Shown here in pieces: positions 1 through 64,000 of a stretch of DNA of 64,000 nt. Position 1 is the first letter of the stretch. Every line of letters begins with the position of its first letter. The translations under genes and the position numbers were made by a program. This stretch comes from an uncultured Hormoscilla sp. (GTDB lineage: Bacteria > Cyanobacteriota > Cyanobacteriia > Cyanobacteriales > Desertifilaceae): NCBI GenBank assembly GCA_963921275.4, contig OZ001293.3, positions 6,400,001-6,464,000 of the forward strand, given 5' to 3'. The notes beneath the pieces are model-generated. The model saw only the letters and a list, made by a program, of their open reading frames with translations. It was not told where the DNA came from and did not search any database.

Positions 1-425
1 CTGATGACTCGCAAAAATTGGTCAATTTTGTTATTTTGGTTAATAGCTCCTACTATCCCCAGAGGAATCGCGATCGCCCAGGTAACCGCCAAAGAAGCGA
101 TCGCCAGGAGCAGGGTATTGGGGATCCGTTCCCACAGCAGAGAGGCCACCGATCGCTGATAAACGAAACTGGTGCCAAAATCTCCAGCAGTAACAATTCG
201 CAATAGCCAGTGTCCATATTGTACAATTGCCGGTTTATCCAAGCCAAACTGTTGTCGAATTTCCTCAATTCTTTCTGGCGAAATCTGAGGATTTTGTCGC
301 AACGTATCCAGATAATCTCCAGGGGCCAGCTGAATAATGAAAAAACTCAACGCCGATGCCAACAACAGGGTCAACAGCGCCTGCAACAACCTTTTTATTA
401 CATAGAGAAAGGTTTCATTGGTCAT
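1..425 (-). CDS. ABC peptide/nickel transporter permease (DppB/OppB-like), runs off the window edge
   Basis: Manual translation from ATG 425: MTNETFLYVIKRLLQALLTLLLASALSFFIIQLAPGDYLD...FGLDKP...GDFGTSF...RIPNTLLLA. Confidence 0.85.
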   Translation of the reverse strand, partial: MTNETFLYVIKRLLQALLTLLLASALSFFIIQLAPGDYLDTLRQNPQISPERIEEIRQQFGLDKPAIVQYGHWLLRIVTAGDFGTSFVYQRSVASLLWERIPNTLLLAIASLAVTWAIAIPLGIVGAINQNNKIDQFLRVI

Positions 426-461
426 AATCTATCGTTCATGTTTGATAGTTCATTTCTTGCT

Positions 462-683
462 TCACCCTAACCCTAACTTCTTCCTCACATCCTCACTACT
501 CACAACTTTACCAGCTTTTTGCTGTTTTCTAGAGTGCTCGATAATCTCCAAAAACCGACTATTGTTACTTAAAGAAACCGTTTCAATATCTGCGATCGCC
601 ACCCAAACAGCTACCGGTCGATCTAGAAATGCTGCGATCTCAGGTTCTCTTCCCAAACTGCGAACATAATCGGCTGGCTGCAC
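462..683 (-). CDS. Small antitoxin-like protein
   Basis: C-terminus ...VVSSEDVRKKLGLG resembles cyanobacterial type II antitoxins; lies downstream of a toxin remnant. Confidence 0.5.
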   Translation of the reverse strand: MQPADYVRSLGREPEIAAFLDRPVAVWVAIADIETVSLSNNSRFLEIIEHSRKQQKAGKVVSSEDVRKKLGLG

Positions 684-693
684 AATTTGACTG

Positions 694-888
694 TTATCGC
701 TGCCAAGATTTTTTTATTAATGTTAGCGAATCTATATTTTTTTCTAAAGGAAAATTTTCTAAGTCCGCAATTGGTGTTAGCACAGCTACAGGAGTTCCCT
801 TAATATTAACAAGCAAGGGAGCTTTCCCTAAAGCTTGAATATATTTACCCAATGATTCAGTTGCTTGTGCAAGTTCTACTGATTTCAT
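694..888 (-). CDS. Phd/YefM-like antitoxin, possibly truncated
   Basis: MKSVELAQATESL...KGTPVAVLTPI resembles the Phd N-terminal motif. Confidence 0.5.
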   Translation of the reverse strand: MKSVELAQATESLGKYIQALGKAPLLVNIKGTPVAVLTPIADLENFPLEKNIDSLTLIKKSWQR

Positions 889-889
889 A

Positions 890-1208
890 GTTCAATTTCC
901 TCCTTCCAGATCCGATACGCAGTGCGCGACGTAGGAGCGCTACTTGGTTGCGATTCTTGACTCCAACTGCTTGAATGTAGACTACAGAAACTGTGTTTTA
1001 TTCTACATCGTAATCCACCCGTAAATTCCCTATCCGCAGTTCCAAACTTGCCGAAATGTTAGGTTTCATTTGCGATTCCTGGTTTATACTATGGGTTCAT
1101 ATTTGAGTTGTTCATCTACAGTGTCTAACACAGTCCTTTGTTCACGAGTTGTTAGGCTTTTTAGATGCTCAATAGCAGCATCAGTGTATTAAATTTGATA
1201 ACTCAATC
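890..1208 (-). pseudogene. RelE/ParE-like toxin remnant
   Basis: Translation SYQI*YTDAAIEHLKSL...EQLKYEP..*TRNRK with internal stops and frameshifts, directly upstream of antitoxin-like ORFs. Confidence 0.55.
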
Positions 1209-1441
1209 ATCCTCCTACGCCACTATTGCCTATATTTTTGATTTTATTACTTTTCGACCTCAGCTGTGAATCTTTACCCTCATCCTCCTTAAAGTCTAGA
1301 CTAGCACTGACCAGTTGAAAACAGACTCAAATTACCTCGATCGAGAGGTCTTATCCATGAATCTTGAGCAAAATTACCTCGACCGAGAGTAAGCAGACAG
1401 GACTTAACCCGATCGATGGTTTGGCAAGTGTAAAAAAAGGT

Positions 1442-1957
1442 TTAATACTCAACCATACTAATCACCGGCACATCTGCGGGCAGGCGATCGCGCCCACCCA
1501 GATCCTTAAGTTCAATGATAAAAGCAAAGCCCACCAGTTGGCAGCCTGCCTGCTGGACCAAGTCAGCAGTAGCATTAGCAGTTCCACCAGTAGCAATCAG
1601 ATCGTCTACAATCAGAACGCGGCTTCCTGGCGACATCGCATCTTGATGCAGCTCCAGCCGGTCTTTGCCGTACTCCAGAGCGTACTCGGCGGCATAAACG
1701 GCGGCTGGCAGCTTACCCGGTTTGCGGACCGGAATAAACCCACAACCCAGTCGATAAGCCACCAAGCTGCCGAAAATAAAGCCCCGAGACTCCATACCCA
1801 CCACATAATCTGGCGATAAATTAGAGCACTTAGCACCAAGAGTGTCTATGGTGTAGCGCAGTCCTGCGGGGTCGCGCAGTAGGGTAGTGATATCCCGAAA
1901 CATAATTCCGGGTTTGGGAAAGTCCGGAATGTCGCGAATTAGAGACTTGAGATCCAT
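1442..1957 (-). CDS. apt: Adenine phosphoribosyltransferase
   Basis: [15 protein letters not shown] and PRPP motif [13 protein letters not shown]. Confidence 0.97.
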
Positions 1958-2161
1958 AGAGTTTGTCTTACCTCAACAACGTTACACATATAGCAAGATC
2001 CTTCCGTCGAGCCTGTCAGGATATGCTTAAAAATCGTACAGTAGATAGGTAGGGTTTGAGATCCATCACCAAAGAGTTCTCAGTAAGTCCCACTTGCGGT
2101 ACCACCCATCTCTGATGGTAACGATGAAGACCGCCCGGTCCCCTGGCCTAACCCCCTGGCC

Positions 2162-2821
2162 GTGATCGCACTTGCACCTTTACCCATTGCCAAAATGAAT
2201 GTAACGCATAGCGTAATGCCAACAAACAGTCCACCCGCTCAGTCAAACCCACCCATTTTGTCCAGCTTGTCCGATCCACCACTGAGAGATCGAGTCTGTC
2301 CCTGTCGCACGAGGTGGCAAATTGACCTAATTTTGCTGGCAATTGAGGCATTGGATCTGGGCGGCTCTCAAGCCATGCTAGCAGCCTCCGAGCAGTTAGA
2401 ACTACGAGGAATTATTAAAAATCGGGTATCTCTTTGGCGCTTACGCAACACCAACCCTTTCCGGCGATCGCATACACGCGGCAGTTTAAGCCTCATGGAA
2501 GCTAAGGCCCTGGTGGCGATCGCATGCCAATTGGCACGGCGGCAGACAATATTGCTCCGGCAGTTATTATTAGACTATGAGCAACTTATGCGCAAGCAGC
2601 TGCCGCTGGAAAACCATTTTCGACTGTCGGACTACACCGAACGCTTCCGGGCCCATTTCCGGAGTCGGATGAATCTACGTAGTTCTAGTATGGCGGTTTA
2701 CTCTGAAGATGACCAGTTAAATCGGTTAGCGATGAAAATGTTGAGCCAGCTGTTATTCTGTACTGGCACCTATGGGATGCAAAGATTTTGGACCAGTTTG
2801 TTTGATGGAGAGGTGGCATGA
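2162..2821 (+). CDS. Conserved cyanobacterial protein (DUF3038-like)
   Basis: IDLILLAIEAL...NRVSLWRLRNTNP...LLFCTG..GMQRFWTSLFDGEV; overlaps the next gene. Confidence 0.75.
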   Translation: MIALAPLPIAKMNVTHSVMPTNSPPAQSNPPILSSLSDPPLRDRVCPCRTRWQIDLILLAIEALDLGGSQAMLAASEQLELRGIIKNRVSLWRLRNTNPFRRSHTRGSLSLMEAKALVAIACQLARRQTILLRQLLLDYEQLMRKQLPLENHFRLSDYTERFRAHFRSRMNLRSSSMAVYSEDDQLNRLAMKMLSQLLFCTGTYGMQRFWTSLFDGEVA

Positions 2822-4275
2822 GCATTCAGCGTCTGTATAGTCTACCCAATTGCACTTTGAGACTAGAGGGTTGGAACGACAATACCTCAGCTAGTCCACC
2901 AGAAGTCCTGTCGAACTTGACAGAGGCTGAATGTCAATTTACCGGGATACAGCAGTCTTTGACTGGCGGAAAGGAATTCTTGGTCAGTTTGGTAACGGCA
3001 GTCAGCCACTATGGCCAAGCATTTCTGAGTGGGGTGCATGTACCCGCGATGTCTGAGGGGTTTTTGCGCCAGCGCAGCGGCTGCACAGCAGCTAGCATCC
3101 CGAAGACATCGAACAGCCAGTCCCAGACCTCCACGCTGGTGCATCTGGAGAGACACGAGGAAAACCAACATCGGTTGATTGCGCAACCCATCGTACTTGT
3201 TAATGGCCAAAAGTCCACCGATGCCAAGCCGATTCAGATCGATTTGACCACACTACAGCTGTTCGATTTAGTGGAGGCCATAGATCAGTTTTTTGCCGAC
3301 ACTCAGACTTTACCCGATTTATCACCAGCCTGGAAGCCAGTTTCCCGGCGATATGTCCAAGCTAGTGTGCCAGCGGTACAGCGGGCCGCACCAGCAGCCT
3401 TGGGCATCTCTGGTTTAGCATTGGCGGCGATCGCACTTTTCTTCGTTCCCGTTCCAGAAATCGAACGCCCAACCAAACCAGCGTCTCAGTCTGAGACCAG
3501 CGAATCAACGGAAGAAAACCTGGCCGCGACTACTCCCGAACCCAGTTCGCAGACGCCACCAACTGAAAGGCGATCGTCCCTTTCAGCAGCTTCGTTAGAG
3601 GATGTTTTCAATTCACCTCCAGAAATTACCGATCCTACCCAACTGTATAGATTGAATTGGAGACTGTTCGAGCAAGTTGACCGGGCCTGGTCCGACAGAT
3701 CCAATCGAGATGGAGAATTAGTCTACCGCGTCACTACAGGTAGTGATGGGGCAATTTTGGGTTATAAACCTGTCAATCCTGCCGCGATCGAGCTAGGAGT
3801 AGAAAAGACCCCCCTAGCCGACTTAATTTACATCCCTACCAAGAGCAGCAAAAACTCCACCGTCCCGGAAAAATCAGAACCCATCGCCCAATTCAAGGTA
3901 GTGTTTACACCCACAGGCGTTGTCGAGGTTAGTCCGTGGTGGGGATTTACCGAACCCCCTAGAATTACTTCCCAAATTACAGACCCCTCTGTACTAGATA
4001 ATTTGAACCAAAACCTTTACGACCTGATCGATCGCAATTGGAAAACAACACCTACCTTCGATGGAGACTTGCTCTATCGCGTGGGCGTGAGTGAAGATGG
4101 AAAAATCGCCGACTATGAACCCCTCAATCAATCCGCTTATAAGTACCTCGATCGGACCCCCCTCCCCAGCTTACGCGAGAAAGAACGCTCACTATTCAAT
4201 CAGGCTCAGGCTCAATTTCAAGTCGTCTTTACTCCCATCGGAACCATACAAATCACTCCTTGGCAAGGATATTAA
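2818..4275 (+). CDS. Conserved cyanobacterial membrane-anchored protein (DUF4335-like)
   Basis: MSIQRLYSLPNCTLRLEG N-terminus, one TM segment, duplicated C-terminal LxYRV...G.I..Y.P.N domain. Confidence 0.75.
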   Translation: MSIQRLYSLPNCTLRLEGWNDNTSASPPEVLSNLTEAECQFTGIQQSLTGGKEFLVSLVTAVSHYGQAFLSGVHVPAMSEGFLRQRSGCTAASIPKTSNSQSQTSTLVHLERHEENQHRLIAQPIVLVNGQKSTDAKPIQIDLTTLQLFDLVEAIDQFFADTQTLPDLSPAWKPVSRRYVQASVPAVQRAAPAALGISGLALAAIALFFVPVPEIERPTKPASQSETSESTEENLAATTPEPSSQTPPTERRSSLSAASLEDVFNSPPEITDPTQLYRLNWRLFEQVDRAWSDRSNRDGELVYRVTTGSDGAILGYKPVNPAAIELGVEKTPLADLIYIPTKSSKNSTVPEKSEPIAQFKVVFTPTGVVEVSPWWGFTEPPRITSQITDPSVLDNLNQNLYDLIDRNWKTTPTFDGDLLYRVGVSEDGKIADYEPLNQSAYKYLDRTPLPSLREKERSLFNQAQAQFQVVFTPIGTIQITPWQGY

Positions 4276-4455
4276 AGAGGAGGTGAGGGGGTGCAAGGAT
4301 ATTAAAGAGGGGGTGAGGGCCCACTCCCCCACTCTCTCACTCGGAACAATGCGTCCTTTAGGAACGAGGATTAAACAAGATGCTCATCGTAGACGCCATA
4401 ATGTCTTGTCACAGGCATTTCAGACTAATTTGACAGGTTATTAAATTCTCATTCC

Positions 4456-6142
<1,687 letters not shown>

Positions 6143-6774
6143 ATAATCATCTCTCTAAATTGGCATCTTGTGTGAGAAGCCAGGGCACCAGCGATCGTAA
6201 CGGACTTCTTTAGTTTATCTATATCATCGGTCGTCAGTTATCAGCACCATCCTTCGTCCAGAGGCAATCATGTAGAATCAACAAAAATACTTATTTGCCA
6301 AGGAGCAGCCCCTCCCTAGCTATCCGTCACCAGTTTCTCCATAATTATACCACAATCCCCACAGTTCGATCGTGCTTGGCTGCTTCAGTGAAATTATTGA
6401 TTTCCTCAGGTTTTGACTATATTTGTCTCAGAAATCGGGGATAAAAGACAATTGATAACAATTGGGATTGGCATGTATACTTTGAAAGGTTCAGACGAGT
6501 CAGTATTTAACAAGTTAAGCTATTGGCATGGTATATGTGCGATTCGTTTAGCGTAAACTAACTTGACACAAGTCAAGGAGGGGGACCGCTACCGGGATTT
6601 CGTAAGTCCCGAGAACTTACAGGTGATGGTGGTGAAAGCCCGCCCCTCCAGGTGCAGGAGTGACAGCACCCTCCCCACGGTAGCGATGGCATCAATCCGT
6701 GAAGCGGGAAGGAAAGGCGCTATGGCTGGGAGCCTAGACCGGTCATCGTCGAGCAAGTAACTATGATGAGCGTA

Positions 6775-7609
<835 letters not shown>

Positions 7610-7742
7610 AAGCGAAGGTTTGCAACGTCGTAAAGCCTATCCAGTGTAATAAGGCTGATACACTGGCCCAAAAAGGGAAAGGATACTGGTCATTGGCGGA
7701 TGTATACCCGACCAATAAGCACTGACAATAAACCCGGCGTAG

Positions 7743-8613
7743 GGATGGGGTCGAGCCGGGAATCGCTTCCCGACCCTCCCTTGAGGAACCGGACTTGCGA
7801 TTTTCACCGCATCCGGCTACTGGGTACTAGGCCCTTTTCATAGGTAGACTTAATAGGAATTACTTCCGTTAGCCCTTGCCGCCTGTCTTTTCTTCCCTTT
7901 CCTGGTTTAGCGAGTGGTTGTTCTGATAACCGTTAGTATCACCATTTTCAAGTCAGTTTTACCAGTTATCCATACCTTATCCTCCACTTGCGTTTCGGAT
8001 TAGTTCCGTGGCTTTTTAGGATTACTCATTCCAGCAGCTTCCTAGTATCACCGACCCACGTCAGCGCTGGCTACCCAGCATCATCTACATTACTGTAGAT
8101 GTTATCCCAGGAATTACCCCGGGCATTCGCTTCTTGGGTCATCCCTCCCCCCGTGGCTTGCGCTTAACATCTAACTTGTCCTGATGGACAGCACACGAGA
8201 GGTTACTTCGTTCCCTAACAACATTTCGCGATACCTTTAGGTCCACACTATACCCCGGGAGCTATTTGAGTACTATATTAGCCAGAGTCTAAAACTAATA
8301 CTAGCTACCATTTCCTTTTTAGGCCAGCGCATATAGCCTTATTTCGCTGGTTCCTTATAACGAGGCTTGCACATGTTTGCCTGCTCTAACCTTGGATATC
8401 TTTCCTAGCGGCGTCACCGGCTTAGGCTGCCAGTTATCCTACATTTGAGTCCTCGCTTAGCACCACGATGATGTCGCTTCGTAGCACCGAGGACCGGTGT
8501 CACCCCCGTACCTGGGGGGAGGGGAATTTAACCCCCATGCGGTCAGAGTTCCCGGCTAATGAAACCGGGCTAGCGTTCCGTGTTTGACCACGTTAGGCTA
8601 GAACGAATCGCAC
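7743..8613 (-). mobile_element. ORF-less group II intron, family B, copy B1 (871 nt), antisense in domain I of intron C
   Basis: Reverse complement starts GTGCGATTCGTTCTAGCCT, has DV, ends CTCGACCCCATCC; matches 23952-24822. Confidence 0.93.
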
Positions 8614-10255
8614 AGAACCCGTCTAAGGTTACGACCAATCATCTGTAGGAACGAAGTAACCCGGTTGTAGCACTCTCCATCACCGGTCGATAGATGGAGT
8701 AGCCACCACAGGCGTAACATCTGCTCTCCGGAAGGCAGGACGCAACTGGGGGAGATTGAGTGGAGAAGTAAATGCCTGTCTGTAATGGATAGGATAAGCT
8801 GACGCCCTCACGGTCTCGTCAATTGTGAAGTTGTAAGTAGTAGTGAATATGTCACGGAACTTAGTCGAAAGACAAGAGTATGAATGGAAGACTGTCGCCT
8901 GGCGAAAGCTGGAAAGGATAGTTTTTAAGCTGCAAAAGCGAATTTACAGAGCGGCACTGGAAGGTAATAAGCAGAAGGTTCGTAAGCTCCAAGGATTACT
9001 AAATAGGTCATGGTCCGCGAAGATGATAGCGGTACGGCAGGTAACACAACAAAACCAGGGAAAGAAGACGGCTGGTGTGGATGGTGTGAAAGCACTGACC
9101 CCAAAAGAACGTATCGAACTGGTAGGTCAAATCAAAGTTACTCGAAAGGCGAAGGCAAAAGCCACACGAAGAGTGTGGATACCGAAGCCACGAAGGGAGG
9201 AGAAGCGGCCATTAGGAATACCAACGATGCACGACCGCGCACTTCAGGGATTGGTTAAAGAAGCGCTAGAGCCTGAATGGGAAGCGTATATGGAAGCCAA
9301 TTCCTACGGGTTTAGACCAGGTAGGGGATGTCATGATGCAGTTGCAGCGATATTCGCTAGCATCAGTCAAAAATCGAAATGGGTGTTAGATGCGGATATT
9401 GCGAAGTGTTTCGACGAAATTGACCATTCCGCGCTCCTAAAGAAATTGAATACTACGTCACCAATCCGTAAACAAATACGGGCATGGCTAAAAGCTGGGG
9501 TGATGGACCGGGGAAGGATGGAATCCACAGAAGCCGGAACTCCCCAAGGTGGGGTTATATCTCCATTACTAGCCAATATAGCTTTACATGGGCTGGAAGG
9601 GGTAGTAATGGGTCTCGCTCACACAAAAAGAGAGAAGGAGAAGTTAACCGTAGTAAGATATGCGGATGACTTTGTGGTAATACATAATGACCGGTCGATG
9701 ATTGAGGAAGCTCAAGGAGTGATTGAGGAGTGGTTGAAGGGAATAGGGCTGGAGCAAAAAGCCGAGAAAACGAAGATATCCCACACATTGGAAGGAGAGA
9801 GCCCTGGATTTGACTTCTTAGGGTTCAATATCCGACAATATAAAGTAGGGAAACACAGAAGCGGCAAACTCTGTAACGGAACCCCCCTAGGATTCAAGAC
9901 CCTAATCAAGCCTAGCGATAAATCCATAAGGAATCATAAAGAGCAGCTATCAGAGATAGTTCGCCGCCATAAAGGGGCACCGCAAACGGCCTTAATAGCA
10001 AGACTAAACCCGATGATAAGGGGATGGAGCAACTATTATAGGACGGTGGTAAGTAAAGAAACTTACAGCTCTATGGATAACTACTTATGGAAGTTGTTAT
10101 GGCGATGGGCAAAGAGAAGACATCCTAACAAAACGGGCAAATGGATTGCTAGTAAGTACTGGGGTATGACCGGGAAAGACCGGTGGAGGTTCGCTGGCAA
10201 GTCTAAAGAAGATGGAGGAATGAAGCTAAACCGATACTCTGAAACTGAAATAATC

Positions 10256-11996
10256 GGATGGGGTCGAGCTGGGAATCGCTTCCCGACCCTCCCTTGAGGA
10301 ACCGGACTTGCGATTTTCACCGCATCCGGCTACTGAGTACTAGGCCCTTTTCATAGGTGGATGGGGTCGAGCCGGGAATCGCTTCCCGACCCTCCCTTGA
10401 GGAACCGGACTTGCGATTTTCACCGCATCCGGCTACTGGGTACTAGGCCCTTTTCATAGGTAGACTTAATAGGAATTACTTCCGTTAGCCCTTGCCGCCT
10501 GTCTTTTCTTCCCTTTCCTGGTTTAGCGAGTGGTTGTTCTGATAACCGTTAGTATCACCATTTTCAAGTCAGTTTTACCAGTTATCCATACCTTATCCTC
10601 CACTTGCGTTTCGGATTAGTTCCGTGGCTTTTTAGGATTACTCATTCCAGCAGCTTCCTAGTATCACCGACCCACGTCAGCGCTGGCTACCCAGCATCAT
10701 CTACATTACTGTAGATGTTATCCCAGGAATTACCCCGGGCATTCGCTTCTTGGGCCATCCCTCCCCCCGTGGCTTGCGCTTAACATCTAACTTGTCCTGA
10801 TGGACAGCACACGAGAGGTTACTTCGTTCCCTAACAACATTTCGCGATACCTTTAGGTCCACACTATACCCCGGGAGCTATTTGAGTACTATATTAGCCA
10901 GAGTCTAAAACTAATACTAGCTACCATTTCCTTTTTAGGCCAGCGCATATAGCCTTATTTCGCTGGTTCCTTATAACGAGGCTTGCACATGTTTGCCTGC
11001 TCTAACCTTGGATATCTTTCCTAGCGGCGTCACCGGCTTAGGCTGCCAGTTATCCTACATTTGAGTCCTCGCTTAGCACCACGATGATGTCGCTTCGTAG
11101 CACCGAGGACCGGTGTCACCCCCGTACCTGGGGGGAGGGGAATTTAACCCCCATGCGGTCAGAGTTCCCGGCTAATGAAACCGGGCTAGCGTTCCGTGTT
11201 TGACCACGTTAGGCTAGAACGAATCGCACAGACTTAATAGGAATTACTTCCGTTAGCCCTTGCCGCCTGTCTTTTCTTCCCTTTCCTGGTTTAGCGAGTG
11301 GTTGTTCTGATAACCGTTAGTATCACCATTTTCAAGTCAGTTTTACCAGTTATCCATACCTTATCCTCCACTTGCGTTTCGGATTAGTTCCGTGGCTTTT
11401 TAGGATTACTCATTCCAGCAGCTTCCTAGTATCACCGACCCACGTCAGCGCTGGCTACCCAGCATCATCTACATTACTGTAGATGTTATCCCAGGAATTA
11501 CCCCGGGCATTCGCTTCTTGGGCCATCCCTCCCCCCGTGGCTTGCGCTTAACATCTAACTTGTCCTGATGGACAGCACACGAGAGGTTACTTCGTTCCCT
11601 AACAACATTTCGCGATACCTTTAGGTCCACACTATACCCCGGGAGCTATTTGAGTACTATATTAGCCAGAGTCTAAAACTAATACTAGCTACCATTTCCT
11701 TTTTAGGCCAGCGCATATAGCCTTATTTCGCTGGTTCCTTATAACGAGGCTTGCACATGTTTGCCTGCTCTAACCTTGGATATCTTTCCTAGCGGCGTCA
11801 CTGGCTTAGGCTGCCAGTTATCCTACATTTGAGTCCTCGCTTAGCACCACGATGATGTCGCTTCGTAGCACCGAGGACCGGTGTCACCCCCGTACCTGGG
11901 GGAGGGGAATTTAACCCCCATGCGGTCAGAGTTCCCGGCTAATGAAACCGGGCTAGCGTTCCGCGTTTGACCACGTTAGGCTAGAACGAATCGCAC
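10256..11996 (-). mobile_element. ORF-less intron B2 (outer), antisense in the RT ORF, containing B3
   Basis: 10256-10358 plus 11230-11996 reconstitute an 870-nt B copy with a few substitutions. Confidence 0.92.
10359..11229 (-). mobile_element. ORF-less intron B3 (871 nt) inserted in B2 in the same orientation
   Basis: Complete B copy inserted at ATTAAGTCT|ACCTATGA of B2. Confidence 0.93.
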
Positions 11997-12405
11997 AGAC
12001 ACGTAAAGGTTAAGGGGACAGCTAGCCCGTTTGACGGTAATCTGGTTTATTGGAGCAAAAGACTGAGAAAAAGCCCGGATGTGAGCGCTAGAGTTATCAG
12101 ACTGCTAAAAGAGCAGGATGGTAAGTGTGTGCACTGCGGACTGAAATTCAAAGATGGCGACAAATGGGAGGTTGACCATATTCTACCAGTTTCTAAAGGA
12201 GGTAAAGACTGGTATACCAACCTACAGTTGCTGCATGATTATTGCCATGATGTAAAGTCTGCCAGAGATGGTGACAAAGGCCGTATCCATGACAAGGATG
12301 GCGAAACTGAGGAGCCGGATGAGGTGAAAGTCTCACGTCCGGTTCTGAAGACGAGTCGGCGGGGTGACCCGTTGGCTTAGTTTAATCCATTACACCAAAC
12401 AATCC

Positions 12406-13212
12406 GTGACTGAAGATGATGAAATCCTGGAAACATCGAGGCCAACATTGGCTAGCAGCTTAATGCGGCTGTTGCTGGTGATGATATTTAGACTGTTGCT
12501 TCTAGGGGTGGGAGGAAGTTTATCTTTTATCTCCGGAGTGGCGCTCGCCCATTTCTATCCAGCAAAAAACGCTAAAATGCCCTTAGTAGAAAAAATCCTG
12601 CGCCGTTCTTTTACCCAGGCGATCACTGACCTTAAACGCCAGTATACTAATACATCAGGCCCTATCACGCCCCTAACGCCGTTACAAAGGCAAAACTTAC
12701 AAGCACAGTTAACCCAGCTACAGTCCCAGTTGCAGAATTTGCGCAATCGCACTGCGGCCCTAGAAACTGAAATCATGGGGTCCAGTTCCAAGCTATCAAT
12801 TGAAGCCCGCCTGGAGATCGTCTCCGAGCAACTAGATCCCAACAATTCCGGTTGGGACCGGAGACCACCCACCTTCATGGTTACCCTACCCAGTGACATT
12901 CTGTTCTCAGGAGACCAGACCACTCTTAATCCCAATCAGCAAGCAATCTTAGATAGCATCATTAGCGAGATGTCTTCCGACAAGGGATCCACTGTACGCA
13001 TCGCCGCCCACACGGATAATGTAGGTGACGCCCAAGATAACCTCCTACTCTCATTACAAAGAGCACAAGTTGTCAAGCAATATCTCGCCGCAGCGAAGGG
13101 CGATAAGTATCGCTGGATAGCTATCGGATACGGAGAAAGTCGCCCCTTAGTAGGCCATAATACTGATAGCAAACGACAACGCAACCGTCGCCTTGAAATC
13201 TCTATTGATTAG
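12406..13212 (+). CDS. OmpA/MotB-family membrane protein
   Basis: TM segment, coiled coil, LPSDILF...HTDNVG...NLLLSLQRAQVV...GYGESRP...NRRLEI; GTG 12406 chosen because the ORF-track start lies inside intron C. Confidence 0.85.
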   Translation: MTEDDEILETSRPTLASSLMRLLLVMIFRLLLLGVGGSLSFISGVALAHFYPAKNAKMPLVEKILRRSFTQAITDLKRQYTNTSGPITPLTPLQRQNLQAQLTQLQSQLQNLRNRTAALETEIMGSSSKLSIEARLEIVSEQLDPNNSGWDRRPPTFMVTLPSDILFSGDQTTLNPNQQAILDSIISEMSSDKGSTVRIAAHTDNVGDAQDNLLLSLQRAQVVKQYLAAAKGDKYRWIAIGYGESRPLVGHNTDSKRQRNRRLEISID

Positions 13213-13217
13213 GAAGA

Positions 13218-13365
13218 GTTGTTAGTTGTTAGTTGTTAGTTGTTAGTTGTTAGTTAGTTGTTAGTTGCTAGTTGCTAGTTGCTAGTGGTTAACCACCCAC
13301 AACTGACCACCTACAACTGACCACCTACAACTAACACCTACAACTGACCACCTACAACTGACTAC
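13218..13365. repeat. Heptamer short tandem repeats (TTGTTAG; then CCACCTA/CAACTGA)
   Basis: Visible tandem 7-mers between convergent genes, typical cyanobacterial STRR. Confidence 0.85.
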
Positions 13366-13857
13366 TTAGCGATAGTTAGTAAACTGCAAGTCAATGGGGA
13401 AATCTTCCTGTTTTAGCAATTTAATCACCTGTTGCAGTTCATCTTTGGACTTAGCAGAAACCCGCACTGCATCTCCTTGAATCGATGCTTGCACCTTTTT
13501 GAATTTATCCCGAATTAATTTGGTGATTTTTTTTCCTATTTCCTGGTTAATACCTCTCTTGAGTTTTATTTCTTGACGAACCCGATCGCCGCTTGCTGAT
13601 TCCACTTTCCCGAAATCAAATATTTTCAGCGACAGATTTCGCTTCGCCGCTTTCGTCTGCAGGGCGGTGTGAACCGCCTGCAGGGTGAATTCGCTATCTG
13701 TGTTTACCGTAATTGCTTCCTCGCTTAATTCCAAGGTCGTTTTGGTATCTTTCAAGTCGTAGCGACTTTTAATTTCACGGTTAGTCTGGTCTAGGGCATT
13801 TACCAATTCTTGGTGGTCAAAGTCGCTGACAATATCAAAGGAATAGGTAGAAGCCAT
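13366..13857 (-). CDS. yajQ: YajQ-family nucleotide-binding protein
   Basis: SFDIVS...RYDLK...[13 protein letters not shown]...LQFTNYR. Confidence 0.93.
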
Positions 13858-13893
13858 AATTATTTTTCCTTTTCTCTTGACTAATGGCTTAAC

Positions 13894-14345
13894 TTAAGGT
13901 ATGGAAGTCCCACTGCCCAGAGTCAGCAGGCCCAAGACAATTAACGTGACAGTGCAAGCACTGCCGAGGCCAAACATGAACGATCGCCCCAAGGGCACAT
14001 TCAAAATATAAAACACCGAGTATAGCAACCTCGCCCCCACAAAGACAAATGCTGCCACAGCAGCAGCCGTCGCCTCGGTGCCAGTTACATAAGGGCAGGC
14101 ATGGGTGCCGCTGCGGCATAGATCGTGAAAGTTTCAAAAGAGTTCTGGTGGGCCCAGGTTGCTCTTTTAGCATAATCCGGCAGCCGATCGAACATGGCCC
14201 GGGGTGCTCCCCGATCGTACCCCACCTGGGCCCGTCCATAGGCCACCACCAAAAAAGGCAGAGATATGAGCACCGCTGCTGCGGCAATAGAGTACAGCAG
14301 CATGGCTGACACCGGCAATTGTGATAAATCTATGTTCCTAATCAA
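13894..14345 (-). pseudogene. MAPEG-family protein, frameshifted near 14095
   Basis: YAKRATWAHQNSFE in one frame; YVTG...ARLLYSVFYILNVPLGRS continues in another. Confidence 0.7.
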
Positions 14346-14841
14346 AATAGAACAAAGTCATCACCTTACGCTGGTCTTCCGCATCACGGCAGGTTTTCAG
14401 CAGGGTGGTGCTGTCGTGAAAGGCAAAACAGATCAGCTGCTGGCATCTAGAAACGATCTCCGTATTGCACAAAGCACTAGCTTCTGCCAGTGACAGTTCA
14501 TTGTTTTCCGGCTTTTCCACCAGATGGATCACATTTTCCAGCAGAGTGCGAGATTCCCAGGGTTGACGATCTAAACTTTGGGGCAAAATCACCGTCAGCA
14601 GGTTAGGGTTTGCCCGCATCGCCCCCCGGATCGCCGCCGCATTTGTGCCGGTGGCACCCGAGGTGATCAGACGATTCCCGGTCTCTACCAGAGCATAGCT
14701 CATCAGCTCGATCAAATGCTGATGGGTGATTGGCACGTGACGCGACCCCAACAAGGCAATTCGCTTAGAGCTTGTTTGTTGGATGGCCGCTAGCTCTTGC
14801 TCTAATGTATCAATCTTGGGTAGCTCGATCGATTGAATCAA
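14338..14841 (-). CDS. DprA/Smf-like short Rossmann-fold protein
   Basis: RIALLGSRHVP...LITSGATGTNAAAIRGA...QLICFAFHDS. Confidence 0.75.
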   Translation of the reverse strand: MIQSIELPKIDTLEQELAAIQQTSSKRIALLGSRHVPITHQHLIELMSYALVETGNRLITSGATGTNAAAIRGAMRANPNLLTVILPQSLDRQPWESRTLLENVIHLVEKPENNELSLAEASALCNTEIVSRCQQLICFAFHDSTTLLKTCRDAEDQRKVMTLFYFD

Positions 14842-14954
14842 AGCCAGTAGGTTTTATTTGGCTGAACAACCTAGCCATTCTAGCATATGCAGAGTTATGG
14901 GTACAATTTTACGCTCACTTAAATTAAGAAACCCGGTTTTTTCCTCATACCGGG

Positions 14955-16632
14955 TTAGAGGCTACTGGTAAATCTGGCCACAGCTAATATTTTGATGCAT
15001 CCCCCAGATCCTCCATCATCACTCCCACAGCAGAGATCGCTATTAGGAGAATGTCGGCAACACATTAAAGGAAGAAATACACACCCGATCGCTTTTTCCG
15101 GCAAAAGGAATTGTCTCATGCCAGAAGTAGGAAGGAAACAGTACCAACAAACCTGCTGCTGGCTATTTAGTGTATTTCTCGATTTTTTTCCCGATCTGCT
15201 TTCCCTGGAAACAGGTCGCATTGAATATAATATACCCCGCTGCAAAAACTTTCTGGGTGAATGTGGGATTTTTGAAATTCTTCTTGCGCCAGTACCACAA
15301 CCCAACCACGAATGATCTCCAGCCTGATGGGATATCCTGGAAAAAGGATTGCTTGCACAATGGCTGAAATCATCCCGCAGCTTGCTATTCACCATCTCAC
15401 TTAGGGCTTTTATCGGGCGATCGCTATCGGCAGATATCTCATAGGTCTGCCGACCTTTGTATATAGTTTTGCCCATTCTAAGTACATAGGCAAAATTATT
15501 TTTATATAAGATCCTCACAGAGCAAGCGTTTTAGACTGTCCCTCGCACATCAAGTTGATATCTAGTTCGAGAATTCTCTCATAGAGTTTAACTGCTTCCG
15601 ACCACCGAGACTGCTTACATCCGAGTTCTGCCAGACCTGCGATCACCCCTACAGAATTATAGTCTGCTGCCAATGCCCGATTATAAGTAGTCGTGCAAAA
15701 TTATTTTTATATCTAATCCTCCTGCAACGCTTGCTCGGCGGCGATCCCATATAAAATTAATTTTGCCTAGGTACTTAGCAGGCAACTGCCTCGTCATCTT
15801 TTTTCTGTTGACTCAATAGCCAACCCAGATTAATCTGGGCATCAAGGGAACTCGGCGCTAGCTTAGTCACTTCCAGTGAATTCAGCTTCCGCAACATTTA
15901 TTCTCCCCTGTTCGTAGAATACCGCGCCAATATTAGCCAGGGCTTCTGTAGAAGTAGGATTAATTGCCAATGTTCGTTCGTAGGCCCGCTGGGCGAGATT
16001 ACCATTACGATACAGCGCCATGCCCAAAGAAGTCAAGGCTGGCAACAAATGTGGTTCCATAGATAGGGCTTGCATATAAGAGGCGATCGCCCCATATCCC
16101 CTGAAGCTTGCCACAGGTCTCCCAGGGTAACATAGGCTGGTACATGACGGGGGTTAATGGCGATCGCCTGCTGGAAAGCCCCGATCGCCTCTGTTGCCAT
16201 TCCCTTTTCCGTGAAAGCAATGCCCATGTTAAAGTACTAATCAGCCCCATCCGGCTTTGAAGCCACCGCACGCTGATAACAAGCGATCTCATCTCCAAGC
16301 TGACCAGCCCCACGATAGACATTCCCCAGATTATTCAGATTTATTCAGATAGCCTACATTGCCGGGTAAAATTTCCACAGCAGCTGTTAGCATATTTATC
16401 GCCGCTATGATATCTCCCCTTTGCCCCCTTCAGGACGATGATTCAAAACCTGGGAATTTTGCGGTTGCGACTTTAGCATTTGTTTGTAAACAGATTCTGC
16501 CTCTGCCAGCTGTCCCCCCTGATGGAGAGACAGGGCATAAGACAATATATCCGCTAGTAAATTATTACCCTGGATACCTCGATCGCCTTTACCTTTCTTT
16601 TTGGCCGCCTTCCGTCTTTGTTCCCTATTCAC
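14955..16632 (-). pseudogene. Degraded TPR-repeat protein with probable glycosyltransferase C-terminus
   Basis: Fragmented ORFs with TPR text (ALSLHQGGQLAEAESVY; MGIAFTEKG..TEAIGAFQQAIAINP; ALANIGAVFYEQGR) and many frameshifts. Confidence 0.65.
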
Positions 16633-16640
16633 CTTCAGCC

Positions 16641-17774
16641 CTACCTAGCCACAGCCAATTTTATACCCAGCTGTTCTAGCAATCGGTCAATATCAAAATG
16701 AGATGCCATCAGCTTTTGGATGCATTCTACCTTTACCGGTTCGTGCAGGCGCACTTTGCCAAAAGTCCTGTCAATTATTTCTACTGTACTCAGGGTATCT
16801 TTGTCAACCGACAGAATCGGCACCTCTAACTCTTCCGCCCGGTTGAGGATCATCTCCGAGGGTGGGATGAGACCTGTCAGCACCAGACATTGAGTAGAAG
16901 TCTCCAGGGCTGCTAGCTGAATATCCGTGCGATCGCCTCCTGTCACCACCGCCATATTTTCCCCTTTCGCGAAATATTTTAGCGCCGAGTTAACATTCAT
17001 CGCCCCGATTCTCAGGCTTTCGACCATCAAACCTAGCCTGTCTGAACAACAGAGTACCTTAGCCTCTAGCTGCTGCACCAGTTCAAAAACACTTACACTT
17101 TGGAGTAAATTGCTTCTGGGCAATCTGCCCAACACCGGTATCCCCTGAGCTTCCAAAAACGGTACAATGGTTTGTTGGACATTTCCGCGCTTTTCAGTAG
17201 TAATATCGTTAATCAACACTCCCACCAACCGATCGCCCAGGCGCTGTTTTGCCGACAACAGCCCATCCACCATCCCTTCTGAGTTAAATCTCGCCACCAG
17301 TAGCACCGCTGCCTCTACCACCGTCGCTATCTGTAGCAAAGACAAATCAAATAAACTACCCTCTGCTAACGTTCCTGGTCCTTCCAGCAACACCAGAGAG
17401 TCCGACGGCACTTGGGAGTAAATTTCAAGTAACCCTGACCTGCCTGTTACCGTTTGAACTTTACCCACAGATAGGCCAGTTTCAATCGACTGCTCATCCA
17501 CACACAGAATTGTTGGTAGCAGGCTCTCGGGTGGCAGTTCCAGAGTTGAGGCAATAAACTCAACATCTGCGTCCCCTACTTGGGCATTTTTGACATTTTT
17601 TGAGCCTATACTGTTTCCCAGAGGCTTCCCGTAAACTATGGGCAGTCCCTTCGAGCGCAACTGACTCGCCAGTCCCAGAACGGTAGCTGACTTACCAGTG
17701 TTAGCCTCCAGAGAGCCAACTAGGAGATATCTAGAGTACTTTGGCACCTTCTCCTCTCCGACAGAATTATTCAT
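16641..17774 (-). CDS. Phosphotransacetylase-like protein (AAA_26 + DRTGG domain)
   Basis: GKSATVLGL, LLEGPG, VVTGGDRTDIQLAALE. Confidence 0.85.
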   Translation of the reverse strand: MNNSVGEEKVPKYSRYLLVGSLEANTGKSATVLGLASQLRSKGLPIVYGKPLGNSIGSKNVKNAQVGDADVEFIASTLELPPESLLPTILCVDEQSIETGLSVGKVQTVTGRSGLLEIYSQVPSDSLVLLEGPGTLAEGSLFDLSLLQIATVVEAAVLLVARFNSEGMVDGLLSAKQRLGDRLVGVLINDITTEKRGNVQQTIVPFLEAQGIPVLGRLPRSNLLQSVSVFELVQQLEAKVLCCSDRLGLMVESLRIGAMNVNSALKYFAKGENMAVVTGGDRTDIQLAALETSTQCLVLTGLIPPSEMILNRAEELEVPILSVDKDTLSTVEIIDRTFGKVRLHEPVKVECIQKLMASHFDIDRLLEQLGIKLAVAR

Positions 17775-18144
17775 CCAAGCGTAGCAGCTTACGGTAAAAA
17801 GTTTGTGGAAAATCGGTCACCTGAGAACGCTTGTAGTTCATCATCACCTCAATCAGGAAATCGATAAACTCAAAATTTACCAGTGACACTTCGTAAGTCA
17901 GATCCGCATTGCCATCAAACTGGAGCTGGCAATGAGTCATATCTGCTGGTAGGGTAGAAACGAACCACGTTGCCAGGAACGGGATGCTTTCACCCCCTTC
18001 TATTTTACGCTCACCTTCCAAAGACGCATTTTGATAGAGGCCGATCGCTTTCGGTAACCATGCCCGCTTGTTCCCTTGGTAGTAAGGCAGATATACACCC
18101 ACGGTGCGGTTATCGCCTGGCTGGATCTTCTCTAGGTGGTCCAT
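17767..18144 (-). CDS. ebsA: EbsA type IV pilus/biofilm-suppression protein
   Basis: VGVYLPYYQGNKR...LEGERKIEGGESIPF...DFPQTFYRKLL. Confidence 0.8.
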   Translation of the reverse strand: MDHLEKIQPGDNRTVGVYLPYYQGNKRAWLPKAIGLYQNASLEGERKIEGGESIPFLATWFVSTLPADMTHCQLQFDGNADLTYEVSLVNFEFIDFLIEVMMNYKRSQVTDFPQTFYRKLLRLDE

Positions 18145-18344
18145 ACTCCCATCTTCTGTCAGTTGTTAGTGCTTAGTTGTCAGTCGAGCTGGCTAGGTTC
18201 TGGTACGTGGTCAGTTGTCTGTTGTCTTAGGCAGTACCCTATCACCAGTCCCGCACAGTCCCCGCAGACTATAATAGAGGGAATCGGTGCGATGCGGATG
18301 AAACAGAAAGCGTATTCGTCAATAATTCTAGTGTAAAAGTACCT

Positions 18345-19685
18345 ATGGTCGAGACATCGGTTGAATATCGGGGCTATTCAGGACGCAGACGCAAAGCAGC
18401 AGTGTTGTTGATCGTGATTTGGAGTGGGACGATCGCCCTGCATTTATTTTCTTGGGGTTTTTGGTTCGTGGTCGGGATGACTGCGATCATGTCAATTCAT
18501 GGGGTGCGGGTGTTGACTGCTCAAAGATTGCTGCTGCTAAAACCATTGTCGGATGAACCCCTCTGTGAATGGCCCTATGTATCTTTGCTGGTGGCAGCGA
18601 AAAATGAAGAAGCTGTCATTGGTAGGCTGGTGCAGATGCTTTGCAATCAGGACTATCCTAGCGAAAGATATGAAGTATGGGTGATAGACGATTATAGTAC
18701 AGACTCAACAGCACTGGTGTTGGAAAAGCTGCAGACAAAATATGACCAGCTGAAAGTGCTCCGCCGTGCAGCAAATGCTACTGGCGGGAAATCAGGGGCC
18801 TTAAATCAGGTATTGCCCCTGACAAAAGGGGAGGTATTGGCGGTCTTTGATGCTGATGCTCAGGTGACGCAGAATATGCTCAAACGGGTGTTGCCGATGT
18901 TTCAACGGTCCCAGGTGGGGGCAGTGCAGATGCGCAAGGCGATCGCTAATGAGGGGATCAACTTCTGGACCCGGGGACAAAGCTCGGAAATGGGCCTCGA
19001 TAGCTATTTCCAGCAGCAGCGGATTGCGTGCGGGGGCATTGGAGAACTGCGGGGTAACGGTCAGTTCGTCCGTCGGGAGGCAATGTATAGCTGTGGGGGC
19101 TGGAATGAGGAGACGATCACTGACGACCTGGATTTAACTATCCGCTTACATATGAACCAGTGGGATATTGAATTTATGCTCGAACCCGCTGTGCTTGAAG
19201 AAGGTGTTACCAGTGCTCTATCCCTTTGGCATCAGCGCAACCGCTGGAGCGAAGGGGGATATCAACGCTATCTGGACTACTGGCGGCTGATTTTTAGCAA
19301 CCGGATGGGGTGGCGCAAAACTTGGGATATGTTCATGTTCTGGATGATCCAGTATTTCTTACCCAATGCTGCTCTGCCAGACTGCTTGATGGCGATCGCT
19401 CGCAACCGACTGCCGGTGCTGAGTCCGATGACTGCTCTGATGCTGGGCATGTCATTGGTGGCCATGTTTACGGGTTTGCGGCGGATCTCTAAAGAGTCGG
19501 GAGAGTGCGCCAGTCTTTATACAATTTTCCTGACCTCACTCCAGACAATGGGCGGCACTTTATATATGCTGCACTGGTTGGTGATTGTCGCTAGTACCGC
19601 TGCCCGGATCTCAGTCAGACCTAAACGCCTGAAATGGGTAAAAACCATACATCAAGGCACCGGTGAAGAGAGTTTCGAGTTTTAA
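18345..19685 (+). CDS. mgdA: GT2 glycosyltransferase, probable monoglucosyldiacylglycerol synthase
   Basis: GRRRKAA N-terminus, AAKNEE, FDADA, GELRGNG, TDDLD, QRNRW. Confidence 0.8.
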   Translation: MVETSVEYRGYSGRRRKAAVLLIVIWSGTIALHLFSWGFWFVVGMTAIMSIHGVRVLTAQRLLLLKPLSDEPLCEWPYVSLLVAAKNEEAVIGRLVQMLCNQDYPSERYEVWVIDDYSTDSTALVLEKLQTKYDQLKVLRRAANATGGKSGALNQVLPLTKGEVLAVFDADAQVTQNMLKRVLPMFQRSQVGAVQMRKAIANEGINFWTRGQSSEMGLDSYFQQQRIACGGIGELRGNGQFVRREAMYSCGGWNEETITDDLDLTIRLHMNQWDIEFMLEPAVLEEGVTSALSLWHQRNRWSEGGYQRYLDYWRLIFSNRMGWRKTWDMFMFWMIQYFLPNAALPDCLMAIARNRLPVLSPMTALMLGMSLVAMFTGLRRISKESGECASLYTIFLTSLQTMGGTLYMLHWLVIVASTAARISVRPKRLKWVKTIHQGTGEESFEF

Positions 19686-20021
19686 GTTGCAGGGGCAGGG
19701 CCCGACGCTTTGCCCTGATTTTTTGTTTGTTGTTAACTGTTAGTTGTTAGTTGTTAAGAATAATTAATTAATGTGAGTTCAAGAAAAAAAGTTGTGCGAG
19801 TCAAGTCAGTCAGATGAGCGGTGCCTTGACCAACTATCTGATTTAATGTTGTCTAACTCCTATCAAGAGACAGAGGCGACCTATTGGAAAATTATGCTGG
19901 TGGATGATGACGATCGAGCAATAGTCCGGACCGTTTTGACTGTACGTAGCCTTCTGGCTTGCAGCGTAAGCCTTTGCTCAATAGAGGTGACGTCACTATC
20001 AGACGATCGGGGCGACTAATT

Positions 20022-20418
20022 ATGATTATCGCCCCGCAACATCAACGGAAACTTCAAATAGAATCATTCTTCAGGTAGAAATACAAAATGTTCCAACTGA
20101 GGCAATTGTAGATACAGGTGCTATGTTATTTGCCCACCAAGAGTTGCTAAAGAAGCTGGATTTGAAGGAGTTGAACCTCTAGAAATACTAACAATGCTAG
20201 TTAGAGGTATGCGTCTGGAAGGAGAAATTATTCGTATGGGTATAAAATTATTAGCCGTTCGGGGAGAAAACTTGACTGTTGACGCAACGGCTTTTGTTCC
20301 AGATGTCGAAGAATATTGGGGAGATTTTCCCGCTTTTTTGGGTTTGACTGGCTTCTTAGAACGAATTCGCTTTGCTGTAGACCCTAATACCGATACCTTC
20401 TACTTCGGTCAACTCTGA
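20022..20418 (+). pseudogene. Retropepsin-like aspartyl protease remnant
   Basis: AIVDTGA is out of frame with the downstream FLGLTGFLERIRFAVDP. Confidence 0.5.
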
Positions 20419-21104
20419 AGCCATAGTTAGCACCCTCAGTCTGCTGTATGCTTCTTTTCTATCGATGTCCCCCCCATCTCAGAAGATTGCCAAAGTAGGA
20501 GGTAGAAGGTCGGAGGTTTCAACTAGATCGTCCTTTCGATGCCTACCGTTCCGGGAAAATTGGGATGCAAGGCAGGCAACCTACGATGCCTTCTAATTTT
20601 TCCGGTACGCAGGGCAAAAACCCGGAAGGCATCGCATGCGGGGGCGGCTCGTGGGGCATTGAGATTCCCCCCATTGTGGTAAACTTCAAGTAACCACAGT
20701 GAAATCATCGCTAGTAATCAGGGTCAAATCAATGCGCTGTAGGGTGACCAGGGTGTCCCTTTCAAAGTTAATCAAGGTATCTAGGCCCTGATAGACGTGA
20801 GCCAAATCTACCGTTCCGGAAAAATCGTCCAGCCCGATCGCGTTCAGCCCCGTCCGTATAATCTTCAAAGTCTATGATAGTACCCATCATGTCCGACTCC
20901 AGAACAAAAATATTGGCCTCTGATCCTTCGTAGAGACGATCGCTTCCATGGTTTCCGTAGACGCGATCGCTTCCATGGTTTCCGTAGACGCGATCTCTTC
21001 CTTCCCTGCCGATCAGAGTGTCCTCCTCCTCCTTCTCAAAGAGTGATAAAGTTAGGGGTTGGGGGTTGAGAGTTAGGGATTGACGAGTATTGCTGAAGTT
21101 AAGG

Positions 21105-22870
21105 TCGGTAGGAGAGGAGTTGACATTGTTGACATTAATAGTAAAAGCCTCCGAGTAACTAAGCCCACCAGCATCAGTAGTCTGGACGCGGATGCTGTAA
21201 CTGGACTGGGTCTCAAAGTCAGGGGAACTGTTAATTTGCAGTGAGTTCCCTTCTATGGTGAAGGCGTCGTTATCATCGGCATCAGCGCCTCCGACTAACT
21301 GGTAGGTAAAGGTATCGGAAGAGTCAGGATCGGTAGTTGAGAAAGTCCCTACGACTGCATTATCAGGGGAGTTAGAATCAATGCTGCTGCTGCTAATGAC
21401 TAGGTCGGTAGGAGACTCGCCGACATCGTTGATATTAATAGTCAAGACCTCCTCAAAACTATTACTAGCAGAGTCAGTAGTCTGGACGCGGAGGCTGTAA
21501 CTGGACTGAGTCTCAAAGTCCAAAGAACTGTTAGTTAGCAGTTGGTCCCCTACTATAGTAAAGGCATTGTTGCCCGATCCAAGCATGTAGGTAAAGCTAT
21601 CTCCCTCGTCGGGGTCAGTAGTAGACAAAGTCCCCACAACTGCACCCAATGGAGAGTTAGAATCAATGCTGCTGCTGCTAAGGACTAGGTCGGTAGGAGA
21701 CTCGCCGACATCGTTGACGCTAATAGTCAAGGCTTCTGAGTAACTGTTCCCAGTAGAGTCAGTAGTCTGGACGCCGATGCTGTAACTCGATTTTCTCTCA
21801 AAGTCAGGGGAACTGTTAATTTGCAGTGAGTTCCCTTCTATGGTGAAGGCGTCGTTATCATCGGCACTAGCGCCTCCGACTAATTGGTAGGTAAAGGTAT
21901 CGGAAGAGTCAGGATCGGTAGTTGAGAAAGTCCCTACGACTGCATTATCAGGGGAGTTAGAATCAATGCTGCTGCTGCTAAGGACTAGGTCGGTAGGAGA
22001 CTCGCCGACATCGTTGACATTAATAGTCAAGACCTCCTCAAAACTATTACTAGCAGAGTCAGTAGTCTGGACGCGGAGGCTGTAACTGGACTGAGTCTCA
22101 AAGTCCAAAGAACTGTTAGTTAGCAGTTGGTCCCCTACTATAGTAAAGGCATTGTTGCCCGATCCAAGCATGTAGGTAAAGCTATCTCCCTCGTCGGGGT
22201 CAGTAGTAGACAAAGTCCCCACAACTGCACCCAATGGAGAGTTAGAATCAATGCTGCTGCTGCTAAGGACTAGGTCGGTAGGAGACTCGCCGACATCGTT
22301 GACGCTAATAGTCAAGGCTTCTGAGTAACTGTTCCCAGTAGAGTTAGTAGTCTGGACGCCGATGCTGTAACTCGATTTTCTCTCAAAGTCAGGGGAACTG
22401 TTAATTTGCAGTGAGTTCCCTTCTATGGTGAAGGCGTCGTTATTATCGGCACTAGCGCCTCCGACTAACTGGTAGGTAAAGGTATCGGAAGAGTCAGGAT
22501 CGGTAGTTGAGAAAGTCCCTACGACTGCATTATCAGGGGAGTTAGAATCAATGCTGCTGCTGCTAAGGACTAGGTCGGTAGGAGAGGAGTTGACATTGTT
22601 GACATTAATAGTAAAAGCCTCCGAGTAACTAAGTTCACCAGCATCAGTAGTCTGGACGCGGATGCTGTAACTGGACTGAGTCTCAAAGTCCAAAGAACTG
22701 TTAGTTAGCAGTTGGTCCCCTACTATAGTAAAGGCATTGTTGCCGGAGACAAGCATGTAGGTAAAGCTATCTCCCTCGTTGGGGTCGGTAGTAGAGAAAG
22801 TCCCTACGACTGCACCCAATGGAGAGTTAGAATCAATGCTGCTGTTGCTGAGTTCTAGATCGGTAGGAGG
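21105..22870 (-). repeat. Intragenic cadherin-like repeats, 585-bp period (two alternating domains x3)
   Basis: Same sequence at 21301, 21886 and 22471. Confidence 0.85.
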
Positions 22871-23179
22871 GGAGTTCTCTATAACAATGTCAAAGGTATC
22901 TGTCACTTCAGATTTCGCTCTGTCGATGGCGGTTACCGTCACGGTAAAGGTGTCTGCGGTAGTAGGGATACCGCTGATAACTCTCTGAGAGTTGATCGTT
23001 ACGCCCCCTGGTAAACCGGTAGCTGTGTAATTGTCGATGTTGTTATTGATGTCGCCGAAATTTGCGCTAATGTCTATGTTGAGGTTATTACCTAGCAAGA
23101 GTTGGACGTCGGGAATCTCGGTTAAAACATAAGGGGAGTTTTCCAATCGCTTTGAGGCACTCAAATCTAGAACCTCTTG

Positions 23180-23500
23180 GGGGATGCTGCCAGTCAGTTG
23201 GTTGGAGTCCAGCTGGAGAAACTCCAAATTGGAAAGATTCCCTAACTCCGTCGGGATGCTGCCAGTCAGTCGGTTGTCGGACAGCAAGAGAAACTCCAAA
23301 TTGGAAAGATTCCCTAACTCCGTCGGGATGCTGCCAGTCAGTCGGTTTCTGTCCAGCTGGAGATCCTTCAAATTGGAAAGATTCCCTAACTCCGTCGGGA
23401 TGCTGCCAGTCAGTTGGTTGGAGTTCAGCTGGAGAAGTTGCAAATTAGAAAGATTCCCTAACTCCGTCGGGATGTTGCCAGTCAGTTGGTTGCCGTTCAG
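23180..23500 (-). repeat. Plant-type leucine-rich repeats (72-bp units)
   Basis: LTGSIPTELGNLSNL repeated. Confidence 0.9.
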
Positions 23501-23951
23501 GAAGAGCAAAGTCACCCTGCTGTTAGCTGCTACCCTCACCCCATGCCAATCATTAACAACAAAAGCATCGGGGGGAGTTAGGCTGTCGAAATTCCAGCTA
23601 GCCCAGCCTGTATTGTTACTCCAAGAAGCCCCATTGGTGCTTTGATAGAGAGCCCTTAAGGCATGATACTCCTGCTGGGGGATCAATATGCCCCCATAGG
23701 CCATCTGAGCTTCTGCGGACAATGCTAAGGGAGTTTTCATCCCCGGAGTTCGCCACTCCAACTTCCAATTTCCGCCCCGGGCTGCTGCCCCTGTCCGGGT
23801 AGTAGAGGCGGCGAGGGATGCCCCGGTCAGGGCCTGTAGCTTAGTCATCAACTCCTCTCCTGCATCTCCGGCGGCGACGTTACAGCCGTAGAGTAGGAGT
23901 TGTTTTACTTTCCACTTCTGCAGGGTAGAGGCGTAATCTCCTAGAGGATCT

Positions 23952-24822
23952 GTGCGATTCGTTCTAGCCTAACGTGGTCAAACACGGAACGCTAGCCCGG
24001 TTTCATTAGCCGGGAACTCTGACCGCATGGGGGTTAAATTCCCCTCCCCCCAGGTACGGGGGTGACACCGGTCCTCGGTGCTACGAAGCGACATCATCGT
24101 GGTGCTAAGCGAGGACTCAAATGTAGGATAACTGGCAGCCTAAGCCGGTGACGCCGCTAGGAAAGATATCCAAGGTTAGAGCAGGCAAACATGTGCAAGC
24201 CTCGTTATAAGGAACCAGCGAAATAAGGCTATATGCGCTGGCCTAAAAAGGAAATGGTAGCTAGTATTAGTTTTAGACTCTGGCTAATATAGTACTCAAA
24301 TAGCTCCCGGGGTATAGTGTGGACCTAAAGGTATCGCGAAATGTTGTTAGGGAACGAAGTAACCTCTCGTGTGCTGTCCATCAGGACAAGTTAGATGTTA
24401 AGCGCAAGCCACGGGGGGAGGGATGGCCCAAGAAGCGAATGCCCGGGGTAATTCCTGGGATAACATCTACAGTAATGTAGATGATGCTGGGTAGCCAGCG
24501 CTGACGTGGGTCGGTGATACTAGGAAGCTGCTGGAATGAGTAATCCTAAAAAGCCACGGAACTAATCCGAAACGCAAGTGGAGGATAAGGTATGGATAAC
24601 TGGTAAAACTGACTTGAAAATGGTGATACTAACGGTTATCAGAACAACCACTCGCTAAACCAGGAAAGGGAAGAAAAGACAGGCGGCAAGGGCTAACGGA
24701 AGTAATTCCTATTAAGTCTACCTATGAAAAGGGCCTAGTACCCAGTAGCCGGATGCGGTGAAAATCGCAAGTCCGGTTCCTCAAGGGAGGGTCGGGAAGC
24801 GATTCCCGGCTCGACCCCATCC
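23952..24822 (+). mobile_element. ORF-less group II intron B4 (871 nt), antisense to its host gene
   Basis: GTGCG...DV...CTCGACCCCATCC; removal restores the host frame. Confidence 0.93.
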
Positions 24823-25689
24823 AAACTCAGTTGGGAGTTTCCCAGATACAGACAGTCAGGGCTGCCGTGGGAGAGTAGGTGCAGAACTTCTGTTTCTTTA
24901 TGCTGTTGGAGAAGTTCGCCGATCTGTTTGATGCCATCGGACCGAAGGTCTAAGAGGAAAGATTTGGCCCCAGGCCGGATGCCGTCTATAAGCTGCTGGT
25001 AGTTTTCTAGGGAGGCATCCACTACTACGATGGTGTTGGTAAAAGATTTATGCTTCATTTTTTGGTTGCTGAATTGATTTTGAGGTGCTGGTGTAATACT
25101 AGCCTGACTATCGTCATATTTTCGACTTACGCCGGAACGAGTGGCACGTTTGTTTATTATAACTCAAGTGTTGGTTACCGGCGACATTGGTAACATTTCC
25201 TGCTTTAACTACAGTCATTAAAACATATTTTACGGAAATTATCAAATTTATTTGCTACTATACCGTCGGAGTTGGGTGTCTTTCAATTTAACCCATATTT
25301 CGCAACCTCATATCCCAGCAGGTTTCCTCCGACGCTGGCTTTCTTCGTCTACGATTCGTATACGAAATGAATCACTTGCTGTTGCTGAAAAGCGGTCTTT
25401 TATATCTACCGGCCCCATTTGTTTCACGCTTCCCATACATAGAGTCCCCCGACTGAGTCAGGCACTTCCCCGACTGAGTGCGGCACTTTACCTCAGTAGT
25501 CAGGCACTTCCCCGTGCTTCTTTTCTATCGATGTCCTCCCCATCGCAGAAGATTACCAAAGTAGGAGGTAGAGGGTCGGAGCTTTCAACTAGATCGTCCT
25601 TTCGATGCCTACCTACCGCGCCCTCCTCCCGCACGGCGAAAACCCGGAAGGCATCGCTCAGGCCTCGCGGTTCCCCCAATCGTGGTAAA

Positions 25690-26322
25690 CTTCAATTAAC
25701 CACAGTGAAATCATCGACATTAATCAGGGTCTCATCAATCCCCTGCAGGGTAGCCAGGGTTTCCCCTTCAAAGTTAATCCAGGTATCGAGGCCCTGAGAA
25801 CCTCCTGCTAGCGCATTCGCATCCGTATAATCTTCAAAGTCTATGATAGTACCCATCATGTCCGACTCCAGAACAAAAATATTGGCCTCTGATCCTTCGT
25901 AGAGACGATCGCTTCCATGGTTTCCGTAGAAGCGATCGCTTCCCTCCCCGCCGATCAGAGTGTCCTCCTCCTCCTTCTCAAAGAGTGATAAAGTTAGGGG
26001 TTGTGGTTGAAAGTTAGGGGTTGACGAGTATTGCTGAAGTTAAAGTCAGTAGGAGACTCGGCAACATTGTTCACATTAATAATCAAAGCCTCCGAGTAAC
26101 TGGCCCCAGTAACGTCAATAGTCTGAACGCGGACGCTGTAACTCGATCTCATCTCCAAAGCCGGAGAACTATTAATTAGCAATTGGTCCCCTACTATAGT
26201 GAAAGCAGCGTTATCATCGTCACCAAAACCCGAGATTAACCCGTAGGTAAAAGTATTTCCCCCGTCCGGATCGCTAGTTCCGAAAGTCCCCACGATCGCA
26301 CCCACACGGGAATTAGAATTAA
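25690..26322 (-). pseudogene. 3' fragment of a paralogous cadherin/RTX-tail gene
   Basis: Cadherin-like domain plus DNA close to 20690-21110 (EEEDTLIG, GSDRLYEGSEANIFVLESD); 5' part missing. Confidence 0.75.
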
Positions 26323-26480
26323 TGGTGGTGAAAGTCCACCCCGACTCTGCTCTCGTGACAGCACCTACCCCATGGTAGCGATGGCATCAATACGTGAAGC
26401 GGGTAAAAAAGGCGCCATGACTGGTAGCCTAGACCGGTTATCGCTAAGGCGGATAACCACTCGACCAATAAGCACCGACC
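26323..26480 (+). mobile_element. Internal domain I remnant of a C-like group II intron
   Basis: TGGTGGTGAAAG...GGTAGCGATGGCATCAAT.CGTGAAGCGGG...AGCCTAGACCGGT aligns with ~6627-6745; CGACCAATAAGCAC aligns with ~7709-7722. Confidence 0.7.
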
Positions 26481-26559
26481 TCTCCCTGCTCCCTTTGTGG
26501 TCCGTGGATCGACTAGCATGGTTAGAAGCCGGCTGTCAATGGCTTCTGAAATCACGATC

Positions 26560-26740
26560 AGATCCTAATGACTCTAGCGCCCTTTAAACTGCCAGGAATA
26601 CCTGCGACCGGTCCCCGAGTTTCTGTTGGCGGAACAGTTGCATGGTAGGATACCACGGACTGTCAGCACGATGCAACATCCAGCGGGCAGGTTTAGGGGA
26701 CAAAGGGCAACATTACCTAGGGCTTCTGCCAGATGGGCCA
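26560..26740 (-). pseudogene. C-terminal fragment of a TPR-associated glycosyltransferase
   Basis: AHLAEALG and, in another frame, DSPWYPTMQLFRQ. Confidence 0.55.
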
Positions 26741-26890
26741 TTATCTCCATTGGAATGAAATACCTGTTCTTTACCATTCCATATCTTGATTCAGCAACGC
26801 CTATCCGTCAATTGTTAATTGGAAATCCCAAACTAGGCAACGCCATTTTGCTAAGCTATAGATATGCTAACCTATTCTGCGGCGAGAAAG

Positions 26891-27370
26891 ATGACAGGAG
26901 TTTGCAAACTAGAGATTACCGAGACGACTGAAGAGCTGAAAAGCTTGTTACAAAAGCAAAAATACGTTAGTAACTTTCAAAAACTGCAGGCGCTGTATTT
27001 GTTCAAAATCGATCAGGTGAAGACAGTCAAGGATCTGGCTATAACCTTAGGTAGAAACCGGATCACAGTGCAGCGCTGGTTGCACACCTACCGCACTGAG
27101 GGACTTGCAGGACTGCTGAAGGTAAAGCACAGCGGCGGTCGCAAACCGATGATTCCTGGAGCGGCAATGGCGGGATTGCAAAAGCGACTGCAAGACCCTA
27201 ATAGCTTTTTTAGCAGCTATGGCGAAATCCAAACTTGGTTGCAGTCCGAGTATGGCCTAGATGTCTCCTATAAGGTCGTTTATGCTACAGTTCGATATAA
27301 ACTCAAAGCGGGATTGAAAGTTCATCGGCCAAAACTAGACCAAAGACTAAAACCCGACAGCAAGCAGTAA
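26891..27370 (+). CDS. IS630-like helix-turn-helix protein (no DDE domain)
   Basis: LQALYLFK...RNRITVQRWLHTYRTEGLAGLL...FSSYGEIQTWL...VRYKLKAGLKVHRP. Confidence 0.7.
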   Translation: MTGVCKLEITETTEELKSLLQKQKYVSNFQKLQALYLFKIDQVKTVKDLAITLGRNRITVQRWLHTYRTEGLAGLLKVKHSGGRKPMIPGAAMAGLQKRLQDPNSFFSSYGEIQTWLQSEYGLDVSYKVVYATVRYKLKAGLKVHRPKLDQRLKPDSKQ

Positions 27371-28478
27371 GATAGACATTACCCACTTGACCGCAGATAA
27401 TTTTTAAACACCGATCAAACTATGACTGACGAGCAAGATGTATTAGCCGTTAACCAGGCTTTCTATCACGCTGAACCCCCGACTAAATGTCGTAGGATTG
27501 CAATAGGGCTTCAATCTCATTCCCATCACGAGTCTTATCACTGCCCAGCAGACCGTTAACTAAAGCGTTGTTTCTAACCCGCTTGAAACCGACTAGAAAA
27601 ATTGTAGCATTGGGGGGACGGCAATCTGCATAATCGAGCGATCGGGATTTATTCTACCCCTACGCTGCGCGAAAAATCGCGCGACGCCAGAAACCCGGTA
27701 AGAGAGCCTGCGCGCAGCGCATGCAGTTACCGGGTTTCCTATATCCCCCGCAATGCCTCATTTCTCTATCGCGAATCAAGACAAGCAATGTCTAATCAGA
27801 GATGAGGCGATCTGTCTACATTTCCGATCGTCCAAAGTTTATTAACCCCAGAACTATACGTAATCTTTTATCGGTAATGGAAACGTATTTTTTTCGATGA
27901 TCTAATACTTTTTCACAATTTATCAAATTACGCTGCCGTAGTGTTTCAAACTCTTTTGTGGGTATGCAATTTTTACTTGTATACGTAGCGGCATTCCTCA
28001 GCCTATAGAATAAGTAAAAAAATTATGTGTTTAACTTCCATCATTCTTTTGGTTACTTTTGGTTATACTACAGGGGTATTCTACCGAGGGGTATCCAAAA
28101 CCGGATACCCCCAAAATTCCTATTTTATCCTTGTTCCATCTTTCATTCTTCCTTTTGCATCCTTTTGATATTTTCTAATGCCCTTTCTATTCCTTCAACA
28201 TGACGTTTAAACTCTGGGTTCCCAGCGATAATCAGCTGGTCAATTACAGTCCATACTGCCGCAATTATGCTAAGTGTTAAGACTGCTAGCATAATCGCAA
28301 TGTACACGTATTTGGTCATTTTTGACATTTTTTTCTCCTTTTCTCTTTATTTGCGCCGGTTAGATCAGGTTCTTAGGAGAAGTGCTGAACTTCTAATGAT
28401 ATCCTACATTAAATTTTTACTGTTTCCGCAAAAATCATATAAAGTTTTGTAACAATAATCTGTAAGAGGATAAAACCC

Positions 28479-28718
28479 ATGAGAGAAGTGCAATGTAATG
28501 TCGGCGGCAGCAAGCATTATGAGGAAGGCAGAGTAGAATACCTTTTCTTCTATCAAGGTGAGTATTTGCTAGTTCCTAATACCTCAGTTGAAGCTTGTGT
28601 AGATTGCGGTATAGTTGACTATGATGCAGCGGTGATGAAATAGATTTTATTCGCTATTCACCAGCAAACCGAAGCACCCGATCGCTATATCCAAATTCCT
28701 ACCAAGGTTTACACATAG
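28479..28718 (+). pseudogene. YgiT/MqsA-type zinc-finger protein remnant
   Basis: CNV.G...YLLVPN....C.DCG then stop/frameshift; tail PDRYIQIP. Confidence 0.5.
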
Positions 28719-28857
28719 ATCTTCGATATCGCGCAGAAACCGGGTAACTCCTGTAAAACCCGGTTTCTTATACCCTTTCGCGATGCCATCAACCCGGTTT
28801 CTTGTACCCCCAAGCAAGGCATAATCAGAGGGCAGGTTAATCTAATCTAATCAGAAG

Positions 28858-28990
28858 ATGAATTTGAACCTACGGATATTATCCGATTCATGGGACTGTC
28901 AAGCAGAGAAAATAGGTAATTCTCTCATCCTGCATGGGGACTGTTTCCAATGGTTTCCTCAAGTCCCGGAAAATAGCATTCATGCAGTCT
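28858..28990 (+). pseudogene. N-terminus of a site-specific DNA methyltransferase, truncated
   Basis: ILHGDCFQWFPQVPENSIHAV, cut just before the expected DPPY-type motif by a duplicated segment. Confidence 0.55.
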
Positions 28991-29272
28991 GACTCTGGCA
29001 GTTGGGTGTGATCCGGTAGTAATTCCGGTTGTACTTTTTTGAATGTTGTCTGGACCATTTTCTTTTCCTCTGTGTCAAAAGTGGATAGGGTTTCTCTCTC
29101 TTGATGTGGTAGGACAACATGCAGACAGCATAAGGGTTTTCAGCCCTCGACTGCATACTGCTATATACTATTCTATTCCATCCATTGCGAGTTCAGGCTC
29201 TATTGGTTGATTTTACGGCCCGACCACCGTTCCAATAGGAGCGGCCCCCTCGCAGAAGACTGAGGAAATGCC
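28987..29272. repeat. ~285-bp direct duplicate of 30366-30650
   Basis: Visible near-identity from GTCTGACTCTGGC to GGAAATGCC. Confidence 0.9.
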
Positions 29273-29465
29273 TTGGATATCAGCTTCAGTTTTTCCATGT
29301 TCTAGAATGAATGATTACAACCAACGCTATCTGTATTTTAATTATAGCCCCATAGGTGTCAGGTGGGCGGTGCCCACCGGTCGAGCGAAACCTTTTGGTG
29401 AGCACCACCCACTTGTTTATTTGTACCTATCTATTGATGGCATTCTCAAATATTAGGGATATGCC

Positions 29466-30437
29466 TTACTCGGAAAACTGCCGGACAACTTCAACAGTGA
29501 TTGAGAGCGCTTCTGCTACTTGCTCGGTGCTCAAACCGAGAGCCAATAATCGGGGAATTGCCTCCTGTTGTGACTGTTCAGCTTTTTGAGCCCGTGCCCG
29601 TTCTTGTTCTGCCCGTGCCCGTTCTTGTTCAGCCCTTGCCTGTTCTTGTTCAGCCCGTGCCTGTTCTTGTTCAGCCCGTGCCTGTTCTTGTTCGGCACGT
29701 TGGCGCTCCAGTTTAGCACGTTGGCGCTCCAGTTCAGCACGTTGGCGCTCCAGTTCGGCTCGCTCATTGCCTAGGGGTAACAGATTTCCCCGATCGTCCC
29801 ACCACCGCATCCACGGCTGATTTTGATTCAGATAGACGCCATGCCATACTCCCAGCTCTACTCCTAAAGGTGGTATGGGATAATGTCCTCGTTCATTGGG
29901 TGCTTGTCGAAAATAAGTCCCTCCTTGCAAATGGTAAAATTCCAATGTGCCATTTTTGACAATATATATCCCATAGTAGGGAATGGAGATCATTTGCTCG
30001 TAAACCCAGAATTTTCCCGGTTTGATGAGTGTCCCATCTTCTTCGATCGACATGGGCGTGTTGTCCCGTTCCGGTTTCCCATTACCACTGGCAAACTCTA
30101 AGGCTACTAAGGGTATTACCTGTTCTTTCCAGAGGACATAGGAACGCCGAATCTCCCTTTCTAATCTGGGAGGCACTCCTGGCACGTAAAACCAGTCTGG
30201 TGCTTCGGCACCGCTTTCTGGCGGCTCCGTTTCTTTCCAGTATATGCCGCAGTCTTGTCCGATCGCGTATTGTCCGTCCGGGTGCAACTGCTCTAATATT
30301 GGCAAGAGGGAATCTGTGAGAATTATGCTTTGAGGATGTTCTTGGAAGTTTTTCACAAATGTACCGTCTGACTCTGGCAGTTGGGTGTGATCCGGTAGTA
30401 ATTCCGGTTGTACTTTTTTGAATGTTGTCTGGACCAT
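29466..30437 (-). CDS. Uma2-family endonuclease with C-terminal coiled-coil repeats
   Basis: LPDHTQLPESDG..VKNFQEHPQS, APDWFYV, ALEFAS; (AEQEQAR)n tail. Confidence 0.9.
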   Translation of the reverse strand: MVQTTFKKVQPELLPDHTQLPESDGTFVKNFQEHPQSIILTDSLLPILEQLHPDGQYAIGQDCGIYWKETEPPESGAEAPDWFYVPGVPPRLEREIRRSYVLWKEQVIPLVALEFASGNGKPERDNTPMSIEEDGTLIKPGKFWVYEQMISIPYYGIYIVKNGTLEFYHLQGGTYFRQAPNERGHYPIPPLGVELGVWHGVYLNQNQPWMRWWDDRGNLLPLGNERAELERQRAELERQRAKLERQRAEQEQARAEQEQARAEQEQARAEQERARAEQERARAQKAEQSQQEAIPRLLALGLSTEQVAEALSITVEVVRQFSE

Positions 30438-30697
30438 TTTCTTTTCCTCTGTGTCAAAAGTGGATAGGGTTTCTCTCTCTTGATGTGGTAGGACAACATG
30501 CAGACAGCATAAGGGTTTTCAGCCCTCGACTGCATACTGCTATATACTTTCTATTCCATCCATTGCGGGTTCAGGCTCTATTGGTTTATTTTACGGCCCG
30601 ACCACCGTTCCAATAGGAGCGGCCCCCTCGCAGAAGACTGGGGAAATGCCGCCCAGACTTACCCTCGTTTTGGATTTGGTTTAACATTAATAGGATT

Positions 30698-31021
30698 AGT
30701 CATTTTCCAAGTACCAATCTTCTCCATCTAAAACAGAGAACTCTGTTAACTCTGGAGCGTGCAAGAAATCCCTGGCTGCACACGGCTACGCCTACGCTAC
30801 ACGGCTACGCCTGCGCGATCAGCGGTTGCAGCTATAGATGCAGCTAGCAATTTGTGACGTTCTGCCACAGGTAGCCTCGCAATTTCTTGGAGAGATAGCT
30901 CTTCTCCTATGCTAGAGTCTGGTTGTTCCCGAGTCAACTGCACTTTCTGCTTGACCTTTTGCCGCAGAAATTCCACAAAGTCTAGTACCTCCTGTTGCTT
31001 CTCAGGCGGCAGGACTCCCAT
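30698..31021 (-). pseudogene. DUF2281-like protein interrupted by a small repeat insertion
   Basis: LPPEKQQEVLDFVEFL; tail DFLHAPELTEFSVLDGEDW is separated by a GCGTAGCCGTG-type insert at ~30772-30820. Confidence 0.55.
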
Positions 31022-31373
31022 ATTCTCTAGTACAGCTTGCTTAATGTCGATCGCTTGTTGGCAGGCCAGGGATTGATTTTCCTTTACTCACTATAACATC
31101 GATCGAGTCTTGCCCTCAACCTGGTTTATATTGCGTTTGTTAACGTTAAATCGAAGGTTTTGACGAGCGTTGGTTCATAAGTTAATCGCTACGTACCCCC
31201 CCCACGCTGCGCGAAAAATCGCAATGACAATCTATATCCTTAAACGAGAAGTATTGGCTCCATAGGTGGAAGGTGGGCGGTGCCCACCCTACAATCTAGC
31301 CCGCGCAGGCGGGCTTTGTGAGTGTAGCCGGACTCTTTAGGGTTCGGGCGTGGTCGTCGGAATGCACCCAATA

Positions 31374-34300
31374 TTAAGCGCTAAAGTATTTGGCAACGGA
31401 ATGATAAGTGACGATCGCGGTAGTAGACTGTTCGGGATACAGTTGTTCGCTTTCATCCATGTGCAGACCGATGCGATCGCTTCCCAAGAGGTCCAACTGC
31501 TTGTACTGGTCCTGCATATTGGGGCAGGCAGGATAGCCAAAACTATAGCGCGAACCCTGATAACGCTGCTGCAACATTTCCCGAATGTTATCGGGTTCTT
31601 CACTGCCAAACCCTAACTCGCAGCGAATTTTAGCATGCAACCATTCCGCGATCGCCTCAGCGGTCTGGACTGCCATGCCGTGAAAATAGAGATAATCTGT
31701 ATATTGGTCTTCAGCAAATAGCTTTTGGGCAAACTCCGTAGCAACTTCTCCCACAGTCACCCCATGCATGGGCCAAACATCAACCCGCATTTTGCCATTT
31801 TCCACTGCTAACTCCTTCGGCAAAAAGAAATCTGCAATGCACAGACGGCGCATCGACTTCTGCCGGGGAAACTCGAACGTCTGGATGGGTTGGGCATCCG
31901 AAACAATGTATTGTCCGTCCACAACTGCCTGAGGATCGTAGACTAACAGGGAATTCCCCTCTGCCAGACAGGGGAAATATCCGTAAACTGCCTGGGGATG
32001 CAACAGGTTTTGTTCGACGATCCGCTGCTTCCACTCCGAAAGTATCGGGTACACCTTCTCTTGCAGAAACTCATCGTACTCTTCCCGGGACTGGCCCTTC
32101 GGTTTGCGGAATTGCCATTGCCCTGCCATCAATGCTTGCAAGTCCATATACCAGAATACCTCTTCTAGGGAAATATCCTCTGGTTGCAATACTTTCGTTC
32201 CCCAGAAAGGTGGCGTCGGACGTTCTATATCTACATCTACCGCCTCGGAACGCCGGGTATCGATCTCTACAGGTGGGACATCCGCCTTACTCTCCTCTTT
32301 TGCCGGACTGGGAGTATCCACAACCTTACCATTTCCATTTCCGTTTCCGTTTCCATTTCCATTTCCGTTTGCATCTACTTCATCCAAAAATCCCTGGATG
32401 TCGTCCCAATTTCCTGCGCCTTTCGCGGGCATCAGTTTGTCCATGAAGTTCAAGTCAGAAAAAGCATCCTTGCCGTAAATCACTTTCCCCTTATAGGTGT
32501 TCTGGCAATCTTGATGGACGAACTTGGGCGTTAAGGCGGCACCCCCCAGAATCACTGGTGCGGTGATGCCCCGCTGGTTGAACACTTCCAAATTATCCTT
32601 CATAAAGGCGGTAGACTTCACCAGCAGGCCACTCATGGCGATACAATCTGCCTTATGTTCTTCGTAGGCGTTGATAATGTTATCCACGGGCTGTTTAATC
32701 CCCAGGTTGATCACCCTGTAGCCGTTATTGGAGAGGATGATATCCACCAGGTTCTTGCCGATATCGTGGACATCCCCTTTCACCGTCGCGATCACAAAGG
32801 TTCCTTTAGCATTATCCCCCGCTTCGTCCTTTTCCATGAAGGGTTCCAGATAGGCCACCGCTGCTTTCATCGTTTCCGCTGATTGTAACACGAAGGGCAG
32901 TTGCATTTGTCCCGAACCGAACAATTCTCCCACCACTTTCATCCCGTCCAGCAGGAAGATGTTGATAATATCCAAGGGGGGATGTTTCTCTAGCGCTTTT
33001 GCCAACTGTTCGTCTAAACCGATGCGTTCCCCGTCGATGATGTGCTGCTTCAGCCGTTCTTCTACTGGCAGGTTTTCGTCTACGCTGCGATCGCGCTTAG
33101 CGGTCTTGCCGGCAAACATGGTGGTCAGTTCTGCCAAGGGATCGTAGGTGCAGATATCCCCGTCAAATGTGCGGCGATCGTAGATTAAATTGCGGCAGAC
33201 TTCTTGATGTTCCGGTTCAATTTTAGCCAGGGGCAAAATCTTGCTAGCGCTAACAATAGCACCATCTAACCCGACGGCCATTGCTTCGTGCAGAAACATG
33301 GAATTCAACACGATCCGCGCTGCGGGGTTCAAGCCGAAGGACACGTTCGATACACCGAGTAAAATATGACACCCTGGTAACTCTTTCCGGATGCGCCGAA
33401 TCGATTCTATCGTCGCTTTGCCGTTCTCCCTGTCCTCTTCAATTCCCGTAGAAACAGGTAAAGCCAGTGTATCAAAAAATATTTCGTGAGCGGGGATGTC
33501 GTATTCCAAAGCTTGGTTGTAGGCCCGTTGCGCGATCGCGAATTTCTTGTCAGCAGTCCGGGCCATGCCATCTTCATCAATGGTGCCCACAACCACCCCG
33601 GCGCCATATTTCTTCGCCAGTTCCAATACTTTCAAAAAGCGGGGTTCCCCATCTTCATAGTTAGTAGAATTGAGGATGCATTTCCCCCCGACAACCTTCA
33701 AACCCGCCTCCATCTTTTCCCATTCCGTGGAGTCCAGCATCAGAGGCAAAGTGACATTAGTGACGAGACGAGATGCTAATTCATGCATATCCCGTTCGCC
33801 GTCCCGTCCCACATAATCAACGTTCACATCCAGGACATGGGCACCTTCCTTGACCTGACTTTTGGCCAGGGAAACCAACCCATCCCAGTCTTCCGCATTT
33901 AACATATTGCGGCATTTTTTAGAACCGCTAGCATTCAGCCGTTCCCCCACAATCAGGAAAGAGTTATCCTGGTCGTAAGCTTGGGTACTATAGATGGATG
34001 CCGCTGCGGGTTCAAACTGGAAATGGCGTGCTTTGGGCTTGAGGGTAGCAGCAATTTCTGCTAATTGTTGAATGTGGTCGGGGCGAGTGCCGCAACAACC
34101 GCCAATCACCTGCACGCCCCAATCTTCCACAAACTTGTGCAACGCCATCCGCAATTCCATGGGCGTCAGTTTATAATGGGCATGGCCGCCGATGTTTTCC
34201 GGTAAACCTGCATTGGGGATACAGGATACCACAAAGGGGGAATGTTCGCACATATATTTTATGTGGTCTGCCATCAAATCCGGACCCGTGGCACAGTTGA

Positions 34301-34988
34301 GCCCCATGATGTCAATGGGGTATGGTTGCATAATTGTCAAGGCCGCCTCAATTTCCGATCCCACCAGCATGGTGCCGAAATTTTCAATGGTGACCGAGAC
34401 CATCAGGGGCAGGCGCGATCCTTTTTTCTCAAATACTTCCTCTACTGCATTCAACGCCGCTTTAATTTGCAAAACATCTTGACAGGTTTCGATAATAAAC
34501 AAGTCTGCGCCGCCATCGTAGAGTCCTTCCGCCTGTTCCACGTAAGCAGTCCGGAGGGTATCAAAATTAATATGTCCCAGGGTGGGCAGCTTCGTACCCG
34601 GTCCCATAGATCCGGCCACAAAGCGGGGTTTTTCCGGGGTCGAGAATTCTGCTGTAACTTTTTTTGCCAGTTCGGTGGCAGTTTTATTGAGATAATAGGC
34701 TTTATCTGCCAAGTCATATTCTGCCAGCACGATCGAGGTATTGCCGAAGGTATCGGTCTCGATCACATCTGCACCCGCCGCCAGGAAGTCCCGATGCACC
34801 TTGGCGATCGCCTCTGGTTTAGTATGGACGAGGTACTCGTTACAGCCTTCGTACTCGGGGCCACCGAAGTCAGCGGCGGTCAGATTTTGGGATTGGATGT
34901 TGGTTCCCATCGCCCCATCGAAGACGATTACGGGGCGATCGGGACTGTGGAGGTGCTTCAAAAAGGGACTGTTCATGGATACTCCCAT
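31374..34988 (-). CDS. metH: Cobalamin-dependent methionine synthase
   Basis: [32 protein letters not shown]; 1204 aa. Confidence 0.97.
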
Positions 34989-35063
34989 CTAATATTAAAT
35001 CATTCTTAAGTTAATATAGCATATATTTATCGACGATCTAGGAGAGATGCCATGGAGTCTGTA

Positions 35064-35369
35064 ATGATGTCCGGATGGGTGAGACCCGCAGATAGTTCGG
35101 TGCTGCGCCTGGCCGCAACGGCAGCGAGAGATAACTTTGCCCAGACGGTTAACCGCGTGGCCTCCGGCGATCGGCAAGTGATTTTGAGTCAAGACGGGAA
35201 GGACGTAGCAGCTATCATCCATATAGAGTAATTTTGGCTGCTAGAGAGTTCGATAGAAAAGTTGTCAGACGAGTTTTATGCAGAGGAGGCTGAGAAAATT
35301 TTGGCTCAGACGAAACGCGAAGACTATATTCCCTATGAGCAAGTCAGAAAAGAACTCGGGTTGGAGTAA
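35064..35369 (+). pseudogene. Phd/YefM antitoxin with a premature stop
   Basis: ATAARDNFAQTVNRV...GKDVAAIIHIE*FWLL...IPYEQVRKELGLE*. Confidence 0.65.
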
Positions 35370-35559
35370 TGGATGAAGATAACAATTACAGTATAATTTA
35401 CTCTAGAACTGGCGTTGTACAAAGGAGCAAGAAAATTGATCGAGAACATGGGAGGCCAAGAGGTAGATATCTTTATGCCAGAAGCGATAATCATGTCGAT
35501 CGATCGCTTCTGGGTGCCTGAATATTTGTTCGTCAAGTAGAGAAAGGAGTTATTAACTA

Positions 35560-36198
35560 ATGACTGTGCCGACAGCAACAATCAGAGAATCACGAACTGT
35601 GTTAACAGGTGTCAGTTGGCAAACCTTTAAGGCATTGCTGGCAGAGATCGGAGAAGACCGGACTTGTATAATTGCTTACGATCGGGGAATATTAGAGATT
35701 ATGACTCCTTATGCAGGACATAAAGAACCAGTAGCACTGATAGAAGATTTTGTTACAGCAGTTGCAGATGAAATCGGTATAGAAGTCAGACGACTCGGTT
35801 CCCTGACTCTGGAACGATCAGACTTAACCCGGATGGTAGAATCAGATACTTGTTTCTACATTCAGAATGAATCTTTGGTCAGAGGTAAGGCAGAAATAGA
35901 CTTGAATATTGACCCGCCACCAGACCTGGTAGTAGAGTCGGACTACACGAGCTCTTCTTTGAACAAATTGGAAATCTATGCATCCCTCGGTGTTCCCGAA
36001 CTCTGGAGATATCGCCGGTAAACTCTGCAAGTTTATCAGCTAATCGCGGGAAAATATGAACCTAGCGATCACAGTTTAGCTTTTCCGTTCTTCCCGATCG
36101 CGGAAGTACCAGAATTTATCGCCCAAAGTCAAACCATTGGCCAGCGTTCGGCAGTGCGGGCATTTCGCCGACGCATTCAAGCAATTTTGCAAGAGTGA
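35560..36198 (+). pseudogene. Uma2 endonuclease with an in-frame stop at 36019-36021
   Basis: PPPDLVVE..., ASLGVPELWRYRR* then the frame continues TLQVYQL...SLAFPFFP to 36198. Confidence 0.75.
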
Positions 36199-36224
36199 AG
36201 AAGATCGTCAATTAGGCAAATTCT

Positions 36225-36581
36225 GTGCTAACAGCAACCAAACTAGCGAGTGTTCAAGAGCAATTTACCTCAGAGTCCAGAGTCCTGTTAAGAGATGTGA
36301 GTTGGCAAACCTTTAAGGCATTGCTGGCAGAGATCGGGGAGGATCGGACTTGTAGAATTGCTTACGATCAAGGTGTGTTAGAAATTAGAATGCCACTCCA
36401 AGCACATCAAGTACCTAAAGGACTGATCGAGAGCTTTGTGGAAGCGATCGCAGATGAATTAGAAATCGAGGTAATGAAACTGGGTTCCTTGCTGCTAGAG
36501 CGAGAAGATTTAGCCCGCGCTGTCGAACCAGATACCTGTTTCTACATTCAGAATGAATCTTTGGTTAGACCAGAATTTTGA
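36225..36581 (+). pseudogene. Truncated Uma2 paralog
   Basis: VSWQTFKALL...VEPDTCFYIQNE then ends. Confidence 0.7.
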
Positions 36582-36617
36582 CTTTCATCGCCGTATTTTG
36601 CTGTACTTCTTTATATT

Positions 36618-38141
36618 ATGAAGGATAAAAATGGTAAAGTCTACTTGGTAGGGGCTGGAGTCGGAGATGTTAACTATCTTACCATGAGGGCCCATCAACT
36701 ACTTGCCCAAGCCGAAGTTTTAGTTTATGATGCTCTCGTGGATAGCCAGTTGTTGCAGTTAGTCCCCAATAATTGTCTGCAACTGCATGTGGGGAAACGG
36801 GGCGGTCAACCCAGTACGCGCCAAGGGGAAATTAATCGGTTGCTGGTAGTATACTGTCAGCAAGGGAAACAGGTAGTGCGGCTGAAAACTGGCGATCCCT
36901 TGATTTTTGGTCGCAGTCGGGCGGAAATTGAGAGCTTAATTGCTGCTGGCTGTGCTTTTGAGGTGATTCCCGGTATTTCTGCCGCTACCGCAGCACCTCT
37001 TTGGGCCCTCATTCCCCTCACCGATCGGGACTTGAGTCGCTGTTTTGCTGTGGTGACTGGTCACAATCCCGCTATACTAGATTGGCATACCTTAGCCCAG
37101 ATTGATACCTTAGTAATTTTAATGGGAGGCTCTCGCCTAGAGGAAATTGTGCTACATTTGCAGGCAAATGGCCGATCGCCGTCAACCCCGATCGCGATTA
37201 TTCGCTCTTGCGGCAGTCCGCAGCAGCAGATTTGGACAGCACTGCTTCAGAACATTGTCCGAGAAACGGCGGGAGCATCTCTCTCGCCAGCGGTAATAAT
37301 AATTGGAGAAGTGGTAAAACTGCGAGAATATTGGCTTCATCAGAAAACTATGCATGCACCATTAACAGGTAAAACGATCTTAGTAACCCGTTCTGCGGGA
37401 CAGTCTACTCAATTTCGGCAGATGTTGCAACAGGAGGGGGCACGGGTAATAGAAATGCCGACTTTGGAAATAGGACCGCCATCCAGTTGGGAGGAACTGG
37501 ATAATGCTATATTACATTTATCGGACTTCAGTTGGTTAATTCTCACTTCCGCTAACGGGGTAGATTACTTTTTTGAGAGACTGCAAGTACAAGGAAAAGA
37601 TAGTCGGGCCAAGGCAGGGGTAAAAATAGCAGTAGTCGGGAAAAAAACAGCCGCGAGTTTGCAGCAACGAGGTTTAAAACCAGACTTTATCCCCCCCGAG
37701 TTTGTAGCAGATGCTTTGGTAGCACATTTCCCCGAGAAGTTAGAGTGCAAAAAAGTTCTCTTTCCTCGGGTAGAAAGCGGCGGACGCCAGGTATTGGTGC
37801 AGGAATTAACCGCCAAAGGTGCAGAAGTGGTGGAGGTTCCTGCTTACGAGTCTCGCTGTCCGGAGAAAATATCGCCTTCAGCGTTAGACGCCCTGCAACG
37901 ACAAGCAGTAGATGTAATAACTTTTGCCAGTTCCAAAACTGTGAAGAATTTCTGTAAGTTAATAGCAGCAGCAGATGGGGTATACTTAAATAAAGTTTGT
38001 ATTGCCTCGATCGGCCCCCAAACCTCCCAAACCTGCCATCAACTCTTGGGGCGAGTGGATGCAGAAGCACTCGAGTATACTTTGGAGGGGCTCAAAGAGG
38101 CGATCGGGCAATGGGCAATGGGCAAAGTAGGACAGGGATAA
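36618..38141 (+). CDS. cobA: Fused uroporphyrinogen-III C-methyltransferase / synthase (CobA-HemD)
   Basis: VYLVGAGVGD, RLKTGDP, then ILVTRS...LILTSANGV...FASSKTV...SIGPQT. Confidence 0.92.
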   Translation: MKDKNGKVYLVGAGVGDVNYLTMRAHQLLAQAEVLVYDALVDSQLLQLVPNNCLQLHVGKRGGQPSTRQGEINRLLVVYCQQGKQVVRLKTGDPLIFGRSRAEIESLIAAGCAFEVIPGISAATAAPLWALIPLTDRDLSRCFAVVTGHNPAILDWHTLAQIDTLVILMGGSRLEEIVLHLQANGRSPSTPIAIIRSCGSPQQQIWTALLQNIVRETAGASLSPAVIIIGEVVKLREYWLHQKTMHAPLTGKTILVTRSAGQSTQFRQMLQQEGARVIEMPTLEIGPPSSWEELDNAILHLSDFSWLILTSANGVDYFFERLQVQGKDSRAKAGVKIAVVGKKTAASLQQRGLKPDFIPPEFVADALVAHFPEKLECKKVLFPRVESGGRQVLVQELTAKGAEVVEVPAYESRCPEKISPSALDALQRQAVDVITFASSKTVKNFCKLIAAADGVYLNKVCIASIGPQTSQTCHQLLGRVDAEALEYTLEGLKEAIGQWAMGKVGQG

Positions 38142-38531
38142 TCTTAGTAGTCAATAGTCAGGCGGAGTGGGAAGCTAAGCTATTGGATAGCTGCTGGATA
38201 TGTAGTCCTGATTTTGCTGGCGGTTTCATCGACAATTTTAGTATTCTGGAATGTCGAGATGGCGAGAAGAGAAGACGACAAATTGCGCAAGAGCTGGGAT
38301 CCTGGCACAACCGCCAGCACAACCGCAACATTGAAACAGATAAAATATAGAACTAACAACTAACAACTACGGCGCGGGGTAGCAACCTATCAGCAGAACC
38401 CGCAGGTGCCGTCCGATTTTTCCGGAACGGTATATCAGGGACTATTGCCAACGGATTCCGATTGGCAGCGATTTAAGAAGTCAGCGTTGCCGTCCGATTT
38501 TTCCGGAACGGTGGAGGATAATTGATCAATT

Positions 38532-38726
38532 ATGACACCAGGAGAGTTAAGAGAAAAAGGCTATCATATTTTAGTTAGCCATTTAGGACAAGTGGATGCA
38601 ATTCGCTTTTTACAACAGATGGGATGGGGCCATGGTGACTATACCCAAGAAAGAGGCGATATTTTGGATTCTGTAACGCGAGAGGAGTTTTGGCAGGATT
38701 TGCAGAGGATTAGAGATAGTAAATAA
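38532..38726 (+). CDS. Small hypothetical protein (antitoxin-like)
   Basis: LVSHLGQVDAIRFLQQ...GDYTQER. Confidence 0.5.
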   Translation: MTPGELREKGYHILVSHLGQVDAIRFLQQMGWGHGDYTQERGDILDSVTREEFWQDLQRIRDSK

Positions 38727-38764
38727 TTTTTAAAAGACGTGAAATGTTTTTCTAGCAGTCGGGT

Positions 38765-39754
38765 ATGATAATGAGTAAGCATCAATTAGAGATCGACAAT
38801 AGTCAAGTGCCAGAAGGTTATAAACAAACAGAAATTGGGGTGATTCCTGAAGATTGGGAAGTCATAAAACTTAAAAATATTGCTCCGTTACAGCGTGGTT
38901 TTGACTTACCTACATCTCAGTTAAAAAAGGGAGACTATCCCGTTGTCTACTCAAACGGGGTAATGAACCATCATGCTGAGTTTATGGTTCATGGACCGGG
39001 TGTCGTTACTGGAAGATCGGGCACAATTGGCAGTGTTCACTACGTTTCTAAAAATTATTGGCCTCACAACACTACTTTATGGGTAACTAATTTTATAAAC
39101 AGTTATCCTAAATACGTTTATTACTTGTATCAATCCGTAAAATTTGAACGATTTAGAACTGGTTCAGGTGTACCAACACTTAACAGAAATGATGTACACG
39201 ACTTAATAATTGCAATTCCCCCCTCAGAAGAACAACGCGCGATCGCCCAAACGCTATCGGACGTGGATGGCCTGATAGCAGCACTGGATCAGGTGATCGC
39301 CAAAAAGCGCAACATCAAAACCGCCACCATGCAGGAACTCCTCACCGGCAAGAAACGCTTGCCGGGGTTTGGTGAGGAGTGGCAAGTAAAACGGCTTGGC
39401 GATATTGCAAATATTATGATGGGGCAATCTCCCAGTTCTCAATATTACAATTCAAAAGAAATTGGTCTTCCTTTAATTCAAGGTAATGCTGACATTAAAA
39501 ATAGAAGAGCAGTAATTAGAAACTATACATCTGAAATTACCAAAAAATGTTACGATGGAGACATTATATTGTCTGTTCGCGCTCCCGTAGGTGAAGTTGC
39601 TAAAACTAATTTTGATGCTTGTATTGGCAGAGGTGTATCTGCTCACCACCTTGGCCGGAGCGGGAGCCTCCTTATTCAGAGTAAGCGCCTTCTTGGCCGG
39701 AGTAAGCATTTTCTTAGCCAGAGTAAAATCGGAGGTGTAGTAAAAACCCGTTAG
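38765..39754 (+). pseudogene. hsdS: Type I restriction specificity subunit, truncated in the second TRD
   Basis: GYKQTEIGVIPEDWE, EEQRAIAQTLSDVD, MQELLTGKKRLPGF; similarity breaks after CIGRGV; no hsdM/hsdR adjacent. Confidence 0.8.
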
Positions 39755-39789
39755 TAAGAAGATCCCCTCCCGCCCCCTTCTCGCTTGGA

Positions 39790-40050
39790 CAATTACGAAC
39801 TACTTGTCACCAGCTGAAGTACAATACAGCAAAAAGCCTTTTATATCAAGCAGCAACAGCGAATCGCCCTGGATAAAAATCGGCATTTACCGTTCCGGAA
39901 AAATCGGATCGACTTAATCCTGTCTGACCCTCAAACAGGTGCAGCACGCTATATCCTGGATACTAAATACAAGAGTTGCGATCGCGCTGCGCGCGCGGGG
40001 ACTTCCACCAAATGGTCAGCTATGCAAAAGCAACAAAATGTTACGAATAA
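39790..40050 (+). pseudogene. McrC-like restriction subunit C-terminal remnant
   Basis: IDLILSDPQTGAARYILDTKYK followed by HQMVSYA-like text. Confidence 0.45.
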
Positions 40051-40108
40051 AAATATTGTCTGTTTACTTTCGTTTCCAAGGTAACTGATTTCAAAGCTAT
40101 CCAATAAC

Positions 40109-40702
40109 ATGAAACGCATTATTGGTCTTACGGGCGGGATTAGCACTGGCAAAACTACTGTTTCTAATTATCTGGCAGATGTCTACAAACTGCCAGTATT
40201 AGATGCTGATGTCTATGCTAGAGATGCCGTGCAACCCGGTTCCCTCGTACTGGATAAAATTGCCGCCCGCTACGGTAGTAATATCCTCTTACCTGATGGT
40301 ACTCTCGATCGCCCCCAGTTGGGAGAGATAATTTTTCGCAACCCTTCCGAACGTCGGTGGTTAGAATATCTCATTCATCCCGAAGTGCGCGATCGCTTTC
40401 TGGCAGCCATCCATCAACTCTCGGAAACCCTAGTCTTAGTCGTACCCTTGCTATTTGAAGCTCAGATGACTGATTTGGTGACCGAAATTTGGGTATTATG
40501 TTGCGATCGCCAACAGCAAATTGACAGACTGATGCAGCGTAACTCCCTCAGTCTAGAGCAAGCGCAAGCCCGCATCAATGCTCAGATGTCCATAGAGGAG
40601 AAGTGCCAACAAGCTGATATAATATTGGATAATTCATTTAGCATAGAAATGTTGTTAAGACAGGTAGATGCAGCATTGAAAATTGAAAATTGCGGATTAT
40701 AG
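40109..40702 (+). CDS. coaE: Dephospho-CoA kinase
   Basis: IGLTGGISTGKT, DAD, LDRPQLG, VPLLFE, ARINAQM. Confidence 0.95.
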   Translation: MKRIIGLTGGISTGKTTVSNYLADVYKLPVLDADVYARDAVQPGSLVLDKIAARYGSNILLPDGTLDRPQLGEIIFRNPSERRWLEYLIHPEVRDRFLAAIHQLSETLVLVVPLLFEAQMTDLVTEIWVLCCDRQQQIDRLMQRNSLSLEQAQARINAQMSIEEKCQQADIILDNSFSIEMLLRQVDAALKIENCGL

Positions 40703-40980
40703 CAGTTCTCATATTAGTGTGATATGCTATCGGAGATTGCTTCGGGGGGGGGGCTGACAAGGGTAGGTTTTTTACAAAAAGGCCGTGACTTGACAAGGGA
40801 GAGAAGGGAGACTCCGGAGACAAGGGAGACCCCGAAGACTCCGAAGACAAGGGAGACTTGCCAGATTTGCCAGACTTGCCAGACTGCCGAAGAAAAGGAA
40901 GAGAAATTTATTCTCCCTTGTCCACTTTCCCCCGTGTACCAACGGGTTTTGACCACACCACATTAATTTGAGAAATGCTA
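40700..40980. mobile_element. MITE-like element with ~22-bp imperfect TIRs and TA duplication
   Basis: TA|TAGCAGTTCTCATATTAGTGTG ... CACATTAATTTGAGAAATGCTA|TA; internal 9-bp repeats. Confidence 0.65.
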
Positions 40981-41053
40981 TATTTATTCATGTCAATTCG
41001 TAATTCGCCATTTTTAATTCGCAATTCGCCATTTTTAATTCACCATTGTCAAT

Positions 41054-41821
41054 TTAGGAGGACCATAATATTGAGGCTGCGATCGAAGCAGCCGCAATAG
41101 CTAAAGATACACCCAGAAACACGAGATCCCAACTACTTACGGACTGCTTCGGAACTAGAGATTGAGATTGGCCATATCCTCGTAACCGCATGGCTTGATA
41201 TACTCTTTCTGACTGTTCGGAACTGCGTACCAGGAGAGTGCCAACTAATGACGCTAACACCCGCAAATTACGATAACTTAGTTGGTTTTCCCGAAAGCCC
41301 CGCAGTTTCATCGCCAGCTTCATCATCCGCAGCCGATCGCCCAATTCCTCCAGATAGCGATAAGATAACAGCATCATATCTGCTAAAACTGACGGCAGTC
41401 CTAACTCCCGCATCGCCTTAATACTGGTCAAAAAGGGTGTCGTGCCCAACATAACTAGGGCCACTGTGAAAATGCATAAAAACCTCGTCGCTATCAAGAC
41501 CGCAGCCAGACATCCTTCTAACCGTAAAGCTAATGGTCCCATGCTGAAAATAACTGTATCCCCCGCTACAAATGGCAACAGTCCCACCATCCCCAACAGA
41601 AAAAAACTCGGGTAGCGCAGTCGCCTCAGCAGGAAAGATATCGGTAGCTGCGAAACCCGGTACAGGGCGATCGCTAAGGCCGCCATCCCTGGCAGTAAAC
41701 CCAGATGCTGCACTCCGGAGAAGGCGAAAATTAACGCCATCAAACCAACCAGCTTGCATCTCTGTTCCCACCGATGGATGGGCGATTTTAACTGTGCGTA
41801 GGAGTCTAGTCCCAGTTTCAT
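41054..41821 (-). CDS. cbiQ: Co/Ni ECF transporter T component
   Basis: SPIHRWE.RCKL, SYRYL, AMKLRGF, SERVYQAMRLRGY. Confidence 0.9.
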   Translation of the reverse strand: MKLGLDSYAQLKSPIHRWEQRCKLVGLMALIFAFSGVQHLGLLPGMAALAIALYRVSQLPISFLLRRLRYPSFFLLGMVGLLPFVAGDTVIFSMGPLALRLEGCLAAVLIATRFLCIFTVALVMLGTTPFLTSIKAMRELGLPSVLADMMLLSYRYLEELGDRLRMMKLAMKLRGFRENQLSYRNLRVLASLVGTLLVRSSEQSERVYQAMRLRGYGQSQSLVPKQSVSSWDLVFLGVSLAIAAASIAASILWSS

Positions 41822-42459
41822 TAACTTCTGAGCATTTCGGGCTTGACTCGTTCCAGAAACAATGCTACCATTGCCGTAAACATGCCCTCGATCGCCATCA
41901 AGGGAATCTGTGCTAACATCAGGGTGCCGATAGCTGTCCGTTCCGCTTGCCCGTCGATATTAGCCGGGATATTGGTAATAATCAGCGAGAAAAAGATCGA
42001 CGCTGCTAGTCCGACCCCGATCGCCCCGGCCAGGAAGCCAAAAATTCCCGTCCACAGCTTGCTTTCCCGCCCCAGCAGTTCCCGGACTTGGAAAACGTAA
42101 CCCGCTATTAATGCTGGTACTCCCATCAAGATAGCATTTATCCCCAGGGTAGATAAACCGCCATGCCCAAACATGACCGCCTGGAAAAACAATCCTACCA
42201 GAATCGCGGGAAAAGCATAATAACCCAGCACCGCCCCTAAAAGTCCATTTAACACCAAATGGACGCTCGTGGGAGGCACCGGGATGTGAATGGATGAAGC
42301 TGCAAAAAAAGCTGCCGTTAGCAGAGACGCCTTGGGAATGTTCTCTTGGGGATTTTTATCCCGATCGATCTGGCGCAGAGACAACCAAGTCACTCCGCCA
42401 GTCATTCCATAACCCCCGATCGCCACAGCTGCGGGCAGAATACCGTCAGGAATGTGCAT
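41821..42459 (-). CDS. cbiM: Co/Ni ECF transporter S component
   Basis: N-terminal MHIPDG, HGGLSTLGIN. Confidence 0.93.
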   Translation of the reverse strand: MHIPDGILPAAVAIGGYGMTGGVTWLSLRQIDRDKNPQENIPKASLLTAAFFAASSIHIPVPPTSVHLVLNGLLGAVLGYYAFPAILVGLFFQAVMFGHGGLSTLGINAILMGVPALIAGYVFQVRELLGRESKLWTGIFGFLAGAIGVGLAASIFFSLIITNIPANIDGQAERTAIGTLMLAQIPLMAIEGMFTAMVALFLERVKPEMLRS

Positions 42460-42889
42460 TTTTATTGTCCCGTGAAAAAAACAATCCCGTGCCTACAAAT
42501 CCCCAGATTACCGCACCTGTCATCGCCAATTTATGGAGAGGATTTACGGTTGACAAGGGGGACTTTTGCCCCACATCGCCGATGGCAATACTGACGATCT
42601 CACCGTGACCAGCAAGGCGTACCTTTACCTGCCAAGATCCTACCACATCAGGGGTAAAGATAAAGCGACCCAGTTCGTCAGCAGTACCTTGCAACCAGGG
42701 GGTGGCCGGGTCATCAGGAGCATAAACTGTGATTTGGGCATTTGCCATCGGTTCGCCAGAGTCGTAGGTAGCCTTAATTTCAACTGCTTGGATAATTTTA
42801 TGTTCCACGATCGCGCCATGGGCGATCGCCTCAGTCGGCCAACCCATAACTGAGCAAAAAATCAGTGGGATTACCAATTGACAATTCAT
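42446..42889 (-). CDS. CbiL/NikL-like accessory protein (carboxypeptidase-regulatory-like fold)
   Basis: Signal peptide AHG, YDSGEPMANAQ, AGHG, C-terminal TM; operonic with cbiM. Confidence 0.7.
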   Translation of the reverse strand: MNCQLVIPLIFCSVMGWPTEAIAHGAIVEHKIIQAVEIKATYDSGEPMANAQITVYAPDDPATPWLQGTADELGRFIFTPDVVGSWQVKVRLAGHGEIVSIAIGDVGQKSPLSTVNPLHKLAMTGAVIWGFVGTGLFFSRDNKNAHS

Positions 42890-42985
42890 GTTCCTGCTCT
42901 AGGTGAGTCTCAAGAGAAATCACAATAGTCGATCGTACAAAATAAAGAATGAGGGTGTCCCCCTTTCTTTATACTGGATTTATAA

Positions 42986-43777
42986 TTAATCTAATGTTAG
43001 AGACTCTTGACAATGACCTTCCCCGACGTGACCGAGAGAAACTAAAGTTTTCTTCAGCTTCTGATAATCTTGAGGTGAAAGACTCTGCTTGAGAGTCGCC
43101 ATATCTACCTCCAACCTGCCATTATTTGCCAATGCTGCCAGGGGTGCGAAGCCTAGTGCTCCGATGTTAATCTCCTCGTCCGGTGGCACGTCGCCGTCAC
43201 CGAAGATGTGGTCGATGTGGAAAGTCGCTTCTACCTCAGCGGTGCCTCCTGGTGAGAGTATCCCTTTGCGCTGTTCGCCGACAAACTCCCCACAACTATA
43301 AGCGTATTCCCGGTCGATGGCGATCGCAAACTCGATAACTTGACTACTCTTGATAGCTGTACCCTCCATCACCAGCACGTAACCTTTGGCAGGTCCGGAG
43401 GTAGCCTTGACCATTTTCCAAGAGAGAGCATTGTAACGACCCGCTGGGGCATCTGTAAATTCATGTACCAGAATTGGATCGGCGTTCGCGTCACCGGCTG
43501 CTAGATCCACAGTCTTTACTGTATTGAGGACGACAGAGGCGTCTACCTCCGGGTTACTCTGAGTTGCCGTAACATCGGCCAGGGTGACGTACAAATGATT
43601 GAAGCTGATGTTCCAGCCATCCTTCGATAGGAAGCCCTGGCGCACGAAGTCTTCACCGTTAGCGCGAATTTGCAGCGTCCCGCTGGGGACCGTTTTATTA
43701 TCTGGCGTCGCGCATCCCCAGAGAGTCCCGATCGCCAGAAACCCGAGACTCCCCAGAATCACTAGCTTTTGTCTCAT
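42986..43777 (-). CDS. Lipoprotein (DUF4382-like) of the cbi operon
   Basis: Lipobox LWGC, ANGEDFVRQGF.SKDGW, HVGEGHC. Confidence 0.7.
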   Translation of the reverse strand: MRQKLVILGSLGFLAIGTLWGCATPDNKTVPSGTLQIRANGEDFVRQGFLSKDGWNISFNHLYVTLADVTATQSNPEVDASVVLNTVKTVDLAAGDANADPILVHEFTDAPAGRYNALSWKMVKATSGPAKGYVLVMEGTAIKSSQVIEFAIAIDREYAYSCGEFVGEQRKGILSPGGTAEVEATFHIDHIFGDGDVPPDEEINIGALGFAPLAALANNGRLEVDMATLKQSLSPQDYQKLKKTLVSLGHVGEGHCQESLTLD

Positions 43778-43880
43778 CCAGTGCCTACCTGCTATGCCTA
43801 CAAACAATAGCTTACAGGTTTTAATCCAGCTTGACAATGCCCAGAGGGGGCATTTAGTTGGCGGTAGATCGTAACAAACT

Positions 43881-43942
43881 GCCCTAGAACCCATGTAAAC
43901 CAAGACTCCCCCGTTATACATCAGTTAACGGGGGAGTCTCAA
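43881..43942. terminator. Strong hairpin downstream of opcA/efeM remnant
   Basis: AGACTCCCCCGTTA ... TAACGGGGGAGTCT inverted repeat. Confidence 0.6.
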
Positions 43943-43992
43943 GATAGAGCTAATGATGATGTGATGGCATCAGTCGATTGGGCAATGCAGTT

Positions 43993-44834
43993 TTAAGCCA
44001 GTCGCAAAACTTCCATCGCGTTCCCGAGAGCGTTCCGCAGTCGATAGCTAGCCCGGACGATCGCCCGCTGTTCGGGGATCCCCACGGAACTATAAGGTTC
44101 CGCAGCAGTGCGGTTGGGGCGGAAATAGGGATCGACCACTGCCATTGCTGCTTCATAGGCTTGTTCGACCGCATCGTCAACCGTGGAATCCGAGGCTTGT
44201 ACGGCAGTTGCAAAGGGCCAATATTGGCTGATTATACCGTTCCAGTTTTCTTTGAGATCAGGAGACTTTGGTCAGACCAGGTTTCTTCTTCGCCGCAAAT
44301 CTTCTTCGCTGACACCTCTGTGGCCAAGGCCATCATGCCCTCAAAATGCATGGTGGCATTGAAGTTCTGCCCCTGATTCAAATCGGATCTCAGGGTTCTG
44401 ACGCTCCTGACTAGCCTCCGTGCATAGCGGAGAGCCCGATCGATGTTCTCATCCCGGTACAAAAGGGCCTCAATCCGGTGAAACCCCTTAAATTCTCGGT
44501 TTAATTCTCCCCCATCAAAACCAGCGGGACGAGCATCAATATCTCGGTCCGTTTGTTCAAAACTTGCTGCCAAAACCTCGATTTGCTCGTAGGGGGGACG
44601 CGCTTCAACGTAGGCATTTTTGGCCCTTTCCAGATTGCCACTCTCAATTGCTGCTAACAGGTCTCGGACTAGACCCAACTGTATCCGGCCTGAGTCCGAA
44701 AATACTCCAAGCCCGCCTCCACCTGAGCCCCGTAGCGTGGTGGCATGGACATTTGTGCCGAACCAGGCCGAACTAGCTGGATCGCGCAACGCCGTCGCGC
44801 TATGGACATGAATAAATAAATCTACCTTCCTCAA
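43993..44834 (-). pseudogene. EfeM/EfeO (imelysin-like) iron-uptake protein remnant
   Basis: ARPPYEQIEVLA, FKGFHRIE, GEEETWSD; frameshift near 44260; native N-terminus missing. Confidence 0.7.
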
Positions 44835-44837
44835 TTC

Positions 44838-46169
44838 TCAATTCCGCAATTTCAGAATCTGGGCCGTCACCGCCAGACTTTCCTCATAAAGCATATCCCG
44901 ACCCCAGCGTTCTAATTGCTGAGACATCAGAGACTCGGCTTTTTGGTTGCTCAAAGGTGTCACCTGTTCTGTGCGGCATTTCTGGGCAGTTCCCCCAGCT
45001 TCCATCCGCATACATCCTATGGTTTCAGAACAGAGAATCGTGCAGCAATCAGCATTAGTATTGCTAGAAGCTAGAAGCAAGCCTACTAGATCTCCGGGAA
45101 TTTCTCCCCAGTCCGCTGTGGGAATTCCTGCTAATTCTGTTTCGATCGCGCGCCCTTGGGATCCCATCAACTTGATATGTATGATATCATAGTCTCCAGC
45201 TTCCTCACTGTAGGACACGGGTTTCCAATCTAAGCGACTAGCTAGCCAACCTAAAAACATCAGTGCTTGGGCCGTATTCCCCTTCTGATAGTCAATAGTC
45301 ACCCGGTCTACTTCTACCAAAGCTGCGCGACGTTCTGGCGGATCGAAAGTCGCCGCAGTCAACTCTTGCCAAGCTGAAAGTCGATGCCAATTGAGATCGG
45401 CAACATAGGTTTGGGACTCGATCAACTCCTGCATTTTCAGAAATTCGGCGGCGGGATCGCTGAAGTAGCAAGAGTCCATTACAATACAGTTACTCGTTTC
45501 CGCTAGATGCCCAAACAAGGGCTGTTCGGGATTAGGCGTAGCCTTCCACCAGACAAACTTGGGCAGATCCGGTATCATCAGGGAGGAAACTGTATCGCTT
45601 ACCCTTTCCAGAGCATCCTTAGTACCTCGCAGAGTGATGTATTCGCAGCATACCAGACTGGTATTGCTACTTTTTTGAATCGGGCAATAGGCAGAAACCT
45701 GTGCCGTTACTCCTCGATCTTCTCCTAACTCCGGACACAGGGTAATGATCCGGCAGGGATTTTGCGATGCGATCGCATCACTAAGACTAAATCCCCTCAT
45801 GTTCAGATTAGATACTTCTGTGTACTCGGACGATTGCTGAGCAAATTTCTCACGCAGCTTTGCCAATGTTTCCCGGTTAACTAGACCTGTCTCTCTCAGT
45901 CCGTAAGCCTTTTGAGCTTGTTTTACCGCTGCCTTGGTCTTGGGTCCATGAATGCTATCGATCGGACCATCGTAAAATCCCAAACCTCCCAGTAATTGCT
46001 GGAATTCTTCTGGCTCATAGATCGCCATGCTAAATGTCGCCGCCCTCGTGGCAACGGGAGAAGCTTTACCGCTATTTTGGGTCAGCCATATTTTACTCAA
46101 TTCTGCCTCTATTTCCCCCAGGGAGATATCTTTGGGTTTTTGCAGGGCAACAATTGGAGTTGCTGTCAT
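44838..46169 (-). CDS. opcA: G6PDH assembly/effector protein
   Basis: Directly downstream of zwf; QNPCRIITLCP, CCEYITL, DLNWHRL; PG-binding insert. Confidence 0.93.
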   Translation of the reverse strand: MTATPIVALQKPKDISLGEIEAELSKIWLTQNSGKASPVATRAATFSMAIYEPEEFQQLLGGLGFYDGPIDSIHGPKTKAAVKQAQKAYGLRETGLVNRETLAKLREKFAQQSSEYTEVSNLNMRGFSLSDAIASQNPCRIITLCPELGEDRGVTAQVSAYCPIQKSSNTSLVCCEYITLRGTKDALERVSDTVSSLMIPDLPKFVWWKATPNPEQPLFGHLAETSNCIVMDSCYFSDPAAEFLKMQELIESQTYVADLNWHRLSAWQELTAATFDPPERRAALVEVDRVTIDYQKGNTAQALMFLGWLASRLDWKPVSYSEEAGDYDIIHIKLMGSQGRAIETELAGIPTADWGEIPGDLVGLLLASSNTNADCCTILCSETIGCMRMEAGGTAQKCRTEQVTPLSNQKAESLMSQQLERWGRDMLYEESLAVTAQILKLRN

Positions 46170-46253
46170 TTTTCCATTCCTTTGTTAGTTTTCAGTTGTT
46201 AATTGTTAGTTGTCAGCTTTGAGCGTTCGCTGGTCGCTGATAAATGTTCGCTA

Positions 46254-48716
46254 TTAAAGTCTACGCCAGCGCCGACCATCTCGATTTAAGAGAAATTCTG
46301 CTTCCACAGGTTCCCAGGTTCCTGCTTCATAAAGAGGAATCGCCTCCGGAGGGGCCGGGGCATCCCAAACTTCCAACAGAGGAGTGAGTACCTGCCAGGA
46401 AGCTTCCACTTCATCTCCTCGGGTGAACAGAGTCTGGTCTCCTAACATGCAATCTATCAGCAGACGACTGTAGGCATCCGTGTTTGGTTTACCAAAAGCC
46501 GTATCGTAACGAAAATCCATATCCACCGATCGGGTGCGCAGGGAATTACCCGGAGTTTTCACCTCAAACCGCATAGAAATCCCTTCATTGGGCTGAATTC
46601 GCAGAGCCAAAACATTAGGATTCATCTGTTTCGCCGCCGACTGGAACATCATATACGGCACTTCTTTGAACTGGATGGCGATTTCCGTTACCTTCTTGGG
46701 CATCCGCTTACCCGTGCGCAGATAAAAAGGCACTCCCTTCCAGCGCCAGTTGGTCGGGGTCGAGCTGGGAATCACTCCCCAACCCTCCCTTTCGGAACCG
46801 GACTTGCGACTTTCACCGCATCCGGCTACTGGTTGGTAAGCTGTTGTCATCAGTAGGATTATTGGGTTACCCCGTATTCCCCTTACCCTCTGTAATTTTA
46901 CCCCTTATGGTCAATCCTATTGGACCGTTAATGATTTCAGCTCCGGAAGGTATGCGCTGCGCGCACGCTGCGCGATCGCGGAGGGTAGTTCAGCAAACCA
47001 TTCTAGCCGCTCTTCTCTAACATTTCCCCATTCTGGCAATTTATCGGGGCTCTGAACTTTACCCGGCTGAGACTCTAGTCCATATTCATACTTTTGGATT
47101 TCTCCTAAGTTTTGCGACGTGTTAGGGCTACTTTCACCAAAGGCTTCTTACCATATCCGTCCTACGTCTGCATATCCCAGGCATTACCCCAGGCGTTGGC
47201 TTCTTAGAACATCCTTCCTCTTCGCGGCTTGCGCTTTACATCTAACTGGTCCAAATGGGGACAGCTCACGTGAGGTTACTTCGTTCCCTGGTATCATTTC
47301 TCGATGCTTTTAGGTTCCTGCTATACCCCGGGAGTTCTTCGAGTGCGATGCTGGTAAGCAAATACTACCAACACTAACTGCCATTTCCCTTTTGGGCCAG
47401 CGTATAAGCCTTATTCCGCTGGTTCTTATTAACGAGGCTTTCACAGGTTCGCTTGTTCTAACCATGAGCATCTTTCCTAGCGGTGTCACTAGCTTAGGCT
47501 GCTAGCTATCCTACATTTAAGTCCTAGCTCCGCACCACGGCGATGTGACTCCGCAGCACTAAGGACCGGTGTTACCCCCACACCTGGGGAGAGGGAATTT
47601 AACCCCCATGATAACCAGAGTTATCCGGCAAATGAAACCAGACCAGACTTCACCGTCGCCAGTTTACGCCTGAACGAATCGCACATCTACATATAACTTC
47701 AAAGCTGCATAAGTGGGAGTAGTTGTATTGGGATCGGCCCCCTCTTCTTCCCGATAGCCCGGCACTTGCTTGCCATTCATCCAACCCGCCGTGTATTGAC
47801 CCCGAATGGCCGATCGATCCAAATTTTCCAAATCTGCTAGGTGCGTCGCCTGGACAACTTTTACCTTTTCACTCCGAATGCTGTCAGCATCCAAGCCGTT
47901 CGGCGGTTCCATTGCTGTCAGACAAAACAGTTGCATCAGGTGATTTTGCACCATGTCCCGCAAGGCCCCAGAGGATTCGTAATAACCTGCCCGCCCTTCT
48001 AGACCTACCTTTTCCGCCACTGTGATTTGCACGTGATCGACAAACTGACGATTCCACAGGGGTTCAAAAATCGCATTGGCAAACCGAAACACTAACAAAT
48101 TCTGCACCGTTTCTTTGCCCAGGTAATGGTCGATACGGTAAATCTGCTCTTCCGCACATACCTGACGCACGATCTGATTCAGCACTTGGGCCGATCCCAG
48201 GTCTCGACCAAAAGGTTTTTCGATTACTAGCCGCTGCTTTCTGGGATCCCGAAGCATTCCGACACTTCCCAGTTGCTGGGTAGCTTCTCCAAAGAATCGG
48301 GGTGCCACAGATAGGTAAAATACCCGATTCCCTCGCGTACCTCGTTGTTCGTCTAGTTCCCCCAAGAATGCTTTCAGCTTCTGGTAGCTTTCCGGTTTGT
48401 CAATGTCCCCAGAACAATAGAATAGCCCTTTAGCAAATCGCGACCAGATTTCTTCTCTACCCAGTCCACCGCCAAACTCTTCCACTCCTATCCGCATCTG
48501 TTTGCGGAAATAATCGTGACTCCAGTCTCGTCGCGCCACCCCCACGATCGTCAGTTCTGGGGGCAGTTTGTGCTCTAACATCATCTGATAGAGGGCGGGA
48601 ACGAGCTTTCTCTGGGTTAAGTCCCCAGATGCACCGAATATTACCAGAATTTGCGGTTCTGGCATCCGGTCATGTTGCAGTCCCACTCGTAAGGGATTTT
48701 CCAATAGCGTTACCAT
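46254..48716 (-). CDS. zwf: Glucose-6-phosphate dehydrogenase split by sense intron D (join 48716-47685 + 46751-46254, 509 aa)
   Basis: [15 protein letters not shown]; junction [21 protein letters not shown]. Confidence 0.95.
46752..47684 (-). mobile_element. ORF-less group II intron D (933 nt), sense within zwf
   Basis: GTGCGATTCGTTCAGG...DV...CTCGACCCCGACC; putative EBS1 AUUUGC (47363-47358) pairs 6/6 (two G-U) with exon end GTAGAT. Confidence 0.93.
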
Positions 48717-48799
48717 CTCTTTTCTTTCTCAATATACGTAGGGCGGGCAGATCGCCTGCCCGTCAATTCAACATTTATGGACCCTTTCCCATGGCTCAA

Positions 48800-49936
48800 C
48801 TATGCTGGCACCAACTGTTTAACCTTGTCTTCTAAGGACTTCATCAGGGTATCGAAGGGCTTGACGAATTTATCAATCCCCTCTTCCAGCAATTGGGCCA
48901 TCACTTCATCTAGGTTGATGTTTACTTCCTTGAGGGTTTCCATCAACTTGTAGGCTGCCTCTACGTCATTTTCCACCCGGTTATCGACATCACAATGGTC
49001 CGTGCAGGCTACGATCGTGCTGGGTGGCAGGGTGTTCACCGTGTCCGGTCCTACCAGTTCATCCACGTACATCACGTCGCTGTATGTGGGGTTTTTCGTG
49101 CTCGTGCTGGCCCACAACAGCCGTTGCACTTGGGCACTTTTAGCCGACAGGGCTTTCCAGCGATCGCTCCGGATAATCTTCTTGTATTCTTGGTAGGCGA
49201 TTTTCGCGTTGGCGATCGCCACTTTCCCCTTTATCGAGAGCAGCTTGGCCTTGGACTCTTCATCAGCAGCAGCCGCCAACATCTTATCAACCCGGCTATC
49301 GATGTTACTATCGATCCGACTCAGGAAGAAACTCGCCACTGAAGCTATTTTGCTAATGTCTTGTCCAGCTGCTACCCTTTTCTCCAAGCCGCGAATGTAA
49401 GCCCATGCTGTCTGCACGTAGCTTTCCACCGAAAACAATAGAGTGATGTTGACATTTATTCCGTCCGCGATCGCCGCTTCCACTGCTGGCAAACCCTCTG
49501 CCGTTCCCGGAATCTTAATCATCACATTCGGACGTCCGATCGCCTGGTTATACCGCCGCGCTTCGGCGATCGTCGTTTCTGTATTTTTCGCAATTGTCGG
49601 CGGCACTTCAATACTCACATAACCATCCAGTCCCTGGGTCGCCTCATAGACTGGCAGAAACACATCACAAGCACCCCGGATATCATCAAACACCAGAGAT
49701 TCATAAATCTCCAGCACCGATTTATCAGCGCCAATTCCTGCTTCGATCTCCTCATGGTAGATTTTGTTACCTTTGATCGCCTTTTCAAAGATTGCTGGGT
49801 TAGAGGTAATCCCCTTAATTCCCCCCGTCTCCGTCATCTCTTTCAGTTCGCCCGACTTGATAATATCGCGGCTCAGATTATCCATCCAGATACTCTGACC
49901 GTAGGCTGAAATTTCTAACAGGTGATTGGTTGCCAT
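48800..49936 (-). CDS. tal: Transaldolase
   Basis: GITSNPAIF, VMIKIPGT, NITLLFS, SFFLSRID, LLWASTSTK. Confidence 0.95.
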   Translation of the reverse strand: MATNHLLEISAYGQSIWMDNLSRDIIKSGELKEMTETGGIKGITSNPAIFEKAIKGNKIYHEEIEAGIGADKSVLEIYESLVFDDIRGACDVFLPVYEATQGLDGYVSIEVPPTIAKNTETTIAEARRYNQAIGRPNVMIKIPGTAEGLPAVEAAIADGINVNITLLFSVESYVQTAWAYIRGLEKRVAAGQDISKIASVASFFLSRIDSNIDSRVDKMLAAAADEESKAKLLSIKGKVAIANAKIAYQEYKKIIRSDRWKALSAKSAQVQRLLWASTSTKNPTYSDVMYVDELVGPDTVNTLPPSTIVACTDHCDVDNRVENDVEAAYKLMETLKEVNINLDEVMAQLLEEGIDKFVKPFDTLMKSLEDKVKQLVPA

Positions 49937-50049
49937 GTTTACTCCTCTCTCTCTAACAACATTTTTCGGTTGTCCGTTGTCCGTTGTCCGTTGTCCACTA
50001 ACCACTAACCACTAACCATCAACCATCAACCACTAACCACTAACCACTA

Positions 50050-50338
50050 TACTTCCAAAGGTATCGATTTGCGCTTTTTACCAGATTGAATGTGTCCGGA
50101 GCGAAGGGGGCCATTTCCGAGATTACCTTGCACTCCACGCCGGACTCCCCCGTTAGCGCAGCGGCAGATTGCTTCGTGCCTCGCAACAAGCTCCGGAGGG
50201 CTAGCAATCAAAGGCGCGTTAGTTAAGTAGGAGATTGCTGAGGGGAGAGGATCTCATTGAGCACAAGAATCTCTCAATTATCCCTCCCCATGACAGATTG
50301 GCTAGTTGAATTTGCGCAGTTCATGACCTTTCGCAGTA
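50050..50338. mobile_element. MITE-like element between fbp and tal
   Basis: TA|TACTTCCAAAGGT..CGATTTGCGC ... GCGCAGTTCATGACCTTTCGCAGTA|TA imperfect TIRs. Confidence 0.5.
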
Positions 50339-50348
50339 TAACTAATTT

Positions 50349-51467
50349 CTAAATCCTCGCAGCTGCACCCTTCTGCACAAACGACTCCACTAGGGCCACA
50401 TCATCTTTACTGCCAATAATCAGCGGCGTTCTGGCATGCAGTTTATCTGGCACCACGTCCAGAATATTCTGAGTGCCTGTGCTAGCCCTTCCTCCCGATT
50501 GCTCGATTAAAAAGGCTAAGGGAGCTGATTCGTATAGCAATCGCAATTTGCCCTCTGGTTTCTTCACCGTCCCCGGATACAAAAATACCCCGCCCTGGAA
50601 TAATATCCGATGGAAATCTCCCACTAGCGCTCCTCCATAACGAGCAGTATATCCTTCATGGCGATGCACGTAGCGGATATATTCCCGCATCGATTCATCC
50701 CACTGCCAGAAGTTGCCCTCATTTACACTATATATCGGACCGTGGGTTGGAGTTTCGATATTTTCACGACTGAGGATAAACTCTCCCAAGCTCGGGTCTA
50801 GGGTGAAGGCATGCACCCCCGTGCCGATCGAGTAGACTAGCATTGTACTGGGACCGTACAGAATATAACCTGCCGCCATTTGTTTCCGTCCATTCGCTAG
50901 CAAGTCCGCTGCCGTTCCATCTATATCCATCCCTTCTTGCTGGCGGATCGCGAAGATCGAACCCACATTCAGATTGATGTCCAGGTTGGAAGAGCCATCG
51001 ATCGGGTCATATATCAGTGTATGCCGTCCGATCGGGCAATTTTCCGGGATATAATATGGTTTTTCCATTTCCTCGGAAGCCATGCGGCAGACCAACCCGC
51101 TCTGCTTGAACACTGATATAAACACGTCATTAGCATAGACATCCATCTTTTTGACGGATTCTCCCTGCACATTTACCGTCCCTGTAAATCCCAGGGCATT
51201 CTCTAATAAACCCGATCGCGACAGGCGGCGCGATATGATCTTCCCCGCCAGGGCGATCCTATTCATCAGCGCACTTATATCTTGCGCGTCTGCCGAGAAG
51301 CTATGCAGTTGCTGCAGTACGTGACGAGACAGGGTCATGCAATCCCTGTCTAGGGCCCTTTCTTCCGCTATCTCTACATGGGTATCTACCATGTTTTTTC
51401 TTCCTACTTGATTGGCACTTGGTCTGGCGATGGCCTCCTGGGGCTTTACCTCTCCAAAGGCCGTCAT
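50349..51467 (-). CDS. fbp: Fructose-1,6-bisphosphatase class I
   Basis: [24 protein letters not shown]. Confidence 0.95.
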
Positions 51468-51870
51468 ACCTCCTGTTCTAAACCTTTCTCCCTATATTAG
51501 GAAACCAATGCCCGATGCTCTCTAACCTTAATATCAATTAAAGATTCAAGTAATCCCCACTGTTTTAGCCTGGGGATAGATGAACTCAGCCCGCCTTGTA
51601 TGTTGGAATAGAGAAGGACATCAGGGTAGAAAGCTATCGGCAATGGCGATCGCCCGCCATAGGTCAATTAAACCTGTCGCGCAGATCGAGACACCGACGG
51701 CGCTCGTGTTTTTACTAGACAACCGAATGGGATCTGGAGTCTCTGTAACACAGATGAACTCGTATTCACAAGGGTGGTTGCTAGGAAAATATTTCTCCCC
51801 TGTACCGGTAGTAACTGCTAACATCACCAGTGAACTCAGGAAACATCACCAGTCAAGGAAAGGAGGCCAT

Positions 51871-52180
51871 ATGAATCTACCAGCCCTCGGTATAGCAGAT
51901 TTCTGGCTCTTCGGTACGAGGCAAAACTCGTCTGTGTAAGACCGGTAATGCTCAACTTCGTAAGGCATTGTATATGCCAGCTATGTCAGCACGACGTTTT
52001 AACCCTGTGATCGAGGTATTTTGCGTTCGCGCAGCGTGGCGTCAGCAATTCGCCTGCTGGAAAGGAGTAAAGCGAAGCGAGCCATTATTTGTGCGGCCAT
52101 GCATAAGCTATTGTGTCTGGCCTATGGGGTCTTGAAGTCGGGAAAACCGTTTGACCTCAACTATGCAAAAAAAAATGCTC
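51871..52180 (+). mobile_element. Internally deleted IS110-family transposase remnant
   Basis: AGGAGG RBS, MNLPALGI..., immediately followed by GSSVRGKTRLCKTGNAQLRKALYMPA...AAMHKLL..AYGVLKSGKPFD. Confidence 0.7.
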
Positions 52181-52317
52181 GCCTCTTCATAGTCTTGTTT
52201 CGTTTCCACTCGCTGCCATTCGGGTTCAAAGCCGCAACGGCGCAGTTCATACACCGTCAGTTCGGCTTCCTCTGGCGAGTCTTCCAGGATTAAAACTCTA
52301 ATTGCGGGCTTTTTCAT
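52180..52317 (-). pseudogene. Response-regulator receiver N-terminal fragment
   Basis: IRVLILEDSPEEAEL..YELRR.G...EWQRVET, truncated at the IS110 remnant. Confidence 0.65.
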
Positions 52318-52363
52318 CGCTAATTGCTCATTTGACTGTCAACTTTCTCCCTTCACCATCAAT

Positions 52364-52415
52364 TGTCAGCTCTATCGGGGTAATATTGTATTTGAGTACC
52401 CCGATAGAGCTGACA
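52364..52415. terminator. 19-bp-stem hairpin after glk
   Basis: TGTCAGCTCTATCGGGGTA ... TACCCCGATAGAGCTGACA. Confidence 0.65.
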
Positions 52416-52425
52416 GTTTCACCAA

Positions 52426-53439
52426 TTATAACTGGGCGGCACAGATGGCGGCTCCGATCAGTCCTACCTGCTGATTCAATACTATATGCACTGGCACTTT
52501 TTCTAGTAAATTACTGACTCGACCTTTGTCGGTAAATGCCTGCATAAACCCTTCAGACTCTAACAGCTGGTGATTTTTGGCAGCAATGCCTCCCGCGATG
52601 TACAAACCGCCGTAGGGGAGAAGTTTGAGGGCGAGATTCCCTGCTTCTGCACCGTAGGCTTCGATAAACATTTTCATCGTTCGTTCGCTGAGCATATCCC
52701 GCTTTTCCGTCGCTGCTTTGGCAATATCTGCTGGATCTACCTTTTTTTCCTCACCTTCGGACTCCTCTTTCCGAACAGCATCCTGTATTTCTGGAGCTGA
52801 TGTAATCTCTTGGGGATGCTTTCGCAAAAACTGATTTATTGCCACAATCCCCGGACCGGAAATTACTCGTTCCACGGAAATCCTACCTACATCATATTTC
52901 TTCTCCAGGTATTTCAACAGTTGGAATTCTGATTCATTCCGGGGGGCAAAGTCTGCATGACCGCCTTCTGTGGCAAAAATCCGATGGTTGCTTCCCTGGT
53001 TAATTAAAAATGCTTCTCCCAAACCCGTACCCGCACCGATAACTGCGATCGGGGCTTCTGTGTCTCGTTCTCCTGCTTGCAGAGTGTCGATATCTGAAGA
53101 CTTTAAGCCTAACACTCCATAACCGATCGCGGCAAAATCGTTAATTAAACTCACCTGGCCAATTTCCATTTCTGTTTCCAGGCGTTTATTATCCAGTAGC
53201 CAAGGGAGGTTCGTCAGCTTCGCCCTGTTGTTGACTACTGGACCCGCGATCGCGAAACAAGCTTTTTCCGGCTTTGCTTCCCTCCCCGCCAGAAACTCCT
53301 GGACGATCGGCACCAAGTCCGGGTAATTTTGACTTGGATAAGTCTCTTCATGTAGCACTTCATCCCCATCTGCTGGTGCTTTCACCAGTCGCAAAATAGT
53401 TTTCGTACCGCCGATATCTCCTGCTAGTAATAATGTCAT
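52426..53439 (-). CDS. glk: Glucokinase
   Basis: AGDIGGT, INDF, GAGTGLG, EGGH, GGLYIAGGI. Confidence 0.95.
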   Translation of the reverse strand: MTLLLAGDIGGTKTILRLVKAPADGDEVLHEETYPSQNYPDLVPIVQEFLAGREAKPEKACFAIAGPVVNNRAKLTNLPWLLDNKRLETEMEIGQVSLINDFAAIGYGVLGLKSSDIDTLQAGERDTEAPIAVIGAGTGLGEAFLINQGSNHRIFATEGGHADFAPRNESEFQLLKYLEKKYDVGRISVERVISGPGIVAINQFLRKHPQEITSAPEIQDAVRKEESEGEEKKVDPADIAKAATEKRDMLSERTMKMFIEAYGAEAGNLALKLLPYGGLYIAGGIAAKNHQLLESEGFMQAFTDKGRVSNLLEKVPVHIVLNQQVGLIGAAICAAQL

Positions 53440-53533
53440 GTCCTTTGTTCCTTGTTAGTTGTCAATTCTCCTAGTTCCCTGGCGACCGCCAGGGAACGCA
53501 ATTCTATATTTTCTGTTTACCAACCTTTAACCT

Positions 53534-54178
53534 TTAGTTAAACCGGATTACCGATTCAGTTTGAGTCAAATGGGAAGTATCCCCATTCAATTCCATGAAC
53601 CATTTTGCCTCCTGACGTACCACTTTCACCAAGCAACATAGGGTCCCATTGATATCCGTGGTGGCCAGAGCAGACACTAATCCCATTGTCATCCCGATCA
53701 CAGAGGCCCCGTGTCCCACGAGCAGAATATCTCCAGTGGACTCAGCAGCCAAAATTCTGGCAATTTCTCCGGCCCTTGCCATACAATCACGTTCAGTTTC
53801 GGGATATTTTGGTTTTATCCTAGAATGATAGCCCATGTCAATCCTGGGGAATTGGGCGGCTAAAGCTTCGAGGGACTGGGTTTCTGGATCGGAGTCCATC
53901 CAATCAGGATTCAGCCATTCACACAACCCCCACTCCAGTTTTAGCGGTAATGAGAGTGTTTCTGCTACTATATGTGCGGTTTGTGTGGTGCGCAAGAACG
54001 GAGAGGCAAATATCCCAGAGATCCTCGAGTCTTTTAGACGCTGCGCTAGCTGCTGTGCTTGCACTAGACCATCGGCAGACAAGGGCGGATCGTAGGGACG
54101 TTCGGCCCCGTTGAACCATCCGGGGTTGACGAAGTCTTCTCGGTTGGCATGTCGGGCTATCCAGACTGTTTGAGACAT
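53534..54178 (-). CDS. Histidine phosphatase family protein
   Basis: RHA, SPFLRT.QTA, LVGHG. Confidence 0.9.
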   Translation of the reverse strand: MSQTVWIARHANREDFVNPGWFNGAERPYDPPLSADGLVQAQQLAQRLKDSRISGIFASPFLRTTQTAHIVAETLSLPLKLEWGLCEWLNPDWMDSDPETQSLEALAAQFPRIDMGYHSRIKPKYPETERDCMARAGEIARILAAESTGDILLVGHGASVIGMTMGLVSALATTDINGTLCCLVKVVRQEAKWFMELNGDTSHLTQTESVIRFN

Positions 54179-54334
54179 AGTTAGGACTATCAGCTTAGGG
54201 CGATCGGCTTCTATTCTAGCAATTTCCTAAAAAATTACCAACTTGAAATTAAAAATTAATAATTTAGTTGTCAGTAGTCAGTAGTCAGTGGTCTTAGAGA
54301 TAGGTTGTCAATTTACAACCTACAACTTACAACT

Positions 54335-54775
54335 TCAGATGGTCAAATATGTTTCTATCGGGCCATCGGGCAAAACCTGCAATCTTTGGTTTTTCAAGTC
54401 TACCTCAATTCCCAAGGCTTCCATGGGAATAACGCCCAACAGTGGATTACTTCCCTCTGGTAGTTCCAGACATTCAAAGGTTCCCTCTCGTCCTTGTAAG
54501 GATATTTTTACATCTTGAAAAATGCGTGCCTGACTAATGCCAGTAGCAGTTTGGACAACCACTTCTCTCAGTATTGTCACACCTAGTTGAGCAATAATAT
54601 TCGCTGGCAAGCACAAGGTTGTGGCTCCCATATCCACCAAGACGTTATTTACGGTAACAGACCGTACTTGGTCAGGTGCAATCAGGCCATTTTCAGCATT
54701 AGCCTGATCTATCCGATTTGTGACCGCTAGGGTCGTCGTAACTTTTCCCATTGATTGTTTGGTAGTTGTTTTCAT
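54335..54775 (-). CDS. Retropepsin-like (clan AA) aspartyl protease family protein
   Basis: LVDMGAT (DTG to DMG), LLGVIPMEALG. Confidence 0.7.
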   Translation of the reverse strand: MKTTTKQSMGKVTTTLAVTNRIDQANAENGLIAPDQVRSVTVNNVLVDMGATTLCLPANIIAQLGVTILREVVVQTATGISQARIFQDVKISLQGREGTFECLELPEGSNPLLGVIPMEALGIEVDLKNQRLQVLPDGPIETYLTI

Positions 54776-54849
54776 GATTTGATTATAGCTTGTTTCTCTG
54801 TAAAGGACAAGATCTTTGTGAGGCGATCGCCCTTGACCATCAGCCACAC

Positions 54850-55461
54850 TAATAACGTATAGTACCATCAGGCATAATTGCTCCGGACAGGTTAGCGCTT
54901 TCCAGGTTGGCACCCTCCAGGTTGCTACTCGCCAGGTTAGCATTCGACAGATCCCCATTCGCAGTAACTGACTGATGGGAAGATTATACCAGTAAATTCC
55001 CTTCCTTGTGCCCAGCAGGGCGATAAAACTGAGAGTAGTCAGTAGGACTGAAGCCAATTTTCTGGGTTGGGTTTCTGACTTTTCTGACATAGTGCGATCG
55101 CCTACAACATTAATTGGTTTGAGGGCTGACAGGGCAATATCAGCATTAGCATAGCGCTGTTTCACCTGGGGAGAGGTCATCTTAGACCAGTCAATGAAGC
55201 TGGGACTGAGTTGGCCTGCTAATTCCTTTAAGTTAGTAATGTCAACAGAATCGGTGCCCGTCAGTAAGCAAATTAATGTCGCCCCTAAACTATAGAGGTC
55301 TGAGGCTGCCGTGAGGACCCGCTCGAACATTTCTTCTGAGGGCATAAAGCCTGGTAAGTGATGCGCCCTCCCGACCAGTTGCGCCCCAGTTCTCTAATTA
55401 TCTCATAGCCGTGGCCGCAAAAGTCAGGATATTTGGATATTGTTGATTGGAGATTCGGCAT
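54850..55461 (-). pseudogene. Ser/Thr kinase + pentapeptide-repeat remnant
   Basis: YEIIRELGRN..GGRITYQA, ASDLYSLGATLICLLTG; large deletions and frameshifts. Confidence 0.6.
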
Positions 55462-55542
55462 TTTATATTCTGTTTTTAACTTGCGTTTGATACGATTCAA
55501 GACTGAGTATTTGTGACAGAAAGTTTCGCAAAGTTTATTCCC

Positions 55543-56121
55543 TCATGAGTTCAATCCTGGTACCTTTTCATAGATATCTGCCATCGGGCAGCAAAAGTCA
55601 ACACTTGCCAAGTGGACTTCTTCTCCGGGACCGTAGGGATAGAGAACCCAGCGTCCCTCTGCATTCAGGCGGAAACATTCTACCCTCATCCGTTTTTGAG
55701 ATATCAACACATACTCTTGCAGAGTTTCTATGAGTCTGTAGTTGGCAAATTTGTCACCCCTGTCGAAACCTTGAGTTGTGGGTGAGAGGACTTCCACAAT
55801 CAGGCGAGGGTAGCGAATGAACTGTTCGTCAGGATTTCTGTCGTCCCTGGCATCACAAGTCACCTTCACATCGGGATAATAAAATACATCAGCTGCTTCA
55901 ACTCTCACTTTCATGTCTGACGAGTAGACACTGCACCCAGTACCCCGGACATGGCTTCTCAACATTGCTAGCATATTGACTGCGATCTTATCATGGGCTT
56001 TGCTTGCCCCTGACATCGCATATACTTCCCCTTGTCTGTACTCGTGCTTAATGGGACTGATTTTCTCACCTTCTAAATATTCCTCTGGCGAGATGTAGGT
56101 ATCGCTTTTACTCGCAATCAT
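55543..56121 (-). CDS. Uma2-family endonuclease
   Basis: KHEYRQGEVYAMSG, YYPD, VEVLSPTT..FDRG.KF..Y, EYVLISQ. Confidence 0.9.
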   Translation of the reverse strand: MIASKSDTYISPEEYLEGEKISPIKHEYRQGEVYAMSGASKAHDKIAVNMLAMLRSHVRGTGCSVYSSDMKVRVEAADVFYYPDVKVTCDARDDRNPDEQFIRYPRLIVEVLSPTTQGFDRGDKFANYRLIETLQEYVLISQKRMRVECFRLNAEGRWVLYPYGPGEEVHLASVDFCCPMADIYEKVPGLNS

Positions 56122-56244
56122 CTGGTTGGCCTCCTCTTCTATTCTACCCGATCGCCTCATCCTTTGTCAATATCTCGTTCCCAGGCGGGCACCTGAGAAC
56201 CTCCTTCTCAACTCTCCATAAACCGGCGTTCTTTTTTCATTTTA

Positions 56245-56817
56245 TCATGAGTTTAACCCTGGTACATCTTCATATATATCTGCGAGCGGGCAGCGAAAGT
56301 CAACACTTGCCAAGTAGACTTCTTCCCCTGGACCGTAGGTATAGAGAACCCAGCGTCCCTCTGCATTCCGGCGGAAACATTCTACAGTCATCCGTTCTTG
56401 AGATATGAGTACGTATTCTTGGAGAGTTTCTATTAGTCGGTAGTTCGCAAATTTTTCATCCCTGTCGAAAGCTTGCGTTTTGGGAGAGAAGACTTCCACG
56501 ACTAAGCAGGGATAGCGCTTGAAGTATAGAGAATCTTTGTCCCGTGCATCACAAGTCACCTTCACATCTGGATAATAAAATACATCTGCTGCTTCAACTC
56601 TCACCTTCATGTCTGGCGTGTATACACTGCACCCAGTACCCCGGACATGGCTTCTCAACATTGCAAACAGATTTACTGCGATCCTATCATGGGCATCACT
56701 TGCCCCTGACATCGCATATACTTTCCCTTGCCTGTACTCGTGCTTGATCGGACTGATTTTCTCACCTTCTAAATAGTCCTCTGGCGAGATGTAGGTATCG
56801 CTTTTACTCGCAATCAT
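56245..56817 (-). CDS. Uma2-family endonuclease (tandem paralog)
   Basis: Same motifs, highly similar to the neighbour. Confidence 0.9.
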   Translation of the reverse strand: MIASKSDTYISPEDYLEGEKISPIKHEYRQGKVYAMSGASDAHDRIAVNLFAMLRSHVRGTGCSVYTPDMKVRVEAADVFYYPDVKVTCDARDKDSLYFKRYPCLVVEVFSPKTQAFDRDEKFANYRLIETLQEYVLISQERMTVECFRRNAEGRWVLYTYGPGEEVYLASVDFRCPLADIYEDVPGLNS

Positions 56818-56871
56818 CTGGTTTGGATCCTTGACTTTTTCTCTATTCTACCCGATCGCCTATTGCCATTT

Positions 56872-57144
56872 TCAATTTTCCATTCTCAATTTTACTCTTA
56901 ATCCGATCGCGACCATCAATAGCAGACTTAAAATCAGGCTTAATATCAATTGCCTTTTCATAGTAAGGGATCGCCTCTTCATGTCGTTGCGCTCTAGCAC
57001 GTAACCACAGCCATACCAAGACTCACAGTCATTTTGTTTCATTTCCAGAGCTTTCGAGTAAGCCAAAGCAGCTTTTTCATAGCAATGTAATTCTTCGAGA
57101 GTATTGCCCAGTTTATACCAAGACCGATGTACGATCGGCTTCAT
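56872..57144 (-). pseudogene. TPR fragment
   Basis: WYKLGNTLEELHCYEKAALAYSKAL. Confidence 0.5.
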
Positions 57145-57250
57145 TATTTTGGGGCGGGGAAGAAGTAACTTGGCGATCTAAGGCAGTAAGTACCTTGGAC
57201 TTTGAGACCCGATCGAGTTACAGGATATTCATCCAAACTACCAGCAAACC

Positions 57251-58564
<1,314 letters not shown>

Positions 58565-59079
58565 GGGCAGTACAAGTATAGCGCCCCGTTAAACATCTCA
58601 GCCAGACTTTCTCCCTAAATGGCCTTGGCCTCCAAGGTCGCAGCCTGCGAATACGCGCCCCTTAACAATAGAGATATTTTATCCAAGAATAACTTCGGAA
58701 CTCCCGGGATTGACTGAGTCAATCCCGGGAAAACTCATTCATTTCCAGGGGGAACTGTTTATTTCCAAGAATAACTGAATCATGCCACCGAGTCCGAGAG
58801 TCATTCAGTGGCGTCACAACCTTTTGCTTTGACCTAATCCAAGATTACCTCAGGGCAGTTGAGTAACTCCAAGGCCAGAGCAAGCACCTCCAATGCCGGA
58901 GTAAGATCAGGAGTGTAGTCTGGCGCCCATTGGCAAAAAGAGCCCCTCCAGCCCCCCCCCTTCGGCTAACGCTCAGGGACCACCCCCCGCTAGGGAGCGC
59001 TCGCCGGCCACTGACCAGGGGTGTAGTCATAAGTAGTTAATAGCCGGGTGCATCTCAGATACATATATAGCCCGCGCCG

Positions 59080-59200
59080 GTGGTCCCTGAGCGTGGTCCC
59101 TGAGTGTGATCCCTGAGTGTGATCCCTGAGCGTGGTCGAAGGGAAGTCGAAGGGAAGTCCAAGGGAAGTCGAAGGGAAGTCCAAGGGAAGTCGAAGGGAT
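59080..59200. repeat. 13-bp x4 then 11-bp x6 tandem repeats
   Basis: GTGRTCCCTGAGY x4; GTCSAAGGGAA x6. Confidence 0.85.
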
Positions 59201-59347
59201 CCGAAGGGTTCATGTAGCCGGACCCTAAAGGGTTCGGGCCGCTCAAAAAAAAATTCAGAGCCGCACCCATAATTAGCGGATATATGATATATACTAATAG
59301 TAGGCCCCTGCGAGGGGATAACCGCTAATAAAGCACATAGAGAAATT

Positions 59348-61948
59348 ATGGCTATATTCAATGTTAGTACAGAAGCAGAACTCTCCCAAGCCATTACCGA
59401 TTCCAGGAATAATGGTATGTCAGATACCATTAACATCATGGGAGATATTACCCTGACCGGGTTGCTACCTCATATTGAAGAAGACGTCGGTCTCACGATA
59501 GAAGGAGACAACAACGTCATTGATGGCAACAACCAACACCGGCTGTTCTTTGTCCTCGACGGTAAAGTCAATTTCAACGAGCTGATCTTTAGGAACGGCC
59601 GGGCCCAGGGAGGTAATGGCGTCAGCGGAGCAGCAGGCATGGGCGGTGCCCTGTTTATCTATGACGGGACCATCACTGCGACCAATAGCACTTTCGAGAA
59701 TAATAGCGCCATTGGTGGCGACGCCGATTGCATCATCAAGATTGATTCTGCACTATCTAGTGGCAGTCTAGTAGGTGGTAATGCTAACTTTATCACTCCT
59801 ATTCCTGCTAATGATGGCGACGACGGCAAGGACGGCAGCGAGGACGGCGAGGACGGCGATTTCGGCGGCAACGGCGGCGACGGCAGCAGCTTCGGCGACG
59901 GCGGCGACGGCGGCTTTGGCGGCAACGGCGGCAACGGCGGCTTTATAGACTTTTGCGGCGGCCGCCGCTGCGGCTTTGGCGGCGGCGGCAGCAGCGGCAA
60001 CGGCGGCTTCGGCGGCTTCGGCGGCGGGGGCGGCATCGGCAACGGCGGCGGCGGCGGCTGCTTTGGCGGCGGCGACGGCAGCGACAACTTTGGCGGCCGC
60101 GGCGCGGGCATGGGCTCCGCCATATTCATTCGCTCAGGCACACTTGAGATTTCCAACAGCAGTTTTAACAGCAATATCGCCTTTGGTGGCACTGGCTATA
60201 ACTCCGGCCAAGGTCTGGGGGGCGCCATATTCGCCCTGCACCGCCTCACCAATACCAACGGGAACAACCAAGGCATGCCCGACGCTCTGCCGACCGTACT
60301 CTTTAGAAATAACCTAGAGTTCTCGGGTAATATAGCCGGAAACGTAAATGGAAATACCATAGACCTTAATAATATGGATGGGGTCGAGCCGGGAATCGCT
60401 TCCCGACCCTCCCTTGAGGAACCGGACTTGCGATTTTCACCGCATCCGGCTACTGGGTACTAGGCCCTTTTCATAGGTAGACTTAATAGGAATTACTTCC
60501 GTTAGCCCTTGCCGCCTGTCTTTTCTTCCCTTTCCTGGTTTAGCGAGTGGTTGTTCTGATAACCGTTAGTATCACCATTTTCAAGTCAGTTTTACCAGTT
60601 ATCCATACCTTATCCTCCACTTGCGTTTCGGATTAGTTCCGTGGCTTTTTAGGATTACTCATTCCAGCAGCTTCCTAGTATCACCGACCCACGTCAGCGC
60701 TGGCTACCCAGCATCATCTACATTACTGTAGATGTTATCCCAGGAATTACCCCGGGCATTCGCTTCTTGGGCCATCCCTTGAGGAACCGGACTTGCGATT
60801 TTCACCGCATCCGGCTACTGGGTACTAGGCCCTTTTCATAGGTAGACTTAATAGGAATTACTTCCGTTAGCTCTTGCCGCCTGTCTTTTCTTCCCTTTCC
60901 TGGTTTAGCGAGTGGTTGTTCTGATAACCGTTAGTATCACCATTTTCAAGTCAGTTTTACCAGTTATCCATACCTTATCCTCCACTTGCGTTTCGGATTA
61001 GTTCCGTGGCTTTTTAGGATTACTCATTCCAGCAGCTTCCTAGTATCACCGACCCACGTCAGCGCTGGCTACCCAGCATCATCTACATTACTGTAGATGT
61101 TATCCCAGGAATTACCCCGGGCATTCGCTTCTTGGGCCATCCCTCCCCCCGTGGCTTGCGCTTAACATCTAACTTGTCCTGATGGACAGCACACGAGAGG
61201 TTACTTCGTTCCCTAACAACATTTCGCGATACCTTTAGGTCCACACTATACCCCGGGAGCTATTTGAGTACTATATTAGCCAGAGTCTAAAACTAATACT
61301 AGCTACCATTTCTTTTTTAGGCCAGCGCATATAGCCTTATTTCGCTGGTTCCTTATAACGAGGCTTGCACATGTTTGCCTGCTCTAACCTTGGATATCTT
61401 TCCTAGCGGCGTCACCGGCTTAGGCTGCCAGTTATCCTACATTTGAGTCCTCGCTTAGCACCACGATGATGTCGCTTCGTAGCACCGAGGACCGGTGTCA
61501 CCCCCGTACCTGGGGGGAGGGGAATTTAACCCCCATGCGGTCAGAGTTCCCGGCTAATGAAACCGGGCTAGCGTTCCGTGTTTGACCACGTTAGGCTAGA
61601 ACGAATCGCACAGACTCCATTGGGTTAACAGGAGAAGATGAGAGGAACCTACTTGTCGGCGGCAGTGGAAATGATACCCTGATCGGCGGAAGCCGAGGAG
61701 ACTACCTTATCGGAGGAGAGGACGCCGATATTTTTGTTCTGAGGCCAACCACGGGTGCGGATCTCATCGTAGACTTTGAAAATGGCACGGACTTGATACG
61801 GCTAGCAGAAAGTTTGAGTTTCAATGATTTGGAAATCGTCCCTCAGGGCCAAAACACAGTGATTAACTATGAAGAGAAAACCATGGCCACTTTGTGGGGG
61901 ATTAATTCAATCCTGATTAATAGCGATGATTTTGCCATGGTAAATTGA
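59348..61948 (+). pseudogene. Gly-rich secreted protein with RTX tail, interrupted by antisense intron B5 (join 59348-60375 + 61612-61948, 454 aa)
   Basis: Joined ...DLNN I DSIGLTG...GGSGNDTLIGG...GGEDADIFVL...DLIVDFENGTD...DDFAMVN*. Confidence 0.85.
60376..61611 (-). mobile_element. ORF-less intron B5 with a 365-bp internal tandem duplication (1236 nt)
   Basis: 60415-60779 is repeated at 60780-61144. Confidence 0.92.
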
Positions 61949-62104
61949 AGTTTACCACGATACCTCACGAGCCGCCCCCGTTGCGCTGCGCAGCGCATGC
62001 GGTGCCTTCCGGGTTTCGCCGTGCGTCCGGAAGGCATTGTAAGTTGCCAGGCAATACGCTACGCTATTCTATAATTTTCTTTGTTGATGTATAACAGCAG
62101 GATA

Positions 62105-62473
62105 ATGACAGAAGCTCAGAATGTGGTGGGAGGAAAGCTCCAAGTTTGCTGCACATCTCCCATGACTGGATTTTATCGCAAGGGGAAATGTAACACGGGC
62201 GCAGGAGACTTAGGCGTGCATGTAGTCTGCGCCCAAGTAACTGAGGAGTTTCTGGCCTTTACCAAAAGGCAGGGCAACGATCTCAGTACCCCAGTTCCAG
62301 AGTATAATTTCCCTGGTCTCAAATCGGGCGATCACTGGTGTTTGTGCGCCTCTCGGTGGCAGGAGGCACTGGATGCTGGCGTGGCGCCACCAGTAGTCTT
62401 GTCAGCAACCCATGCAGCAGCCTTAGAACATGTCTCGCTCAAGGATCTGAAGAAACACGCTATTGATGATTAA
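62105..62473 (+). CDS. DUF2237-family protein
   Basis: CCTSPMTGFYR.G.C, GNDLSTP, WCLCASRW. Confidence 0.85.
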   Translation: MTEAQNVVGGKLQVCCTSPMTGFYRKGKCNTGAGDLGVHVVCAQVTEEFLAFTKRQGNDLSTPVPEYNFPGLKSGDHWCLCASRWQEALDAGVAPPVVLSATHAAALEHVSLKDLKKHAIDD

Positions 62474-62586
62474 CGTTCATGTCCTACTAGGCAAATCTAC
62501 CCCGCAAGTATTCTTGAGCATAGTTCATAGTAAGGACTTCAGTCCTGGCGCGAGGAAGTAAGCACGAAGAGTGCTTACTACGAACA

Positions 62587-62976
62587 TTAAGCTAGGGTTT
62601 CCGGGCAATATCCCAATCCTTGCACAAACTGCTGGCGAAATTCTTCGATCTCGCAGCGATCGGGACTACCGTGGGAGACTACCGCCACCTGGTAGCGACG
62701 CATCACATTAATGGGCAACTGTCCTGTTTCTAAGCTCCACAGAGCCATCTGCACCCGGATTTCCGGTTGGTAAGGGAACCCTACTTCGTTCAAGTAAGCC
62801 CGAAAATCTCCCTCTTCCTGGGCGTCTAGTACTTGAGCTAGTTTGATTTTCATCACCCACCCGTCTATCTGATGGATCACGGTGACGAAGGCTACTGGTA
62901 GTCGGCGCGTAGCATGTAGATACTCAATTATTCTCAGAGTTAGACTGGCGTTGGGGAGGTAGTAAGTGTATTCCAT
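62587..62976 (-). CDS. Conserved cyanobacterial hypothetical protein
   Basis: Clean 129-aa ORF ending GLGYCPETLA. Confidence 0.7.
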   Translation of the reverse strand: MEYTYYLPNASLTLRIIEYLHATRRLPVAFVTVIHQIDGWVMKIKLAQVLDAQEEGDFRAYLNEVGFPYQPEIRVQMALWSLETGQLPINVMRRYQVAVVSHGSPDRCEIEEFRQQFVQGLGYCPETLA

Positions 62977-63185
62977 ATTCTTTTCTTGGCGACCAAGCTT
63001 AACACCATATTTATATTCTCCCTACTAGCTGTCACACCATGTTGGGGGAAAGCACCCGGATCCTATGGGGAGATTCCCCCAATTTTGGCTATTGGAGATC
63101 GCTGACCGTTCGTAGTAAACGCTTTAGCGTCTGCCGGGTCGGGCAATAATAGCATATATAGTATGATGGCAGGAATTTTACGCCC

Positions 63186-64000
63186 GTGTTGTCCCCCGAT
63201 CGCTCTAATTTGGACTTAACTTTAGCCAGTTACGACTACGATCTGCCGGAGGATCTGATTGCTCAGAATCCGGTGACGCCCAGGGATAGTTCTCGCTTGC
63301 TGGTGGTAGACTCCCCTACTCATCATCAGCACCGGTACTTTCGCGATTTGCCAGACCTCCTCCAACCAGGAGATTTGCTAGTTCTCAATGATACTCGCGT
63401 TCTTCGGGCTCGACTCTACGGTCGCAAAGATACGGGTACGCCTGTAGAAGTTTTGTTACTAGAACCCCGTCAGTCAAACTGCTGGCTAGCTTTGGTAAAA
63501 CCGGGCCGACGCCTGAAACCTGATGCAACGATTATCTTCACCCCTTGTATTAATATTGACAGAAGACTGAAGGCGACAGTGGTGGCTACGGATACGGATA
63601 CTGCGGGGCGGCTATTACAATTTGAACTTCCACCTGGGACTGACCTGGAGCAGTTGCTGCCCGATTTCGGTCATGTGCCGTTTCCACCCTATATTACCGC
63701 ATCTCAGGCCCTGCCAGAACAGTATCAAACTGTCTATGCACGGCAACCAGGCTCCGTGGCTGCACCGACTGCGGGGTTACATTTTACTCCAGAATTGTTA
63801 AAAAGGTTGCGACAGCGGGGAATTGAACAGCGGTATGTGACGCTACATGTGGGCGTCGGTACTTTTAGACCTGTGGAGGTAGAAGATGTGACTAGCCATC
63901 AAATGCATGGGGAGTGGATCTCAGTACCGGAAACAACTGTAGCACAAATTCATCAGACTCAGGTTAGAGGCGGGCGGGTGCTGGCGGTGGGGACGACGGT
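63186..64000 (+). CDS. queA: S-adenosylmethionine:tRNA ribosyltransferase-isomerase, runs off the window edge
   Basis: YDYDLPEDLIAQ, SRLL, NDTRV, PFPPYI, YQTVYA..PGSVAAPTAGLHF, LHVGVGTF, AVGTT. Confidence 0.93.
   Translation, partial: MLSPDRSNLDLTLASYDYDLPEDLIAQNPVTPRDSSRLLVVDSPTHHQHRYFRDLPDLLQPGDLLVLNDTRVLRARLYGRKDTGTPVEVLLLEPRQSNCWLALVKPGRRLKPDATIIFTPCINIDRRLKATVVATDTDTAGRLLQFELPPGTDLEQLLPDFGHVPFPPYITASQALPEQYQTVYARQPGSVAAPTAGLHFTPELLKRLRQRGIEQRYVTLHVGVGTFRPVEVEDVTSHQMHGEWISVPETTVAQIHQTQVRGGRVLAVGTT

Follow-up and report, generated by a model that had tools for sequence, protein, structure and literature searches.

Group II introns of the window

The window, by which we mean the whole stretch of 64,000 nt of an uncultured Hormoscilla sp. 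that was analysed, holds several group II introns. At positions 10256 to 11996 one copy of the ORF-less intron B sits inside another, and the pair lies within the reverse transcriptase (RT) reading frame of a third, RT-coding intron, C. The features discussed below are as follows.

5275..6109, plus strand: intron A1, ending GACT
6537..12386, plus strand: intron C, an RT-coding IIB2 intron of 2403 nt with a 600-aa ORF once its inserts are removed
6775..7609, plus strand: intron A2, inside intron C, ending GACT, with empty alleles
7743..8613, minus strand: a copy of intron B (B8k), inside intron C, ending ATCC, with empty alleles
10256..11996, minus strand: outer intron B, ORF-less IIB2, 870 nt plus insert, ending CTCG-A-CCCC-ATCC, lying antisense within intron C's RT ORF, with an exact empty allele elsewhere in the genome
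10256..10264, minus strand: outer B from its presumed branch A (10264) to its last nucleotide (10256), A-CCCC-ATCC
10359..11229, minus strand: the inner copy of intron B, 871 nt, occupying the target that B carries internally, ATTAAGTCT|ACCTATGA
10359..10367, minus strand: inner B from its presumed branch A (10367) to its last nucleotide (10359)
10758..10760, minus strand: J2/3 of inner B (G-G-A), with gamma at G10760, which pairs with the terminal C (from sequence and covariation)
10866, minus strand: EBS3 (U) of inner B, where the GGGGTA[N]AG column covaries with exon +1; the equivalent in outer B is 11634
11526..11528, minus strand: J2/3 of outer B, with gamma at G11528 (from sequence and covariation)
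23952..24822, plus strand: a copy of intron B (B24k), ending ATCC, with an empty self-target at 24711-24727
46254..48716, minus strand: zwf (glucose-6-phosphate dehydrogenase), single-copy, exons 48716-47685 and 46751-46254, 509 aa when joined
46752..47684, minus strand: intron D, 933 nt, on the sense strand of zwf, ending GACC
57546..58379, plus strand: intron A3, ending GACT, with an empty allele
60376..61611, minus strand: a copy of intron B (B61k) with a 365-nt internal tandem duplication, ending ATCC

Without its insert, the outer B agrees with B24k at 866 of 870 nucleotide positions, and the inner B is identical to that copy throughout (871 of 871) and likewise ends CTCG-A-CCCC-ATCC. The putative branch A of the outer B, at 10264, was assigned from homology and folding. 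B24k itself is antisense in an adhesin-like gene with cadherin, LRR and calcium repeats (20768-23851), and antisense insertions of this kind are not spliceable from the host mRNA. As the earlier note had proposed, the empty self-target within B fixes both ends of the intron, although it lies at 24711-24727 and not at 24710-24726. This target is found just upstream of domain V; five copies occupy it in the genome and 142 sites are empty, and intron A has an internal target as well (1 filled, 75 empty). The 365-nt duplication in B61k is bounded by the self-target motif and is not a full nested intron. Intron C carries four ORF-less introns (A2, B8k, outer B and inner B). The site of the outer B, in the RT/En region of C, is filled in at least six further C copies, and through this repeated filling the passengers therefore disable their probable helper.

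With respect to class, the lineage introns have the 5' start GUGCGAUUCG, EBS1/EBS3 and a CG-A branch motif, and possibly additional stem-loops in the basal part of domain I, in common with the cyanobacterial IIB2 introns (CL2) described in Table S3 of Monachello 2021 (PMC8643678) and by Costa 2022 (PMC9294222). The Rfam model RF00029, with its domain V bearing the AGC triad and its domain VI, exceeded the gathering score at each of the nine lineage ends of the window, and it matched intron C too. Empty sites and EBS1 covariation place the 5' boundary at GUGYG, the lineage introns carry the 5' consensus GUGCGAUUC that is given for subgroup IIB2 (CL2) in PMC4649490, and the EBS3-IBS3 pairing with exon +1 that characterises subgroup IIB is present in 21 of 24 families. 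Two hairpin-like segments, seen by eye in the unfolded alignment, may correspond to a IIB2 feature described in PMC8643678. With class D/IIB3 introns of the RmInt1 type the lineage has the CC end alone in common, and its 5' end points to IIB2. The lineage introns are ORF-less; a quick tree, built without CL1, CL2A and CL2B references, places the RTs of their long-spacer relatives among published IIB2 RTs. In all lineage copies domain V starts with AGTAGCC and not GAGAGCC (for instance at 10298-10334 of the window), with the lowest pairs mismatched, and this arrangement is common to four RT-coding relatives (L002, L004, L007 and L012).

The genome, of 7.03 Mb, is rich in GCGATCGC, which we take to be the cyanobacterial HIP1 motif; one contig of 31,420 nt (C3), with 17.6% GC and without GCGATCGC, is unlike the chromosome and probably foreign to the genome. 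We counted 300 lineage 3' ends, 276 of which could be paired with a 5' end, and 59 C-type ends. Un-nested copies of 700-1150 nt (n = 250) fall into 24 families, the largest contributions coming from B (137 copies) and A (72). Intron depth in four DNA-like sequencing runs (X6-X9), which may be the source sample, reaches about 200 times that of the flanks, which are flat, so the high copy number is not an assembly artefact. For comparison, the maximum number of group II introns per genome given in Miura 2022 (PMC8919778) is 101, and 'at least 150' are mentioned for Arthrospira in PMC4649490; three genomes of the same genus contain between 65 and 127 matches each to the end pattern.

Where the 3' splice site lies

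The earlier note had placed the GACT, ATCC and GACC ends 9 nt from the presumed branch A, that is, behind an 8-nt spacer, and at the DNA level this position is real and well supported by both empty sites and host reading frames. Exact 28-nt empty junctions were found for 51 of the 250 copies with the 9-nt end. Placing the end at 6, 7, 8, 10 or 11 nt was rejected, as it gave zero exact empty sites in 250 copies; a boundary one base further to the left, in which the intron would begin with the preceding exon base, was rejected because the flanking and terminal bases that the empty sites require are mismatched. The junctions amount to 28 distinct ones, six of which adjoin another intron and are not true empties. 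The other 22 are true empty sites that span ATCC, GACT and GACC ends and include those of outer B, inner B, A2, A3, B8k and B24k.

Host reading frames agree with this placement. Sixty open codons on each side of the junction were obtained for 77 of 250 copies at 9 nt, against 16, 18 and 20 at 7, 8 and 10 nt; 46 of the 250 copies are found within an open frame on the sense strand. When ends at 7, 8, 9 and 10 nt were compared in the window, the host frame was open at 9 nt alone for A3, B24k, B61k and the outer B, and the frame of zwf, which had been predicted to be restored only with D at this end, was indeed recovered (as VDNW) at 9 nt alone. A similar prediction for the hosts of A1 and A3 was borne out for A3, where a cut at AC leads to TAC|TAA; for A1 the frame gives weak evidence: with the 9-nt end a Met is reached 12 codons upstream, and with the 8-nt end a stop lies 6 codons upstream, off the junction. 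The ends of B8k, inner B and A2 are set by empty alleles and not by frame. Excising A2, B8k and the outer B at their 9-nt ends leaves the 2403-nt intron C with its 600-aa ORF, gapless against uninterrupted genomic copies.

Contigs from four RNA libraries (X1-X4, all from relatives only) skip exactly 46752-47684, the 933 nt of intron D, without ambiguity. Since they differ from the window at about 4 to 6 letters in 100, these contigs may be intron-less alleles of relatives, and they fix the junction, not splicing. No joint across D occurred in the DNA-like runs X6-X9, and one search of sequencing runs returned no RNA run with more than 15% of the words. Neither a spliced read nor a lariat or branch site turned up in these data.

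Conservation of the ends stops after the ninth position: the last base is a pyrimidine in 296 of 300 ends, while exon +1 is A in 205, G in 42, T in 31 and C in 22. The terminal dinucleotides depart from the AY consensus (CC 162, CT 104, AT 28, other 6), and the departure concerns position -2, which is C in 267 ends, A in 30 and T in 3. AY is a consensus with known exceptions and not a strict criterion. The suggestion that the lineage never ends in AY did not hold, given the 28 AT ends at the same spacing. If the A is taken as the branch point, the spacer is 8 nt long, outside the 6 or 7 nt of the rule. Intron C, as noted earlier, has the usual 8 nt from the branch A and an AT end (A-GTTT-AAT, normal spacing).

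Pairings at the 3' splice site

The two pairings known to define the 3' splice site, gamma-gamma' and EBS3-IBS3 (PMC9294222), could both be followed across the copies. Taking gamma as the nucleotide before GA in J2/3, we found G-C in 148 copies, A-T in 94, a mismatch in 3 and no score in 5 (n = 250). The last base is thus Watson-Crick paired in 242 of the 245 scored copies. By family the counts are 7 G-C, 15 A-T and 2 unscored, and of all alignment columns it is gamma that most often forms a Watson-Crick pair with the last base (23 of 24 families). Ending the intron one base earlier would set C against gamma-A in 85 copies. The family-level association (Fisher p = 5.9e-6) overstates the case because families are related; on the tree gamma changes four times, and starred branches force only one of these changes.

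One column of the GGGGTA[N]AG loop is complementary to exon +1 in the 21 families mentioned above, against 17 for the best of 200 shuffles, and this covariation identifies it as EBS3. EBS1 columns match exon positions -3 to -6 in 16-20 of 24 families, with shuffle maxima of 14-15. Taken together, the covariation of gamma and EBS3 places the usual pairings of the 3' splice site at the long end. The Y of AY has its homologue in the last base, and the features that have changed are the base at -2 and the distance to the branch motif. Of the proposal that the 3' site has shifted by one, the added distance stands; the notion of a site that slid past AY does not, as the last base is the true gamma-prime partner and position -2 is substituted.

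Two separable traits and their distribution

The change of the penultimate A to C and the extra C after the branch A are two separate traits. By analogy with RmInt1, the penultimate C would be a tolerated substitution and not a moved splice site; the additional nucleotide lies internally, in the C run after the branch A. AT-ending families of this genome have the long spacer, and since the 28 AT ends among 300 and RT-coding introns ending AAY share the spacing, the spacer trait is not tied to ORF loss. The earlier view of the trait as specific to the ORF-less lineage thus has to be abandoned, as RT-coding cyanobacterial IIB2 introns have the long spacer too.

A scan of named genomes with a domain V motif gave at least 48 loci. 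Among the matches listed, all 21 Hormoscilla loci read A-CCCC-NNNY, and 26 of the 27 loci from other genera read CG-A-YYY-TNNC, with the 8-nt distance. A TACC end was found in 17 of these 26 (again among the matches listed), including RT-coding introns of Coleofasciculus, Allocoleopsis and Anabaena, whose ends are based on conservation between copies and not on empty sites. Published introns provide similar cases: two copies of an A. variabilis IIB2 intron end CG-A-CTTC-ATC, which is not AY and agrees with the host frame, and of 4 of the 21 introns in Table S3 of PMC8643678, three end in TC and one in AC at the published coordinate. A penultimate base other than A thus has precedent and is frequent in IIB2. 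For N.sp.I4 (L090, NC_003273.1 45422-47908) the end as published, GGCATC, implies a 6-nt spacer and is followed by C; its GCC/GGC helix and gamma G fit one C later too, and its flanks fit either ATC or ATCC.

Across the order, the long-spacer motif occurs in 52 of 401 genomes and 21 of 142 genera, and a reversed control gave 0. Outside the genus Hormoscilla these ends read TAAT or TAAC with five exceptions among the matches listed. An RT frame lies upstream in 14 of 30 fetched long-spacer loci, many others being cut by contig ends, and full-length RT-coding long-spacer introns of 2350-2615 nt, ending CCCC-TAAT or CCCC-TAAC, are present in seven genomes, one of which (G092) has two copies of equal length with different flanks. 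The gamma base in the RT-coding introns is A for U ends (four introns) and G for C ends; the regular expression for gamma missed or mis-hit several of these loci, and the four were re-read by eye. An 834-nt ORF-less long-spacer intron with a TAAC end lies on a Chondrocystis plasmid. In another family, three loci of one genome (L106-L108 in G329) have ends, CCCC-GACC and CCCC-GAAC, that are nearly identical to those of the lineage; for L106 an open host frame results at 9 nt alone, and a transfer is possible.

A quick RNA tree of 50 rows requires two changes of spacer type and places 35 of 38 long-spacer rows, seven of them RT-coding, on one side of a branch with support 94. The ORF-less families of this genome group with Hormoscilla ones on the long-spacer side, adjoining RT-coding long-spacer introns, which suggests that the extra C probably predates the loss of the ORF; the quick trees leave three long-spacer RT introns apart from the main group. 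Among the 108 RT loci of this genome we found no RT-coding intron with the lineage end, and five rows in which that end comes right behind RT fragments were read collectively as nested insertions. In the literature searched, which did not extend to subscription papers or the Calgary database, no paper deals with an 8-nt spacer or with Hormoscilla introns, and the sole match to '8-nt spacer' concerns a 5' end in the text of PMC4024640. Some curated IIB2 entries may carry an 8-nt spacer unremarked, and the Microcystis introns of Table S3 (2613-2620 nt), close in length to a long-spacer intron of 2615 nt (L103), may already hold the trait. The non-AY end is thus a known kind of exception, and the 8-nt spacer appears to be new within IIB2.

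Discussion

Several known systems resemble the lineage in part. RmInt1 of Sinorhizobium meliloti (class D/IIB3; Chillon 2014, PMC4238363) also ends in CC, with a gamma G that pairs with the last C, and its C-to-A change at -2 is reported there to splice like the wild type. RmInt1 is, however, of another class and RT-coding, and its CC end is called nearly unique in that paper, whereas CC or CT terminates 266 of 300 ends here. The Bacillus introns B.c.I4, with a 53/56-nt 3' extension, and B.a.I2, with an alternative site at +4, are similar in that gamma-gamma' and EBS3-IBS3 set a non-standard distance (PMC1865049, PMC9294222), but they rely on a folded extra domain or an alternative site, while here a single added base is fixed throughout a whole sublineage. 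ORF-less, multi-copy introns with related RT-coding introns in the same genome are described, as found here, for the IIB1 introns of T. elongatus and for the dnaN and RIR introns of Trichodesmium (PMC8643678, PMC12584367); the present lineage differs in being IIB2 and in its roughly 300 copies, and the 3' ends of the Trichodesmium introns lie outside this comparison. Finally, published IIB2 introns are described with a 7-nt spacer and no strand shift, and the lineage has an 8-nt spacer with a CCCC run that permits two registers.

The reading that we favour, and consider rather probable as a joint explanation, is that of ORF-less IIB2 introns with an 8-nt end, whose extra C was inherited from RT-coding relatives and is accommodated as the branch helix slips by one base. 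The branch point would be the invariant A within CUCG-A-CCCC: sister introns have the same motif at the standard distance and there is no A at -7 or -8, the A itself being present in 300 of 300 ends, partly by virtue of the search pattern. The introns would splice and retrohome as lariats, as the precise ends of the filled and empty pairs suggest, with an RT supplied in trans by C-type introns. The genome having no RT-coding intron with the lineage end among those examined, C-type introns are the probable source of the enzyme; a quick tree groups their RTs with those of long-spacer introns (support 98). During branching, the GGG of the 5' strand is hypothesised to pair with C1-C3, leaving a 1-nt bulge; during exon ligation it would pair with C2-C4, leaving a bulge of 2 nt (A-C). 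In a bulge of that size the branch A is joined by the nucleotide on its 3' side. The second register would leave a GGG/CCC helix and a 4-nt tail, which is the geometry of a normal-spacer IIB2 intron. A shift from a 1-nt to a 2-nt bulge between the two steps is described by Costa 2022 (PMC9294222) for 7-nt-spacer introns of other subgroups, and IIB2 introns with a 7-nt segment are said there to be unable to strand-shift.

The two registers are predicted to differ by 0.6-0.7 kcal/mol in five long-spacer domains VI, against 3.4 in one normal-spacer domain VI, and the four bases left free read CCCC in all but two or three of about 130 intron-like matches (among the matches listed). Normal-spacer IIB2 helices vary with compensation (GAG/CTC, GAAG/CTTC); among the matches listed, the long-spacer introns yielded no compensated helix variants, and the loose pattern used gives chance hits too. 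Against the slip, it should be said that any GGG/CCCC run gives two registers, and the proposal leans on nearest-neighbour energies and a lack of variation, of which the CCCC invariance may reflect common descent. The base before GGG, set against the first tail base as a test of register, showed no consistent pattern (U-G, A-G, A-A, C-U). In families F3, F4 and F17 the basal 5' strand of domain VI is TGG instead of GGG, so that either register keeps two pairs, or four if a 3-nt bulge is allowed.

A possible, if less likely, alternative retains the same boundaries and branch A and dispenses with movement: the helix would stay in register 1 (GGG/C1-C3, with C4 and the base before GGG facing each other unpaired), its 5-nt tail looping out one base while gamma-gamma' and EBS3-IBS3 draw the splice site into the active site. 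Register 1 is indeed the more stable by the 0.6-0.7 kcal/mol given above, the GAAG/CTTC helix of the published A. variabilis intron fixes it as the homologous pairing, the spacer is described as flexible by Costa 2022 (PMC9294222), and IIB splice sites 3 or 4 nt past domain VI are reported by Stabell 2007 (PMC1865049). A static tail does, however, leave unexplained the near-constancy of the fourth base (C in 298 of 300 ends) beside the variation of the two tail positions that follow it, and the absence of compensated helix variants among the matches listed. Taken as a bare choice between a slip and a passively looped tail, we regard the matter as roughly even.

Two further readings were weighed. 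One holds that the A at 9 nt goes unused, the introns relying on hydrolysis, circles or another branch nucleotide, and that the long spacer is a relic. The basal helix of 3 bp speaks for it, as efficient branching of O.i.I1 needs 4 bp (PMC4748821), and so does a report that no lariat or circle was amplified for the IIB2 intron Tr.e.I7 (PMC4649490); we nevertheless hold it to be improbable, since C occupies positions -8 and -7 in 299 of 300 ends and leaves no other A for the purpose, since 51 filled and empty pairs are exact at both ends and it is the lariat that reverse-splices completely and faithfully (PMC12584367), and since multi-copy RT-coding introns have the same end. Still less credible, to the point of being very improbable, is a lineage-specific 3' site that arose in the ORF-less family by moving one base downstream from a canonical AY. 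An AC is indeed present at the usual distance in GAC|T and GAC|C, and RF00029 ends there, but families ending ATCC or TAAT lack an AY at the 8-nt position, the ninth base is the partner of gamma, and AAY lies at 9 nt in the RT-coding relatives.

Returning to the slip, the wider picture that we put forward tentatively, and would rate at somewhat below an even chance, is that of a widespread and unremarked IIB2 sublineage in which the acquisition of one C behind the branch A also brought a GGG/CCCC slip switch, making a natural, mobile ribozyme with an 8-nt spacer, of which an ORF-less offshoot relaxed its tail and reached hundreds of copies.

The CC or CU end by itself is a minor and precedented variation. 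The spacer has practical consequences for annotation: rule-based ends come 1-2 nt too early (for RF00029, at 46753, 6108 and 10258), and interrupted genes, such as the single-copy zwf, consequently look frameshifted. The distance from branch point to 3' splice site has been treated as a fixed 6 or 7 nt (PMC4748821, PMC9294222), and in the model intron O.i.I1 exon ligation was nearly lost when a pair was added to domain VI, which takes the spacer from 6 to 7 nt (PMC4748821). A mobile lineage with 8 nt, together with sister introns that differ from it by one base, offers a clean natural experiment on the transfer of the 3' splice site to the active site by domain VI, and the same comparison also tests the strand-shift model. 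If our reading is true, the slip switch would sit in the one 7-nt subgroup that has been reported without strand shifting.
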